From positions 1,240,001-1,304,000 of the forward strand of contig OX337233.1 of the NCBI GenBank assembly GCA_946965045.2: 64,000 bases of DNA. The letters run 5' to 3'. A program made the translations under genes and the position numbers. Position 1 is the stretch's first letter, and each line of letters begins with the position of its first letter. Origin of the DNA: Epithemia pelagica (lineage: Eukaryota; Protista; Bacillariophyta). Under the pieces are notes generated by a model. The model saw only the letters and a program-made list of their open reading frames with translations, ran no database searches and was not told the DNA's origin. This document shows, in pieces, positions 1 through 64,000 of this stretch.

Positions 1-720
1 TTGGCCACACGGCCCACTTGCAACCCCAATTCCCGGGTGGGTACCACAATCAAGACTTGGACCGCTGAACGGCTGGCATCAATGGACGCCAATGCGGGAA
101 GTAAGTAGGCTATCAAAGAAACAAACAATAGTGTGAGACGATAAATTAACCTTTACGACTTGCACCTCCAGACATGAACTCACAACACTTCCTTCCCCTC
201 AAGCTAGAACAACAACCAATCTCTTACCTAATGTCTTGCCGCTTCCCGTCTCGGCCTGAATAATCACATCATTCTTTTCACATACAATCTCATTCAAGGC
301 TTGTTGTTGAATCCGAGTAGGATGAATCCATCCCAAATCCAAGCATCGTTGCAACAGCCACGGAGGGAGTACGGAATCATACAATTGGGCAAAGGTCTGA
401 TTGACCAAAATTCCATCTCCAATCATTTGCGAGGCTTGCAACAAGACGCAACCTCTTGCGGGATTCTTCTTGCGATAACACAGACCATCGTGATACAGGA
501 TAGTTTTGCTTCGGCGAGAGCTTGTCGTCGTTCGCACATTCACACTGTGTGTGAATGCACCGCTTTGGCCGTGGTATGGCGGCTGGAATGCCCATGCTGC
601 ATCAATCAACGGCGCTTGAACAACGAAAAAGGATGAAATGGAAAGGAAGGTGACAGCAAGAGTCCAGCATTTCCAGGAAACGACGACAACCACAATCGTA
701 ATCTTCCACAGAAGCAACAT
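1..720 (-). CDS. DEAD-box RNA helicase, 5' part (runs off the left edge); probable plastid-targeting presequence
   Basis: Q-motif region (HPTRIQQQAL) and motif I (AETGSGKT). A GT-AG intron at 227-110 joins to AYLLPALA...VLIVVPTRELGLQV (motif Ia). ATG at 720 is followed by a hydrophobic stretch ending AWAF, resembling the diatom ASAF motif. Confidence 0.85.
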
Positions 721-1044
721 CGAAATGGACTTGAATGGTGATGGATGGGCAAACAAAAGAAAAGGAGATGCCGCGCGACTCAAGATCTTTGAAGCGACTG
801 AAGGGCGGTCTATTGGCATCAAAAAATCGACTTGCACCTCCTTGCACGCACCCTATGACTGTGACGTTTGTAGTTGGATCATCGTCGAACAGCAAAGAAA
901 TCATGGAGCTCGCCGCAACAATGAGCAGATTCGATTTCATTCTTTGTCGGCAGGCAAACGTCGAAAGATATCGTCGAATCTTGTCTTGAAACTCCCTGTG
1001 GTGCACTCACTTATTTCTGAAACTTTGATCAGCACCAAACTACA

Positions 1045-1641
1045 ATGGCTTCCCGATTGTTGCAATGCGGCCTCATGGCAGGAGCCGGTGCTTTTGTCGA
1101 GACCAAGTACGGTCCGTCCATCCAAATGACTGGTCCAGCAAATACCAGTCCCTTGTTTGCTGCTACACCGTTGGTATTCATTGGCCTTGGCTTTTTTACG
1201 GTCGCTTTTGGTCTCAAGGTTGGTAAAGCTCGGATGACGTACATGGAAAAGGCCAAGAAGGATGGAGAAGAAAATGTCGAGGAACGATATGGTTTGCCCA
1301 ATTTGTACGCTCAAGGCACGTCACCGAACGCCAAGGCCTTCAATTGCATACAACGAGCTCATCAACACATTTTTGAAAACTATACCTTTGCCCTCGTTTT
1401 TGGATTGGCCGGTGCCCTCGAGTTTCCCATTGCCTCGGTCCTCTCTTCTGCGGTCTATGCCGCTGGCCGCATGATTTTTTCCTCCAATTACAGTCAGGCA
1501 GATGGGGAACCCGGCAAACGGTACTCGCTCAATCCTCTGGCCAAACACATGTGGACTGGACTTTTGGTGAACTTTTTCTTGGGTGCCTTTAGTTGTATCA
1601 AGATTCTCGCCAAGACACGATTGGCTCTTGCAGAAAACTAA
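1045..1641 (+). CDS. MAPEG family protein (microsomal glutathione S-transferase 3-like)
   Basis: 198-aa ORF with GLPNLYA...FNCIQRAHQHIFENY and several hydrophobic helices, matching the MAPEG FNCxQRAHQN motif. Confidence 0.85.
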   Translation: MASRLLQCGLMAGAGAFVETKYGPSIQMTGPANTSPLFAATPLVFIGLGFFTVAFGLKVGKARMTYMEKAKKDGEENVEERYGLPNLYAQGTSPNAKAFNCIQRAHQHIFENYTFALVFGLAGALEFPIASVLSSAVYAAGRMIFSSNYSQADGEPGKRYSLNPLAKHMWTGLLVNFFLGAFSCIKILAKTRLALAEN

Positions 1642-2043
1642 AGTCGCACAGTGAGAAAAGAAAGTATGACTTTGTTCTTTGATTACGGGTTGTTGATGAC
1701 ATGTCAAAGATAGCGGAACTACGAGATCTACATAATAGATTGTTGAGTTTAGTTCCAAGCTGTAATAGTTCGTTCTTCTCGGGAAAGGAAGAAGCCGGAG
1801 AATGAAAAGACTGATCGTATAGATCACTGCACATGTTTCTGAACAGAATTACTTGCCAATCTTGAGCGTATTTTGATCTTCGTTCCCATCAACCATCTTG
1901 CTTCGGTGATTCACTGTGGTTGGACGGATTGTCCCGGAGCCCCGCAGCTTCGCTAGCTTTCCAAACGTCCGTCCATGGCCTCGCCGGTTCTGATAAAATA
2001 CCCAGCGCGATTACGTAGGACGTCGAGCCTAGGGTGTACAACA

Positions 2044-2296
2044 TTCGCCATTAGAGGTCCGCAGAAACAAGGACAGCAGACAGACTAAACCTTAACTCTA
2101 CTGTGTGAAGTCTACCGCCCGTCTCACCTGCCACGAGTCTAAGTAATCCTTCCATTGGAAGGGCCGGCGTCGAAATGACAGTTGGTGGAAGGATTACTTA
2201 GACTCGTGGCAGGTGAGACGGGCGGTAGACTTCACACAGTAGAGTTAAGGTTTAGTCTGTCTGCTGTCCTTGTTTCTGCGGACCTCTAATGGCGAA
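2044..2296. mobile_element. Foldback/MULE-like MITE with perfect 112-bp inverted arms and a 31-nt spacer
   Basis: 2043-2154 is the exact reverse complement of 2186-2297. Direct repeat TACAACA at 2037-2043 and 2297-2303 (putative TSD, overlapping the outermost arm base). Confidence 0.75.
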
Positions 2297-2381
2297 TACA
2301 ACATCACCGAAAACAACCACGCAAGACGTAGTTGTAGCGGCAAGTCGGCATCCGCGCCGCTTGAACTTGTGCAAATTGACC

Positions 2382-3415
2382 ATGACGTCTCAGCTGAGAA
2401 GCACTGTAAGTCTCACAGCCGCTTTGAACGGATGTAGGAGCGGAAGCGAGATTTTTGCACGTGAAGCATGTTGATATCTGATCGACGGCGCATGCATTCC
2501 TGCGACTAGCGAAGGATTGTGACTTGTGAGGCCAGATTCCACTTGTGGTAGAGATTGGTGGACTGGATCTGTTGTGTTTCTCATCTCTGTTTATTTTGTT
2601 GCGTTTTCGTGGCAATGTAGTTGCAAAACAACCGCCATGTGTTGTTGATTGCGGCCACGGCTGCTACGGCATCCGTTCCAGCGGTTACGTTTTTGGATGT
2701 GGATTCCACACCTCCCGCACACTGGCCTTGGCGGCATACGGGATTTTTCTCCTCGTTCGACCACACTGCATTGCGTCGAGGATTTCAAGTGTACCGTCAG
2801 GTCTGCGCTACCTGCCATTCCTTGGAATATATTCGCTGGCGTGAGTTGGTTGGTGTGACTCACACCAAGGCGGAAGTGGCTGCCATGGCCAAGGAAGTCA
2901 TGACGATGGACGGTCCCAACCGCGAAGGTGAAATGTATGAACGGCCCTCCAAACCATACGATGTCTTGCCCTCGCCGTATGAGAATGAAGAACAGGGCGC
3001 GGCTGCCAACAATGGTGCGTACCCCCCTGACTTGTCGTTGATGGTCAAGGCCCGTCACGAAGGACATGATTATATCATGTCTCTCTTGACTGGATACATG
3101 GACAAGCCGGCTGGTAAGGAAATGATGGACGGACTTTACTACAATCCCTATTTCATTGGAGGAGCCATTGCCATGCCCCCTCCCCTGCAAGACGACGGTG
3201 TGGAATATCCCGATGGAACGCCTGCGACCATCTCGCAACAAGCTCGTGACGTGGTTCAGTTCCTTCACTGGGCGTCCGATCCCAAGACTGAAGAACGAAA
3301 GCAAGGCGCTGCCCTTTGGTATGTTGGTATAATTTTCTTTGCCATTGGAGCTGGATTTCACAAGCGTTGGCAGTGGTCTCCACTCAAGACACGTATGATC
3401 AAATACACGAACTAA
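2382..3415 (+). CDS. CYC1: Cytochrome c1, heme protein of mitochondrial complex III (2 exons)
   Basis: WPW..HTGFFSSFDHTALRRGFQVYRQVCATCH (CxxCH), NNGAYPPDLSL, YYNPYF.GGAIAMPPPL and a C-terminal TM helix. Predicted exon 1 is 2382-2405 (MTSQLRST), with intron GTAAGT 2406 to TAG 2620, phase 0. Confidence 0.95.
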
Positions 3416-3581
3416 ATAGGTAAAAACGGTGGCTAACAGAGGTTGCTATCCATCAAGAGAAAAGTAATGGAATAGTAAGAAATGATTTCGGTCATACGAT
3501 GAATTCCCAATACTAGCAGTAGGTGATTTTCATCTTTTATGGTCGTCTGTTTGTACATTTAGAGCTCTCGACCAAAACGCG

Positions 3582-3905
3582 CTATGAAGATTGTGGGTTT
3601 TCCCGTTGCTTCCTTTTCGCCAGTTCTCTTTGATAAACTTTATCTTTGGCAAGGAACTCTTCAAATGTTTCATCTTTCTCAAAAGCTACCATGATGGTTT
3701 CTTGCTCCCGTTTCTTTCGGTCTCGCCAGCCCTGATTCATCTCTGCGAGCGCACGTTCCTTCTCCTTGACGAAGCATCGATCCAAGGCAAATTTAATGTC
3801 ATTGCATCCCCCTGTAAATTTCTTCCATGTACTTTCGTGGCATTCCTTCAATGCCGCGATAACATCTTGACAGTCAGGATGTGGCCGATCCAATGGTGGA
3901 TGCAT
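3582..3905 (-). CDS. CMC2: Twin Cx9C COX assembly protein, CMC2-like
   Basis: MHPPLDRPHPDCQDVIAALKECH...GGCNDIKFALDRC: twin Cx9C with the MHPxL N-terminus typical of Cmc2. The real ATG is at 3905 (the track starts at a TTG). Confidence 0.8.
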   Translation of the reverse strand: MHPPLDRPHPDCQDVIAALKECHESTWKKFTGGCNDIKFALDRCFVKEKERALAEMNQGWRDRKKREQETIMVAFEKDETFEEFLAKDKVYQRELAKRKQRENPQSS

Positions 3906-4161
3906 TGTCAATCTTCCCTTTGTCTGACTTGGGCGCAGGTATCAAAAGGGTACTCCTATGCGGTTCGAAAAAGTGGGGGTAGCTATCCCCAATCTACTTC
4001 TGACTCATAGCGACTTTGGCTCTACCTAGACGTGTTTTGTCTTTCCAGGTTCTTTCAATTTCTTCAAGGCAACCATGATTAAAATAAAACATTGCACAAC
4101 CTAAATTTACTTTACAATCTTGCGTTTGCTAAAAGGGCTTTCCATCCTCAAGGAAGCAACT

Positions 4162-6117
4162 TTAATACCTCCGTCTCTTTTGGACAACTGCTTGAAGGCC
4201 GGATTCCAACATTCCGACGACAGTAAAGGTTCCTCCTACAATGGCCATGAGGGAGGTGAGATAATCGTACCAATGTCGAGAGGTCGTACGATAGGACACG
4301 GCAATGGGAGACAGGTCAAAAATAAATTTGGCTTCTGGTACCAAATCATTCCGATAATAGGACAATTGACTGCTCTGCAAAATCTGATAGGCCTTGACCT
4401 CCCGTGATCCCACTCTCATATTTTCCAAATTGGTTGTCACTACCTTGAGATAGTGATGATAGGCTTCGTGTAGATTGTGCGTGACGTAGACATTGCCATT
4501 CATGGGTGTCAATTTTCGTTTCACCGTTTCGGGTGCAGGCGCTCGACCCGATTCCACAAAGGTGATACCAGAGGGGTCTCCCACTGTCAGGGAATGAACC
4601 TCATGGGATAAATTGGCCATATGTGGATTCATATCGTGATGAGGGGATCGTGCCTGAATATGGAAATTACCCGGAACACGATCTAAGTTCAAAAAGCCCG
4701 ACACTTGGCACCCAGGATGGTCACCCTCGTTCCACTCCTTCTTCACATGTTGCTTCCTTCGCTTAATTTTTTCCGCCCACTCGTGCTCCTCCGTGGTTTC
4801 CAGTCCCATTCGCGCATGAGCCGCTGAAACACACCATGTTTGACAGTCCGTGAGAATCTACACCATTGCAAAAAATCAACGGAACGACAAGCTACTCACC
4901 TTCGTGAAGCTTGTGCAATCGAGTTTTGGGATCTTTCACTTCCTCCTGAAAAATGGCCTCCACCGATTGCAACCAATGCGTAAATTCCACCACAGTCCGA
5001 TGACCCCTATAATCGCCGCCTTGCCAGGGCTCTCCATCAATAAAGAGTCGGAGGGTGGGATACGCCATGATCGATTGGGCCCTGCACAAGTCTTTCTGGA
5101 TAACGCAATCTACTTTGGCAATCATGACGGGAAGTTCCACCTTAACGGCTTCAGCAAAATCTTCATCACTGTAGGTATGCGCATGGGGACTGGCCTCCAC
5201 CTTGACTTCGGCAACATCCACCATGACTTCGGCCAAGACCTCCCATGTTGGAGCCAACTCACGACAATGAGAACACCCTGACAAAATAGAAATATTTGGA
5301 GTAGGAACGACAAATCACAACCGACATTGTACAGTCAAACGTCATCAATTTATGAACAGAATGAGGAGAGCGCAAACAGGGCATCATTTCAAGAAACCAT
5401 TGAAACCACGTGAGACAGAGTCCGAGACTCTAACACCGACGCGGCTTCTCAATGCACAAAAGCTACTTACAGCTGGCATAAAAGTCGACAAACAAAAAGT
5501 TTTGTTCGTGGAGGGCAAATTCAAAGGTTTTGGCATCCAAACTTACAGCTTCTTCTCCATCCACTAGCAATTCATCGAGCGTATCGGTAATGCTTTCATC
5601 AAATAATTGAATGTCCTTTTGTTGTCGATTTCTTCCTTGATACATTTGTTTGACACCAGCTCCATCCACATGCCATTTGGTAATGTGACTCGAAACATTT
5701 TGTTCCGTCCCCAAGACACTCACCACATCCACCACAACATATTCACATTTCAAATCCATCATTGTAATGTTAAAGTTCAAGCGAACCTTTTGCACCGCAC
5801 TCTTGTCCAAGGCCAAGTCGGTTCGCAAACTATGCGGGAATATGAAGCAGCGACATTGCCAAAGAGCATACAACGCATGTCCAGAAAAGAAACGTGGTCA
5901 GAAAAAGGAGGCATCCATGGTGGTTCGAGCATCCAAACACCATTGACTCTGCAACTCACGTTGTGCGCAGAAAGGCTCCCGTTTCCAACAGAAACAAGGT
6001 GACCATGATAAAGACGGCAAACAAACTGAGAAAGGATCCTCTCTTGGTGCCTTCCATGAGATCAACCGGTACCTTTCGGTACATGTCCAACGAACCCATC
6101 CATCGAAGACGAGACAT
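4162..6117 (-). CDS. PDI-C subfamily protein (ERGIC_N + thioredoxin + COPII-coated ERV domain), 4 exons
   Basis: Exon 1 MSRLRWMGSLDMYRKVPVDLMEGT, then LNFNITMMDLKCEYVVVD; thioredoxin FYAS-W-CSHC split by an intron; C-terminal GCQVSGFLNLDRVPGNFHI...FIFDLSPIAV...AIVGGTFTV. GTGAGT/GTAAGT donors are present. Confidence 0.9.
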
Positions 6118-6290
6118 GATCGTTAGTTTCTGCTCGCTACGGCGATACTAGTCAAGAGTTGTTGTTGCAAGAGACAACGCCGAACCACCAAGGTACAGAA
6201 GTTGTGCAACAACCCCAAGATCCCACACTTGAATTTGAAATTGAAGCGCAATGCGCAGATCGCCACGGCAACAACAAAGGGCTTTGCGGT

Positions 6291-6314
6291 GGGGGTGGGG
6301 GGTGGGGTGTGGGG
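6291..6314 (+). promoter_or_regulatory. Potential G-quadruplex (G5-T-G6-T-G4-TGT-G4)
   Basis: Four G runs of at least 4 with 1-3 nt loops, about 175 bp upstream of the PDI-C ATG. Confidence 0.4.
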
Positions 6315-7058
6315 TCATCTTCTTCTTTGGTCGCACTAAGGTACATTTCCCGTCGCTGATCCGGTCGCAGAAATGTGACTTTGAGAAGGCCAGACCACAG
6401 CCCACGACTGGATACGGAACCACGAACGGTAGAATTCTTTTAATAGCAGTGTACAACGATCCGTTGGGACTATTGGACAAAGAGTATCGAAGCATGTCCG
6501 TTGTACAGACAGTCGTTGAGTTCTCGGGCTTCGCTACAATGGTATTGAGTGCGTGTGTGAGTATTGGCATGGCGCAGGTTGCGTGCGCGAAAGCCACGCC
6601 AGCCACACTTTGATCTAAGCCCCTGTGGAAAATTTACGGGAGCAGCCGAGCCAGCGGATTCTCGGTGCTTCCAAACGCAGACCCAAAATTCCAACCACCT
6701 TCCTCTGGCCCACACAACCAACAACAAAATAGGCGACGACGACGGTGCAGTCAAGGACAAAAGAGAAAGAGGAAGCAAACGGACCGATTCTTCTCTGCCT
6801 AATTGTGTGTGTGTTTGTGAGTTTGTCATTGAGCTTGAGGTGTGAGTCTCCGAAAAAGAACCAAAAAAGACAAAAGACACACAATCCGAAAGGAAACTAC
6901 AATACCAGAAGTCTCTTTGGACCCAACTGCCCAAGCTCGTGTCCTTTTCGTGGTGACAGTGTCTTTTTGGCTCATTCCGGTTGACAGACGAAAGGTTGAA
7001 ACGACAACAACTTGATTGACAACCACAACTGTCACAAGAAACACAACAAGAGTCCACA

Positions 7059-8183
7059 ATGAGTTTGTTTAACGCGATATTGGGCAATGTGTTGCTCTTT
7101 TGTTTGGTGTTTGGCATGTCCGCGACGGTGGACATTCGGTCCATGCACAGTCAAGTTCGCAATCTTCGCGCCTTGAGTATGGGTGTCTTTTGTCAATTTA
7201 TCATTTTGCCCTTTTTGGGCTTCCTGGTGGTAAAATTACTGGAATTGGAGGAAAGCATGGGCTTGACCTTGTTGGTTGTGACCAGTAGTCCTGGTGGAAG
7301 TTACTCCAATTGGTGGTGCTCCATGTTCAATGGCGATTTGGCTCTCAGTGTGACCATGACCGCGCTGAGTACGATTCTCAGCATGATTTTCTTGCCGCTC
7401 AATTTACTCTTTTACACCAAGTTGGCCTATCACGAAGACGAAGAGATTGTGTCCAATTTGGATTGGACCGCCCTCTTTACGGCCTTGGCCATTGTCATGT
7501 GCGCCATTGTTGTGGGTTTGGCCTTGTCCGCCAAGGTGCAAGATCGACGAGTTCAACATTTTGCCAATGGATTGGGTAATGCCTCGGGTCTCATGCTCAT
7601 TTTGTTTTCCGCCACCATGACCAACACTGGTGATTCCGATTCCAAAATTTGGTCTCGCGATTGGACCTTTTACGTCGGTGTGTCGATTCCCTGTTTGGGT
7701 GGCTTGATTCTCGCCAACATTTTGGCTGCCGTGGCTCTTTTGCCCAAACCGGAACGTGTGACAGTGGCTATTGAATGTTGTTACCAAAATGTGGGCATTG
7801 CCACCTCCTTGGCCTTGACCATGTTTCGAGGGAATGATTTGAACGAAGCCATGGGTGTTCCCTTTTTCTACGGTGTCGTCGAAGCCGTCTTTGTCGGTAT
7901 TTACTGTATTGGGGCATGGAAATTGGGATGGACCAAGGCACCGGCCGATGCCAGTATTTGCAATGTCTTGTGGACCTCGTACGAAGTGTTGGAAATGGAA
8001 GCTCAAGCTGCGGCCGAATCCAAGGGAGAAGGAACGATTGAAGTCGTGGACAAGAAGAACGACAAGAGTGGTTCAACAACACCAACCAAAGAAGCTGCAA
8101 CTACCAAGAGCGATTACGTGTTGATGGACGATTCCAACAAAAAGTCGGCCACTTCGGGAAAGGGCAATGATTCCAAGGTATAG
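7059..8183 (+). CDS. Bile acid:sodium symporter (SBF/BASS) family transporter
   Basis: MFGMSATV, GVFCQFIILP, SPGGSYSNWW...GDLALSVTMT and ECCYQNVGIA motifs; multiple TM helices. Confidence 0.9.
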   Translation: MSLFNAILGNVLLFCLVFGMSATVDIRSMHSQVRNLRALSMGVFCQFIILPFLGFLVVKLLELEESMGLTLLVVTSSPGGSYSNWWCSMFNGDLALSVTMTALSTILSMIFLPLNLLFYTKLAYHEDEEIVSNLDWTALFTALAIVMCAIVVGLALSAKVQDRRVQHFANGLGNASGLMLILFSATMTNTGDSDSKIWSRDWTFYVGVSIPCLGGLILANILAAVALLPKPERVTVAIECCYQNVGIATSLALTMFRGNDLNEAMGVPFFYGVVEAVFVGIYCIGAWKLGWTKAPADASICNVLWTSYEVLEMEAQAAAESKGEGTIEVVDKKNDKSGSTTPTKEAATTKSDYVLMDDSNKKSATSGKGNDSKV

Positions 8184-8818
8184 CCATTTGGGACTTTGAT
8201 CTCAATAGGACTTGGTTTTTTATTGTATCGAGTTTTTTGGATGAAACATGCATTTTCCTGAAACAAATACACCCCAATCAGGCCCATGCCGCATCCAGTC
8301 TATACTCTCTTTTTCAACTGTAAACGATATATGACTCCACTCTCTCTCACTCACACACACACACTGGACGTAGTAATCTTCTAAATACGATTGTTTTAAT
8401 GGGGAAGGGTTTTGGTGTTGGACCGATGGGAGATAGTAGTCGTTTTGTGCGTGTGTATCAGATATTCCAATGCTTTTCATCTTGTTCTTATTCAGCGCTA
8501 TGTGATCATAGGTGTTTCCTTCGTGTTCCTTAGTTGCTCAGCGGTACTTTCGTTCCTTTCTCGTTGCTAGGTCACAGAGGTCAGCACCGTTGTCTGTAGC
8601 GATATATAGTCGGGGAACCACCCATACCCAAGGCAGAGAAGTAGGTAGGTGAATTGGGATATCAATATGTCCCGACGCTCCCTGGGCAAGATCTTGGTAA
8701 AAGGTCGGCCATCCGTCAACTGTCATCCGCACGGCTGACGAGTGCAATGGTATAGAAAGAGATCTTGGTGGTCACCCCCATCTAATTAGGATGATTCTCG
8801 TTTTGACAATTCAAGATG

Positions 8819-10153
8819 TTACGCCTTCTCCCATTGCTTTAGGTTTCCAAAGCTGTTGTTGATTGCCTCTTGGTCACTGCTGGTTTGCTTCATGGTGGCT
8901 TGGGCACACAACACTCTTGTCACGTCAACACCCATTTCATGGAGACCCTGCAGGTATTGCAACTGTGTTTCGTTCGCTTGCTTGAGTGCTTCGTTTCGAG
9001 AGTCAGATTAAAGCTTTTCCAGCAGCACTTGACTCTGAACCGATTCCATTTCGACATTCCGATTTTCCTCCTTGACCTCCGAAGCCAGTCGACTCTTTAT
9101 CTTGTCCAATCTTGCTTGTGCTTCTGCCTCGGCTTGCTTCTTTTCAAATTCCAGCCGTGTCATTTCCTTATCATGTGCTAGTTTCTCCAATACTTGTTGT
9201 CGCGCATCATGTTCCATCGTTTCTTGACGCTTCTTGTCGGTCACAGCACGGGGCATGGAGATCTCTTGGATGTAGAGTTTCAGAATACGAAATCCACAGA
9301 GGTCCACCGCCTCTTGAAAGGATGCAAAGGAGCTCACCTGGCTCACGCGCTTGGAGACTTCGACCAGGGACAGGTCGCCTCGATTGGCATCGGCCACCAA
9401 AGCGGAATAGATACAAGCCATGGGATCGACCATGTCCAAACACTTTTCCACATGTTCAATCTTGTAGCTCATGCATAACAGGACATTGACGACTGGGCCC
9501 TCTTGCGTACGAATGGCCAGACGAACCTTGGACAATTCCGTTTGATTGGTTTTCAAAATCTGAAAGCGTTTACGGTTGCTCCTTCCTTGTAGACTGCCTT
9601 CCGCCGTACTACTATTGATGTCACTCCAATCAAACGTATGAATCCACTCATTCTCCGAGGGAATCACAAACTGGGGCCCATACACAATCTTTCGATTGGC
9701 CATTTCCGATCCTTTGCCGAGTTTGAGATCATCTGATGGAGGGATCTCCGATCCAACCTTCTTATTATTACTATTAGACACACCAACACATGCAGGCGAG
9801 GAGGACGATCCATGACTGTACAGAATGAGACAATCGTCTTGATTGATCAAGTTGCGTCCATCCATGACTGTGATGGACGTATGCTTGGTTGGATTGAGAT
9901 AGAGTTCCACGGGGCCCACCAAATGTTCCGTCGTACCATTGCGATGCTTCACTTGGAGGAATTGTCCCACAGTGGCTTGGAAGTGATAGAGAAACCGAAT
10001 GGTGGAAAACCATAGAGTGACTCGACGGGGCCCAATGACTTGGGTCAATTCTCCTCGTGCATTCCAAATGGCTACAGCCTCTCCATCTTTGACGGTGCGA
10101 TGCCCGAACCGAACAAATTTGATATAGTCTCCCGAGCGGAACGTGATCCCCAT
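8819..10153 (-). pseudogene. MVP-repeat/SPFH (band 7)-like protein with an in-frame TAA at 9008-9010
   Basis: N-terminal V.GP repeats (QVIGPRRV, HLVGPVELY, IVYGPQFVIP), an SPFH-like middle (ISYKIE-type, ALVAD, LCGFRILKLYIQ) and a coiled coil. After the TAA the same frame continues 62 codons (SDSRNEALKQANETQLQYLQGLHEMGVDVTRVL...) to a stop at 8819. Confidence 0.6.
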
Positions 10154-10736
10154 GCTTTGTCAGGAAACCAAATACCTCTTTGGATCAGCGCTTCAAAAAA
10201 TGATCCTCGTTTGCAATTCATCCATCGATCCAGTATAACTATAACCTGTCATGATTGGAGCGGCCAGGGTAAAGATCGGCCAAAGCAGGATTCAAAGCAT
10301 GGCATAATGTAGGAGTCGTACGAGAGAATGGTGCACGGGAGTCATTCCTGTTTGACAGAGGATCCTTACTTTCCAAAAAAGGGGACATGTTTCGTGGAAC
10401 AGGGACGCCAGAAAGAGATCACGACTGACAGGATGTGTTGTGCATACATGGTGAGGGTAATGACATGGTCAAACTGCAAGTGTTTTCCTGTACATCTACG
10501 ACAGGAATTTAGCAACAAAGGGCCACGGTAGCGGATAATATCTCAAGTGTCCATTGATTGGGATTGTTGTGTTGACCGGTCCCCGTCCTCAAGTGTCCAT
10601 TGATTTGTTTGTTGTGTTGACGACGCCGTTCCCAAAGTTTTCGCCGGGGGCTGGTTTACCTTTTTTGACTTTGAGCGCGGGGCGAGCTTCGAGTTTCGAG
10701 TCGCACTTAAAAGGTTCGGAAGGAGCTGCTCTACTA

Positions 10737-11341
10737 AGGGCTGGGGATACCGATCCATGTACATCTAAGTAGGCTCAGTACAAAAGCTTCGTAGAGTACA
10801 TAAAATCACATAGTACACGTCACGCCGGAAATGGTCGGAATTTCAAAAAAATGCAAAAACGCTCGACAATGATGGCGAGATCCGGTGACGCCGTATGCAT
10901 TCACCCATGCATCGCATAAACATCCAACCACCGTAAGTCCTTTGCCTTTACCTTTGAAATTGTTGTCTAAAATTACAGAAGATTTGCCAAGTTGGCTGAA
11001 AAGGTACGTTCATTTTTCTGCAGTGATGAAATCGAACGACCGCCCTAACTCATTCATTTTTCAAGGGTGCCTGAATCAAAGTGAAAGCAAAGTTGCTCTA
11101 GTAGTAAAGATTCTTATTGTAAAAGTGATTCAGGAAGGCTCAATTGTTCAGGAAGTTATCGCCATGGGGGTGATGACTTCCATCATTGTCGAATGATGGC
11201 TTCCGGATTGCACCTTGGCAAGTTTACGACGTGCGACTCGGTGTGACCATCCGCCCCACTTCTTACACGGACGAAAATAGAACTACGTAGGTCAATGTAC
11301 TGAGCCTACTTAGATGTACATGGATCGGCTTACCCAGCCCT
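10737..11341. mobile_element. Non-autonomous TIR element (MITE), about 605 bp
   Basis: 46-bp TIRs: AGGGCTGGG + 4 nt + a perfect 33-bp core (10750-10782 vs 11296-11328). Flanked by TA on both sides. Confidence 0.8.
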
Positions 11342-11520
11342 TACTGAACTCAGACGAACACATATTTTAATTCAAATGCGGCGTGTCCCAGCAGTCCGCG
11401 GCACCACCTGCTCACGGTCTGTCCTTTTATCCGTCCGTTCCACCTTGCGAATCGAGCGAGTCATGCTTATTTTGCGGAATTGATGGAGACCAAAACCAAA
11501 GACGACGCCAACGAGGCACC

Positions 11521-13511
11521 ATGAAGATCACAATCGTTGACGATGAGGGTAACACACTAAAGAAGAGGATGGTAGGCACGGAAGAGGGTTTCCAAGCACT
11601 TCTCGATAAGTACCAGGTGTCATGGTTGGTGAACGATGACGGGTTCGAAGTTACACTTTTCGAAGACCTTCAAGAAGGCACATACACACTAGGCGACAAG
11701 ATTGCCGAAACAATAGATCTCGAACTCCAACAGCAGGCACCGGCATCAGTGAGTTATTATGTATCTGTATTCGATTTTGAGATTCTTGTCATTCTGCCTG
11801 TTTCATCAATTATCTGGGCAGGCTGGTATTGAGCTGCACTACCGCAGCAACAAGAATCAATTGCACATGACAGCATAAATGAGTGAACAAATTGAAGCCC
11901 TCACATCATGTTTTTTTAATGTACCTCTATCTTTTCCCTACTCTCTATTCATACATGAATGGTCAGCGACAGAGAGACTCGTTAGTGAAGCGCCATGCTG
12001 AGGAGACGCTTGAATCGCTGGTCATCAAACACCGCATCATCGAAAACAAGGGACGTCCGACCCGCATGCTTTCCTATGTGTCCAAGAGCCACGCCTTCTC
12101 TTCCATGATCTTGCAAGACCGCATTAGCTTTGGCCATGATTTTTTCTTTGATCTCGCTGATCCTTTAAAAAGTACAGATGCATTTCAGAGCGATGGTCCA
12201 GATCCATCGAAGGATGAAAACAAGACACATCATCCCTATTTCCTTGGGGAGATGAAGAAGCTCGTGGAATCTGCGGTGAAAGCGGGGCGAACTATTCACC
12301 AGCAGCTATTCTGGTCAAAAGATGGCCATTGGCTCAAACTTGATGACGGAGTTTCAGCTGGGGTCGAGCCCGATTTTTGTACGACTGACTCTATTCCAAA
12401 CGGTGAACTAGTTGCTTCCGCTAAAGGCAAGGCGAAACCGCCTCAGTCAAAATATGACGTGGCAATAGCATTCGAGCAGAAAAAGAAGTTTGTGAACTCT
12501 GATCAGATGGAGATTGTAGACTACGGCGAGCGAATTCTCTGTATTCAAAGAGGACGTACGTGTGTTTATACTGCCCTCTTCCATTGTGCGCTCGACGATA
12601 AGACCATACGGTGGGCCAAAACAATGGAGATCGACGAACAATTCGTTACCAAGATATCCAAGCCTGCTTCTTTGCTTCCTGGTGAAGATGGACAGCGTCA
12701 GCTTCTCACAATGTTATCCAAGTCTTCTTTTGAACTGGGGCGCGTCTTTCCAAAGATTGACCAGCCTGTCGACGGTGGCCACAATCTAAAAGTTTTGTAC
12801 TGCGTCGGAGAAGGAGCTACTTCCACAGTATTTGCAGCTCGACTAGAAAATGGACAAGGAGGAGGAGTTGATGGAGTAATCAAGGTCATGAAGCCTACGT
12901 TTCACCACCTTGTTGACCACGAGAAGAGTATTATGGATCACTTGAGCGAATCGGGAATGAACGGGCTACTCAAGTGCACCAAAGTTGCAGACCGTACCCT
13001 ATTTTTTGATAAACTTTTACGACCATTCGTTGGAACATTTTCAGTTGACAAGGTTGCTGCAATGTTGGATTGCTTGAAAAATGTTCACGCGGCCGGGGTA
13101 GTCCATCGGGATATCCGTCCTGAAAACATACTGGAAGATGCAACCGGCAACTTGTATCTCATTGACTGGGGATTTGCCCTATCATTAGATACTCGAATGG
13201 ACCCTCCACCGCCGTTTGCGGGGACATTTCGGTACGGAAGTGAGGCTGTTGTGAACGCTGCACACTTAGGCATGAAACATCACTATACGCCCAAGGACGA
13301 TCTTGAAGCGTTTGTGAAAACGGTTGTGGCAGTCAACTCCGGCGAACGACGCATCTTGAGGAAAATATCTGCTATTAAGCCAGGGGATTTTGGAACAGCT
13401 TTGCAAGTGTGGTTAGAGGAACGCCAGCTTCGTGTAGAGTACTTCAGTGGTGTGTTTGAAGCCGCCAGCACACTGGACTACGCGGAGCTGAAAAGGCTTC
13501 TAGTCTTTTGA
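11521..13511 (+). CDS. Crinkler-like protein: small header exon + PD-(D/E)xK nuclease-like domain + protein kinase
   Basis: Exon 1 11521-11748 (76 codons), intron GTGAGT 11749 to CAG 11966, exon 2 in frame to 13511. Nuclease-like VEPDF...YDVAIAFEQKK; kinase VGEGATSTVF, VIK, HRDIRPENIL, IDWG, GTFRY, DDLE. Confidence 0.75.
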
Positions 13512-13852
13512 TCAATGGACGATGATTGTACTGTCGAGTTCTCAATTTGTCTACGAATTGTGAACAAGGGTTGTTACGACGTATCGAAGTGCAAATATTC
13601 ATATCCGTCGTATCCATCTTGCCTCGTTTTATCATAATAATAATAACTCAATGATTAATTCTGTTACGAATTGCCTAGGGCTTTAACGTCGCTTAGGAGC
13701 CAAAGGGGACGTAGTCCCGCTGGGCTAAGTCGACCCATGAAAAGATGTATAGGAATGATGAAGAGAAACGCAATATGTAAAACAGGGAGCACATACCGTA
13801 CTGGCCGTGCACAATGAATCGAACTGGACAAAGGAAGGAAGGGGCCGGCCGG

Positions 13853-16800
13853 CTATGGTGGACCGGGGGGCCGAAATAATTGGCGAAATCTGCGCTGTTG
13901 TACTCGCAACCGACGGACTGGGGCCGAAGACCGGTGCTGAGCCAGGCGTCTGAGAAACAAGTCTTGAATTCTTGGGGGATCAGAAAGGCGAGATGCCAAG
14001 GGGCGACGGAACAACAGTCGCAGCGCGGGCGATAGGGAGGGCGGCGGAGAAGCGTAAGCAGACCTGATGGCGTCGTGTCGTTCCGCCATGAGGCGTGCTG
14101 CTTCGGCCGCATGGAATATGCCATTCCGATGCTCCCACAAGTCCCAAGCCACGTCCCACACTTTGGCGATCAGGAGCGCCAACCATCGCCGTCCGGAATT
14201 CCGCTTGCCAAGAAACCGAAAATAAACATCCTGAACCTCAGCCCATTCGGGGGCCCAGAAACCAAAAATCGCGGCTCCCCAACCCAATTCTGCTTGAGTC
14301 CGTGCAGCCTGAGCTAAAAAGGGGACTGTCGTCCGCAGGGAAGGATCAATCGGCCGTTGCTGGGAAAAGTCAGAAAGAGCCGTAATAATCACCTGCATCG
14401 CCTCCGGCTGGGTATTGCGAGCAAGGAGCCATTGGTGTAAGCTAGTCAGTCGTTGAGCCCAAAGGTCAATTGCATCGGAGTGGGGGCAAGAGAAAACATG
14501 TTCCGTAGTTTCGATGTGTCTGTTGCACCGAGGGCAAACGGGCGTCCGCCAGGCTCGACGCCGTACCATTTCGACGCCGACGGCCGACCTTCCCGCGGTG
14601 GCTTTAAGTACCCAGTGACGACGAGATTGAGGTATACGATCCAGAGCCTGGGCATAGGACGGCCAGGCGACTGCGGAAGAGGAACAATTACCAAAGCGGC
14701 CCAGTTTGGACCAAAAATCCAGCAGAGGAGGGGCAAGGACATGGTGCCGCAAGTGGACCGCGAGATTGTGAACCACCGGTGTCGTACCTAGCATCACTGG
14801 GGGGAGGGGCGCAGGAGGGAAAGTCGGGATATCCTCGACAGGAACTCGTATGTAGACCAGTGCGGCCCGTTCATCGGCCGCTATGTTACGTTTCGCCCAG
14901 ATGTCCAAAGGTCCGTCGAGACAGTCTTGATGCCCTTTGATGTGACGGGTTTTCCACTGTAAATTGGGTATCGCATCAATGGTACTCCGCGTGAGGGAAA
15001 CCAAATCCCAGCTATGATCGCGCAGGGACGGCTGGCGAGGGTAAGTAAAGATCCGGTCGATGACTGCTTGGCTGTCGGTCCCAAAATGCACAGTGCCTGT
15101 AAAAAGAGGAAAGAAACGCAACACGCTGCGTAGAACCTTGGCTATAGCGAGCAAACCGGCAAGTTCGCTCCGAAAAGAGCACTGGGCATCAGCTGGTCCA
15201 GGGATTCTGAGACCAGCTGACAAATGGGAGACAGTCGTTGCATCGAACGCTATACACCACGCAGCCGTACCATCAACGCCGGCATTCGCCGAGCCATCGG
15301 AAACCGCCGCTAAAGCACCCACTGAGGCCGCACGAAGAAGGGAGTCGTACACCGACGGATCATCGGGGGCATCAAACCACGTCTGGGTAAACGGCGCCAA
15401 TTCCGAAGCGCGCAAGTCTGGCTGAGGAGGGCGTAGACTCCGTCCGATCGGCACAGGCAAGGGCAATGGCCGTGTGTCATAGCCCTGGAGGGACACCCAT
15501 TGTGGATGATGAATCACATCCGCGGGGAAGAGGGATGGTTGCAACAGCAAACTGCCATACGCCACGTGATCCAAAGGGCCATGAAAACGCCGTCGACCAC
15601 GACGGGTAGGAAGCACGCCATACACTGCCCAACAATCATCATTCGTGGGGATAAACAAGCGATCCAGGGTCGGGCAAAAAAGGGGGAGGGTCGATCGCAC
15701 CGTCGCGTAGTCCCAGTTTCCCAACGTAGTCGTCACCGACCGAAAGCGGGAATCGGCGCCGAACACCGACATAAGGCAGCGTTGCCAAAGAGGCCAAGCC
15801 AGGGCTGAGTGAGGCGGGGAACTAGGCCAAGTATCCGAGCGGGGCCGCCGACCACAGGGGTCAGATCCAGACCAGGCCTGAGCCAGGACGGTTCGACCAT
15901 CACATGAAACAATATCTGCCAAGGAGAAAACTCGAAGGAACAGGCGACATCGATTCAGCTGAGCCAACGTTTGGCCAGACCGAATTCCGGAATCCCAAAA
16001 GGCGTCCATCAGGAACTTGTCACCGGCCCGCAAAAGAGGAGGGGGGGGGGGGGAAACCACGGAAGGAAGGGAAATCTGGTACTCAGCACAAAAAGCCCAC
16101 AAAGTCTTGGCCCAGGAAGGGACGGCACACGCGGACCAAGGGAGAAACGGTAGCTGGAGAGGGCAAATCGAAGTTCCCACTTCTAGGTGTAGATATTCGA
16201 AAGAAGCGCGAAGGAGACAACCCGTAATACTCGTTGCCGAGCGTCCGAACAACAGAAAAGCAGACACATGAGCGAGTCCCTGTTCCACAAATAGGTTGGG
16301 CAACGAGAAACCGCCGACGGTCCTGGGGCCATAAACAACATCCCGGGGCATCGACCGCACGATGTGGGACCGACTTAATCCAACTTGCAAAAGGGGGGCG
16401 CATAATTCCCGACACTGAAGGGAGGTGAACGTAGTGGCTGCGAGAGGGTATTCGAGTGTTTTAAAGATACCGGTTCGAAGAGATTGCCAAACGAGGTGGT
16501 GAGGAAGATGGCGAACTCGAACTTTATCAACCCAAGCCTTGACTTTCGATTTCAAATAGTCCAGTTCAGCCGTCATAGAGCCATCCGGTGCCGTCCAAAT
16601 TCCTAACGTCTTGCGAGCCATGTGGGGGTCCACACGCTCGATAGAGACGCGGCGACCCGAAGGTGATCGAATGGAGATGTCGCCTGGGACCTGGTTGGAC
16701 GAGAGAAGCTGCCACTTATTGCCTGACCAGGAATAGTTGACAAGGTACCAATGACACTTGCTCGGTACTAAGGCTCCACCTGAGGCCCGCAACGACTCCT

Positions 16801-19663
16801 CCCAGAAGTTGATGCTGGTCTGGAGTTTGTTGATGACAGAAGATGCAGAAGCGTCTGGAGACGGATCATTGACCACCAAATCGGTATCGTCAACAAACGC
16901 ATAGCCGACGAAGAAGAAATCCGAAGAGTCACCAGAGAGAGGGCATCGGATAAAAATACCGTAGCCGCGTTACCGCATCGAGTTAAAAATGGGAGTGCTG
17001 ACCACCGCCCATATGGCGGGGCCGGCCCCATTTCCCTGGCCAATCCCATGGGCTGGAAGATCTCCGTCGGCAGCCGAGAAGAACACCACCGAATCGCCGT
17101 ACGTGGTCCTGATGTAATGTCAAAGTTGTTGGATGGGCCGGAGCGAGGACTCCACAAGAGGAGTCGGGACCCCACAACGTTGCATCGCTAAGCCGGCGGC
17201 CCCGTGAACAATCCGGTCATAACACGACTTGGCGTCGTTCGAACACAGAGCCACCGGTTGGCGCGACTGGCGGGCTAGATCGTAGGTGAGCACCTTGTTC
17301 AATGCTTGATACACCGCACTGTGCGCTTTGCGACTGCCGTATTGTTCAGGAGCCAAGAGGCTATTGGCCTCTGCATAACGCATCATAGACCGACCCATAA
17401 GTTTATTGTTGTGATTGAAGTCTGCCTCATATAAGAGGATGGTACGCAGTTTCGTTACTTTGCAGACACCAGGCGTCTTTTCCAACATCACATTGAGACC
17501 TTTGGTCCATCGGGACGGGACGTACCCCGACATAGCGGGGATGTGAGCCATCGCAGCATCCACCGAGGCCAACTCCGGGTCCAGACAATTGGCCATAAAA
17601 TGGCCAAAATGGAGGCCGGATGGACCAGAAGAAGTATACTTATCCATCCGTTGCCACGACCGAGAGAACGAGGGCGTTCGAAAATCCAAATCAAAAGCGT
17701 TGGGGGCAACAAGGACGGAAGGACGTTTGTGCTGGGCGAGATACAAGGCCGCAGCGTCGGAGAGAAGGCCCGCGACTGCATCGGTGTTCCCGGAACGGAG
17801 GAGATACTGCGACTCAAAGGAGCATCCCGTGGGGCCAAGAATTTCCACCAAAGGTCGGGTGAGAAGGTCAGTGCCGGTGGCCTGGCGAAACCGCCGCGAG
17901 TTTTCAAGGAGGCATCCTTGTTCTATTCCCCGACGGTCCGAATGCATTGCCCAGGCACCCGTCCATTCGCCATCTTCCCAAGACCCGTTTCCCGTGGGAA
18001 CCTCGACCATGGCTAAACCACTCCGGGGAGACGACCGAAAGACCGAACGAAGCAGAGCGGCATCTTCCCGTTGGCGTTCACGACGTAACATAGACTGAAG
18101 ACCGGTAGCCGCAGATTCCAGGCCGGCTTCGGCACGAGCTGTCGCCAAGAAAGAGAGGAAAGAGCGACGCGTGTCTGGAGACCGTTTTTTCTCAATTTTG
18201 TATGCCTCCCACGCGGCTTGGCGATGACGGAAGATGTCATCCAAGGGCATGGCCGTTGGGATGTCCAGTCCGGCTTTTGAGGCTAAACGCTTCAGATAGG
18301 AGAACCCGACGTGGCGCCCCAGTGACCGAGTATAGAACCGGTCCCAGAACCGATGCACAGCGAGCGCCCGAGAAAACTTGGGATTCCAAGGGACTTTCCC
18401 CGTCCGCAGCGTCCGACACTTGGATTCGGCTTCACGAATGCCTTGAAGGCGAAGCAAGTCAAGCGATTCCCATTCGGACGCCAATTCAGGAGAGAGAGTG
18501 GGTCCGTCCGGTAGAGCGGCCTGCACCGAAGTTTCAAGGGCAAAAACTCGCGGGGCAATTTGATGAGCCGAATAGTGATCACGAAGGGATTTCTGGTATT
18601 TCTTGACCACGCGCGGATCGCGACATTGCAACTTCCGAGCGGTGGTAGGTTGAGGAGCACAAGACCGGGAACCGAAGACCGTGGTCGTAGACAGATCAAC
18701 CCAGAGGGGCCGATGGTCGCCGGGGCCGCATCCGAAAGGTAGGTAACCGGAAAACGCGGATTCCAAGAGTGACGTAGAACCTAACACGCAGTCAATCGGC
18801 CGGGATCCTCTGTTGTGTGTAGCCGGGGCCGCGGCCCGATCATGACGGTCCAGATGCAAATCCTCCAGAGACAGGCCAGATAAAGAAGCCGAGATTGGGT
18901 TGACCGGAGTCCATAACAAAGGCTCGTTTGCATCCATGGACACAAAGAGCTGGTCCCCGTCGGCGTGGGCCTGTTGAAGATCAGCGCAAAGGTCCATAAG
19001 GAAAGCTTCGCGGGGATCTTGGGATCGGGGCGGCTGAGACGTAGCAAAAAAGGCTTGGTGTTGATTCCAGACCGACTCAATGTCCCGAGGATTGCAAACG
19101 GGCCGGTAGGCGCTGTAGACACGCAGATGCGAGCGGTCGTGACCTCGTAAACGGACCCATACCCATCGACCGAGCCCAGATGGGTCACAGCCGGAACCAC
19201 AGACTCTCCCGGTGTGTTGATCCCGAATCAGAATTGCGGTACCGCCCCGTTGGTAGGAAGACGCGAGGTGAGAGTCATGGAAGTGGGCAACTCGTGTAAA
19301 AGTAGAGCGGAACCAGGGACGCACGACTTGACGAAAATGAGAAGTTTCGGGCAAAAGGTTCCACGCTTGATTAAGTTCAGAAAGGCATAAAATATCGACG
19401 TTATAAGTAAGAATAAAGGCATGAAGATCTTGGTATTTGACCCCATTAGGATCGGCCGGGAGCCCCGACACGTTCAGACCAACGATACGTAGCGTATCGT
19501 CCGATGAGTCCACCGCAAATTCGTCTCCCCAACAATCCGACAAGCTAGAGACGGAATTCGACGGTCCCTCACCTGGAGTCCCGGTGCGCCCCTCGGTGGC
19601 CCTGTCACAGGGAAAAGACAGGGCCGGGGCATAGGGACTAATGCTGCGACCCCGTCGCTGCAT
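13853..19663 (-). pseudogene. LINE A ORF2: APE endonuclease + RT + RNase H + CCHC, with two in-frame stops
   Basis: LRIVGLNVSGL, DILCLSE, RPIDCVL; SSGPSGLHFGHF, KLRTILLYEADFN, NDAKSCYDRI, FVDD; VSDGS, FRSELAG, HIKGHQD; CPRC..ETTEHVFSC. The track ORFs 17120..19975 and 13853..16879 are one frame interrupted by TGA 17120-17122 and TAA 16970-16972. Confidence 0.9.
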
Positions 19664-19689
19664 GACCAGGGGACGACGGGGCAGGGTCT

Positions 19690-20590
19690 TCAGGGCGTAG
19701 GGATCACGCCGGGGGGGAGGGATGCGAGTTGTTGTCGCACCGCTTGGGTAGCCGGGTTGTTGGGTGGGAGAAGGTCCAGAACCGACCGAAAAGAAGCGAT
19801 CATGGACGTAAGGGAGGATACTAACTGTTCTGGATGTTGGTCTGAGGTAAGGGAAGAAGGGGTGGTCGCCGACCGGGACGGAGTACCGTGGGAAGGAGCG
19901 ACCGAAGCCGACGGCGGAGAAGATCGAGCTTGCTGATTGGGGGCCGGGGACACTGCAGACTGGACAGAAGTCCACGAGCTTACCGATTGGCCTTGAGGTA
20001 AGGTGGAAATACTATCCTGATCGCCGGCAGCGTCGTGGGGCCGAACCACCGGCCCCTGGCTCGTCGTAGGCATGGTCGAGGCGGGAGTGACGTCCGTAAC
20101 GACCTGGGAGCAGTCCAACTCATCATCGACCACGTCGTGAATCCAACCGTTGTACTCATCACCTGGGGAGTCCACAGACATGGTATCTGGGTTCCATACC
20201 GCATCCACAGCTCTATCCAGAGCATCGCGATTGAAGTGACGATAGAGAGCACGAGAGTAGAACCGTTCGCGCTCCACCGGAGTAAAATGAGGGTTTTCTT
20301 CCGCCATTTTCCAGCGTAAATACGGGATAAGGGCGATGACCATGGCCCGGGCTTCTTCCTCCCGGTTTGGGTGGAAAGTGAATTGTACAGCATCACCCAC
20401 ATGGCTGGGGTCCACGGAGTGGAAGAGTTTGATAAACTTCTCTCGATTCAACAGGGGTTAGACAGATAGGTAGGATAGGTAAAAGGCTCGCTGAGCCGAC
20501 AATCGAATCACCAACCGATACAACAATCCTCCACGGGTCAGAGAAGAGTTGCAAGTCGAAGTCCGCCGTGGGTGGGGGCAGTCGGTCCAC
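19690..20590 (-). pseudogene. LINE A ORF1, C-terminal remnant
   Basis: KLFHSVD...FTFHPNREEEARAMVIALIPYL followed by a Ser/Pro-rich tail; lies directly upstream of ORF2; has an upstream in-frame stop and is cut off by the LTR. Confidence 0.7.
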
Positions 20591-21187
20591 TGATAAGAGG
20601 TTAGTCTTAAGATGAGTGTTAAAATGGTGATATTAATGATTGTGAGAAGATTACTAACTAAGGTGGTTGATGGTGCCGAAGTCCTGGCTCTTGTATACGG
20701 CCATGGATCTGATGTGATAGGTCCTCACTGGTTGGAGTAGACCGGCATTGGTGTATATTGAATGTATAGGGTGATGGATAACATGTATGGGATGCAACAG
20801 CTCTTGCTTTGTCGTGGTATAAGTCTTGTTCTGGGCGCGTTGCTGTTTGCATTCTTGGATTTGTGGGAACAGAGATATGGTCTCGCGTGATCGTGATTCG
20901 TGCTTTGATTACATAGACCGTTAGGTCGAATCGTGGATGCGCGTACTCGGATAGTAGAGGCGCGCACTTGATAGTTTTGGGCGCGCACGTGTTGGGCCAT
21001 AGTTAATATCCGAGCGGTCGCCGATAACGCGTGCACTGCGAGCATGCCGTGGCCAAATTTATAGTTTCGCGAGCATGCCGACATTCTTTTCTCACTTTTA
21101 GGAAAATGTCATCGGATGCCATAAAATACTAGCATCATTCGATGAGTTGTAGGTTTCGCCACCTAGTTTTCGGTGAGAATCCTAACA
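20591..21187 (-). repeat. 3' LTR of the Copia element (597 bp, TG...CA)
   Basis: On the minus strand it starts TGTTAGG immediately after the polypurine tract GTGGGGAG and ends CTTATCA. Confidence 0.75.
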
Positions 21188-24100
21188 CTCCCCACAATTC
21201 GTCGAATGAGGATTGTCAATTCCCTCATCACTTTCCTGGATTTTTCCTCTCCAGAATAACAAAGATCTGAGCATGGGCCAAACTGCGGCGAATTCCCAAT
21301 GTTTACTGAGGATATCGGCTGGGTTTGTCTTTCCATCTTTCCAGTAGAATGCGACGTACTTTGCAGCGATAGCTTCACGGACTCGGTGATAGGATAGGAG
21401 ATGGTGCCTCTTGGAGATGATTGAGTGTGGTGCGGTGCTATTGATAACGACAGAGCGGTTATCTCCAAACATATAACTCTTCTCTCGTAGAGGGACTCCC
21501 AAGTATCGGAGTGTAAGGCGTAGCTCCGTGATCTGATCAACTGCAGTCCTTGCGGCAACAAATTCAGATCCATACGTGGCTGTCTCCACTGTGGCTTGTC
21601 GCTTACTGTACCAGTCCACGGGTGTACCATTTACAAAATGCAGGATGGCTGTAACTGCTTTCCCAGTAACCACATCATGCATGAGATTTGCGTCGACATA
21701 ATGTATAGTTGTCACAAAACGCCCAAGTGGGGTTGGACAGTCCTCAGGGATACGTTCCTTGGCGTCCATGTATACGGTACGACTCCAATCGTATTCTTGG
21801 ATAGGTAAAGCTGATAAATCTGGCTCCCCAGTGCGGAATCTGATAGACCCATCAGGAAATGACATGAGGTATCCATAGATGCGCTTAGCTCGCTTCAAAT
21901 GACCAATCCTTGGAGCAGCTCTGAACCTTGATAGAGTCATGGTAGCAGGAAAGACATCAAAACGGCCAATGGTAATTAGCCATTGCAGTTGTCCAATAAG
22001 AGTCTGGAAATGCTGGGTCCCTTCTTCATCTAAGAGCTCAGAGTCATCGAGTTCAGGATGATTGTTAGCAATGACTGGCGGCTTTGCTTTCTTGGGTTTC
22101 TCATTGAACAATCGTTCATAGGTATCCATCATCTTCTCGATGTACCTTCGTGGGTCAGACACAAGTGTACCGTCTGGATCTTTGGTATAACGACACCCCA
22201 AGTGATACTCGATAGGTCCGACTCCTTTGAGTTTGAAGTTGTATTTTTCTGTAAAGATCTTGCAGACAGCTTCAGGGTCCATGGCAACGATAGCTAAGTC
22301 ATCAACATATACAGCGATATATTCATAACAGTCTTCTCCAGGAGCCTTCTTCATCCAAATATCAGGGTCAGCCTTGCTTGGAGAAAATCCCATATCAATG
22401 AGAACATCAAACAGTTTGTCATGCCAGCGAGCACCTGAGGATTTGAGACCATATAATGCCTTGTAGATGATCAAGATATGTCCTTCTAACTCCTTGAACT
22501 CTGGTCCTGCAATGATGAAAATCTTCTCTCCTGTCAATGCTTCTAGGTATGCGTTCCCAATATCTGCTCCCCATATTTCCATGTCGTTCATGGTTCCAAG
22601 AAATATGGCAATGCGAAGGTTGCGAATGGAGACAACCCCTGAATAGATGGTCTCAACGGGTTCCTTGGTGAGATGTCCATCTGCGACAAGTCGTGCCTTG
22701 TGCCTTCTGTCATGCTTGACATCAAAGACCAGATGTACTCTTATCTTATGATATCCTTCTGGTGCATTGGCCAATTTTCCATTAATGAGCTTGGCTTTTC
22801 CATGGTCCTTGAAAGTGTTATACGATTGGATCTGTGAGAGTTCCAATTCTGTTGCGTCTTGCCATTTCGTGTTCCCAAATTGCTTGTCTAGTTCCACTGC
22901 TTCTTCATAGGTGCGAGGTACTTGGAAACCAAACTTGTACTTGATAGAACGACGAACTTGTTTGATCCTGGATTGTTTAGCTGCTCGAATGAGTCTTTTG
23001 CTTGTCTTGACGTATCGCTTGAGATGTTTCCATCCAGGTAGATCCAGCAAACCATTTTTCTTGGCATAGATGGCGACTGTGATGGGGTCATCATTTGCAA
23101 TAAGAGATAGAGGTTCGTATGTCGTCTCCCCAGTCTCCCAATCAACAAGGACATTATATTTACTCCCTTTATAGTCTGGGTCGCTTGAGTTCAAAGGTCC
23201 TTGGTGTGCAATAACGTCTCTGAATCGGAAGAGACTATCCCCTGTCGTTTGGGCTTGATTATCCCTTTCAATGTATTCCATGAGCTGGTTGTAGGAGATC
23301 ATCTCATCAACATTGGAGTTAGACTTGCGAAAGATATATTTGAGTCGATCTTCTTGTTTGGTTGCATCTTGTTCCAGGTCGACAACTCGTTTGATTACTC
23401 GTGCTCGGTGGCGCTCCCCATTTTCTTCAATGTCACAAAGGAATGTGCGTCCAACTAAATCGTCGTAGTCAATTGTTGGCATAGGTGTGGATGGGTCTTC
23501 ACTTCTGCTGCGAATAAAGACAGTGTCACCTTGCTTGTCAGTGGGTTTATGCGGCGACTCCTCCCCTGAAGAGATATCCACACGAAGGTTGGGGGTAGTG
23601 GAGGCAACGCGACGGACAGCGGAACGGTAGATGATGACGTTGTCGGCAGTGAGGATCTTCCAAGTAAAGGCATCACCAACATTGTGGGCAAAACCAACCC
23701 AGTGGCCAATCTTCTCGTCGGGAGACGAAGGGTAAGAACCGGAGGTAGGTTCAGAAGGGTCGACACGATAGTAGACCTCATCCCAGAAAGGAAAGAAAAG
23801 GAGATGGGTAATGTCGGGTGGGGTACCGGTAAGAGCCTCAAGAGGGGTGCGGCCAGAGTGGGTGGGAGAGGAAGTGTGATTGAGGAGGTCACACACATAT
23901 TCTAAACAAAGTAACCATGCAGAAGCAGGGCAACCAGATGCATTCATGATAGCATTGGTCATACGCTTAACGGTCTGATAGCGGTTCTCAGCTTTCTTCT
24001 GGTGTTGATGATAGGGCTCGGAACGGTATTCACCAATCAGAAGGGTGCGAAGAATATCCTTGACCTTGTGGGAAATAAGTGACGAACCACCATCACTGAT

Positions 24101-26771
24101 CAAAGTCTCCATGACACCACGTGTACGAATGTTATCCTGGAGGGTATTGACGAATTGCTTGGTAGACTTGATACCATAAATGTCAGTAACCAAAGTATCA
24201 CGACCAACAAAAATCTGAGCAATCTTGCCACCATGGTTAACAGCCGGGGTGTCGGAGAAGATGGAGTCAGTGGCAACGGGTTCATGCCGTCGTGGGAGGT
24301 TAAGGATAGGATTCCGGGCCTTAAAGTGTTTCTTCAAGGTATCCTGGTCAAAGGAAATGTGTCCATGACGAGTTGTATGCTTGAACGTATCGGCGATTAC
24401 GTCTTCCGATTGCCACCCAAAGAAAGGGCGAAATTTCTTCCAGTCGTATTGTTCCTTGTAGAGTTTGTGGACAGACGCATGAAGTGTGGGGTCGTTGCCA
24501 TCTTGATCAGCATAGATGGAAAAGAAGGAAGGTGTATCGGGGCCATGATCATATGGGAGATCAAGGAGGAGATTCAAAGTGCATACAACGCGATCGGTAT
24601 ACTCCCCATATTGGTCATAGGGGTACGTTTCCATACTACCATCAGTCTCCACAGATGTCCAGTTCGGTGCAGGGTCTTGATGGGGGTCTGGATGGGTATG
24701 GTCAAGTACAGAAGGATCCCAGATATGGGGTGAAGTGAACACAATATGCGGATATTTATCCATATCGTCATCAGAAGGGATTCCCAGAGATTGAATGTAT
24801 GCAAGGCCATCCTTGATTCGTAAGGGCAATGCGCGTCCATCAAGGGTAGTAATGCGTTGTTTACCATCAACCTTGACGGATCGTTCGTCGACAGATAGGC
24901 CGAAATGTTCAAATTGCGCTGGGGCATGGATAGATAAACCCTTTCCATAGTGGGCATACTCATTGAAGATACCAATAATGGGTCCATCACTTGTATCAAA
25001 CTTGGCAGCACAGGTAACAACTGGAAGGCCAGTCAATTCATGATTGTCAATACCTACGATGGTAATATGACGTCCGGTTTTGGCAAGGATACGCATGTCA
25101 GATCCTGCAAGGCCTCCATTGGCACCTCGATCGATGAGTTGATTACCAGAAAAGGTGGATTTGCGGGAGAATAGATATCGTGACATATGAACCTTTTGCT
25201 TGTGATCAGCAGAAGACTTGAACTTGACTTTAGGACTTGATTTTGTCGTAGAAGTTGACAAGATGTTGCTGAGGTCAGATGCTGGATGATTGATATCTGT
25301 CGATGCAATAGCCTGGTGTACGAACTGGGTAACCGGATCAGAGGATGTATCGAATGGATCTTGTTCTGGTGCATCTTGATGGGTATCACCAATGTTGTTG
25401 GCATCAGGATCAGGGTCTGGTTCAGGATCAATGTCAAGAGAATGAGTTTGGACCTTGCGTGGAGTTGTCGGGGAATCTTGGACGGATTTATTGAAGTTGA
25501 CAATGATTGGCCGATCCTCTTCAGAGAGTTTAAACCATACATCTCTTGGAAGGCTGATTTTCGACGAAGTTGGGGACTTTTCGGATTGGATATTCGTGTT
25601 GTTGATCTGGTAGTCAGGGGACTCCACTGGTTCAAAAGGTTCATCCAACTGAAATTCATGTTGCTTTACATGACGACGGCGGTTAGACGCAGAAGTTCGG
25701 GTAGCTTGGTCATGGTCAAAAGCAGCATCAAGAAGCAGGCGGAAATATGATTGATAACAGAGAGACTTGGCTCCAGATTTTGTGTTGACAACGTTATCCA
25801 AGATCTTGACTCGTCTTAAATCAGGTACCTTTTCAACAGCTTGCATAAGGAAGGTCATCCTTGTATGGTCATGGATACGATCCGACAGTGGTACAAGGTT
25901 ATCCAGAAGTCGTAGCTGTTCTTGAAAATGTAGGAGAAACTGACGAGTTGTACCACGCCAAGAGTCATCCAGTCGAAGATTCGAAATGTAGCTTGTTAGG
26001 CGTAACACTTCTCGCTTAGCTAGATCAGATTCAGTGTGTAGAACATGGAGTTTCTTCAAGACGGCTCTTGCATCTTCATCATGTTCATGTTCTCGAACAT
26101 ATGCTCTTCCTTGGTCGGTTTGGATAATACGTACAAGTACAGAGTAGACAAAGACTTGTTGTTCTCGGAAAAGTAACTCTGCGCATTCGTCATCCTTGGG
26201 TACCTTGTAATCGAAATCAAGAACATTCGACAATCCCTGTGCTTTCGCAGTTGATTTGAATACACGCCAAAACGAATCAAAATATCGTTCGTCTTTGAAT
26301 GATTCAAATGCTGTTGCATCTCTTTTGGTTCCTTTCTTGAAAGCAGAGAGATCTAACATGGATTGAGATGTTGTAGAGGATGTAGTGGGAGATCGGGATG
26401 ATACGGAGTGTGCAGGTGATTTCAGAGGAGAAACTGGGTCTTGGTTCATACCAGACTTGGTAAAGTCGGTGTTGATCCTCCAATCGTCATATTGGTCCCT
26501 CGTGAGGTTCATCCATGTAGCACGGGGTAGTTTTCCATGTTGGAGTTGCCGTTGTTGTAGTAACCAATATGCCATTAGTTTGAGTTGTAATCTTGTACTT
26601 GTCTGTAGGTCGTTGACTTGTTTTCCAACCTTGTATTGCATGAGATCCTTGAGTGTCTCCTCGGGATCAGTTGCAACATGGTCGAGGACATGAAGGATAT
26701 GTTCAAAACCATGATGTCGCATCCACTTTTGAAGTGATTGGGCTCGTTCATCATTACAACCAAAGATGCCT
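21182..26771 (-). CDS. Copia gag-pol polyprotein (open, N-terminus replaced by repeat-derived codons)
   Basis: PR LIDRGANGGLAG; INT VATDSIFSDTPA, LISDG, SEPYHQHQKKAE; RT HKARLVADG, ADIGNAYL, KALYGLKSSG, YVDDL; RH YVDANL, EFVAAR, FGDNRSV, NPADILSK. Confidence 0.93.
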
Positions 26772-28034
26772 TCAGTGTAAAAAGATGCAACAATAACCAT
26801 CGGTAATCGGTATAAGGTATTATGAGCACCTCTGGGTTTGATATGATACCGATTGAGATGCTGGGCAAGCATCAAAATGCAAAAGAGCCAAAGGGCATCG
26901 GTCAATTGACCAAATTTTTAGAGGTGGCTCCAGCAACAGCTCATCTCTGCTGGAGCTAGGTAAGCGCTGGAGACGTCTCTGCTGGAGCTAGGTAAGCGCG
27001 TCCGCTGGAGAAAAGACTACCTGTGCTACCATGATGAAAATACTTAGCTACTCCTAGAAGCTAGTGAATCTATCTTGTGGTGAGAACACATGTTCCCAAT
27101 TTTCACGTAAAAAAGGTAAATCTGTAACGGTGGAAGGGTCCAGTGATGCTTGTTTCGCAGATGTGATCAGTCCTGCAATACTGAACGACCTTTCGGAAGA
27201 GGCAGCAGTCGCAGGCAATGCAAGATATTTTCTTGCTAGGCACCAAATGTTGGGATCTTGACTTACTTTCATCTTCCACATGATGCTCTTCCACCTTTGA
27301 TGAGTCATCATTATCATTGCAATCAGACATTGTGGAAAGCAGTGTGGAGCAAATGAATGGCATAGGGTCAGTCATGACCAGTGCGGAGCAAATGAATGAC
27401 ATGCAACAGTCAGAGACCAATGTAGCGCTTACCTGCTTACCTTTCCAGCAACAGAAAATCTCTGCTGGAGTTTCTCCAGCGCTGGATCTCCAGCGCTGGA
27501 GCTTCGCGTCCGCTTACCGCTGGAGCCACCTCTACAAATTTTGTCCGATGCCCGATAAAATAGATATCCTTATGCCTTATGCCCATTACCTCGGTTTTGT
27601 TGGCCAAGTCGCGGTAAAGTCGCGCCTTCTGATGGCCATTTGGCCGACAATTTTGCGATGACTAGTGTCTAGTCTACCTCCGGGTACCCTACGTAGAAAG
27701 CCTAGGAGTACCAGAAATTCAAATCTGGAACATAAATTTTTCTTTAAAAAGTTTGGCCGATTCGACCACTGAACATATCAAAAAATTCCTCATATTCGAT
27801 TTCCTGTAGAGAATTTTTACCCCAAGCCTTGAAAACCACTTTGAAAATTGAGTGATTTTCCGTTGCGTAGGAAAATGTACTGGGGTATACTTGTCCTCAC
27901 CATGAGGACAGCGGTAGACTAGACACTAGAAACTAGAAATAGTCGACGTCGGTAGCTCCGTTGTAATTGACAATGATCCGCGTCTTGAAAATTATGTTGG
28001 CCGACTGGCCATCAGAATTTCTGGTAGGCTAGCT
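26772..28034. repeat. Composite repeat, copy A (1263 bp)
   Basis: Near-identical to 44684-45945 (about 5 substitutions and 1 indel by eye). Contains a hAT MITE and an IR-bounded module. Confidence 0.9.
26919..27534 (-). mobile_element. Non-autonomous hAT element (616 bp) carrying a hAT dimerization-domain remnant
   Basis: TIR TAGAGGTGGCTCCAGC / GCTGGAGCCACCTCTA; 8-bp TSD CAAATTTT at 26911-26918 and 27535-27542; subterminal GCTGGAG repeats; minus-strand LARKYLALPATAASSERSFSIAG. Confidence 0.92.
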
Positions 28035-28465
28035 CCCCCCGACTTTGGGGGGGCCCAGGCAGGCGAAGGGGGAAAGGGAAGGGGGGAAAGGAAGGACTTG
28101 CCATAGGATGAGGGATTCCACTTCCTAACGGGAAACCGATATAACCGTCGCCAATTTTTAGTCTTGGTATATCTTGAGTACACTAATTTCTATAGTGATC
28201 ATTTTTGTGGAGGGAGTTAAATGAGGAATGACAAATCCCCCGCGTCTGGGGGACTGGGCATAATTCGAACTTTCTAACTACCCAATCAAATCTTGCCATA
28301 AAAAAATGAGCGACAGAAACAGACAGATCCTCAGTACCAAGCTTTCTACACAGGAATCACGTATGTACCTGGCTACGTGAAATTTGTACCGGAAAATCGC
28401 TTGATTCTCAGTATAACACAAACAGTAGTACGAAAGACCGTGGACATCTCACCATCCACATTTCA

Positions 28466-28941
28466 GGCCGTTCCTTGATATTCTGCAAAAACAAAAATCG
28501 ACACATGACATCACCTTTTTGTAGACAATTGCGCGACACGCCCTCCTTTGGCATTTACAAAACCAAAACCTATAACCGCACTTTTTCCCCCAAGGCCCCC
28601 AATAGTCCCCATATTCACTTTGATTATTTAAGGACTAAAATTATCAAAGTTGGACATTGGGAGCTTCCTCTTCATTGAGGTTAGGGGGACCGTTGGAGTC
28701 GAACGCGCGCCGTTCAAATCCTTAACCGTCATTTTTGTTTCTGTAGGGCCCAATGTACACTAGCAAGAAGAAAGCACTATCCCTAATGTCTGTTCAGCTT
28801 TTGCCGGCCTGCAAAAGTTGGACCCAACTTTTGCAGCTGAAACAGAAACAGCGTCGAACCCGGATTTGACGCCATATTTCCGGGTTTCTCGTGACGTGTC
28901 ACGCTCCAACTTTTGTTTTTGCAGAATATCAAGGAACGGCC
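28466..28941. mobile_element. PIF/Harbinger (Tourist)-like MITE, 476 bp
   Basis: Perfect 31-bp TIR GGCCGTTCCTTGATATTCTGCAAAAACAAAA; 3-bp TSD TCA on both sides; internal 13-bp stem at 28809-28836. Confidence 0.8.
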
Positions 28942-29250
28942 TCATTCCTCATAATTTGGTATCAAAAACCAGTGATTACACCGAAGACACAACACCATCA
29001 TCACTCCATCCGTTCCCACCACCATAGCGTTCCCATCACCATAGCGTTGCCATTGCGTTGTCATACCGTTGTCACCACCACCAACAACAACAAGCCGAAA
29101 GCCACAGCGGCACAAAAAGTAAGTGTTTCCCTCGCCGATGGATGTGATGACAACAGTAACTAACCTTTGCTTTCTTCCATGTTTACAGGAAAAGTGGAGT
29201 GCAGTAAGGTTGCGACCGATTGATTTGTCTGCTAACTTACGATCCAAACC

Positions 29251-29841
29251 ATGAATAATCCGGCGTCCCCAAGTAGTAGCGACTCTTCTTGTGGAGGGAG
29301 ATCGGTCAATGAAAAGAAAGCATGGCCACCGCAAGACGGCGACACAAAGCCCTTTGTCGTTGATGATTTTAATGTTCCCATTGATGTGGACTTGACCCAA
29401 ATTGAGTTTCTCTCCTTGGATGATCCTGCATTCTTTTTCATCTATGCATCAGACATTGAAATCCACACCGCATTAGGTGTTCCAGGAGCTCCGGTGGGTC
29501 AAGGAGCAACGCCGGCATTGTCCGCAGCTGCGTTCAAGGCGTTCGTTGTGGCGGAGTTTGGAGCCGTCGTCAACATGAATGTTTGCGGTGTTGCTCGATT
29601 GCCTCCTGCGGCTGGAAATTCAGACTCAGCCTTCCAACGACTTTCCAATGCAGAGGCAACAACTCTTACGAACCGCAGTATATTCTATCACTTGCAATGG
29701 GTCGCCTCTGTGGATAACACTGTAGGAGCAAGCACAGGGATTGTCTATGAAATGACGCCGAGCCCCGGGGGAGCGGCTGGAGGCGGTCGGAGCCCACAGG
29801 CACAACAGACCCGCCGACTCATCTACTTTGTTCCTCCATAA
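29251..29841 (+). CDS. Hypothetical protein (196 aa); true 5' end may be spliced
   Basis: Open frame with protein-like composition; an upstream GTAAGT...CTAAC...CAG intron at 29119-29188 suggests transcription. No family recognised. Confidence 0.45.
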   Translation: MNNPASPSSSDSSCGGRSVNEKKAWPPQDGDTKPFVVDDFNVPIDVDLTQIEFLSLDDPAFFFIYASDIEIHTALGVPGAPVGQGATPALSAAAFKAFVVAEFGAVVNMNVCGVARLPPAAGNSDSAFQRLSNAEATTLTNRSIFYHLQWVASVDNTVGASTGIVYEMTPSPGGAAGGGRSPQAQQTRRLIYFVPP

Positions 29842-30533
29842 GGCAACATGGAAATGCCTCTCTGAACATGCTAGCCATTTTGATTGCAAACCTCTATCAC
29901 GATATGGGTACGGGCAAGGCAGTTTCAGGCTGTTGACGAGATTCATAACTACAATGTAAATAAATATTCTATCGTTTTGTTTCGGAAGAGGTTGGTTGGG
30001 AGGACGGCGGAGCCGCTTTCGTGAAGTTTCTGAGGGCAGAGGAGAAAAGTTCCCTTATGTTGCAACCGTCGTTTCGCATCACCATCAATATTGATTGGAA
30101 TTTGCTTCGTCGTGAATCCATTGTACGAGTTGCTGTGCAGCGGCAATGGATGCGTTTGTGGAATCCGTCGGATTCGTACCAGGTGTGGTATCATCCACAG
30201 TTGTGGAATCGTCGGGTGGTACTGGTGAAGAGGAGTAAGTGAAGTCGTTTGGTGTCTCTTGATTTTCTAGCTCTTCATCCGTCTATGATGGAAGAGAGAA
30301 AGAGTTGTTACGTCCTGTGAAGGTGGATCTGCCGTCATTCTACTCATTTCGTGGGTCGTCTGTGCAGTCTCGTCCGTGATTTTGTCTTTTTCCTTGTCGT
30401 CGATCGTTTACGGGAAGAACGCGATTTGTTGACCAAGGCGTTTTCCATCATGGGAGTTAGTCAAAAAGTTGACGAAGACAAACGATTGCTCAGTCGGGTT
30501 GAGCGGCTCGAAGATGGTAAAAAGGTCGGCCAT

Positions 30534-30641
30534 GCATCAACTGTCATCAGCACGGCTGACAAGTGCAACGTTATACCAAGAGATGTTGCATCAACTGTCA
30601 TCACCACGGCTGAAAAGTGCAACGGTATACCAAGAGATATT
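30534..30641. repeat. 54-bp tandem duplication (2 copies)
   Basis: GCATCAACTGTCATCA(G/C)CACGGCTGA... repeated at 30534 and 30588 with a few mismatches. Confidence 0.85.
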
Positions 30642-30707
30642 GGTGGCAACCCCATCAAATTTAGATGGTTCTCGTTTTAGTATGCCTACCCAGTAGTCTT
30701 GATGCAC

Positions 30708-32027
30708 TTAGGCACCTGTTTGATCCTCGTCTAGGCAAGTCAACACATTTGCGTCTTGTTGTTGGCGAAATGATTGCGAGTGCATCCTCAATACAGGTTT
30801 CCCACCTAATACTCGAGCTTCCCGTTGAGCCTGTAAACGACGTGCCTGACACGAAACCGAGTCTTTCTTCTCACTGCCTCTTGTTTCTGTGCAGTTGTCA
30901 TCCAAATAAAACACACCCAGTACGGCATCCTGTTTTTCTGGATAGGGCAAAGCCATGACAATTTCATTCCAAAAGCCTTCGACCGTATACGACGATGAGG
31001 TCGTTGACGCCTCTGACTCGCCCTTATTTTTGTTGGTAGTGGTGGAATTGCGGGTAAGGTCATGTCCTCGAAGGAATTGCAACTGGATATCAATCATTTC
31101 TTGCCATTGTTCGGGTGGATATCCAAAGCTACCCGCATAAATCCAAAAACTCCCATGCCTTTTCGCGAGATCTTGGTCCGATACCTTGCATACGGGGTGT
31201 CCCACAATGGCGGCATGTTGTTCTTGATAAATCGAATACAAGGGCTGGATCTCAAACACTGAGGACTCTTGGTTATATTTGGTTCTTGTTTCATTGTGAG
31301 ACGTGGCGTTGATCGTCCGTGGCCTCCACGTAAAGGCTTGAATGAGCTCCGCATGTTGAATGGCAAAATAGTCACCACAGTCAATCTTGGTCCATGGATT
31401 TGTGTGGACGCCAAAGTTGAGGTTCTTGAACTGCCGAATTTGTTGGTGTAGTATTTGCTTTTCATGTTCGTTCTGGTAGCTTGGAAAGTGTGGATCCAAG
31501 TCGAGGGGGCCACAGCCTTGGTCTTGACGTTCGGCCGAGACGGCATCGGAGGGATACAAACAATGAATTTGAATCAGGGGTGATGTCGGATCCAACAAGA
31601 GACCGACATGGGATTGCGTGGTCACCACTTGCGGCCCCGTCAAGGCATTGATCCATGAGGCCGACATGTGGGTCCGTGTCATGGGAATGGTACATTGCAA
31701 CGGAAAGCACATGCTCAACAAAATACCATGCGTACTCAAATAACGAGACAATTGGCGTTGAATACTGCTTTGGGATGCTGCCGTTGTCGCCGTTCGTCTC
31801 CAGGCCATGCGAGTGTGATTGTTCCATGTGGTCGTCCCTGTGGTGGTGGTAGTTGTGGCAGTGAATCTATGGGACGACTGGCTGCTGCTGCTGTTGTCGT
31901 CTTGTGGTGGTGGTTGTGGTCGAAGAATCCTCTTCTCGTCCACAGACGACGGCGAAAAGGGTTCCGTGTTTCGGTAATTTTCCGAAAGACGAATGGCGAG
32001 TTCCCTACAACCACTTGCCGCTGCCAT
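30708..32027 (-). CDS. Hypothetical protein (about 440 aa)
   Basis: Long ORF with a globular core (GLLLDP...CLYPSDA, WIYAGSFGYPPE, WNEIV). The start is uncertain (ATG 32117 or 32027). Confidence 0.65.
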   Translation of the reverse strand: MAAASGCRELAIRLSENYRNTEPFSPSSVDEKRILRPQPPPQDDNSSSSQSSHRFTATTTTTTGTTTWNNHTRMAWRRTATTAASQSSIQRQLSRYLSTHGILLSMCFPLQCTIPMTRTHMSASWINALTGPQVVTTQSHVGLLLDPTSPLIQIHCLYPSDAVSAERQDQGCGPLDLDPHFPSYQNEHEKQILHQQIRQFKNLNFGVHTNPWTKIDCGDYFAIQHAELIQAFTWRPRTINATSHNETRTKYNQESSVFEIQPLYSIYQEQHAAIVGHPVCKVSDQDLAKRHGSFWIYAGSFGYPPEQWQEMIDIQLQFLRGHDLTRNSTTTNKNKGESEASTTSSSYTVEGFWNEIVMALPYPEKQDAVLGVFYLDDNCTETRGSEKKDSVSCQARRLQAQREARVLGGKPVLRMHSQSFRQQQDANVLTCLDEDQTGA

Positions 32028-32304
32028 GGTGATGATGAAGCATTTTTTTGGATGGAGGTGGATGGGGTATGGGGTGCGACCCCGGTGGTCGCCCCGCAAA
32101 GTCAGTAGGGGCCCCATGAGCGACTCCAAAATCAAAGGAAATCTAATAAAATCGGAGGAAATACAGTCCGAATTAACTCCCAGGAGTACACGGTGTACTC
32201 ACAGGCTAAAAGGTAGAACTCAGGATTTCATGCAAAAGAGTAACCATGTCGGCCAAGCTTACTAGGAGTAGGACGCGCAGAAAAAGGAGTGGCAATCAGC
32301 AACC

Positions 32305-34908
32305 ATGGAAATGGAAACAACAGATGAGGAACGGCATTGGAAAGAAGCAGCTGCAGCATGGAAAGATGAATCTGTTACTGGCATACCCCTTGAGCAATTT
32401 GATCCAGAAAATGAAGATATGACTCCAGTATATGACGCATTAAAGGTTACCAGTGAAATTGCGCAACAGAGACTCGATGAATATATTATTCGTCTTCGAA
32501 AGGCACAAAGAGTCAGCGAAGAAAAGGAGGCACCAGTGAGTTTGAATTTCTGATTGTGTATCTGTATTCGATTTTGAGATTCTTGTCATTCTGCCTGTTT
32601 CATCAATTATCTGGGCAGGCTGGTATTGAGCAACACTGCCTCAGCAGCAACAACAAACAATTGAGTGAACAAATTGAAGCCCTCACATCATCTTTTTTTA
32701 ATATACCTGCATCTTTTTCATACTCTCTTGTCATGTCTCATTCGGGACTTGCTCAAAAATCGTGCTTCGTTCTTTCACCGATCCGACAATGGCATCGCTT
32801 GTCGTCAATTGAACATTGTTTTGTTGATTGCGATTGCAATCATTCTTAAATCAACAATGCGACGGTGGCGCTATTTGTCACAGGCAGACATGCAGTTTGT
32901 GTCGTCAAGAAATGATACCCATGCATCTACCGTTCGTTACCTTCATTACACGAGGAAAACACATGTGATTTCTCTTCACGCGAACTAGCGGATTTGGTCT
33001 GATCACCTGGGACGGACTGAGATTCGGACGGCGAGAAGTTCAGGATGTGTATGATTCCAGTGGAATTAAACGTATCTTGGCTCAGACTACTTGGAAAGAG
33101 ATTGTCGAGTCGCCCAATTTTGTTTCCCGCCTTCAAACGAAATTTGTTGCGAATGGAATTAAGGCGAATCAGATGGAATTCATGATGACAGACTTACAGA
33201 ATGCCGGGGAGATGGCACACCAGCAATTCTTCTACTCTTCGTTTAGTATGCTTTTTGCATCAGCGGCACTGAAGCCGGGCAAGAAGTTCCTTCCTCTTGG
33301 ATATCGTGCTGATGAGGAAGTGACCTCATCGATCCCATGTATGTGGAGGGATGACGAAGACCACGATTTCGAAAAAGGTCACATAACAATCAGCCAGATT
33401 CTGCCGCAGTTCTAAGGTCTCCATACGACGTTTTTGGCATGATGGAAATCAAACCATCCAGCAATTACCCAAGCTTAAATCTTAGAGACTACGACAAGTG
33501 CGTTCTAGCAACAGCTTCTACTGCTCTTGCGTTGCTCCCCCTGTTTGAGCCGGACGAGATCAAATCTCTTGCAATTCCCTTCGTTGTTGCACAGGGAGAA
33601 ATTTTGTCGCTTTATGTGACAAGACTGAAAGACAATGGTGTCCCTTTTGTCTCCTTGGTGAATCTACACGACGATGACCTCAAAAGTGATTATGTGAATT
33701 GCCAAGACTCACCATCGGATGAGCGTTTGCGCTGCTTTGTCGCTTTAGCTGTTTTATTGGACGAATTCCTTGGCATCATGGAAGATCGGAATGTCAAAAA
33801 ATACATACAGAAGGAAGTCCGTATTTCGGGGCGTAACATTTTCGAGACAACAGGGGGGAGCAATGCAAAATCGACAAAAAGGAGCATAGATTCAAAAGAA
33901 ACAGCGACAAGCAGTGAAAAACAGAGTACCGACAAAAAGATGGAAACGGAAGCTCGCGAGGCTGCAAGTTGCCAGGGGAGGTTTCAAAACGTAGTTTACC
34001 CGTTCACAAGGTTCTTGAGTTTTGGCGATGACTTCGTGGTTGATTATCAGAGTAAATCACCTTTTTACTTCAAAGGGGAATATGATCGTGAGCAGATTGG
34101 CAAGTCGAAGGGTGTTTTCCTGAAAGTCTGGAAAGTTGACGACCTCTTCTCTCCTGAGTCGGTCGAGAAAGAATGGATGCTGCAATGGAGGGCGCAGAGT
34201 TACAATATTCCAGTTGCCTCGCCACTCTCCAAGGAACTGATCAAATCAAAACCTCAACAAGTTGGGCATGAGTATCTCGTCGCTGCAATGGAGTTTGTTG
34301 ATTTTGATGAAATTGATACTATTGACGATGTCATTTTCTTTTCGATAGCGCTTCTCTCTACTGTGGAAAGACTTCATTCCAAAGCGGCCGTATTGCACTG
34401 TGATTTGAAGCCCAACAATGTGCGTTGGAGCAAAGGAGTTGTGAAGCTAATTGATTTTGGCCGTGCCCAATTGCTTGCCGAAGCAAAGAATGTTCCAGGG
34501 ACTAGGGGATACGAAGCCCCAGAGGTCGAACGGGGAGAGGTACCAGCCATTGCTTCTGATGCGTATTCTGCGGGTAAGACGATTGGTTACTTTTTCGAGC
34601 AAGTACTCGAACGTGGGCATACTCTAGACTCCAAGTCTCTCGCGATCGAAACGACAGTAGATGGTTTGACAAGGGCTGATTCCATCTGTCGCATGTCAGT
34701 TTCGGATGCACATAAAATCTTGTCAAATCTGGTGGGTGCAGATGCCGATGATGTTACTACAAATACCGAGTCTTTGACGAAGAACCATTTGATTTACGAA
34801 GATAAGATTGTGTCTCCAATTTCCTCGGAAGCTCCGGTACCGCAATCCAGTCTCAGCCAACGACGTGCAGTTGCCCCAACCAAGAGAAGATTAGACGAAA
34901 TATCATAG
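32305..34908 (+). pseudogene. Second Crinkler-like header + nuclease-like + kinase gene, disrupted
   Basis: Exon 1 32305-32535 (77 codons) then GTGAGT. NQPDSA...YDVFGMMEIKP lies in the kinase frame while the preceding coding stretch (33047-33415) is in another frame. Kinase motifs FLKVWK, HCDLKPNNV, IDFG, GTRGYEAPE. Stops occur at 32.8-33.0 kb. Confidence 0.65.
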
Positions 34909-35396
34909 GAAAGAGAGGAGGCTAACAGTGTAAAGAAACTTATCTAAAGTTATTAGGGCTATTTCAATTTGCTTGATAAAGCATAAATGAGAGGAGGCTT
35001 ACCTCAAAGATTTTTCTTGTTGAGAGTCATTTAGCAAGCCCCCTCTGTGTGTTGTCTCGTGACAGTGACATTACCCGTCTCGGAAGACAAAAAAGTCTAT
35101 GATCCATGGTGTGCAACTCTGGTCTTCTTGCGTCGAACAACTCATTGCAATGAAAAGGTCTGCAGGGCCATGGTTCCAAAAATTATATTGGGCGTTCGGC
35201 GGTCTCCGCAAAACTGGATCGCTTCGCATGGAGAGTGTAGGCTGTCTGACTTGGTCCGAGGAAACTGCTGTTCCTAGTACTATCTTGGAATTGGTGTCGT
35301 TCACGGAGCAAGCAGTATGCGTTGCAACACCTTCCTGGACGGCAACGAACCATGCATTCTTCGTGCCATGTCACACGTGTCCACCAGAACAGCCTC

Positions 35397-36170
35397 TTAT
35401 TCGTCCTCCTCGATCTTGCTTCGTCCGACGGTCGGTGGTCCACCAATGCCATGCGACAACAACCGAGTCGCCAATTGATCCGCAGTGGTTTCTATAGGCA
35501 GTTGAATCCATTGATGTTGGAGTTTGCCATGTCGATAGGCAAAGAGCGTCGGCAACTGATGGAGGGGCCACTGCTCGTCAATGGCAGACTGGTAGGGAAT
35601 GGCCACACATTTCACCCATGGCCATGCGTGAGCCAATTCGACCGTCGCGCGTTCGACACACCCCGTGCGTTCGAGATCGTTGGAGGTCAAGCACACAATC
35701 ACCCACACGTCCATGGATGCCTCATTGACCTCCACTGGCCATTCGGGACGCGAAATCGTATGGACTTGACCAAACAAGAATCGACGACCGGAAGAAGAAG
35801 AAGCTGCCGTTTGTTGTAATTCCTGTATGCGTTGTTCGCGGTAACGCTTCATAAAATCGTCGTCGTCGTCATCATCGTCCCAATCATTGTCATCGTCGTC
35901 GTCATCCGAATCCTTTTGGTGGTTGTCCGTTTCGGTTTGGACCCGCCAGGGATCTGGTCGACTCTGTTGCTCCTTGTCCTGCTCTACGTGTCGTTTCTGT
36001 TGCTCCAAGAGTGCTTGAGCTTGTTCCGGTGTGGCACCCTTGGCGATCAAGGCTTGTTGTTGGGTGACAATGCCATGACGAATGAGAGCGTCGTCAAATT
36101 CCGTCGTTTCCGTTGTGTATCTATAGGACGGCTGATTCACTGCGTAATTGGTCACGCCGTGACCTTCCAT
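35397..36170 (-). CDS. Phosducin-like protein (PhLP2/3 group)
   Basis: TTEFDDALIRHGI, acidic run + FMKRYREQRIQEL, FGQVHTISRPEW..EV.EAS..VWV, LPTLFAYRHG. ATG at 36170. Confidence 0.9.
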   Translation of the reverse strand: MEGHGVTNYAVNQPSYRYTTETTEFDDALIRHGIVTQQQALIAKGATPEQAQALLEQQKRHVEQDKEQQSRPDPWRVQTETDNHQKDSDDDDDDNDWDDDDDDDDFMKRYREQRIQELQQTAASSSSGRRFLFGQVHTISRPEWPVEVNEASMDVWVIVCLTSNDLERTGCVERATVELAHAWPWVKCVAIPYQSAIDEQWPLHQLPTLFAYRHGKLQHQWIQLPIETTADQLATRLLSHGIGGPPTVGRSKIEEDE

Positions 36171-36495
36171 GGTATATATCACAATCCTAGCAGCGGGAGA
36201 CTGGCAACAAACGTGTAAGGGCAAGGGCGAGGATCAGGATTGGAATGACAATGGTAAATGTACAAGAGATATATGGTGCTGAACTTGGAATAATTGAGGG
36301 TCGATCTATAAAAGGGGGTGAATTGGGGGGGTATAACGATGAGGTATCTGGGGGCAGAATACTAGCACGCCAGCCAGTCGTATAGACTCACCGCGCCTGG
36401 CGATCGGCCCAATTTTGTGCCGGATTTGGCTGCGTCAACACAACATCATCCTTTAAGATGTTCTATGACTACGATTTATCATATTGGATATCCTT

Positions 36496-36581
36496 ATGCA
36501 TCCCTCTCTTCTCTTGCCTCCATTTCGTCCTCTCCGAGATGCATCCCTCTCTTCTCTTGCCTCCATTTCGTCTTCTCCGAG
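36496..36581. repeat. 43-bp tandem duplication
   Basis: ATGCATCCCTCTCTTCTCTTGCCTCCATTTCGTC(C/T)TCTCCGAG twice, with 1 mismatch. Confidence 0.9.
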
Positions 36582-36649
36582 ATCTCAAAAGCTTTGCTGC
36601 GAGAGTGAAGCCTTTTTAATCGGATCCATTGAACAATAGGAAGCGAATC

Positions 36650-38497
36650 ATGTGTCGTTCATTAGTGCTGTGGAACATCGCACTTTTCGTGGCATCCATG
36701 ACATGTGTAATGGGAGCATCGTCAGAAGGTAAGGAACAAGGAGAGCATTACATGTGTGATGGATCGGCTACTATGGCATTCGTGGAACCTGAAATATTGT
36801 TTCTCACTACAATTGCATCTATAGCATTTCGGGTCGTTCCACGAACCGTTCAAGTGGACATTGTCAAAGACCGGCACTACAATGGAGATACCAACTGGAC
36901 GCTGACAAACCGCAAGGGCAAGGTGGTTTTGCATGGATCGTCGCCAACATTCCAGCGACGCATTGGTCCAGGACGCTTTTGTTTCCGCATGACAGATGCC
37001 TGGGGCGACGGCATTTGTTGTGGACGACAGGGCAATGGACGTTTTACCGTGACCGTGTCGGGCCCCAAAAATGTCAATGGCACCGTCGTTGCTTCGGGTG
37101 GGAATTTTCGATATTCCTCTGGCAATCGGTGTTTTCATGTCAATCGATATGGACAAACACGTCCCATGCGACCTCGTGGTACCAAACTCTGTCCCAATCC
37201 CAAAAAGAATCCTCAACGCTTCCACATGTGTCTGGACCTGGTCGATCCCAGTGGATTTTTACAAGCCCATGGCCTGTTGCAAGCCTCTGAAGAATCCCTC
37301 ATTCGGGCCAAGCGGCAATGGGAATCGGTCATTCTAGGTGGAGCTGGGAAACGGACGCATTTCACTCGAGATGGATTGCGTGTGCGAGATTTGTACGTCG
37401 AAGTCGTCATCAAGGCGGTGGATGGACAACGAGGAACGTTGGCCTATGCCGCTCCGGGACAAACCACGAAACGAACCAATACCACTACCACAGTAGTGAA
37501 TGGCCGTACCCCAGTCCAAGCCTTTACGGGAATTATGCATTTTGATTTGGACGATATTCCCAACATGATCCGGCTCGGAAACATGGATCATGTCGTCATG
37601 CATGAACTTGGTCATATATTAGGTACGACCCAAGTGTCAATAGACCATTCATGTGTTCCTGGCAAAAAAACAGAATCCTGACAGACGGATTGATCTGCTC
37701 TTTTTACTATGACTTGTCGTCACTTGTTTTCAGGCATTGGCACTCTGTTTCGACACAACCACTTGTACGATCGATGGCATCCGGAGCAGGGATACCAGGG
37801 TGACAATGGGAATTTTGCGTATCGCCAACTCTTGGTCGACAGCGGCGCCTCCATTGCACTCAACGATACGAATATTACCCTCCCTATTGAACAAGATGGT
37901 GGCATTGGGGTGGCGCACGGTCATTTTGATGAACGTTGCCTGTTTCAGGAACTCATGACGGGAATGTTGGGTCGCAAAAATACCTTTTCCAACATTACCA
38001 TTGCCGTCTTGGAGGATTTGGGATTTGAGGTCAATTACACACAAGCGGTAAACTTTACCTTGCCACCACGGCGTCTCCAAACCTGCTTGGAACTTTCCAA
38101 TTCAACCAACACCAATGCGACCAATGCAAACACAACAAGTACGTCCAGTACTTCTGCATCGGCTACTACAAATCCAAGCAACCCTGTATACATTGAGCAA
38201 GGCTATTGGAGCAGGGGATCTTCCAGACTACTGGTTTCTGGCGGAGCCAACTCCCAATCTGCAGGTACAAAAGCAAGACTCGGGTTCGACCACGATAATT
38301 CTAGAGAACAGGACGCCTTTTACTCGGGGATTCAATTTCTCAAGCACCACAATGGTGCTCCAGGTAAAAGACACCGAAACAGTCCTACTGGTTTCCCCGA
38401 CGATTCGGATCGCGAAGCGGTTAGCGTTGTATACGCCGGAAACAAGGAAGATTCCATGTTCGTACTGCATGTCGAGGCTCGACCCTCGAACACGTGA
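36650..38497 (+). CDS. Secreted leishmanolysin-like (M8) zinc metallopeptidase, 3 exons
   Basis: Signal peptide; introns 36729-36824 and 37623-37733; DAWGDGICCG domain; AVDG..GTLAYAAP, HELGHILG (HExxH), GHFDE...ELMTG, SNITIAVLEDLGFEVNY. Confidence 0.9.
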
Positions 38498-39019
38498 AAC
38501 AAGCTTTGGGTCATGCAAATGTAGAGCTGCTTGTACTACTAGCTACTAGAGGAGCTCTAACCCCAAAGGCAAACGTGATCCAAAGGGAAAGGCAAAGTCA
38601 CGGCGGCATCCTCCTCCCAACACCAGCAGAGCAAACGGAATGGCAACACAGCCCAACCAGCACCACACCCGAAACCGAGGGGACGAAACGGACGGCCGCG
38701 GAGGAATGAAACAGGACCAGCACCGCCAAAATACTGATGGTGACACGACAATCCCAGAGAACTACCACAGCCATAATTGAAACTCCTTCGGAAACACACC
38801 TGACCAAATTCAGGAGGCTCAGTCATTGGCCTAACCAAACAGTCCAGACAACTCGTTTCGCATTGTGAGTGAAAATGTCGTTGAATGCTAAGCTAGATAA
38901 AGAAACTCGAGCTAAATTCAAACAAATTCAAGAGTTAACATGTACTTGGGGTCTTGTGCAGAAAGAAGGTCAACTCGAAGGTGATCTCATCCTTTCATCC
39001 GTTCATTTCTCACATTGCC

Positions 39020-42000
39020 TCATTCCACATGTACAATATGCCCTTCTTCAGCAACCAACACATCTCGGGTTGCAATCACGTCGAAGATACAATCATCCTT
39101 ATCCGCCTTCCAATGCGAGCAGGCTTCCTCGGCTTCCTTGCGGAGCGCAGAGTCTCCCAATCGTCCTGATCGCTTCGCAGGGGGAGTACAAGTGTATGGG
39201 AACTGAGGAAAGCGAGAATCGTGGAACAACATGGGCTCGCTCTCACGAACCTGCCATTCCAAGGCAAATGCAGTGGCACCATCTTCGTCGGTGGGGCCGT
39301 TGACAATAAACTCTGTCTTGCCGTCTCGGCCAACCTTTTTGCCTGTACTCCATTCACCCAAAAGACCCAAGCTGCCCTGGAATATGTCACTGCTTCCACC
39401 ATCTACGATTACAGCAGGGAAACCATTTTTGCGAGTATGAAAGTCGATCTTGGCAGCGCCCATACGTTTGTGGGGGCCACTTCCGTCCCGGAGGCGAACC
39501 GAAAGAGCATTAGGATCACGGCGCACCAGAAAACCACCAAGCATGGTTTTGTGGTATATCTTGTTGGGTTCAGCCATTTCCCCATTGATCAAAAACTTCT
39601 CCGCATCGTTGGCGAACTCCAAGACATCAGTGCCAATCTGAAGAGCAATCTTCTCGATAAAAGAAAAATATCGAACGCGCCTTGTGCGGATGTGAAGCTT
39701 CATTCCTTGTCCATTGTTGAAAGAGGGGTTATCGACTAATACAAGATCACACTCCCCGTGATAGTCGAATTTGTCGCCAGTCCACTGGACACGTTACAGT
39801 ACAATAAGAAAGTTTGTCAGGGCTGTGTCAGAGCCAGCAGATATGCAATGAGTAAACAAATATCAGCTTACCGTCTTGAAATGAGGATCACCACTGCCGC
39901 TTCCTTTGTTGCTCGTAGGTTCAAGCTTGTGTTCTAGCTTCTGTTCTTCCTCCTCCCGACACCTTTTCTGTTCCTCCTCCTCCACCTTCTCTTCTTCTGG
40001 TTCCTCCGGTGTCTCCACCAGCGTTTCAGTATTGTTCATCTCACTCTGCTGTCGCTCGGTCTGCGCTGCAACTTCCAAACCACCTGCCAGTCCGTCCATG
40101 ATACATTCGAGATCACTTCCACAAATGCCATACAACGGAGAGGTTTGGTCCAAATTCTTGATTAAGTTCTCAAGAGTAGGGTCATACTCATAGTCGCAGG
40201 TGAACTTGTTATGGAATCTGTTTTGGTTTTCATCTTCGATACACCAATTTCCCTTACAGTAGTTGAATGCTTCCTCCCACTTTGTATCGGTGATGGGAAG
40301 TGTAGCTGCGGCCACGTCCATCCAATCATTCTCACTGATGGCATCCGGAGAACCAAATAACCCAATTATACGCTCTTTCTTGAGTTCATCGGGGAGACAC
40401 AATTCAATGTTGATGTAGCGTCCAAGTCTATCGCGGCTATGGAAATTGTAGGTTATCTTCAGCTGAATCCGGGACTCTGGATAGTAAAACATGCGAACAC
40501 CGCGGGAGACAAAGTAGTGGAGATGTGGTGTACCAGTAGTTTGGGTGCCAAGTTGACCATAGTTCCTATCAATCCCGTCGTTCTTTGATTGAAAAGAAGA
40601 ACAAAAAAGTTAGGAACACTGCCTGGGTTTTGTTTATTGTCAACCAGGAGGTGACTTACCGACTGTCCGCCAATCCACCATTTACGGCGCAAGGTACTGA
40701 TATCAAACTCAACATCGGGTTCATTGGGATTTCCAGTTCTCAAATGGAATCCAGTCATAACCGTCACGCCTTTGATCGAATTGTCGAAAGGCTTCTTGAA
40801 CTTTCCTTGCAATTCAAAGCCCGAGTCAAGAGATTTTGCAAGGATATGATCGCCCTGTCCTTGGCAGCTGTAACGAAGCCCATCATAGGTAACAATATCT
40901 GACATAAAACGAGGAGGTAAGATGACCAGTTCGCCGAAATGAAAAATATCCATCTCTTGTCGTGTGGTTTTGATTGCTACACTTCAAGAAAACACGTGAA
41001 CTTACGGGGATCACCCCAAGCAGCAGCGCAGGTGGGGTTCAGTTCGGACGGATAAAATTTTGCGGATTTCACACACATGACAGTATCAATGGATGGCTGG
41101 TAGCCTGGGTCAATGAGATCTTTATCACGCAACGACGACAGCTCCCTCTGCTCGTTGGAATTGCCATTGCAGTAGCTCTTATCATTCACATAGAACTCTT
41201 TGTTCTTGCAACCTCCGTTCATACCTCTGGTGGTGTACAAAATAAAAAATGAGTTAGAAGAATGTTCACAAAACGACCACGACACTATACTCTCACAGCT
41301 CGTGAGATACCTACCCCAAGGGCACGTTGTCTCGGTCAAGACGCCTAGAGCCTTCACACCATGGATCCCAAACTTCTGTCTCATCTTCTGTTACCTTTTC
41401 CCAAAACGAACCACTCTCAGATCCAGAACAGTAGCAAACGGCTTGGCAGTCATTGGGATCAGGGTAGAAGCCCACCTTCGCATCGGCTGGACATTCAAAC
41501 GAACATTCCTTGCCATCGCAACTATCCGGTTTCTTACAGAAGGGATCAAAGAGCTTTTTCTCTCGGTATACAGCTGGGCCGGGAAGGTACGTCTTGCAGA
41601 CTTCGCTAACGCCGTTCGCAGAAACAGTGTCTGCAAGCTGAAGCAGCGTGCCTAGATTGTAGTTATCCACAACGGCAGTCCACTTGTGCTCGGGTCCTGG
41701 CACAAGCCCTCCCCAAACATCCCTGCCAACATACCGATTCCATTTTCCATTGCACCACTCGTAGCGGTATGGGAGCCTTCGGCCTTTTGCCAAACAAAAG
41801 TGAAAGGCATCACTCCAAGTCTCCACGCCAGCGATTTCATCACCTTCATGGACCGTAAGTTTTGGGTCGCTGTCATTATGGGAAATGATCATTTCGTGCT
41901 CGTACACAACACCTGCTTTCACTGCGAGGTCATCCAAGAGTTTAATTCCATCAGTGGACTTGGACAAGCACTTGCCCCACTGCTTCCCAGAGATGCGACC

Positions 42001-42561
42001 TTCGCAAATAGGATAGTTGGGGTCTTGACAGTGACGACTGTTGTCCTGACCGGTGTAGTCTGTATTACAGTCCTGTCCACTGGGATCAGGTCGGGGAGCT
42101 TCAGGATCTAGAGGCATGGGATTCGTTGACCTTGCATAGCAAAAGCCCTGAACGCAGTCAGGGTAGTCAGGATCCTGACATTCATTCCCAAATTTAGCGT
42201 TCCCAAAGTCCCGTCCGCATCTCTGGTACCTAGGATCGACAGCAAGTGTCTCGAGAGGAGGCCGCGCAAAGCACCTTCCCAACGAAACTCCGCGTTTCGA
42301 ACCTTCGCAATTCGGATAGTCCGGATTTTGGCAGGCGAAACGGTGTTCTCTTGGATAGTCGAAGCGACATTTCTGTGCACATAATGATTAGTTTGATCTG
42401 TTCGAAGGTCAAAGTGTGGTGAAACAACGTTTGCTGACTTATCTTACCTGGTAGCTTGGATCCGATTCTGGAGCGGGAAACACCATATGCGTACTGCCTT
42501 CCACGGCGGCATTCTTGTTGATAGTCGCAGCAAGAAAGACGACGGCAGTTGACAACTTCAT
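39020..42561 (-). CDS. Modular secreted protein: 3 Cys-rich repeats + lectin-like + chitin-binding type 2-like + two vWF-D domains (6 exons)
   Basis: Signal MKLSTAVVFLAA. Five GT-AG introns join the track ORFs in frame. GDP-HIVTYDGLRYSCQGQG and GDPHFKT-WTGDKFDYHGECDLVL are each split by an intron. CPADAKVGFYPDPNDCQAVCYC is present. Confidence 0.85.
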
Positions 42562-42642
42562 GGTGCTTGAACCAGTGGTTTTCTGATTACTCGGCCGGTG
42601 TCTCACTCAAAATCCGATATAGCTTGCTCGATGCAGATGGGA

Positions 42643-44798
42643 GCACAATGAAATATGCGAACTCCGAATGTAAAAATCACAGAGCTGATGGAGCAAAGTT
42701 GTTGCTTTCTCGTCGTGAGTCGTGACACGCAGTTGATGGTTCTCATGGTGCATGGTGCACTCTGCACTCTTATGAGTAATGAAGAACATGGCTCTTTGTG
42801 ACTTTTACGACTCTCATGTAAAATGCAATGACCCTCGCTATCAGTGTAAAAAAGATGCAACAATTTTCATCGGTAATCGGTATAAGGTATTATGAGCACC
42901 TCTGGGTTTGACATGATACCGATTGAGATGCTGGGCAAGCATCAAAATGCAAAAGAACCAAAGGATTTTATGAGAGGATCAACCATCGAAGTTTGTGTTT
43001 GGAGAGTTGATCCAAGTTCATGACAGACAGACGGCAGTAAGCCACGGGAGAAACCGACATCGTTGACAAGTTTCGGAACAAGTATAGTAGGAGGCACCAT
43101 GATGTTCCAGTACCGAGTGATATGACCACCATAAAACCATCATCGACTTGCAGATAGAGAGTTGTATGATTCAATGATATGCACCGAATTACGGAGCTCC
43201 GAATGCGGCAGTCATCAAAAGTGAAGATTGATGCCAACCGGCATCTGAAATCTGGGAATGCACAATGAAATATGCGAACTCCGAATGTAAAAATCACAGA
43301 GCTGATGGAGCAAAGTTGTTGCTTTCTCGTCGTGAGTCGTGACACGCAGTTGATGGTTCTCGTGGTGCATGGTGCACTCTGCACTCTTATGAGTAATGAA
43401 GAACGTGGCTCTTTGTGACTTTTATGACTCTTATGTAAAATGCAATGACCCTCGCTATCAGTGTAAAAAGATGCAACAATAACCATCGGTAATCGGTATC
43501 AGGTATTATCAGCACCTCTGGGTTTGATATGAAACCGATTGAGACGCTGGGCAAGCATCAAAATGCAAAAGAACCAAAGGATTTTATGAGAGGATCAACC
43601 ATCGAAGTTTGTGTTTGGAGAGTTGATCCAAGTTCATGACAGACGGCAGTAAGCCACGGGAGAAACCGACATCGTTGACAAGTTTCGGAACAAGTATAGT
43701 AGGAGGCACCATGATGTTCCAGTACCGAGTGATATGACCACCATAAAACCATCATCGACTTGCAGATAGAGAGTTGTATGATTCAATGATATGCACCGAA
43801 TTGCGGAGCTCCGAATGCGGCAGTCGTCAGAAGTGAAGATTGATGCCAACCGGCATCTGAAAATCTGGGAATGCACAATGAAATATGCGAACTCCGTATG
43901 TAAAAATCACAGAGCTGATGGAGCAAAGTTGTTGCTTTCTCGTCGTGAGTCGTGACACGCAGTTGATGGTTCTCGTGGTGCATGGTGCACTCTGCACTCT
44001 TATGAGTAATGAAGAACATGGCTCTTTGTGACTTTTATGACTCTTATGTAAAATGCAATGACCCTCGCTATCAGTGTAAAAAGATGCAACAATAACCATC
44101 GGTAATCGGTATAAGGTATTATGAGCACCTCTGGGTTTGATATGATACCGATTGAGATGCTGGGCAAGCATCAAAATGCAAAAGAACCAAAGGATTTTAT
44201 GAGAGGATCAACCATCGAAGTTTGTGTTTGGAGAGTTGATCCAAGTTCATGACAGACGGCAGTAAGCCACGGGAGAAACCGACATCGTTGACAAGTTTCG
44301 GAACAAGTATAGTAGGAGGCACCATGATGTTCCAGTACCGAGTGATATGACCACCATAAAACCATCATCGACTTGCAGATAGAGAGTTGTATGATTCAAT
44401 GATATGCACCGAATTGCGGAGCTCCGAATGCGGCAGTCGTCAGAAGTGAAGATTGATGCCAACCGGCATCTGAAAATCTGGGAATGCACAATGAAATATG
44501 CGAACTCCGTATGTAAAAATCACAGAGCTGATGGAGCAAAGTTGTTGCTTTCTCGTCGTGAGTCGTGACACGCAGTTGATGGTTCTCGTGGTGCATGGTG
44601 CACTCTGCACTCTTATGAGTAATGAAGAACATGGCTCTTTGTGACTTTTATGACTCTTATGTAAAATGCAATGACCCTCGCTATCAGTGTAAAAAGATGC
44701 AACAATAACCATCGGTAATCGGTATAAGGTATTATGAGCACCTCTGGGTTTGATATGATACCGATTGAGATGCTGGGCAAGCATCAAAATGCAAAAGA
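42643..44798. repeat. Tandem array of a 613-617 bp unit (about 3.5 copies)
   Basis: Junction TCAGTGTAAAAAGATGC recurs at 42841, 43458, 44071 and 44684 (periods 617, 613, 613). Confidence 0.95.
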
Positions 44799-45945
44799 GC
44801 CAAAGGGCATCGGTCAATTGACCAAATTTTTAGAGGTGGCTCCAGCAACAGCTCATCTCTGCTGGAGCTAGGTAAGCGCTGGAGACGTCTCTGCTGGAGC
44901 TAGGTAAGCGCGTGCGCTGGAGAAAAGACTACCTGTGCTACCATGATGAAAATACTTAGCTACTCCTAGAAGCTAGTGAATCTATCTTGTGGTGAGAACA
45001 CATGTTCCCAATTTTCACGTAAAAAAGGTAAATCTGTAACGGTGGAAGGGTCCAGTGATGCTTGTTTCGCAGATGTGATCAGTCCTGCAATACTGAACGA
45101 CCTTTCGGAAGAGGCAGCAGTCGCAGGCAATGCAAGATATTTTCTTGCTAGGCACCAAATGTTGGGATCTTGACTTACTTTCATCTTCCACATGATGCTC
45201 TTCCACCTTTGATGAGTCATCATTATCATTGCAATCAGACATTGTGGAAGGCAGTGTGGAGCAAATGAATGGCATAGGGTCAGTCATGACCAGTGCGGAG
45301 CAAATGAATGACATGCAACAGTCAGAGACCAATGTAGCGCTTACCTGCTTACCTTTCCAGCAACAGAAAATCTCTGCTGGAGTTTCTCCAGCGCTGGAGC
45401 TCCAGCGCTGGAGCTTCGCGTCCGCTTACCGCTGGAGCCACCTCTACAAATTTTGTCCGATGCCCGATAAAATAGATATCCTTATGCCTTATGCCCATTA
45501 CCTCGGTTTTGTTGGCCAAGTCGCGGTAAAGTCGCGCCTTCTGATGGCCATTTGGCCGACAATTTTGCGATGACTAGTGTCTAGTCTACCTCCGGGTACC
45601 CTACGTAGAAAGCCTAGGAGTACCAGAAATTCAAATCTGGAACATAAATTTTTCTTTAAAAAGTTTGGCCGATTCGACCACTGAACATATAAAAAATTCC
45701 TCATATTCGATTTCCTGTAGAGAATTTTTACCCCAAGCCTTGAAAACCACTTTGAAAATTGAGTGATTTTCCTTTGCGTAGGAAAATGTACTGGGGTATA
45801 CTTGTCCTCACCATGAGGACAGCGGTAGACTAGACACTAGAAACTAGAAATAGTCGACGTCGGTAGCTCCGTAGTAATTGACAATGATCCGCGTCTTGAA
45901 AATTATGTTGGCCGACTGGCCATCAGAATTTCTGGTAGGCTAGCT
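44684..45945. repeat. Composite repeat, copy B
   Basis: Near-identical to 26772-28034. Confidence 0.9.
44831..45446 (-). mobile_element. Non-autonomous hAT element, second copy
   Basis: Same TIRs and the same TSD CAAATTTT (44823-44830 and 45447-45454). Confidence 0.92.
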
Positions 45946-47274
45946 ACGTACAGACCAGATTCGGCAATGGAATCATACTAACTGCAACAGACCATATCTA
46001 GTTGTGTCTACGAGTGCCTACTAGCTAGAGCAATGCAATCAAACGGTTGCTGGCAATAGAGTAACTTACCGTAGATGATACAGACTGTCTCTCTTGTGGT
46101 TGTTACTACATTTTGTAGAACAGAAAAGGGAAAGGATGAAAAATCAGAGCCCATACCATTTAAAGGTCGATTTGAGGATGCCCCAGGAAAGAGGCACATC
46201 CGGCAGGATCCCTTGCCAGCACCACCCATGCCACCAGTGGATCAACAACCAACCATGGAGATGTATGGGGTATGGCGTAAGTGTCGAATGATACAACAGT
46301 GCAGTCCAATTTAGAACTGTTCTACGGTTAGCCGGACTCTTTGCTTCCCTGTAGGGTTTAAACTAGCCATGTTGATTGATGAGGATTCATCTACTGGCAA
46401 CTGATGGAAATAGCAATACATGAACAAGGCAGACACTATAGCTATACATGACACTGGGAGTAGGCAGAGAAGGTTGATACCTCGTACATTAGCTACCAGA
46501 AACACTCTTGTTTCTCGTCGGGGCCAAGGATCTCCCGGACTCAAAGTATGTGGATTGCCACCACGGAATGGTAAAGTGGGAGACAAAAATGATGGATTTG
46601 GTCCCAGTGGCTCGGAGTCAAAGATAAATGACCATGCAAAAGAAAACAAACACATGAGTCATCCCACGATTCCACCATTGTGTCGGAAGGTGAACAGTAG
46701 CTATTGTAGACATTCTGATGACTCGAAGTATGGAAACAAGAGGCTGCGATCAACAGTAGACCTTTCACTGTATCCACAACCCTTGCCATGTTGGTTTTAT
46801 AGCCATCATCGGAATACTGGTCCTTGAGCCAAATTGAGCCCAAGCCAATGGAGTACTTTGTTTCACTCAAAAACTTGAAATCTCCTTTGTGACGACGGGT
46901 AGTTTTCGCAACTAAGCCATAGTCTTCCTGTATCGGAAGTAGAAAGATTCCAAATTCCATGCCCTACATACGTAGCTGGTACATTTCTTTACATACGTAA
47001 ATATACGTAGACTAGTACTGGATGGTCGCTGTGGCCATCAATACTTCTACAAAACACATCATCGGCGTGACGAGTGACGAGTGACGAGAGGTCAGTCGGT
47101 CGCTCATCTCGTCTCCAACGTAATTTCGGAATTGCGTTCGCCTATAATTTCAAGATCGAACGATTTTGAAAGCCTTGATTTGCGCGCGAAAAGTTGATAG
47201 CATTGGTTCTACGGTGTTTAAGTACTAGATCTACGTAGAGAAGCGGCTCTAAGCCTCTGCAACGCGGTTTCACC

Positions 47275-49014
47275 ATGGCAGAACCGCCTCCTCAAGACAA
47301 CGCTCCAATTGACAACGCATCCTTCGAAACTCAACAAGCTGATAACCATCCGACGTCGTATGAAGGCGAAGAACGCGAATATACGGTTAAGTTTCTGTTC
47401 CGTCCGAAACAAGGTAAAGAAAACGAAGTCGTAACCCACCACTACGCTATTCTACAGACAATCACTCAAGTTTATCCCGAAGTCAAGCTCTGGAACAACA
47501 ACGGAGAAATGATGAAGAAGAAACGCCTAGACTCTATCAAGAACTACAACGAGTATAAGCGGAGTTTCAACCTCCACTACTCGAAGGGCAACAAGATTAA
47601 ACATCGCACGCCTATTTATATCGTTATTCATCGAATCACTTCCAAGATTCCCATCGGGGAAATCAGACGTCATACGGCAATCGCTTCTCTTCTCTCTAAA
47701 ATCCGAGCTCGAATGAACGTCCATCAGTGGACAGAAGACGACGTGCACATCTCCAACCTAGGCTTTTTCGTTGGGTTCAACCCAAGCAATATTCTTAGCG
47801 ATCAAATGACCGAACTCGTCAAGTCTCGTATCTGCCAAGTAACTGGCATAGAGAAAAAGAAGATCCCCAAGTTCACATGCGGCCTTGCTTCACCATTCAC
47901 AATAAACCGTCACGGAAGGCGTATCTCTACGAGAGCTTTTGATGTCCAATGCCAACAGAAGGATGCTCGTACTCTAATCCGTCTCATGCAACAGTCCTAC
48001 ACCGACGACGCGAGTTTTGTATTTCACAAGATTCGTCATACTCCCAACAGCGCTGTCTACACTTGCGCGTTGATCAGCCAAAACAACTTTCTGCAGCAAA
48101 TTTGCGTGGTTCCAATCACAGGCGTGAGCCATGAAGTTATGTGGTACCTAGAACCGCATCTTCTCGATATGGAAGGCGTTCACATGGTGGCTCTTCACAG
48201 AGACTCAGAAACACTAGGCCGCTGGAATATCCATACTACCATCGAAGATTTTCGCCTTGTCATCAACCTTATCCGAGACAGTCTTTCAAATGTGGTATAT
48301 CAAGCGACGCATGAACAAGGACTACCGGAATCACCATACGATCATGAACCAGGCTTGGCTTTCAGAAACCCAAGACTCAACGCAGGCTTTGACGAAGAGG
48401 AAGACGATTCTACCGACGACGGATCCTTTGAAACTTACCTTTCAGCGTGTACATCGGTCTACACTGTAGAAGATGATACTGAAGAAGAATCGGAAACAGT
48501 GCTACGATGTGCCCCGACGATTAACTCGCGCCCAGCTACATAAGCATGGACTACTCCCCTGCCTATTGAGACTGTAGTTGCATCCAGTACGACAACAACA
48601 CCCAGTCAAGTGAGTCAAGAAGAATATGATAGACTCCGTAACAGCCATGATCGTCTGATTGATGAGATGGCTGAACTAAAATCAAAATTCGCACAACTTA
48701 TTGAGATTCAGAAACAGAGTTCCACCGAAAGCGTCCAGCCACCACCGCCACCTGCCCCAGACATCCGAGAAGTGATCAGGACTATGATTCAAGAAATGGG
48801 AAATCTCCCGAATTCCGACTCTACAACCAATTCGTCCGTCTCTACAAATGAGCGGACAACTAGCAGGAACGAAGACGCCATTCAAGAGCAGTCTATGGAA
48901 AGTTCCGACCAACAGGCCACGTCCCCAGTTGACGTGAGCATGGTGCAAGAAGCCGCATCCCTGCCATCGGATACGTCCTTGCCCAATTTGAGCCACATCA
49001 GTCATGATGGATAG
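47275..49014 (+). pseudogene. LINE B ORF1 with one in-frame TAA (48541-48543)
   Basis: Track ORFs 47275..48543 and 48610..49014 share a frame (PAT*AWTTPL); C-terminal coiled coil; the stop overlaps the ORF2 ATG by 11 nt. Confidence 0.8.
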
Positions 49015-52000
49015 TTTCACTCCGAACGTTAACAATTTACTAAGATACAACGACAACTCCTACTTGCCTTATGACTTTGATACAAACGACACAGAACCTG
49101 ATACACACCAAACCGATAGCACAAATACGACCAACTCTGTAGTACCGGTCGCGAACGACAACGACACAACACAAAACCACAATGATACAACACCAAACAA
49201 CAACCCTGGAAACTCTAGTGACACCAGCCAAGAACAACACACCGAAAATCCGTCCCCAACTCAGTTGAACGTACACCGTAACCTGGCTAGCAACGGCTTC
49301 ATTGGATCTAGACTACCTCAAGAAAAACCGGACAACACCTTCCGACTCTTCGGTGCAAACACCAATGGCTTCAATATACAAGCAGACGGAGGCGACTTCT
49401 CCGAATTTTGTGAAGAAATGTACCAACTGGATGTTGATATGTGGGGCAATTTTGAAATCAATATCGACACCACTAACCCAAGAGCAAGAAACATTCTACA
49501 TTCCACAACAAGGCGTCAATTTGAACACTCAAGAATGTCGTTCGGCAGCTCTTCCATCTCATCCCCTCGTAATTCATTCTACAAACCAGGAGGGACGTTA
49601 ATTGCATCTCAGGGAAACGCAACGGGGCGTATTGTAAAACAAGGCTCGGATGACCTTGGTCGATGGAGCTATCAGATTTTATCTTGCAGAAACCATCGAA
49701 CAATCACCGCGATTTCAGCTTATCAGACATGCAAACAAAGCCTGGTAGACGAAACAACAAACCGCAGGAAATTGTTCACTACAACAGCCCAACAAACAAG
49801 CATGCTACAGCAAACAAACCGATACGAGTCACCACGGACTGCATTCATTACAGACCTAATACTCTTCATCAAGGAACAACAAGAAAAGAACTCGGGTATA
49901 CTGTTGTTCGGTGATTTCAACGAAGCCTTGAGTGATGTGTCCGAAAACATCTCAAAACTCTGTTCCGATTGTCACCTCTGCGATCTTATGCTGAGACTAA
50001 CAGGACGTACAAATTTTGCAACTCATGTGAATGGCTCGAAACGAATCGACTACGTGTTATGCTCTGATTGGATCTCTAACGCTGCACAACGGGGTTGCTA
50101 TGAACCGTTCGGTCACAGAACTAAAGGAGACCACCGCAGTTTTATGGTCGACTTTGATACTACCCTTCTTTTCGGGAATGAGACCCAACCACTAGGTCCA
50201 ATAGCGACACGCGAGTTCACAAGCAAAGACAAGAGTGCTAACCGGACATATATACATCAAAAGTATCACTTCTTGACCCAACACAACTTTGGAGCTCGTC
50301 TTAGCGCTCTAAAAGATTCATGGGACCCATTGATAGCAGAGCAACTGGACCGAGATTTCCAACGTAGCGGTAAGGCTGCTGCCAAACGATGCAAGAAAAA
50401 GCCTACGAATACAGCATACGTGAAAGCACTGGCCGAACTACGGGTGAAGAAGAACATTTTGCTCAAAGCAATCTCGCAATATCGATTGCGAAGATCATAC
50501 GCAGAAGGGATACAACACTGCCTCGACAAAGGGATAGAATTCTCGATTCCGGACACTCTAGAAGAATGTCAAACTCAACTTCGATCGTTTCAACGACAGA
50601 TTACAGAGATAACGAAGACGGCAATCAATAGACGAGTAAATGAACAAAAGGAGAAACTTCAATCCGCCGAACAATCTGGAGACCATTCTACAGCCAAAGC
50701 AATCCGACATCGCCTAGCCGCAGAGCAAACCAAGCAGATGTATCAAAAATTACGACAATGTCGTGGCCAAGAGAGAGCGGGCATTACAAGACTGACAGTT
50801 CCGACGGACCCAAGCACTACAGAATACGAATCGAATCAGGACTGGATTACGATTGATACGCCTGCCAAAATTGAAGAACGGCTGCTGCAGAGGAACCAAC
50901 GGCATTTTGGCCAAGCAAGTAACACCTTTCCTACAACCCCACCATTCTCAGAATGGGTCGATTGGGGAGCTTCAACGCATACCTCGGAATTGATTCTGGA
51001 AGGGACCTGGCAAAGCGAAGAATTGGATGACCTGTCGCAGAGTCTCGTCAAACATATGAAGGCAAGAACGGAACTCGACTCTATCAAATCAACAATCAGT
51101 CAGGCTGAATGGGTTGGCAAAATACGAAGCTGGCCTGAATCTACCTCTACATCACCATCTGGTTTTCATTTGAGCCACAGTAAAGCACTCATCAATGGAC
51201 ATGACCTTGATCCCATGTCACCTGAAGGACGTGAGCTGGAACATATGAGGACGACCCTTATCGAATGGCAAGTCGATCTTATCAACGTGGCAATTACGAA
51301 TCCACATTCTTATGAACGATGGCAGCATGTGGTCAACGTTATGATTCTAAAAGAACCTGACAACTACAAGATTAACAGGTTACGAGTCATTCATTTATAT
51401 GAACAAGACTACAACCTCATCCTTGCAATCAAATGGCGTGACCTTATTCGTCAGAGCACCAATAAACAACTGCTTCACCCAACCCAATTTGGAGGTGTCC
51501 TTGGTCGAGACGCTGTAATACCGACGTTGATTGAAGAACTCCAGTATGAGATTTCTTGGGCAAGCAAGAGACCCTTGGTGCATCTAGACTATGACGCCAC
51601 TGCTTGCTACGATCGGATTACTATGAACCTCGGGAGCTTGGTATCCCGCAGTTTTGGGCAACATCGTTCCATCGCATTCATCAATGCTCGGACCCTTGAA
51701 GAGGCCAAGTATTACCTCAAAACCCAGTTAGGCGTCTCGGAACGCCACTACAAGCACTGTCTCCTGTATCCAATATACGGCTCTGGACAAGGAGCAGGAA
51801 ACTCTCCTGCTCTTTGGTGTGTCATCAGTACCATGCTCTTTGAAACGTACGACGAGTCGGCATACGGCGCCTTGTTCAGCTCACCGGATTGCAAACTAAC
51901 CACCAAAGTTTTCATGGTCGGTTTCGTTGACGATACAAGGGGTAGCGTGAATGACTTTCACCTACCAACTCCAGCCCCATTGGAACACTATATTGATCGA

Positions 52001-54912
52001 GCTACATCTGACGCCCGGAGGTGGAATTCTATTCTTGGACTATCAGGAGGTGCTCTGAATAACCGCAAATGCTCCTACCATTTCCTACATTACACGTTTA
52101 CCATGGATGGCCTTGCCACTCCTACTGCTGGAAGCTTCGGCCCATCAATTACAATTCAATTTACACCATCGGAACAGCCACAAGCTCTGAGACAATTGTC
52201 CGCATTTGCTAGTCACAAGACTCTCGGAGTACAAAAAGCTCCCGCCTCCACAAACAAGAGTCTCTATGAAGCCTTGCAAAAGAAAAATAGAGCACATGCA
52301 CAGGTCATGGCCCGAAGTCCGTTTACTAAACGCGACGCTTGGGCATACTACCACTCAATCTACCTGCCCAGCATTACCTATCCATTTCCCTCCTCCACAA
52401 TCTCCAACGAGAACTGTGACAAACTAAAACGGCTGTTCAAATCTGCCTTCCTCCCCAAATATGGCTACAACCGTAACATGCCGAACGCCGTAGTGTATGG
52501 TCCTACGGAATATGGTGGCTTGGGACTGCGAACTCTATCTACCGAACGAAGCATTTCCCAGATTTATACTTTTCTTGCTTGCCTTCGGTCACCTGGCGTT
52601 GCTTCTGATTTGTCTCAGATAACTGTGTCCTGGGGCCAATGCCTTGCCGGTACTAGTTTTTCCATTCTATCGAACCCTCATCCATCCCTTCCCTATTTGG
52701 AACCAATGGTGTGGCTGCCTCAAGTACGCGAGTTTCTTGCAAAAATTGATGGTGGAATTGAGCTGTCAAACGACTTCATCCCTCAACTACAACGCACCAA
52801 TGACAAATTTCTTATGGATAAGGCGATTACAGGGATTTTTACGGATTTGGAACTACAACTTGTGAACGCTTGCCGTTTGTACCTCGGCGTAACACTCCTG
52901 AGCGACATCACAAACCCAAAAGGAGACTTGGTCGAATCCTTTGCACTACAGGGACTGGCTCCGTCAACTTCTACTGAGAAAGGGTTACGCCCGTATCAAG
53001 AGAGACCTAGCACTTGTGCTTGGACTCTATGGCAAAAACTCTTAGAGCAATTCACGACGCTTTCGTTTCGTGGCCTCACTCTGGAAACTCCCCTTGGTAA
53101 ATGGCTCGTGACGGGTCCCAATACACACCGACTATGGAAAGAATACCTTGTCCCGAGCGAAGCTATGCTGTATCGAACAAACAACAACGGTTACACATTG
53201 TGCATGTATGTACATTCATCCTTCGTACCGACGACACTGACAACACAACAGCTTCCTACAACTGCAATCCCAGTAAGACCGTTCCTAACGCCGTCGGGTA
53301 TACACTTCTGCCTTACCAATCTGCACCCGACACAACTACTGCCCCTCGATTACCCACATTCGAGTTGTTTGTGAAAGACTTACCTACATGGGAACGACAA
53401 CTCCTTCACGGATTTCGTCTCCTGTGCTACATGGACTACCTTCTCACTGTCTTGAACACTTCCGAGACACTTTCCCTTGTCGCTTGTAGTGACGGGTCAG
53501 CTCCCCAATTCACTGGCACTTTTGGTTGTATCTGCAGCACCGACGATGGATCCCGTATATTTGGCCTCAATGGCCCCGCACCTGGCTACCGTTCAAATTC
53601 TTTCCGAGCCGAAAGCTACGGCTTCCTTGCTTTGCTCCGTGTGCTTATTCGGTTGTGCGAATATCATGCCTACAATTTACCTCCATCCCTAATAATCTAC
53701 ACCGATTCCGAAAGTCTTCTGAAGACGATCTCTAAGAGACTGGAATGGACTCTGGACTTCCCTTATAGCACTATGCATCCGGATTGGGATTTACAGCAGA
53801 GTATTACCTCTTCTCTACGGCAATTTACCACCATGCCAGCCGCGGTTCATGTCAAGGGACATCAAGACCGCTACGCTCCGTTCGATACTCTTTCTCTACC
53901 AGCCCAGCTCAACGTTGAAGCGGATACGTTAGCAGCTGAATACGTCTATTCAGACGAGGTATCCCACACTCACGCCCCTCTGATCACTGGCTCTACTGCC
54001 ACTTTGCGAACTCCCAAAGGTACAATCCACTCCAACTATAGATCTGTTCTCCGGCATCTTGCCCACGATCCTACGATCCGCCATTATCTCTGTAACAAGT
54101 TCAAGTGGACTCCTACGGTTCTTGATGAGATTGATTGGACATCTCATGGGACTGCCAATCGAGCGTTTTTCTCCCGTCGTCACTTTATATCCAAATTCAT
54201 CTTCGAATGGCTTCCCCTCGGAAATCTTAAATCCCGATACGCAGAATACTATGTCGATCATTGCCCGGCTTGCTCTACTCCAATTCTTGAGGATGCAGAG
54301 CACTTTCTTCGGTGCCCTAGTCGGCGCTCCTGGACCGGACCTATGATGGACGATCTTCGCTCACACTGGGACACTCAATCTGTCGATCCGCAACTTCAGA
54401 CCCTGTTTTCTGACTCGCTTCTCCACTGGCTCTCAGATACTCCTCTTCCCAAATCTTATCCCAACTATCTCCAACCACTCATCACCTCCCAAACCATCAT
54501 TGGATGGAAACAAATGTTTTACGGCCGCCTCAGTCTCTACTGGGTCCGCCTCCAAGATTCTTATCTCCTCTCTCAGGATTTTCACTCACCCAAACTGCGA
54601 GGATCTCTCTTTGTTTCTGGTTCGATCAAGATCCTATGGGCACACTTGCACAAACTTTGGATTAAACGCAACGAAGACACCCATGGTTCCAACCCTGAAA
54701 CTCAAGAAGTCGCAGCTTATGCCCAGGCTCAACGCGAAGTAGAGGCGCTGTATGATATGCGCCACCTTGTACAACCTTCCGACCACTCTCTTTTCTATTC
54801 ATCCCTCGAACAACACTTTGCCACCGACACTACTTCCATCTCTCTCCGATCATGGATCAATACATGGCGTCCCGTCATTCATCGCTCTGCACACTACAAT
54901 ATAGCTATCTAA
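49004..54912 (+). pseudogene. LINE B ORF2: APE endonuclease + RT + RNase H + CCHC, one frameshift near 53300-53350
   Basis: FRLFGANTNG, LLFGDFNE, RIDYVL, DHR; STSPSGFHL, RLRVIHLYEQDYN, DATACYDRI, FVDD; then another frame with CSDGS, FRAESYG, HVKGHQD, CPAC...EHFLRC. Confidence 0.9.
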
Positions 54913-55180
54913 CACGCTGCCCAGCGCACTGGTAGTTAGTCCTCGCCCTCCCGGGCCCGGCGCGTCGGTCGGCTCACTCCGCGCGGGTGAGTGCGGCAGC
55001 GTTAAAATAGACTATAGTTTTTTTTCGGAATTGCGTTCGCCTGCGTTCGCTTGTTCGCCCTCCCAGTCCCTCCGCCAACCGCCAAACGCCAAACCCAAAT
55101 CGACTACTCAACTCATGGCGCCCAGTTTATCCTTCGATCCGCTCATCGCTAGCCACAGCTTTGTAATATGTAACATGTAA

Positions 55181-55227
55181 CGCTGCCCGGTGACTTCGTT
55201 GTTGGTACGGCAGCGTTAAAATAGACT
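55181..55227 (+). repeat. Second copy of the LINE B 3'-terminal motif (end of a short related element)
   Basis: CGGCAGCGTTAAAATAGACT is identical at 54994-55013 and 55208-55227; each copy is preceded by the complementary CGCTGCC. Confidence 0.8.
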
Positions 55228-55278
55228 GGTTATTTTATGGAACGCTGCTACTGCTACGCACCTAGGTCATTATTGTAT

Positions 55279-55413
55279 ACTGGTTTCGCCGACAATACGG
55301 ATTTCGAAGCGGTCAGCATTGTATATGCCGGAAACAAGGAAGACTCTATTTTCGTTATGCAATGTGGAAGCTAGATTCTTGAACCTTGAACACGTGAAAC
55401 AAGCTTTAGGGTC
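55279..55413 (+). pseudogene. 3'-end remnant of a paralog of the M8 peptidase gene
   Basis: TGFADNTDFEAVSIVYAGNKEDSIFV matches TGFPDDSDREAVSVVYAGNKEDSMFV (38387-38512); shared downstream AACACGTGAAACAAGCTTT. Confidence 0.8.
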
Positions 55414-55598
55414 TTGCTGAGTACTGGAGGAGCCTATGGGAGTCGGACATACTCCCTTTCTCATAGCCATCCTAGCTTCAAGTGATTGAAAAGCGACTAA
55501 TGTGCGCTCCCTATGCCCACCGCGTCGTCCGCCCAACCATTCATCAAAACACACAGAAGCAGGCGAGAACAGATAAAGAACCTTGTGCAAGCCATACC

Positions 55599-58500
55599 AT
55601 GAGTACACCAGGAATTGAGAAAGCTAAGGAGGACAAGTCTGCAGGTGGAAGCATCCTAAATGCCATCCCTGGAGAAGCGCTGGAATGTGGCACAAGTTTG
55701 GCAGAAGGAGAGTTTTGTGGCAGCCTTGCTCCCACCCCACGCTTGATTGACAAATCGGGTAACCACAATCACAGCAGCCACCATTTCAAGGCTCTGCAAA
55801 AGCTGCAAACCACCACCCTTTCCTCTGTCCATGAACTTCGAACGTCCTTGAGTCAAGACATGATATTTGGTAGGATCACCGATGGAGCTACAGCTTCCGG
55901 TATGGAAGTCGATACACAGGAGGAAGCAACAGTGCCCTTGCCTCTGTCGTACTCGACGTTTATATCGCCCTTTGAAGCAACTCCATACACCAAGAATGGT
56001 TCCAAAATAAACACGCATCATCAAATACCACAAAAACTACAGCTTCCTCTGGTTTATTGTGATCACACGGCATCGAACCGTCCCGTCGCTAGTCTGGAAC
56101 GCTATTTGCAACAAGAATGTTTGCCATGGTACGGCAATACTCATACGAATACCAGTTGGACAGGGTCGCAGTCCACAGCCCTCGTGGCCGAAGCACGACA
56201 ACTTGTTGCCGAAGCTTGCAATGCCAAAATTACCGGCAAGGCCAGTTTGGATGTCGTCCTTTTCACGTACGTAAATGGATTTTGTATCTGGAAATCTCTT
56301 GCAACCTTTTTGAATTGATTTCAGGATCAAATAGCGTCCTCACACTTGACTAACGCTTGCTTCGCGTTCATTTCATTCCTCTCGTTGTCCTTGTTTCGTG
56401 ACAGTGGAAATGGTGCGACATCGGCGGTCGAGTTGTTAATTGATTGTCTGGGTGTACGGCATGCAGTTGCCACCTCCTTCTCTTCTGGGACAAACAATCC
56501 TATTAGTGACAACCAGCCGGTTGTCTTTGTGGGTCCATACGAACATCATTCCAATCTTATTCCTTGGCGAGAATCCGGATGTCATGTGGTCATGGTACCA
56601 GAGAGTACAGAAACTGGACAAGTGGATTTGAAAGCACTGGAACACTTGTTACAACAGTATTCCTCGAAACACCAGCAAACCTCGCGACTTTTGATGGGTG
56701 CCTTTTCGGCTGCCTCTAATGTTACTGGAAAGGTGACGGATGTGTCGGCCGTGGCTGCCTTGTGCCATAGATATGGTGCATTGGTGTTTGCGGATTATGC
56801 CACGGCTGCTCCCTACTGCTCCGTCAATATGAACCCAACCATTCGGGATGTCCAGAACACGAGCAAGTTTCAATACACAGACAAGGACGATATTGGTCTG
56901 GATGCCTTGTTTTGGAGTCCGCACAAATGTTTGGGTGGTGGAGGGGGGACACCAGGTGTATTGATTGTTAAGAAACCGTGGGTCAGTCAAGCGAATGCTC
57001 CTCACAAGTCGGGTGGAGGGACTGTCTTTTATGTCACGGATACGCATCATCGATTCTTGAGCAATCGGGTGGAACGGTACGAAGGTGGGACACCTCCTGT
57101 GGCTGGGATTTGGCGATTGGGACTCTGTATCTTGCTCAAACGACGCGTCGAAGCCATGTATCAACAGCTTGTTGAGACTGACCAACAAGGGACGCAAAGC
57201 AATAGACAATCGAGCAACCTTGACAACCCACAATCACTGGCATTTCCACCCATGGACCGTTTTCCACCCACCATTGAAGAATTTGACCACCAAACACACT
57301 ACCGTGTAATGCAATACCTTGGCGAACATGCTCCCAATCTTGTACTTTTGGGACACAATAAGACGAATCCTTCTTCATCAGTCCATCAAGATCACAAACA
57401 ACAAAATTTACCAATCTTTTCCTTTCTAGTTCGATGGGGTCCGCGCTTTTTGCATTTCAACTATGTCTGTGCCATTTTAAATGATTTGTTTGGCATTCAG
57501 ACCCGCGGTGGATGTCAGTGCAGTGGACCCTACTCGCAACGCTTGTTGGGATTGAATCGTCCAGCAAACACTGACGATGGGGAAACTGTCAATCAACAAG
57601 TGGAAGAGGCCTTGGTTCTCTACAAAGAACGTGCCGAATTGCTGCGACCAGGCTATACCCGGCTGAGCTTGCCCTTTAAGGGGTTGACCTCCGAGGAAGT
57701 GGAATACGTCGTTAAAGCTTTGGTTTGGGTCTCCAAACATGCGTGGGCGCTCATGTGTCAATATCGTTGCAATGTATGTATCTTTGTTTATTTCAGAAGG
57801 TTGCTGTGTACTCTTTGATTCTTTCTCACTGTCTACCGTTGTTTCGATCTTTTTATCTTCCAAACGTCCCTTGGCTTTTCACGTCTTTGCGCCATTAGCA
57901 TCGAACTGGCGAGGTACGGTTCATCTGCCTTTTGCTCTTTTCTTTCCTTAACTATTCCCTAATGGCATTGTTGTGTTGCTTGTTCTGAAGTGGAGACATG
58001 CGGCGAGACAGGGAAAGCCGCTGGGTAGAGAGGAAAGACGATGGCTGAGTCACTACGATCCGTTTGATTCACGGTGGGGACACGACACACCCACGGCATC
58101 CATTGTCAAGAAATCTGCGGAGAGAGAGTCTCTAAAAGAAGTACTGGATCGCACCTTGTTGCAAGCCGACAAAATCTTGCAAGCTGCGGTGAACGACCAG
58201 CGAAGTATTGCCCAGACGATAAAAATGGTCGATGCCCATTCGGTTCTTGGCGACGACGATTGCCTGGAACGGTTGCGTTGGTACGTTTACCCGAAAGAAT
58301 GTGCTTTGCACTTTAAGCAGCATGGTCTAGGAGGTGGGACCAAGGATTCTTTCTCGGAACCGCTATTGGGTGCGGTAAACCCCTATCTCAACGCGGAATC
58401 TTGTTCCACTGAGAGAGCACCTTATTCGTCAGCAGCTACTACTGAGCAATTACAATCGGGGAGAAAGAGAAAAATGGATGTCGAGGATACCGCTAGCCGA

Positions 58501-60006
58501 TTAGCCGTCGAGAAAGATGAAGAAAGCAATATTTTTACCTTCCGAGACGGCGAACATCATCAGGGAGAAGCTTCTCTGGATGAGATTGAAGCAGGAATTG
58601 ACGATGGTGAACTGTCCGAGCAAGCGGAGGTGTTTGTAAAGGGCGAATGGGTGAATGCAGCAGAGTTCGTGCAGGGCTTACCAAAGCCACAAACCGAAAC
58701 AGTCAAAACACCTGAACACGAAACCGTGGTTTCTCATAAGAAAAAGGCTCCTCGAGATCATTCCATGTGGGGGAAGGGCGAGGTGGCAGGTGCGCCATCT
58801 GTTTCATCAAAAGATGTACAGGACATTTCTGTGGATGCAGTTGTTGTACCTGATGATGAGAGAAAACAAGCGCCTACGACAACAAAGAAAAAGGGAAGTC
58901 GACATGTCAAGCCGCCTCCCAAACTGATGCGGTTGGTGACCCAAGCCGTCTTCCAATGGGATATGATCCAAGAAGGAGACAGACTGCTCCTAGGACTAAG
59001 CGGGGGGAAAGACTCACTCAGCTTACTTCACTGCTTGCTTGAATTGAAGAAAAAGTTGCCCACAAAGTTTGAACTTGAAGTGTGCACCATTGACCCAATG
59101 ACGCCCTCATTTGACCCCTCTCCGCTGATCCCATATGTCGAGCAAACCCTGGGCTTAAAGTATCACTACGTTCGCGATGATATTGTAGCAAGGGCATCTT
59201 CGGCGGGAAAGGATGGGAAAATGGTCTCCTCGCTGTGTGCTTTTTGCGCTCGAATGAAAAGGGGCAATCTCTACAATGTGGCACGTCAGAGCAAGTGCAA
59301 CAAGTTGGTTCTGGCACAGCACTTGGATGATTGTGCCGAGTCATTTCTCATGTCGGTAATGCATAATGGTTTCCTACGGACAATGAAAGCAAACTACGAA
59401 ATTAATGCTGGTGACTTGTCGGTCATTCGACCAATGGTCTATTGTCGCGAAAGCCTCATGACCGAGTTTGCCAAACAAGCCAAATTACCCGTCATTAACG
59501 AAAACTGTCCCGCCTGCTTTGAGGAACCCAAAGAACGTGCACGTGTCAAGAAGCTCCTCAGTCGGGAGGAGTTGAACTACCCCAATTTTTATGACAACAT
59601 TCGACGATCTCTGTTGCCCCTTATGCACCGGGAGTCTGAGTGTGTCATGCACAGCTTTACCGAAGAAGCTGTCGCCAAGAGTCGAAAGAAATGGACACCG
59701 AGCAACAAACGGGCCAAGCCCAATGGTGCGAATGCTGGTGATACGGTCGTCTCGGGAGAATCCTTGCAGAGTGTCACTCTTCCGGACCGACCATCCAGTG
59801 ACACGACGGACCAAGTGTCCTCCCAGACCAGGCCAACATTGTCAGAGTTGTCGGCGTTTAGTGACGAACAACTCATGGCAGAGCTGTCTCGAAGAAAAGC
59901 GGCTCGTTTTCGCCTGGCCGGTGCAATGAAGTCCAACAAGACAGAGATTGGATCCTCGGACAAAATGCTGTGCAATGTCGGTGGTGCATGTTCACTGTTC
60001 GACTAG
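55599..60006 (+). CDS. Fusion protein: class V aminotransferase / cysteine-desulfurase-like + TtcA-type tRNA 2-thiocytidine synthase (4 exons, about 1355 aa)
   Basis: Exons 55599-56266, 56405-57773, 57899-57913 and 57991-60006 splice in frame. YCDHTAS, YGNTHT, EHHSN, SAASNVTG, DYA, SPHK (PLP Lys), RGGCQCSGPY; then SGGKDS PP-loop, CAFC, AQHLDD, IRPM, ENCPAC. Confidence 0.88.
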
Positions 60007-60206
60007 CGTGGTGATTGGGTGTTGTCTGCGCGTTCTCTATCCTTTCGAACCTATCAATAGAGCATCTCTCTTAGACTTTTTTGACAAGATTGATCGAGTA
60101 GTAACCTTTTATCGTTGGAGTGGTGATCGTTTCCTCTCTAGAGTAGCCGTGTGTATGACAAGTATGTCTAGCGATTATGAAAAACGCGAGTGTGAATATT
60201 GTTCCC

Positions 60207-61586
60207 TTAGCCGTCTACGTGAGGTCGTAACAGCATTCCACATCGTCGTCGCCACCGGGAAAAGCCCCATCGACGACTCCCCTTGCATCGATTTCTCCAG
60301 AGTTGTTTTTCCCGTGCCGGCAATGCCAGCAGTTCAATCGCTTGATCAATCGTGGGATCGTCCACCGTGGTCAAATCAAAGTCGTCGTCGTCGTCGTCGT
60401 CATCCCGAGTCCCCTCCAGATCATCGTCGTCGTCAAGAAAAGAAGGCGTTTCATCCTGTTCCTGTTCATTGGTACGTTCTTGGAAGCCAGTCATTTCCAA
60501 CCGTGTCGCCGTTTCTGGTATTCGGACGGCATCGTGTGTGTTGGTGGAACGCTCGTTTGGAAGAGAAACGGAATCGGCAGGACAGTCCATCCAAGTACCA
60601 GTCTCCAACTCTACCCCTGTTACGAATGGTGATGGTACGTCTTCTTCTTCTTGCTTTCGATTCTGGAAGAATGGTCGGGATTGATTGAGGTTGTACGAGG
60701 CTAGAAAGTCTTGGTCGAATCCAGCAAGACTTGTCGCGTTGGACCCACGGTTTCTCGAAATGACGGAAGACGATGTTGATGTTGTTGTATTTGGACTAGA
60801 CACGTCAAGGCTACTCCAAAGAACCACCGACAAGACGACAACGAGAATCGCCACAAGAACTACCACCATCCGTAGTTGATCCGACACTTGGTTGGTTTGG
60901 GTTGGGTTGCAACACCGTGGCGAGTTGGGCGCGTTCCTCTGGCATTCCTTCGAGGACAGGTCGGTGACATCTTCTTCTTCTTCTTCATGCTTCACCAATA
61001 CAATGGATGCTTCCGACTCGAAGAACGAAATGGTTTCCGTGGTGGGGGTTGTTTGACTCGTGGTGGTGGTGCAGGTGCCATTGGTCGGACACGCATCAAT
61101 GTCCAAATGGTCGTCATCGTCATTATCCTCTTGGCTATCATCTCCCAGTGAACATTCTTGTTCGGTAGTTTCCTCCGCATCGTTCGGTTTCTCCTCCTCC
61201 TCCTCCTTGTTTGTCATGATACGATCCACATTGACCATGCGAACAGGAGGATCCTGGTCCAGTGCCGTCGTCGTGTTGTTGTTGGACGACCGCAATCGTT
61301 CCAGGTCTTGTTCGGCTTGATTCAAATCTCGTTGCAATTCATCCAATTGCAAGTCTTCCAGACTCATCCAACTCCCACTCCGTGCCCGTTGTGGTTGCAC
61401 GAGACGACGATTGGACGACCGCAAAAAGTCCAATTCTCGTTCCAAATCTTGTGCGGCATGATGCAAGGTATCCTCCAACGAAGTAGTACACGTCGTCGTC
61501 GTATTGGATCGGTCCAGTCCTGCTGCAGCTTCTTGTTGTTCTTGTTGTTTTTGTTTTGGATGAACGGCCATTGTGTCGGTGGTCAT
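60207..61586 (-). CDS. Hypothetical acidic, low-complexity protein with coiled coil and one TM segment
   Basis: Long ORF with heptads (LERELDFLR, LEDLQLDELQRDLNQAEQDLERLR), TM VVVLVAILVVVLSVVLW and poly-D/E/T tracts. Confidence 0.65.
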   Translation of the reverse strand: MTTDTMAVHPKQKQQEQQEAAAGLDRSNTTTTCTTSLEDTLHHAAQDLERELDFLRSSNRRLVQPQRARSGSWMSLEDLQLDELQRDLNQAEQDLERLRSSNNNTTTALDQDPPVRMVNVDRIMTNKEEEEEKPNDAEETTEQECSLGDDSQEDNDDDDHLDIDACPTNGTCTTTTSQTTPTTETISFFESEASIVLVKHEEEEEDVTDLSSKECQRNAPNSPRCCNPTQTNQVSDQLRMVVVLVAILVVVLSVVLWSSLDVSSPNTTTSTSSSVISRNRGSNATSLAGFDQDFLASYNLNQSRPFFQNRKQEEEDVPSPFVTGVELETGTWMDCPADSVSLPNERSTNTHDAVRIPETATRLEMTGFQERTNEQEQDETPSFLDDDDDLEGTRDDDDDDDDFDLTTVDDPTIDQAIELLALPAREKQLWRNRCKGSRRWGFSRWRRRCGMLLRPHVDG

Positions 61587-61749
61587 GCTCGGTTGGAGAG
61601 ACTGTGACTGTGACGATGACACCACGCTCCACACTTCGCGTTTTGTCTTTGGTTGGCACAAGGGAGAAGAAGAAATTTGGCTCGGTTTCAGTTTCCACAG
61701 CCACTGTGTCTCGGGTTCAATAAAACGGTGCGTACGAGTTCAATTCTCT

Positions 61750-61782
61750 AGAGAGAGAGAGATGATGATGATGATGATGATG

Positions 61783-61812
<30 letters not shown>
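61750..61812. repeat. Compound microsatellite (GA)n-(ATG)n-(GA)n
   Basis: Seen directly in the sequence, upstream of the 60207-61586 gene. Confidence 0.95.
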
Positions 61813-61813
<1 letters not shown>

Positions 61814-63525
61814 CTAGATTGGGGATTGTGAATCTGTTCATCCATCCAGATCCATCGAACACAAACACACAAAAAACGCACCCGAACATCATGTGCGGTC
61901 ATCGCGGAGGAGATGAGGTGGGCTTAAGGAACCTGTTGGCTGCAGGCGACTGACTTGTTTTGGCGGGGATGGCGCCAAGTAGGGCCATCAGGAGTAGCTA
62001 GGAGTCCCGTAGAAAAATCTTGTCTATTTAGACTCCGCCGACGACCATACTAGCTTATGATGTCGCTAAGTAGGAGAATATTTGGTCTTGATTGGTCCGC
62101 TCGAAGAACGTTACTTAGCCTTTGTCTAACGTCTATGCGAGGCGGATGGGGGATGGGCTTCACTTGTTGAACTAAAAAACTGGCGCCTGAAGAATGCAGA
62201 CGTGTACCAAGAAAAAACGCAGAAAGAACCAAACACAACGCGCCATCATGATCGCACAAAAAGCAAAGATCCGATCCGAAACGCCAAACTCTTGTGCCAG
62301 ATGGGTCCGATCATCAACCAATGAGCCACTAGCAACTGGCTGGTACCATCCAGGGCACCCTTTCTCTAGCGACAAGATTTCCTTATTGGCTCACAACACT
62401 GTTCCTGTGGAACGGTTTCGTAGATACCTTGTCATTGACAAAACGAGTTTCATACGACAGATGTAGTACAATATTCTATAGGGCAGTTGTTCAAGGCCGG
62501 ACCATGACGAAATTTGGCCCAACGAGAGCGTCGCTACCACTCGTTTCTCGTGTTTGCGAATCTCGTATCCAAGTCGTTACTCTTCTAGAGAGAGAGAGAG
62601 ACTCTCCCCTAGTAGAGCAATGGGCGATTCGGTCCTTAAGGAGCCCACAACACAATATACAACAACATCTTTTGCGTCGTCGTCCACCAGCATGAAGGTC
62701 GTCTCATTCGTCTCCCACTTCCCATTCCAATTCGCATCTTCTTCTCATAGTGCGACCCATAAGCGATCGAATCTTTCCAGCTTCCGAATGTGGACCTGGC
62801 CCTTTGTGCGATACGGGACCACGAATACGCCGGACGACGAGTCCCGGACACATACTACCTATATCGCCATCACACAGCCACTGCTTCCAACGCATCCATG
62901 CAAGCAAGCTACAAAAGCCCCCCCAAACAACCCAACGAGACGACGATTCTCGTCATGGGACTGGGTATCTTCCCAATTTTCGGTGAGTACGTTGTGGCTT
63001 TCCTCTCGCCATATCTCATGGCCACAAACAAGAATCCATCGCGCACCTTTCGTTTGCCGGGTCACACGGCATGGATGCAACAACAACACATTGTGAGAGT
63101 GTGTCTCTGCGTACATTCCGCACGACCGTAGAGTGAGTCCGTTGAAACGATTTTTCTATCATTCCATCGCAACGGAACAGCGATTATTTCTTTTACACAA
63201 TCCACCAATTCCTTGCCAAGAAGAAGCACAGCGATAGAAAACCCATCTCTCGAACCACTTCGCCGTTCCACGACTCCGTCACCGAAAAACCGTTCTGCAC
63301 CGCCTGCAATCTTGTGGAAGAGTCTCATCCTCTTGTTTCTCCTATTGTTGTGGACGACACAAGCTTTGTTGTTTGTTGTTGTTGTTCTCGTGAGACGACG
63401 ATACGAATGACCCACAGTCAAAGCCGAATACCAAGACAAGAGAACCAACCACAACAACAACCACTACTACTACCACCACTCCTAGTACCTACCAAACCTT
63501 GCAACTCTTGAGAGAAAGAGAGAGC

Positions 63526-64000
63526 ATGTCATCCACAAGGATGCACTCGTCGTGGACCACCACTCCCCACAAGCCGACGACAACAACGACGGCTCCTCAA
63601 GTTCGTCTTTCGACCAATTATCAAATGGTGCTCGTGTCGTTGTCCTCTCCACCACCACAACAACATCAACGATCGTGGCAAGCACCACCACCCCCGTTGC
63701 CACAATTGCAAGCACCACATTTGCTGGACAATTCATTTACCCAGCCACCCCCACCGCCGCCGCCGCGAACCATGAAGAAGACGAATGAAACCGAACCGAA
63801 TCGCAGTAGTAGCAGGGAAAAGGATTCGATGCATTCGTTCCCACAACCACCACCACCCTGCGTACCAGAAAAACAGTCCTTTTGCTCCCCACCAGGCACG
63901 GTTCCCCTCCCAGATCCCCAGAGTTCCTCGGCGGATGACACGTGCTCCATGAGTTACTCGGATTCCTCTTGCTGTTCCTGTGAAGACTTGACGACCACCA
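63526..64000 (+). CDS. Pro/Thr-rich ORF running off the right edge (absent from the track)
   Basis: Frame open from 63394 to the window end; ATG at 63526 (MSSTRMHSSW...PPPPPP). Confidence 0.4.
   Translation, partial: MSSTRMHSSWTTTPHKPTTTTTAPQVRLSTNYQMVLVSLSSPPPQQHQRSWQAPPPPLPQLQAPHLLDNSFTQPPPPPPPRTMKKTNETEPNRSSSREKDSMHSFPQPPPPCVPEKQSFCSPPGTVPLPDPQSSSADDTCSMSYSDSSCCSCEDLTTT

Follow-up and report, generated by a model that had tools for sequence, protein, structure and literature searches.

Structure and transcript of the gene

The window analyzed here, a stretch of 64,000 nucleotides of the Epithemia pelagica genome, carries on its forward strand a four-exon gene whose product joins a desulfurase-like PLP enzyme to a TtcA-like PP-loop domain (Table 1). 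Joining the exons gives 4,068 nt, which read as 1,355 codons ahead of the terminal stop and are uninterrupted by any other stop, and the predicted joints are all matched over the full coding sequence (CDS) by one contig from run X4, from which positions 56267 to 56404 are absent and in which the letters of the micro-exon stand in place of 57774 to 57988. Because this contig skips the introns, it is cDNA derived, and it covers the full CDS; no public run is labeled as RNA, and that X4 stems from RNA is concluded solely from its intron-less contig. The gene is real and is expressed in one spliced transcript form, which bears out the original prediction of four exons spliced in frame into about 1,355 amino acids and of one gene with one transcript; separate transcripts were not seen. 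The same contig provides a 5' UTR of at least 42 nt and a 3' UTR of at least 87 nt. The residues encoded by the micro-exon (HRTGE) are a piece of a conserved YRCNHxTGEWRH hairpin and are kept in homologues, and exon 4 consists of 671 uninterrupted codons that bridge in frame the two halves of the protein and the linker of ~300 amino acids between them. An in-frame ATG lies at position 55500, 33 codons upstream and outside the X4 contig; contigs do not define 5' ends. A Pfam search of the adjoining open reading frames at 53101 to 54912 and 60207 to 61661 (minus strand) recovered no family.

Table 1. Features of the desulfurase-TtcA fusion gene, with positions in the window
Feature	Position	Strand	Remarks
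Whole coding region	55599..60006	+	4 exons, 1355 aa + stop
Intron-less cDNA-type contig, run X4	55557..60093	+	4197 nt, covers gene
Exon 1	55599..56266	+	Poorly conserved acidic N-terminus, then start of class V fold; ends in phase 2
N-terminal motif LECGTSLAEGEFC, aa 28-40	55680..55718	+	Conserved among diatom orthologues
Intron 1	56267..56404	+	138 nt, GT..AG
Exon 2	56405..57773	+	Core of SufS-like PLP domain
K397, putative PLP Schiff-base lysine of SPHK (aa 394-397)	56925..56927	+	Aligns with E. coli SufS K226; invariant in 78 homologues
RGGCQC loop, aa 590-595	57504..57521	+	Profile alignment places C595 on catalytic Cys of SufS (C364) and CsdA (C358)
Structured C-terminal extension of desulfurase module, ~aa 650-800	57684..58338	+	Split by introns 2 and 3; holds conserved LRWYVYP
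Intron 2	57774..57898	+	125 nt, GT..AG
Micro-exon (exon 3)	57899..57913	+	15 nt, codes HRTGE; letters found in X4 contig
Intron 3	57914..57990	+	77 nt, GT..AG
Exon 4	57991..60006	+	End of desulfurase module, linker, TtcA-like domain, tail; single open frame
Small folded linker module, aa 865-914	58531..58680	+	FRDGEHxGEA...DGELS...W; weakly like GYF_2 or Kelch motif
TtcA-like PP-loop ATP-pyrophosphatase domain, aa 985-1240	58891..59658	+	Pfam/NCBIfam, alignment; AF2 pLDDT >90
PP-loop SGGKDS, aa 1021-1026	58999..59016	+	Invariant in 42 homologues
CAFC, aa 1100-1103 (C1100, C1103)	59236..59247	+	Align with E. coli TtcA C122, C125
CPAC, aa 1190-1193 (C1190, C1193)	59506..59517	+	C1193 aligns with E. 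coli TtcA C222
C-terminal tail cysteines C1345, C1351 (CNVGGAC)	59971..59991	+	4 residues from C-terminus; segment predicted disordered

The two enzyme-like halves, the linker, and the termini

The N-terminal half matches the Pfam family Aminotran_5 at 1.5e-23, far past chance. Its class V desulfurase-like motifs, the SPHK lysine and the RGGCQCSGPY cysteine loop (aa 590 to 599), are intact as first described; an H, a D, the S-H-K, an R, two cysteines, and two further arginines are invariant across 78 homologues, the cysteines being C593 and C595 of the loop, and every catalytic residue that we checked in the protein is conserved. A family profile aligned to residues 21 to 368 of E. coli SufS with 139 bits, compared to 102 for CsdA and 43 for IscS, with its HK on SufS K226 and its RgGCqC loop on RTGHHC364, and in the PDB a family profile reached 1.8e-47 for SufS entries but only ~1e-13 for IscS/NFS1. 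In an AF2 model of a 75%-identical orthologue (pLDDT 88, pTM 0.90), the C-terminal extension of the module, which is conserved among homologues, is ordered, and the top 50 Foldseek matches to this model were without exception SufS-type desulfurases (TM by target, 0.74 to 0.83). By these comparisons the N-terminal half is a type II (SufS/CsdA-like) PLP enzyme with C595 as the candidate catalytic cysteine, an assignment that is new here. The curated NCBIfam cut-offs were missed by wide distances (74 bits versus 475 for the SufS subfamily and 46 versus 494 for the CsdA equivalog), and on sequence the half forms a family of its own among the type II enzymes.

Compared to E. coli SufS and CsdA (PDB 1jf9, 5db5, and 4lw2), the N-terminal half retains the fold, the PLP lysine, the EHH(A/S)N histidines, the position of the R-x-G-x-x-C catalytic loop, and the C-terminal arginine, but it is only ~20 to 25% identical to them, its loop reads GGCQC where the known enzymes have GHHCA, and it is enlarged by insertions and, at the C-terminal end, by a structured extension of ~150 amino acids that SufS lacks. 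Type II desulfurases normally require an acceptor protein (SufE, SufU, or CsdE). SufS and CsdA work with SufE or CsdE, whereas the diatom desulfurase is covalently joined to the domain presumed to use its sulfur, and searches with Pfam and NCBIfam found no acceptor-like domain in the polypeptide. A standalone paralogue of the desulfurase half was considered for the proteins of ~720 to 790 amino acids that match PF00266 only; nearly all of these end just after LRWYVYPK plus V, and they look like the fusion truncated by intron read-through in prokaryote-style gene calling.

The C-terminal half matches the PP-loop family PF01171 at 1.1e-13 (Pfam) and TtcA at 2.5e-56 (NCBIfam), both far past chance. 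The sequence LMRLVTQAVFQWDMIQEGDRLLLGLSGGKDS (last residue, aa 1026), CAFC, and CPAC, from which a bacterial-type TtcA had been proposed, are all present, and the alignment to E. coli TtcA (31% identity over 236 amino acids, E=1e-35) matches the three cysteines, C122, C125, and C222, that are essential ligands of its [4Fe-4S] cluster (PMC4081106). There are no cysteines between aa 823 and 1031 and so no zinc finger ahead of the PP-loop, also as proposed; CxxC...CxxC zinc fingers flanking the PP-loop are absent, and downstream of the domain there is only the C-x5-C tail. Among the NCBIfam models, TtcA scored 191 bits, NcsA 31 (cut-off, 500), and TtuA 26 (cut-off, 450), and TtcA exceeded every other PP-loop family model by >130 bits. 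The equivalog cut-off for TtcA (NF007972, 272 bits) was nevertheless missed by the diatom domain, whereas E. coli TtcA scores 514, and the domain together with its closest bacterial relatives lies at 180 to 223 bits; because of these scores, functional equivalence to characterized TtcA is not assured, and on sequence the half is TtcA-like in a broad sense only.

In its PP-loop, its three cluster-ligand cysteines, and its lack of zinc fingers the domain resembles E. coli TtcA, but the latter is a standalone protein of 311 amino acids that depends on separate IscS and IscU, while the diatom domain is fused. CTU1/CTU2 (Ncs6/Ncs2) with Urm1/Uba4, NcsA, and TtuA share the same PP-loop/[4Fe-4S] thiolase fold class; the CTU1/NcsA/TtuA enzymes differ in having zinc fingers, a ubiquitin-like thiocarboxylate donor, and s2U34 or s2T54 as products. 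The top Foldseek matches of the domain were NcsA, TtuA, and TilS, which gives it the fold of [4Fe-4S] tRNA thiolases, and NcsA and TtuA are the nearest solved structures because no TtcA structure has been deposited.

The linker is long and poorly conserved, with predicted disorder over aa 822 to 862 and 920 to 978, between which lies a small module that is confined to diatoms plus a few relatives and is modeled by AF2 with pLDDT of 94 to 97 as strand-strand-helix-strand-strand-helix. GYF_2 matched it here at E=0.13, and 16 of 37 orthologue segments matched as well (best, 2.3e-4). Of 151 family members, 50 carry the pattern of the N-terminal motif within their first 120 amino acids; elsewhere, over 171,911 amino acids, it turns up a single time. 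This module and the conserved cysteine-bearing motifs at the N- and C-termini are new here. The N-terminus is acidic, lacks a hydrophobic run, and shows neither signal-peptide-like nor presequence-like features, in keeping with the targeting peptide having been judged absent, which suggests a cytosolic protein. The cytosolic Fe-S assembly targeting tripeptide is [LIM]-[DES]-[WF], and the observed C-terminal ends, SLFD and ELME, do not fit it.

Distribution and ancestry of the fusion

A search with a full-length orthologue recovered 665 proteins at E<=1e-10, and nearly all of the 120 listed have both Pfam domains. Proteins with the Aminotran_5 plus PP-loop architecture are present among diatoms, oomycetes, alveolates, Rhodelphis, choanoflagellates, and most phyla of animals; they are often automatically annotated as 'tRNA-cytidine(32) 2-sulfurtransferase' (e.g., in Seminavis robusta, Nymphon, Frankliniella, and Trichoplax); the rarity that the original prediction implied therefore did not hold. 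By its domain order, C-x-C loop, and C...CxxC...CPAC pattern the diatom protein is an orthologous member of this eukaryotic family, and exon 4 directly matched the fusion members of Octopus and Penaeus. A survey of domain fusions in oomycetes does not mention a desulfurase-TtcA fusion (PMC2705460), and literature on TtcA and apicomplexa gave only primer-string matches.

In a phylogenetic tree, all 42 sampled eukaryotic TtcA domains fell into one clade (SH-aLRT, 99) that includes the diatom domain and that of Octopus. The diatom domain is 48 to 55% identical to standalone proteins of ~260 amino acids from sulfur-oxidizing Gamma- and Betaproteobacteria, which score 191 to 223 bits against the TtcA equivalog model. 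The tree indicates a single clade of the sampled eukaryotic TtcA domains adjoining the standalone homologues of sulfur-oxidizing proteobacteria, a placement that is new here and that, with the bit scores, agrees with the proposed bacterial-type TtcA as opposed to CTU1/Ncs6/TtuA. At 58 loci of the bacterial TtcA-like genes, ORF clustering found no desulfurase or sulfur carrier beside them; the commonest neighbor families were present at 45, 19, and 14 loci.

Before a mollusc preprint of 2026, 2-thiocytidine in tRNA was, to our knowledge, regarded as confined to bacteria and archaea. That preprint, of September 2026, reported an orthologue in Aplysia californica (LOC101861551, named 'IscS-TtcA') and mapped s2C32 in tRNA-Lys-UUU, its support being co-occurrence and not genetics (bioRxiv 10.64898/2026.09.27.754811). 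The fusion and its link to s2C were already known, and the diatom gene is confirmatory rather than new in this respect. The diatom and Aplysia-type fusions share domain order, a long variable linker, the PLP lysine, the C-x-C motif, and, in the TtcA half, SGGKDS plus C...CxxC...CPAC; the diatom member is longer (1,355 versus 1,177 amino acids) and has as lineage-specific extras the N-terminal LECGTSLAE motif, the folded linker module, and the C-terminal C-x5-C tail. The preprint, with IscS as its reference for the N-terminal half, was unable to assign the catalytic cysteine (bioRxiv 10.64898/2026.09.27.754811), whereas the diatom half aligns as SufS/CsdA type with C595 at the catalytic position.

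A putative self-contained tRNA thiolation enzyme

We consider that the gene probably encodes one bifunctional polypeptide, a SufS-type desulfurase and a TtcA-like thiolase, with s2C32 as its most likely product. In the N-terminal module (~aa 146 to 800), K397 would carry the PLP to which L-cysteine binds, and the sulfur would pass as a persulfide to C595 in the invariant RGGCQC loop. The C-terminal module (~aa 985 to 1240) would bind a [4Fe-4S] cluster through C1100, C1103, and C1193. ATP would serve to adenylate the C2 oxygen of the target pyrimidine, and sulfur carried by the cluster's free iron would take the place of that oxygen, most likely yielding cytosolic tRNAs with 2-thiocytidine at position 32. 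With desulfurase and thiolase fused, such a pathway may be independent of a separate IscS-type donor.

How sulfur might pass between the two sites is a more speculative matter. One rather unlikely idea gives this task to the conserved, predicted-disordered, cysteine-bearing termini: the N-terminal LECGTSLAE motif and a C-terminal acidic/hydrophobic-C-x(3-9)-C tail, perhaps aided by the vicinal C593, would be swinging arms of the protein itself and would carry the persulfide from C595 to the free iron of the cluster in the TtcA domain. If so, the arms would take over from the separate SufE, SufU, or TusA carrier on which type II desulfurases otherwise depend, and sulfur would be relayed entirely within one molecule, in a manner undescribed for any tRNA thiolase.

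Several other readings of the gene can be weighed against this one. Two adjoining genes, one desulfurase-like and one encoding TtcA, are very improbable: Logan contigs are assemblies and alone do not prove a single molecule, but the stop-free codons of exon 4 link both halves, the whole gene lies in one spliced contig, and >100 orthologues, complete transcriptome ORFs among them, share the architecture. Hardly credible, and already contradicted, is a CTU1/Ncs6/TtuA-type thiouridylase in the C-terminal half; the nearest solved structures are of this type only for want of a deposited TtcA structure, and the NcsA and TtuA scores, the missing N- and C-terminal zinc fingers, and the clade shared with TtcA-like proteobacterial proteins all speak against it.

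A thiolase acting on something other than C32 of tRNA, be it another position, nucleoside, RNA, or a small molecule, seems unlikely. In its favor, neither the domain nor its bacterial sister clade reaches the equivalog cut-off for TtcA, identity to E. coli TtcA is ~31%, the sister clade from sulfur-oxidizing proteobacteria is uncharacterized, and this fold yields s2U34, s2T54, s2C32, and even non-RNA products (LarE). Against this, TtcA is the best model by a wide score difference, and s2C32 was found in an animal that bears an orthologue (bioRxiv 10.64898/2026.09.27.754811). It is rather improbable that the desulfurase instead builds or repairs the oxygen-labile TtcA cluster, or that the linker is cleaved and the halves act separately. 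The [4Fe-4S] cluster of TtcA is oxygen sensitive (PMC4081106), the linker is long, variable, and partly disordered by prediction, and cleavage was raised as a possibility in the preprint (bioRxiv 10.64898/2026.09.27.754811); however, we saw no protease site or separate transcript, and very distantly related lineages have kept the fusion, whose C-terminal half arose once, which argues for coupling in cis.

For the favored reading, a bifunctional desulfurase-thiolase, the diatom gene and its relatives among oomycetes, alveolates, choanoflagellates, and most phyla of animals suggest an enzyme of ancient origin that eukaryotes have widely retained. A SufS-type half with an identifiable catalytic cysteine, combined with a thiolase half that has common ancestry with a proteobacterial subfamily, provides clear targets for mutation (K397, C593, C595, C1100, C1103, C1193, and the tail cysteines), and genetically tractable hosts such as diatoms are suited to testing a self-contained s2C32 relay in eukaryotes.

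Gene structure and the spliced transcript

The gene adds a new diatom member to a fusion family whose members are already widely annotated and which was described only recently; it does not represent a new type of system. Joining the four exons by script gave 4068 nt, open for 1355 codons up to a terminal stop, matching the original prediction of about 1355 aa in four in-frame exons, and all the motifs quoted there are found in this translation. The three introns, read from the sequence of 55400-56500 and 57650-58150, are 138, 125, and 77 nt long and each run from GT to AG. This DNA is present in four public sequencing runs, all from one study; three contain the unspliced genomic form, while in the fourth (X4) a single 4197-nt contig lies on 55557-56266, 56405-57773, and 57989-60093, with CATCGAACTGGCG joining the second piece to the third. 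These joints are exactly those of the predicted splicing, micro-exon included, the aligner having put the micro-exon's last AG on the AG ending intron 3. We take the contig to be cDNA derived because the introns are absent from it; X4 itself carries no RNA label, and its contigs are assemblies rather than proof of single molecules. The linker and both halves lie within a single unbroken 671-codon exon. The locus is one gene with one spliced RNA form, and a single contig carries every predicted splice joint of the coding sequence.

An in-frame ATG at 55500-55502, 33 codons 5' of the chosen start, would extend the protein by a basic peptide resembling a presequence (MCAPYAHRVVRPTIHQ...), but it is probably not used because it falls outside the cDNA contig, which starts downstream at 55557. 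Position 56977 is C in the window and G in runs X2, X3, and X4; it is the second base in codon 414, where G gives Arg in place of Pro at a site with little conservation, and the difference is probably allelic.

Features of the fusion gene and its surroundings (nucleotide positions are those of the window, except for the bacterial locus L005)
Feature	Position	Strand	Basis or remark
Exon 1	55599-56266	+	Sequence reading and ORF list
Exon 2	56405-57773	+	Sequence reading and ORF list
Exon 3, 15-nt micro-exon	57899-57913	+	Sequence reading and ORF list
Exon 4	57991-60006	+	Sequence reading and ORF list
N-terminal motif LECGTSLAEGEFC	55680-55718, aa 28-40	+	Pattern shared with diatom members
EHHSN histidines	H270, H271		Conservation
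PLP lysine	K397		Alignment with SufS K226
Conserved arginines	R590, R642		Conservation
Second invariant cysteine	C593		Conservation among N-halves
Catalytic-position cysteine	C595		Alignment with SufS C364, CsdA C358
Linker module	58531-58680, aa 865-914	+	AF2 pLDDT 94-97
C-x5-C tail, C1345 and C1351	59971-59991	+	4 residues from C terminus
Intronless ORF, 603 aa	53101-54912	+	Directly upstream of fusion gene
Convergent ORF, 484 aa	60207-61661	-	Acidic and Thr/Ser low-complexity sequence
Example standalone TtcA-like gene	L005:2947-3726		Thiofilum flexile

The desulfurase and TtcA-like halves

The prediction of a cysteine-desulfurase-like PLP enzyme in the N-half is supported by an Aminotran_5 match in exon 2 (Pfam, 1.5e-23; the profile's first 59 positions are at the end of exon 1) and by the alignment of K397 and C595 with SufS. 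The SufS subfamily was the best NCBIfam model, its score of 74 bits falling well short of the 475-bit cut-off. In BLASTP comparisons with E. coli proteins fetched from MG1655, the N-half matched SufS (25% identity over 321 aa; E=4e-13) and CsdA (E=5e-11), with no significant match to IscS. An HMM of 159 family members scored 139 bits against SufS (residues 21-368), 102 against CsdA, and 43 against IscS, and aligned the family HK to SufS K226 and the family RgGCqCaGPy to RTGHHC364AMPL of SufS and RAGQHC358AQPL of CsdA. Searching the PDB with a profile of 78 diverse N-halves recovered SufS entries with values as low as 1.8e-47, with the alignment running through the catalytic loop, whereas matches to IscS/NFS1 reached about 1e-13 at best and ended before that loop. 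The seven desulfurase residues in the table are all invariant or nearly so. An AlphaFold2 model of the N-half of the closest orthologue (P0151:133-812, 75% identical to the window over that part) had a mean pLDDT of 88.2 and a pTM of 0.90, with a structured extension of ~150 residues after the SufS fold; all 50 of its top 50 Foldseek hits in the PDB were SufS-type desulfurases. The N-half therefore belongs to the type II desulfurases, as a separate family, and is not IscS-type.

The C-half matched the PP-loop family in Pfam, and its NCBIfam score of 191 bits for TtcA (2.5e-56), versus 57 for TilS-N, 31 for NcsA, and 26 for TtuA, favors the bacterial TtcA type originally proposed over a TtuA/CTU1 type. 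We label the domain TtcA-like because 191 bits falls under the 272-bit TtcA equivalog cut-off. Identity to E. coli TtcA was 31% over 236 aa (E=1e-35), and C1100, C1103, and C1193 aligned to C122, C125, and C222 of that enzyme, which are essential and are the proposed [4Fe-4S] ligands (PMC4081106). The 1355-aa translation has no cysteines between aa 823 and 1031; therefore, as had been noted, the PP-loop is not preceded by a zinc finger. The domain was modeled at a pLDDT above 90 in an AF2 prediction of exon 4, for which the nearest solved folds by Foldseek were NcsA, TtuA, and TilS; no TtcA structure has been deposited.

Spread and origin of the fusion

An exhaustive HMMER search with exon 4 recovered 364 cluster representatives at E<=1e-30, many of them 950 to 1650 aa long with the matched region at the C-terminal end. 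A word-indexed search with the orthologue P0001 (1302 aa) recovered 665 proteins at E<=1e-10, and PF00266 and PF01171 occurred together in nearly all of the 120 listed. Among these listed matches were diatoms (Epithemia clementina, Seminavis robusta, Nitzschia, Pseudo-nitzschia, Skeletonema, Thalassiosira, Fistulifera, and Mayamaea), Triparma, and the oomycetes Phytophthora, Aphanomyces, and Lagenidium; the Seminavis robusta member bears the database name "cytidine(32) 2-sulfurtransferase." The closest relative, from Epithemia clementina, is 65% identical over the full length and 93% in the TtcA domain. Cluster look-up added Chrysoparadoxa, Amoebophrya, Chromera, Vitrella, Besnoitia, Cryptosporidium, Choanoeca, and Rhodelphis. 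The Choanoeca protein as query recovered Monosiga and members of most animal phyla, including sponges, Trichoplax, cnidarians, echinoderms, hemichordates, amphioxus, tunicates, molluscs, annelids, brachiopods, tardigrades, chelicerates, crustaceans, and insects, many of them named "tRNA-cytidine(32) 2-sulfurtransferase" or "TtcA" in the database. Exon 4 of the window also matched Octopus and Penaeus proteins directly, and the window protein is orthologous to the animal fusion.

Many database "proteins" of ~730 aa (P0347-P0366) contain the desulfurase domain only. We rejected these as true standalone genes; they end just past LRWYVYPK and then V, which suggests a conserved intron at this point in centric-diatom orthologues that prokaryote-style gene callers have read through.

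The animal fusion was recently described in a preprint (bioRxiv 10.64898/2026.09.27.754811, 28 September 2026), which reports s2C32 in Aplysia tRNA-Lys-UUU by mass spectrometry and identifies LOC101861551, a protein of 1177 aa that has both CsdA and TtcA-like domains; according to its authors, LC-MS/MS evidence for eukaryotic s2C had previously been lacking. In the preprint the fusion was conserved in 28 molluscs, with birds and insects mentioned as data not shown, and has a conserved PLP lysine, Cys-x-Cys, and a C...CSFC...CPAC pattern. Because that study compared the N-half with IscS, it could not place the catalytic cysteine, whereas the SufS/CsdA alignments presented here do. Our literature search found no other papers on a desulfurase-TtcA fusion. 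Judged from sequence, the original interpretation of a self-contained s2C thiolation system is reasonable and is consistent with the preprint.

To place the TtcA-like domain, we scanned bacteria and archaea (one genome per species) with a profile of 42 such domains. The scan recovered standalone genes of ~260 aa (L005-L062) that are 48 to 55% identical to the window domain and come almost entirely from sulfur-oxidizing Gamma- and Betaproteobacteria (Thiofilum, Acidithiobacillus, Thiohalomonadaceae, Chromatiaceae, Thiotrichaceae, Halothiobacillus, Hydrogenophilales, and Thiobacillus), followed by Campylobacterota and Clostridia at 32 to 38%. The sulfur-oxidizer proteins are far closer to the eukaryotic domain (~50%) than is E. 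coli TtcA (31%), and their TtcA scores of 191 to 223 bits are likewise under the 272-bit cut-off. They make up an uncharacterized subfamily of bacterial proteins, and no conserved desulfurase neighbor was found at these loci. In a quick tree inferred by maximum likelihood from 73 sequences (LG+C20+F+G4; root at E. coli TtcA, a long branch), all 42 eukaryotic domains fell in one clade (SH-aLRT 99) nested in a clade with the sulfur-oxidizer proteins (SH-aLRT 97), outside of which lay Campylobacterota, Clostridia, and E. coli. The bacterial sequences in this tree were picked by two motif patterns, SH-aLRT was the only support measure, and the tree had no CTU1 or TtuA outgroup; the topology fits the view that the fused domain arose once, from a gene of proteobacterial type.

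Putative sulfur transfer, termini, and neighboring ORFs

The protein combines a SufS-type fold, in which all the catalytic residues that were checked are present, and a TtcA-like PP-loop domain with the three cluster-ligand cysteines. From established knowledge of SufS and TtcA/TtuA-type enzymes, cysteine would be desulfurated on PLP at K397 to leave a persulfide on C595; the sulfur would then pass to the non-protein-ligated iron of a [4Fe-4S] cluster held by C1100, C1103, and C1193, ATP would adenylate C2 of the target cytidine, and AMP would be displaced by the sulfur, yielding s2C, with position 32 of tRNA as the most likely site. Type II desulfurases normally require a carrier, and, speculatively, sulfur could be carried between the sites by the vicinal C593 and by the termini that bear Cys.

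The protein ends in CNVGGACSLFD. A C-x(2-10)-C pattern occurs in the last 30 residues of 98 of 159 family members, versus 23 of 159 in a control segment, and in 79 of those 98 the last Cys is 4 to 5 residues from the end. Within a set of 42 members sharing at most 70% identity, 18 have the tail; the nameable carriers are ochrophytes and myzozoan alveolates, and it is absent from oomycete-like members, Choanoeca, and Rhodelphis. AF2 predicts a disordered tail (pLDDT below 50) that follows a conserved helix (aa 1309-1328). At the other end, the pattern that LECGTSLAEGEFC matches lies within the first 120 aa in 50 of 151 members (about a third; diatoms) and occurs elsewhere only once in 171,911 aa of family proteins. 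The linker is predicted to be disordered except for one module, which AF2 predicts to fold as strand-strand-helix-strand-strand-helix and kept in diatoms and a few other members. It weakly resembles GYF_2 (E=0.13 in the window protein), which matched 16 of 37 orthologue segments (best E, 2.3e-4); Kelch motifs also match 10 of the 37.

We infer a cytosolic protein from its N-terminal composition, the orthologue starts, and the start of the cDNA contig. In agreement with the earlier reading of no evident targeting peptide, acidic residues outnumber basic ones 8 to 5 in the first 60 positions, hydrophobic runs within the first 80 aa reach at most 3 residues, and the starts of orthologues lie about as far from the N-terminal motif, with no presequence obvious by eye.

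The upstream ORF had no Pfam match at E<=0.01, and the convergent ORF also had no Pfam match. The region of the convergent ORF is probably transcribed, since a second X4 contig begins at 60152.
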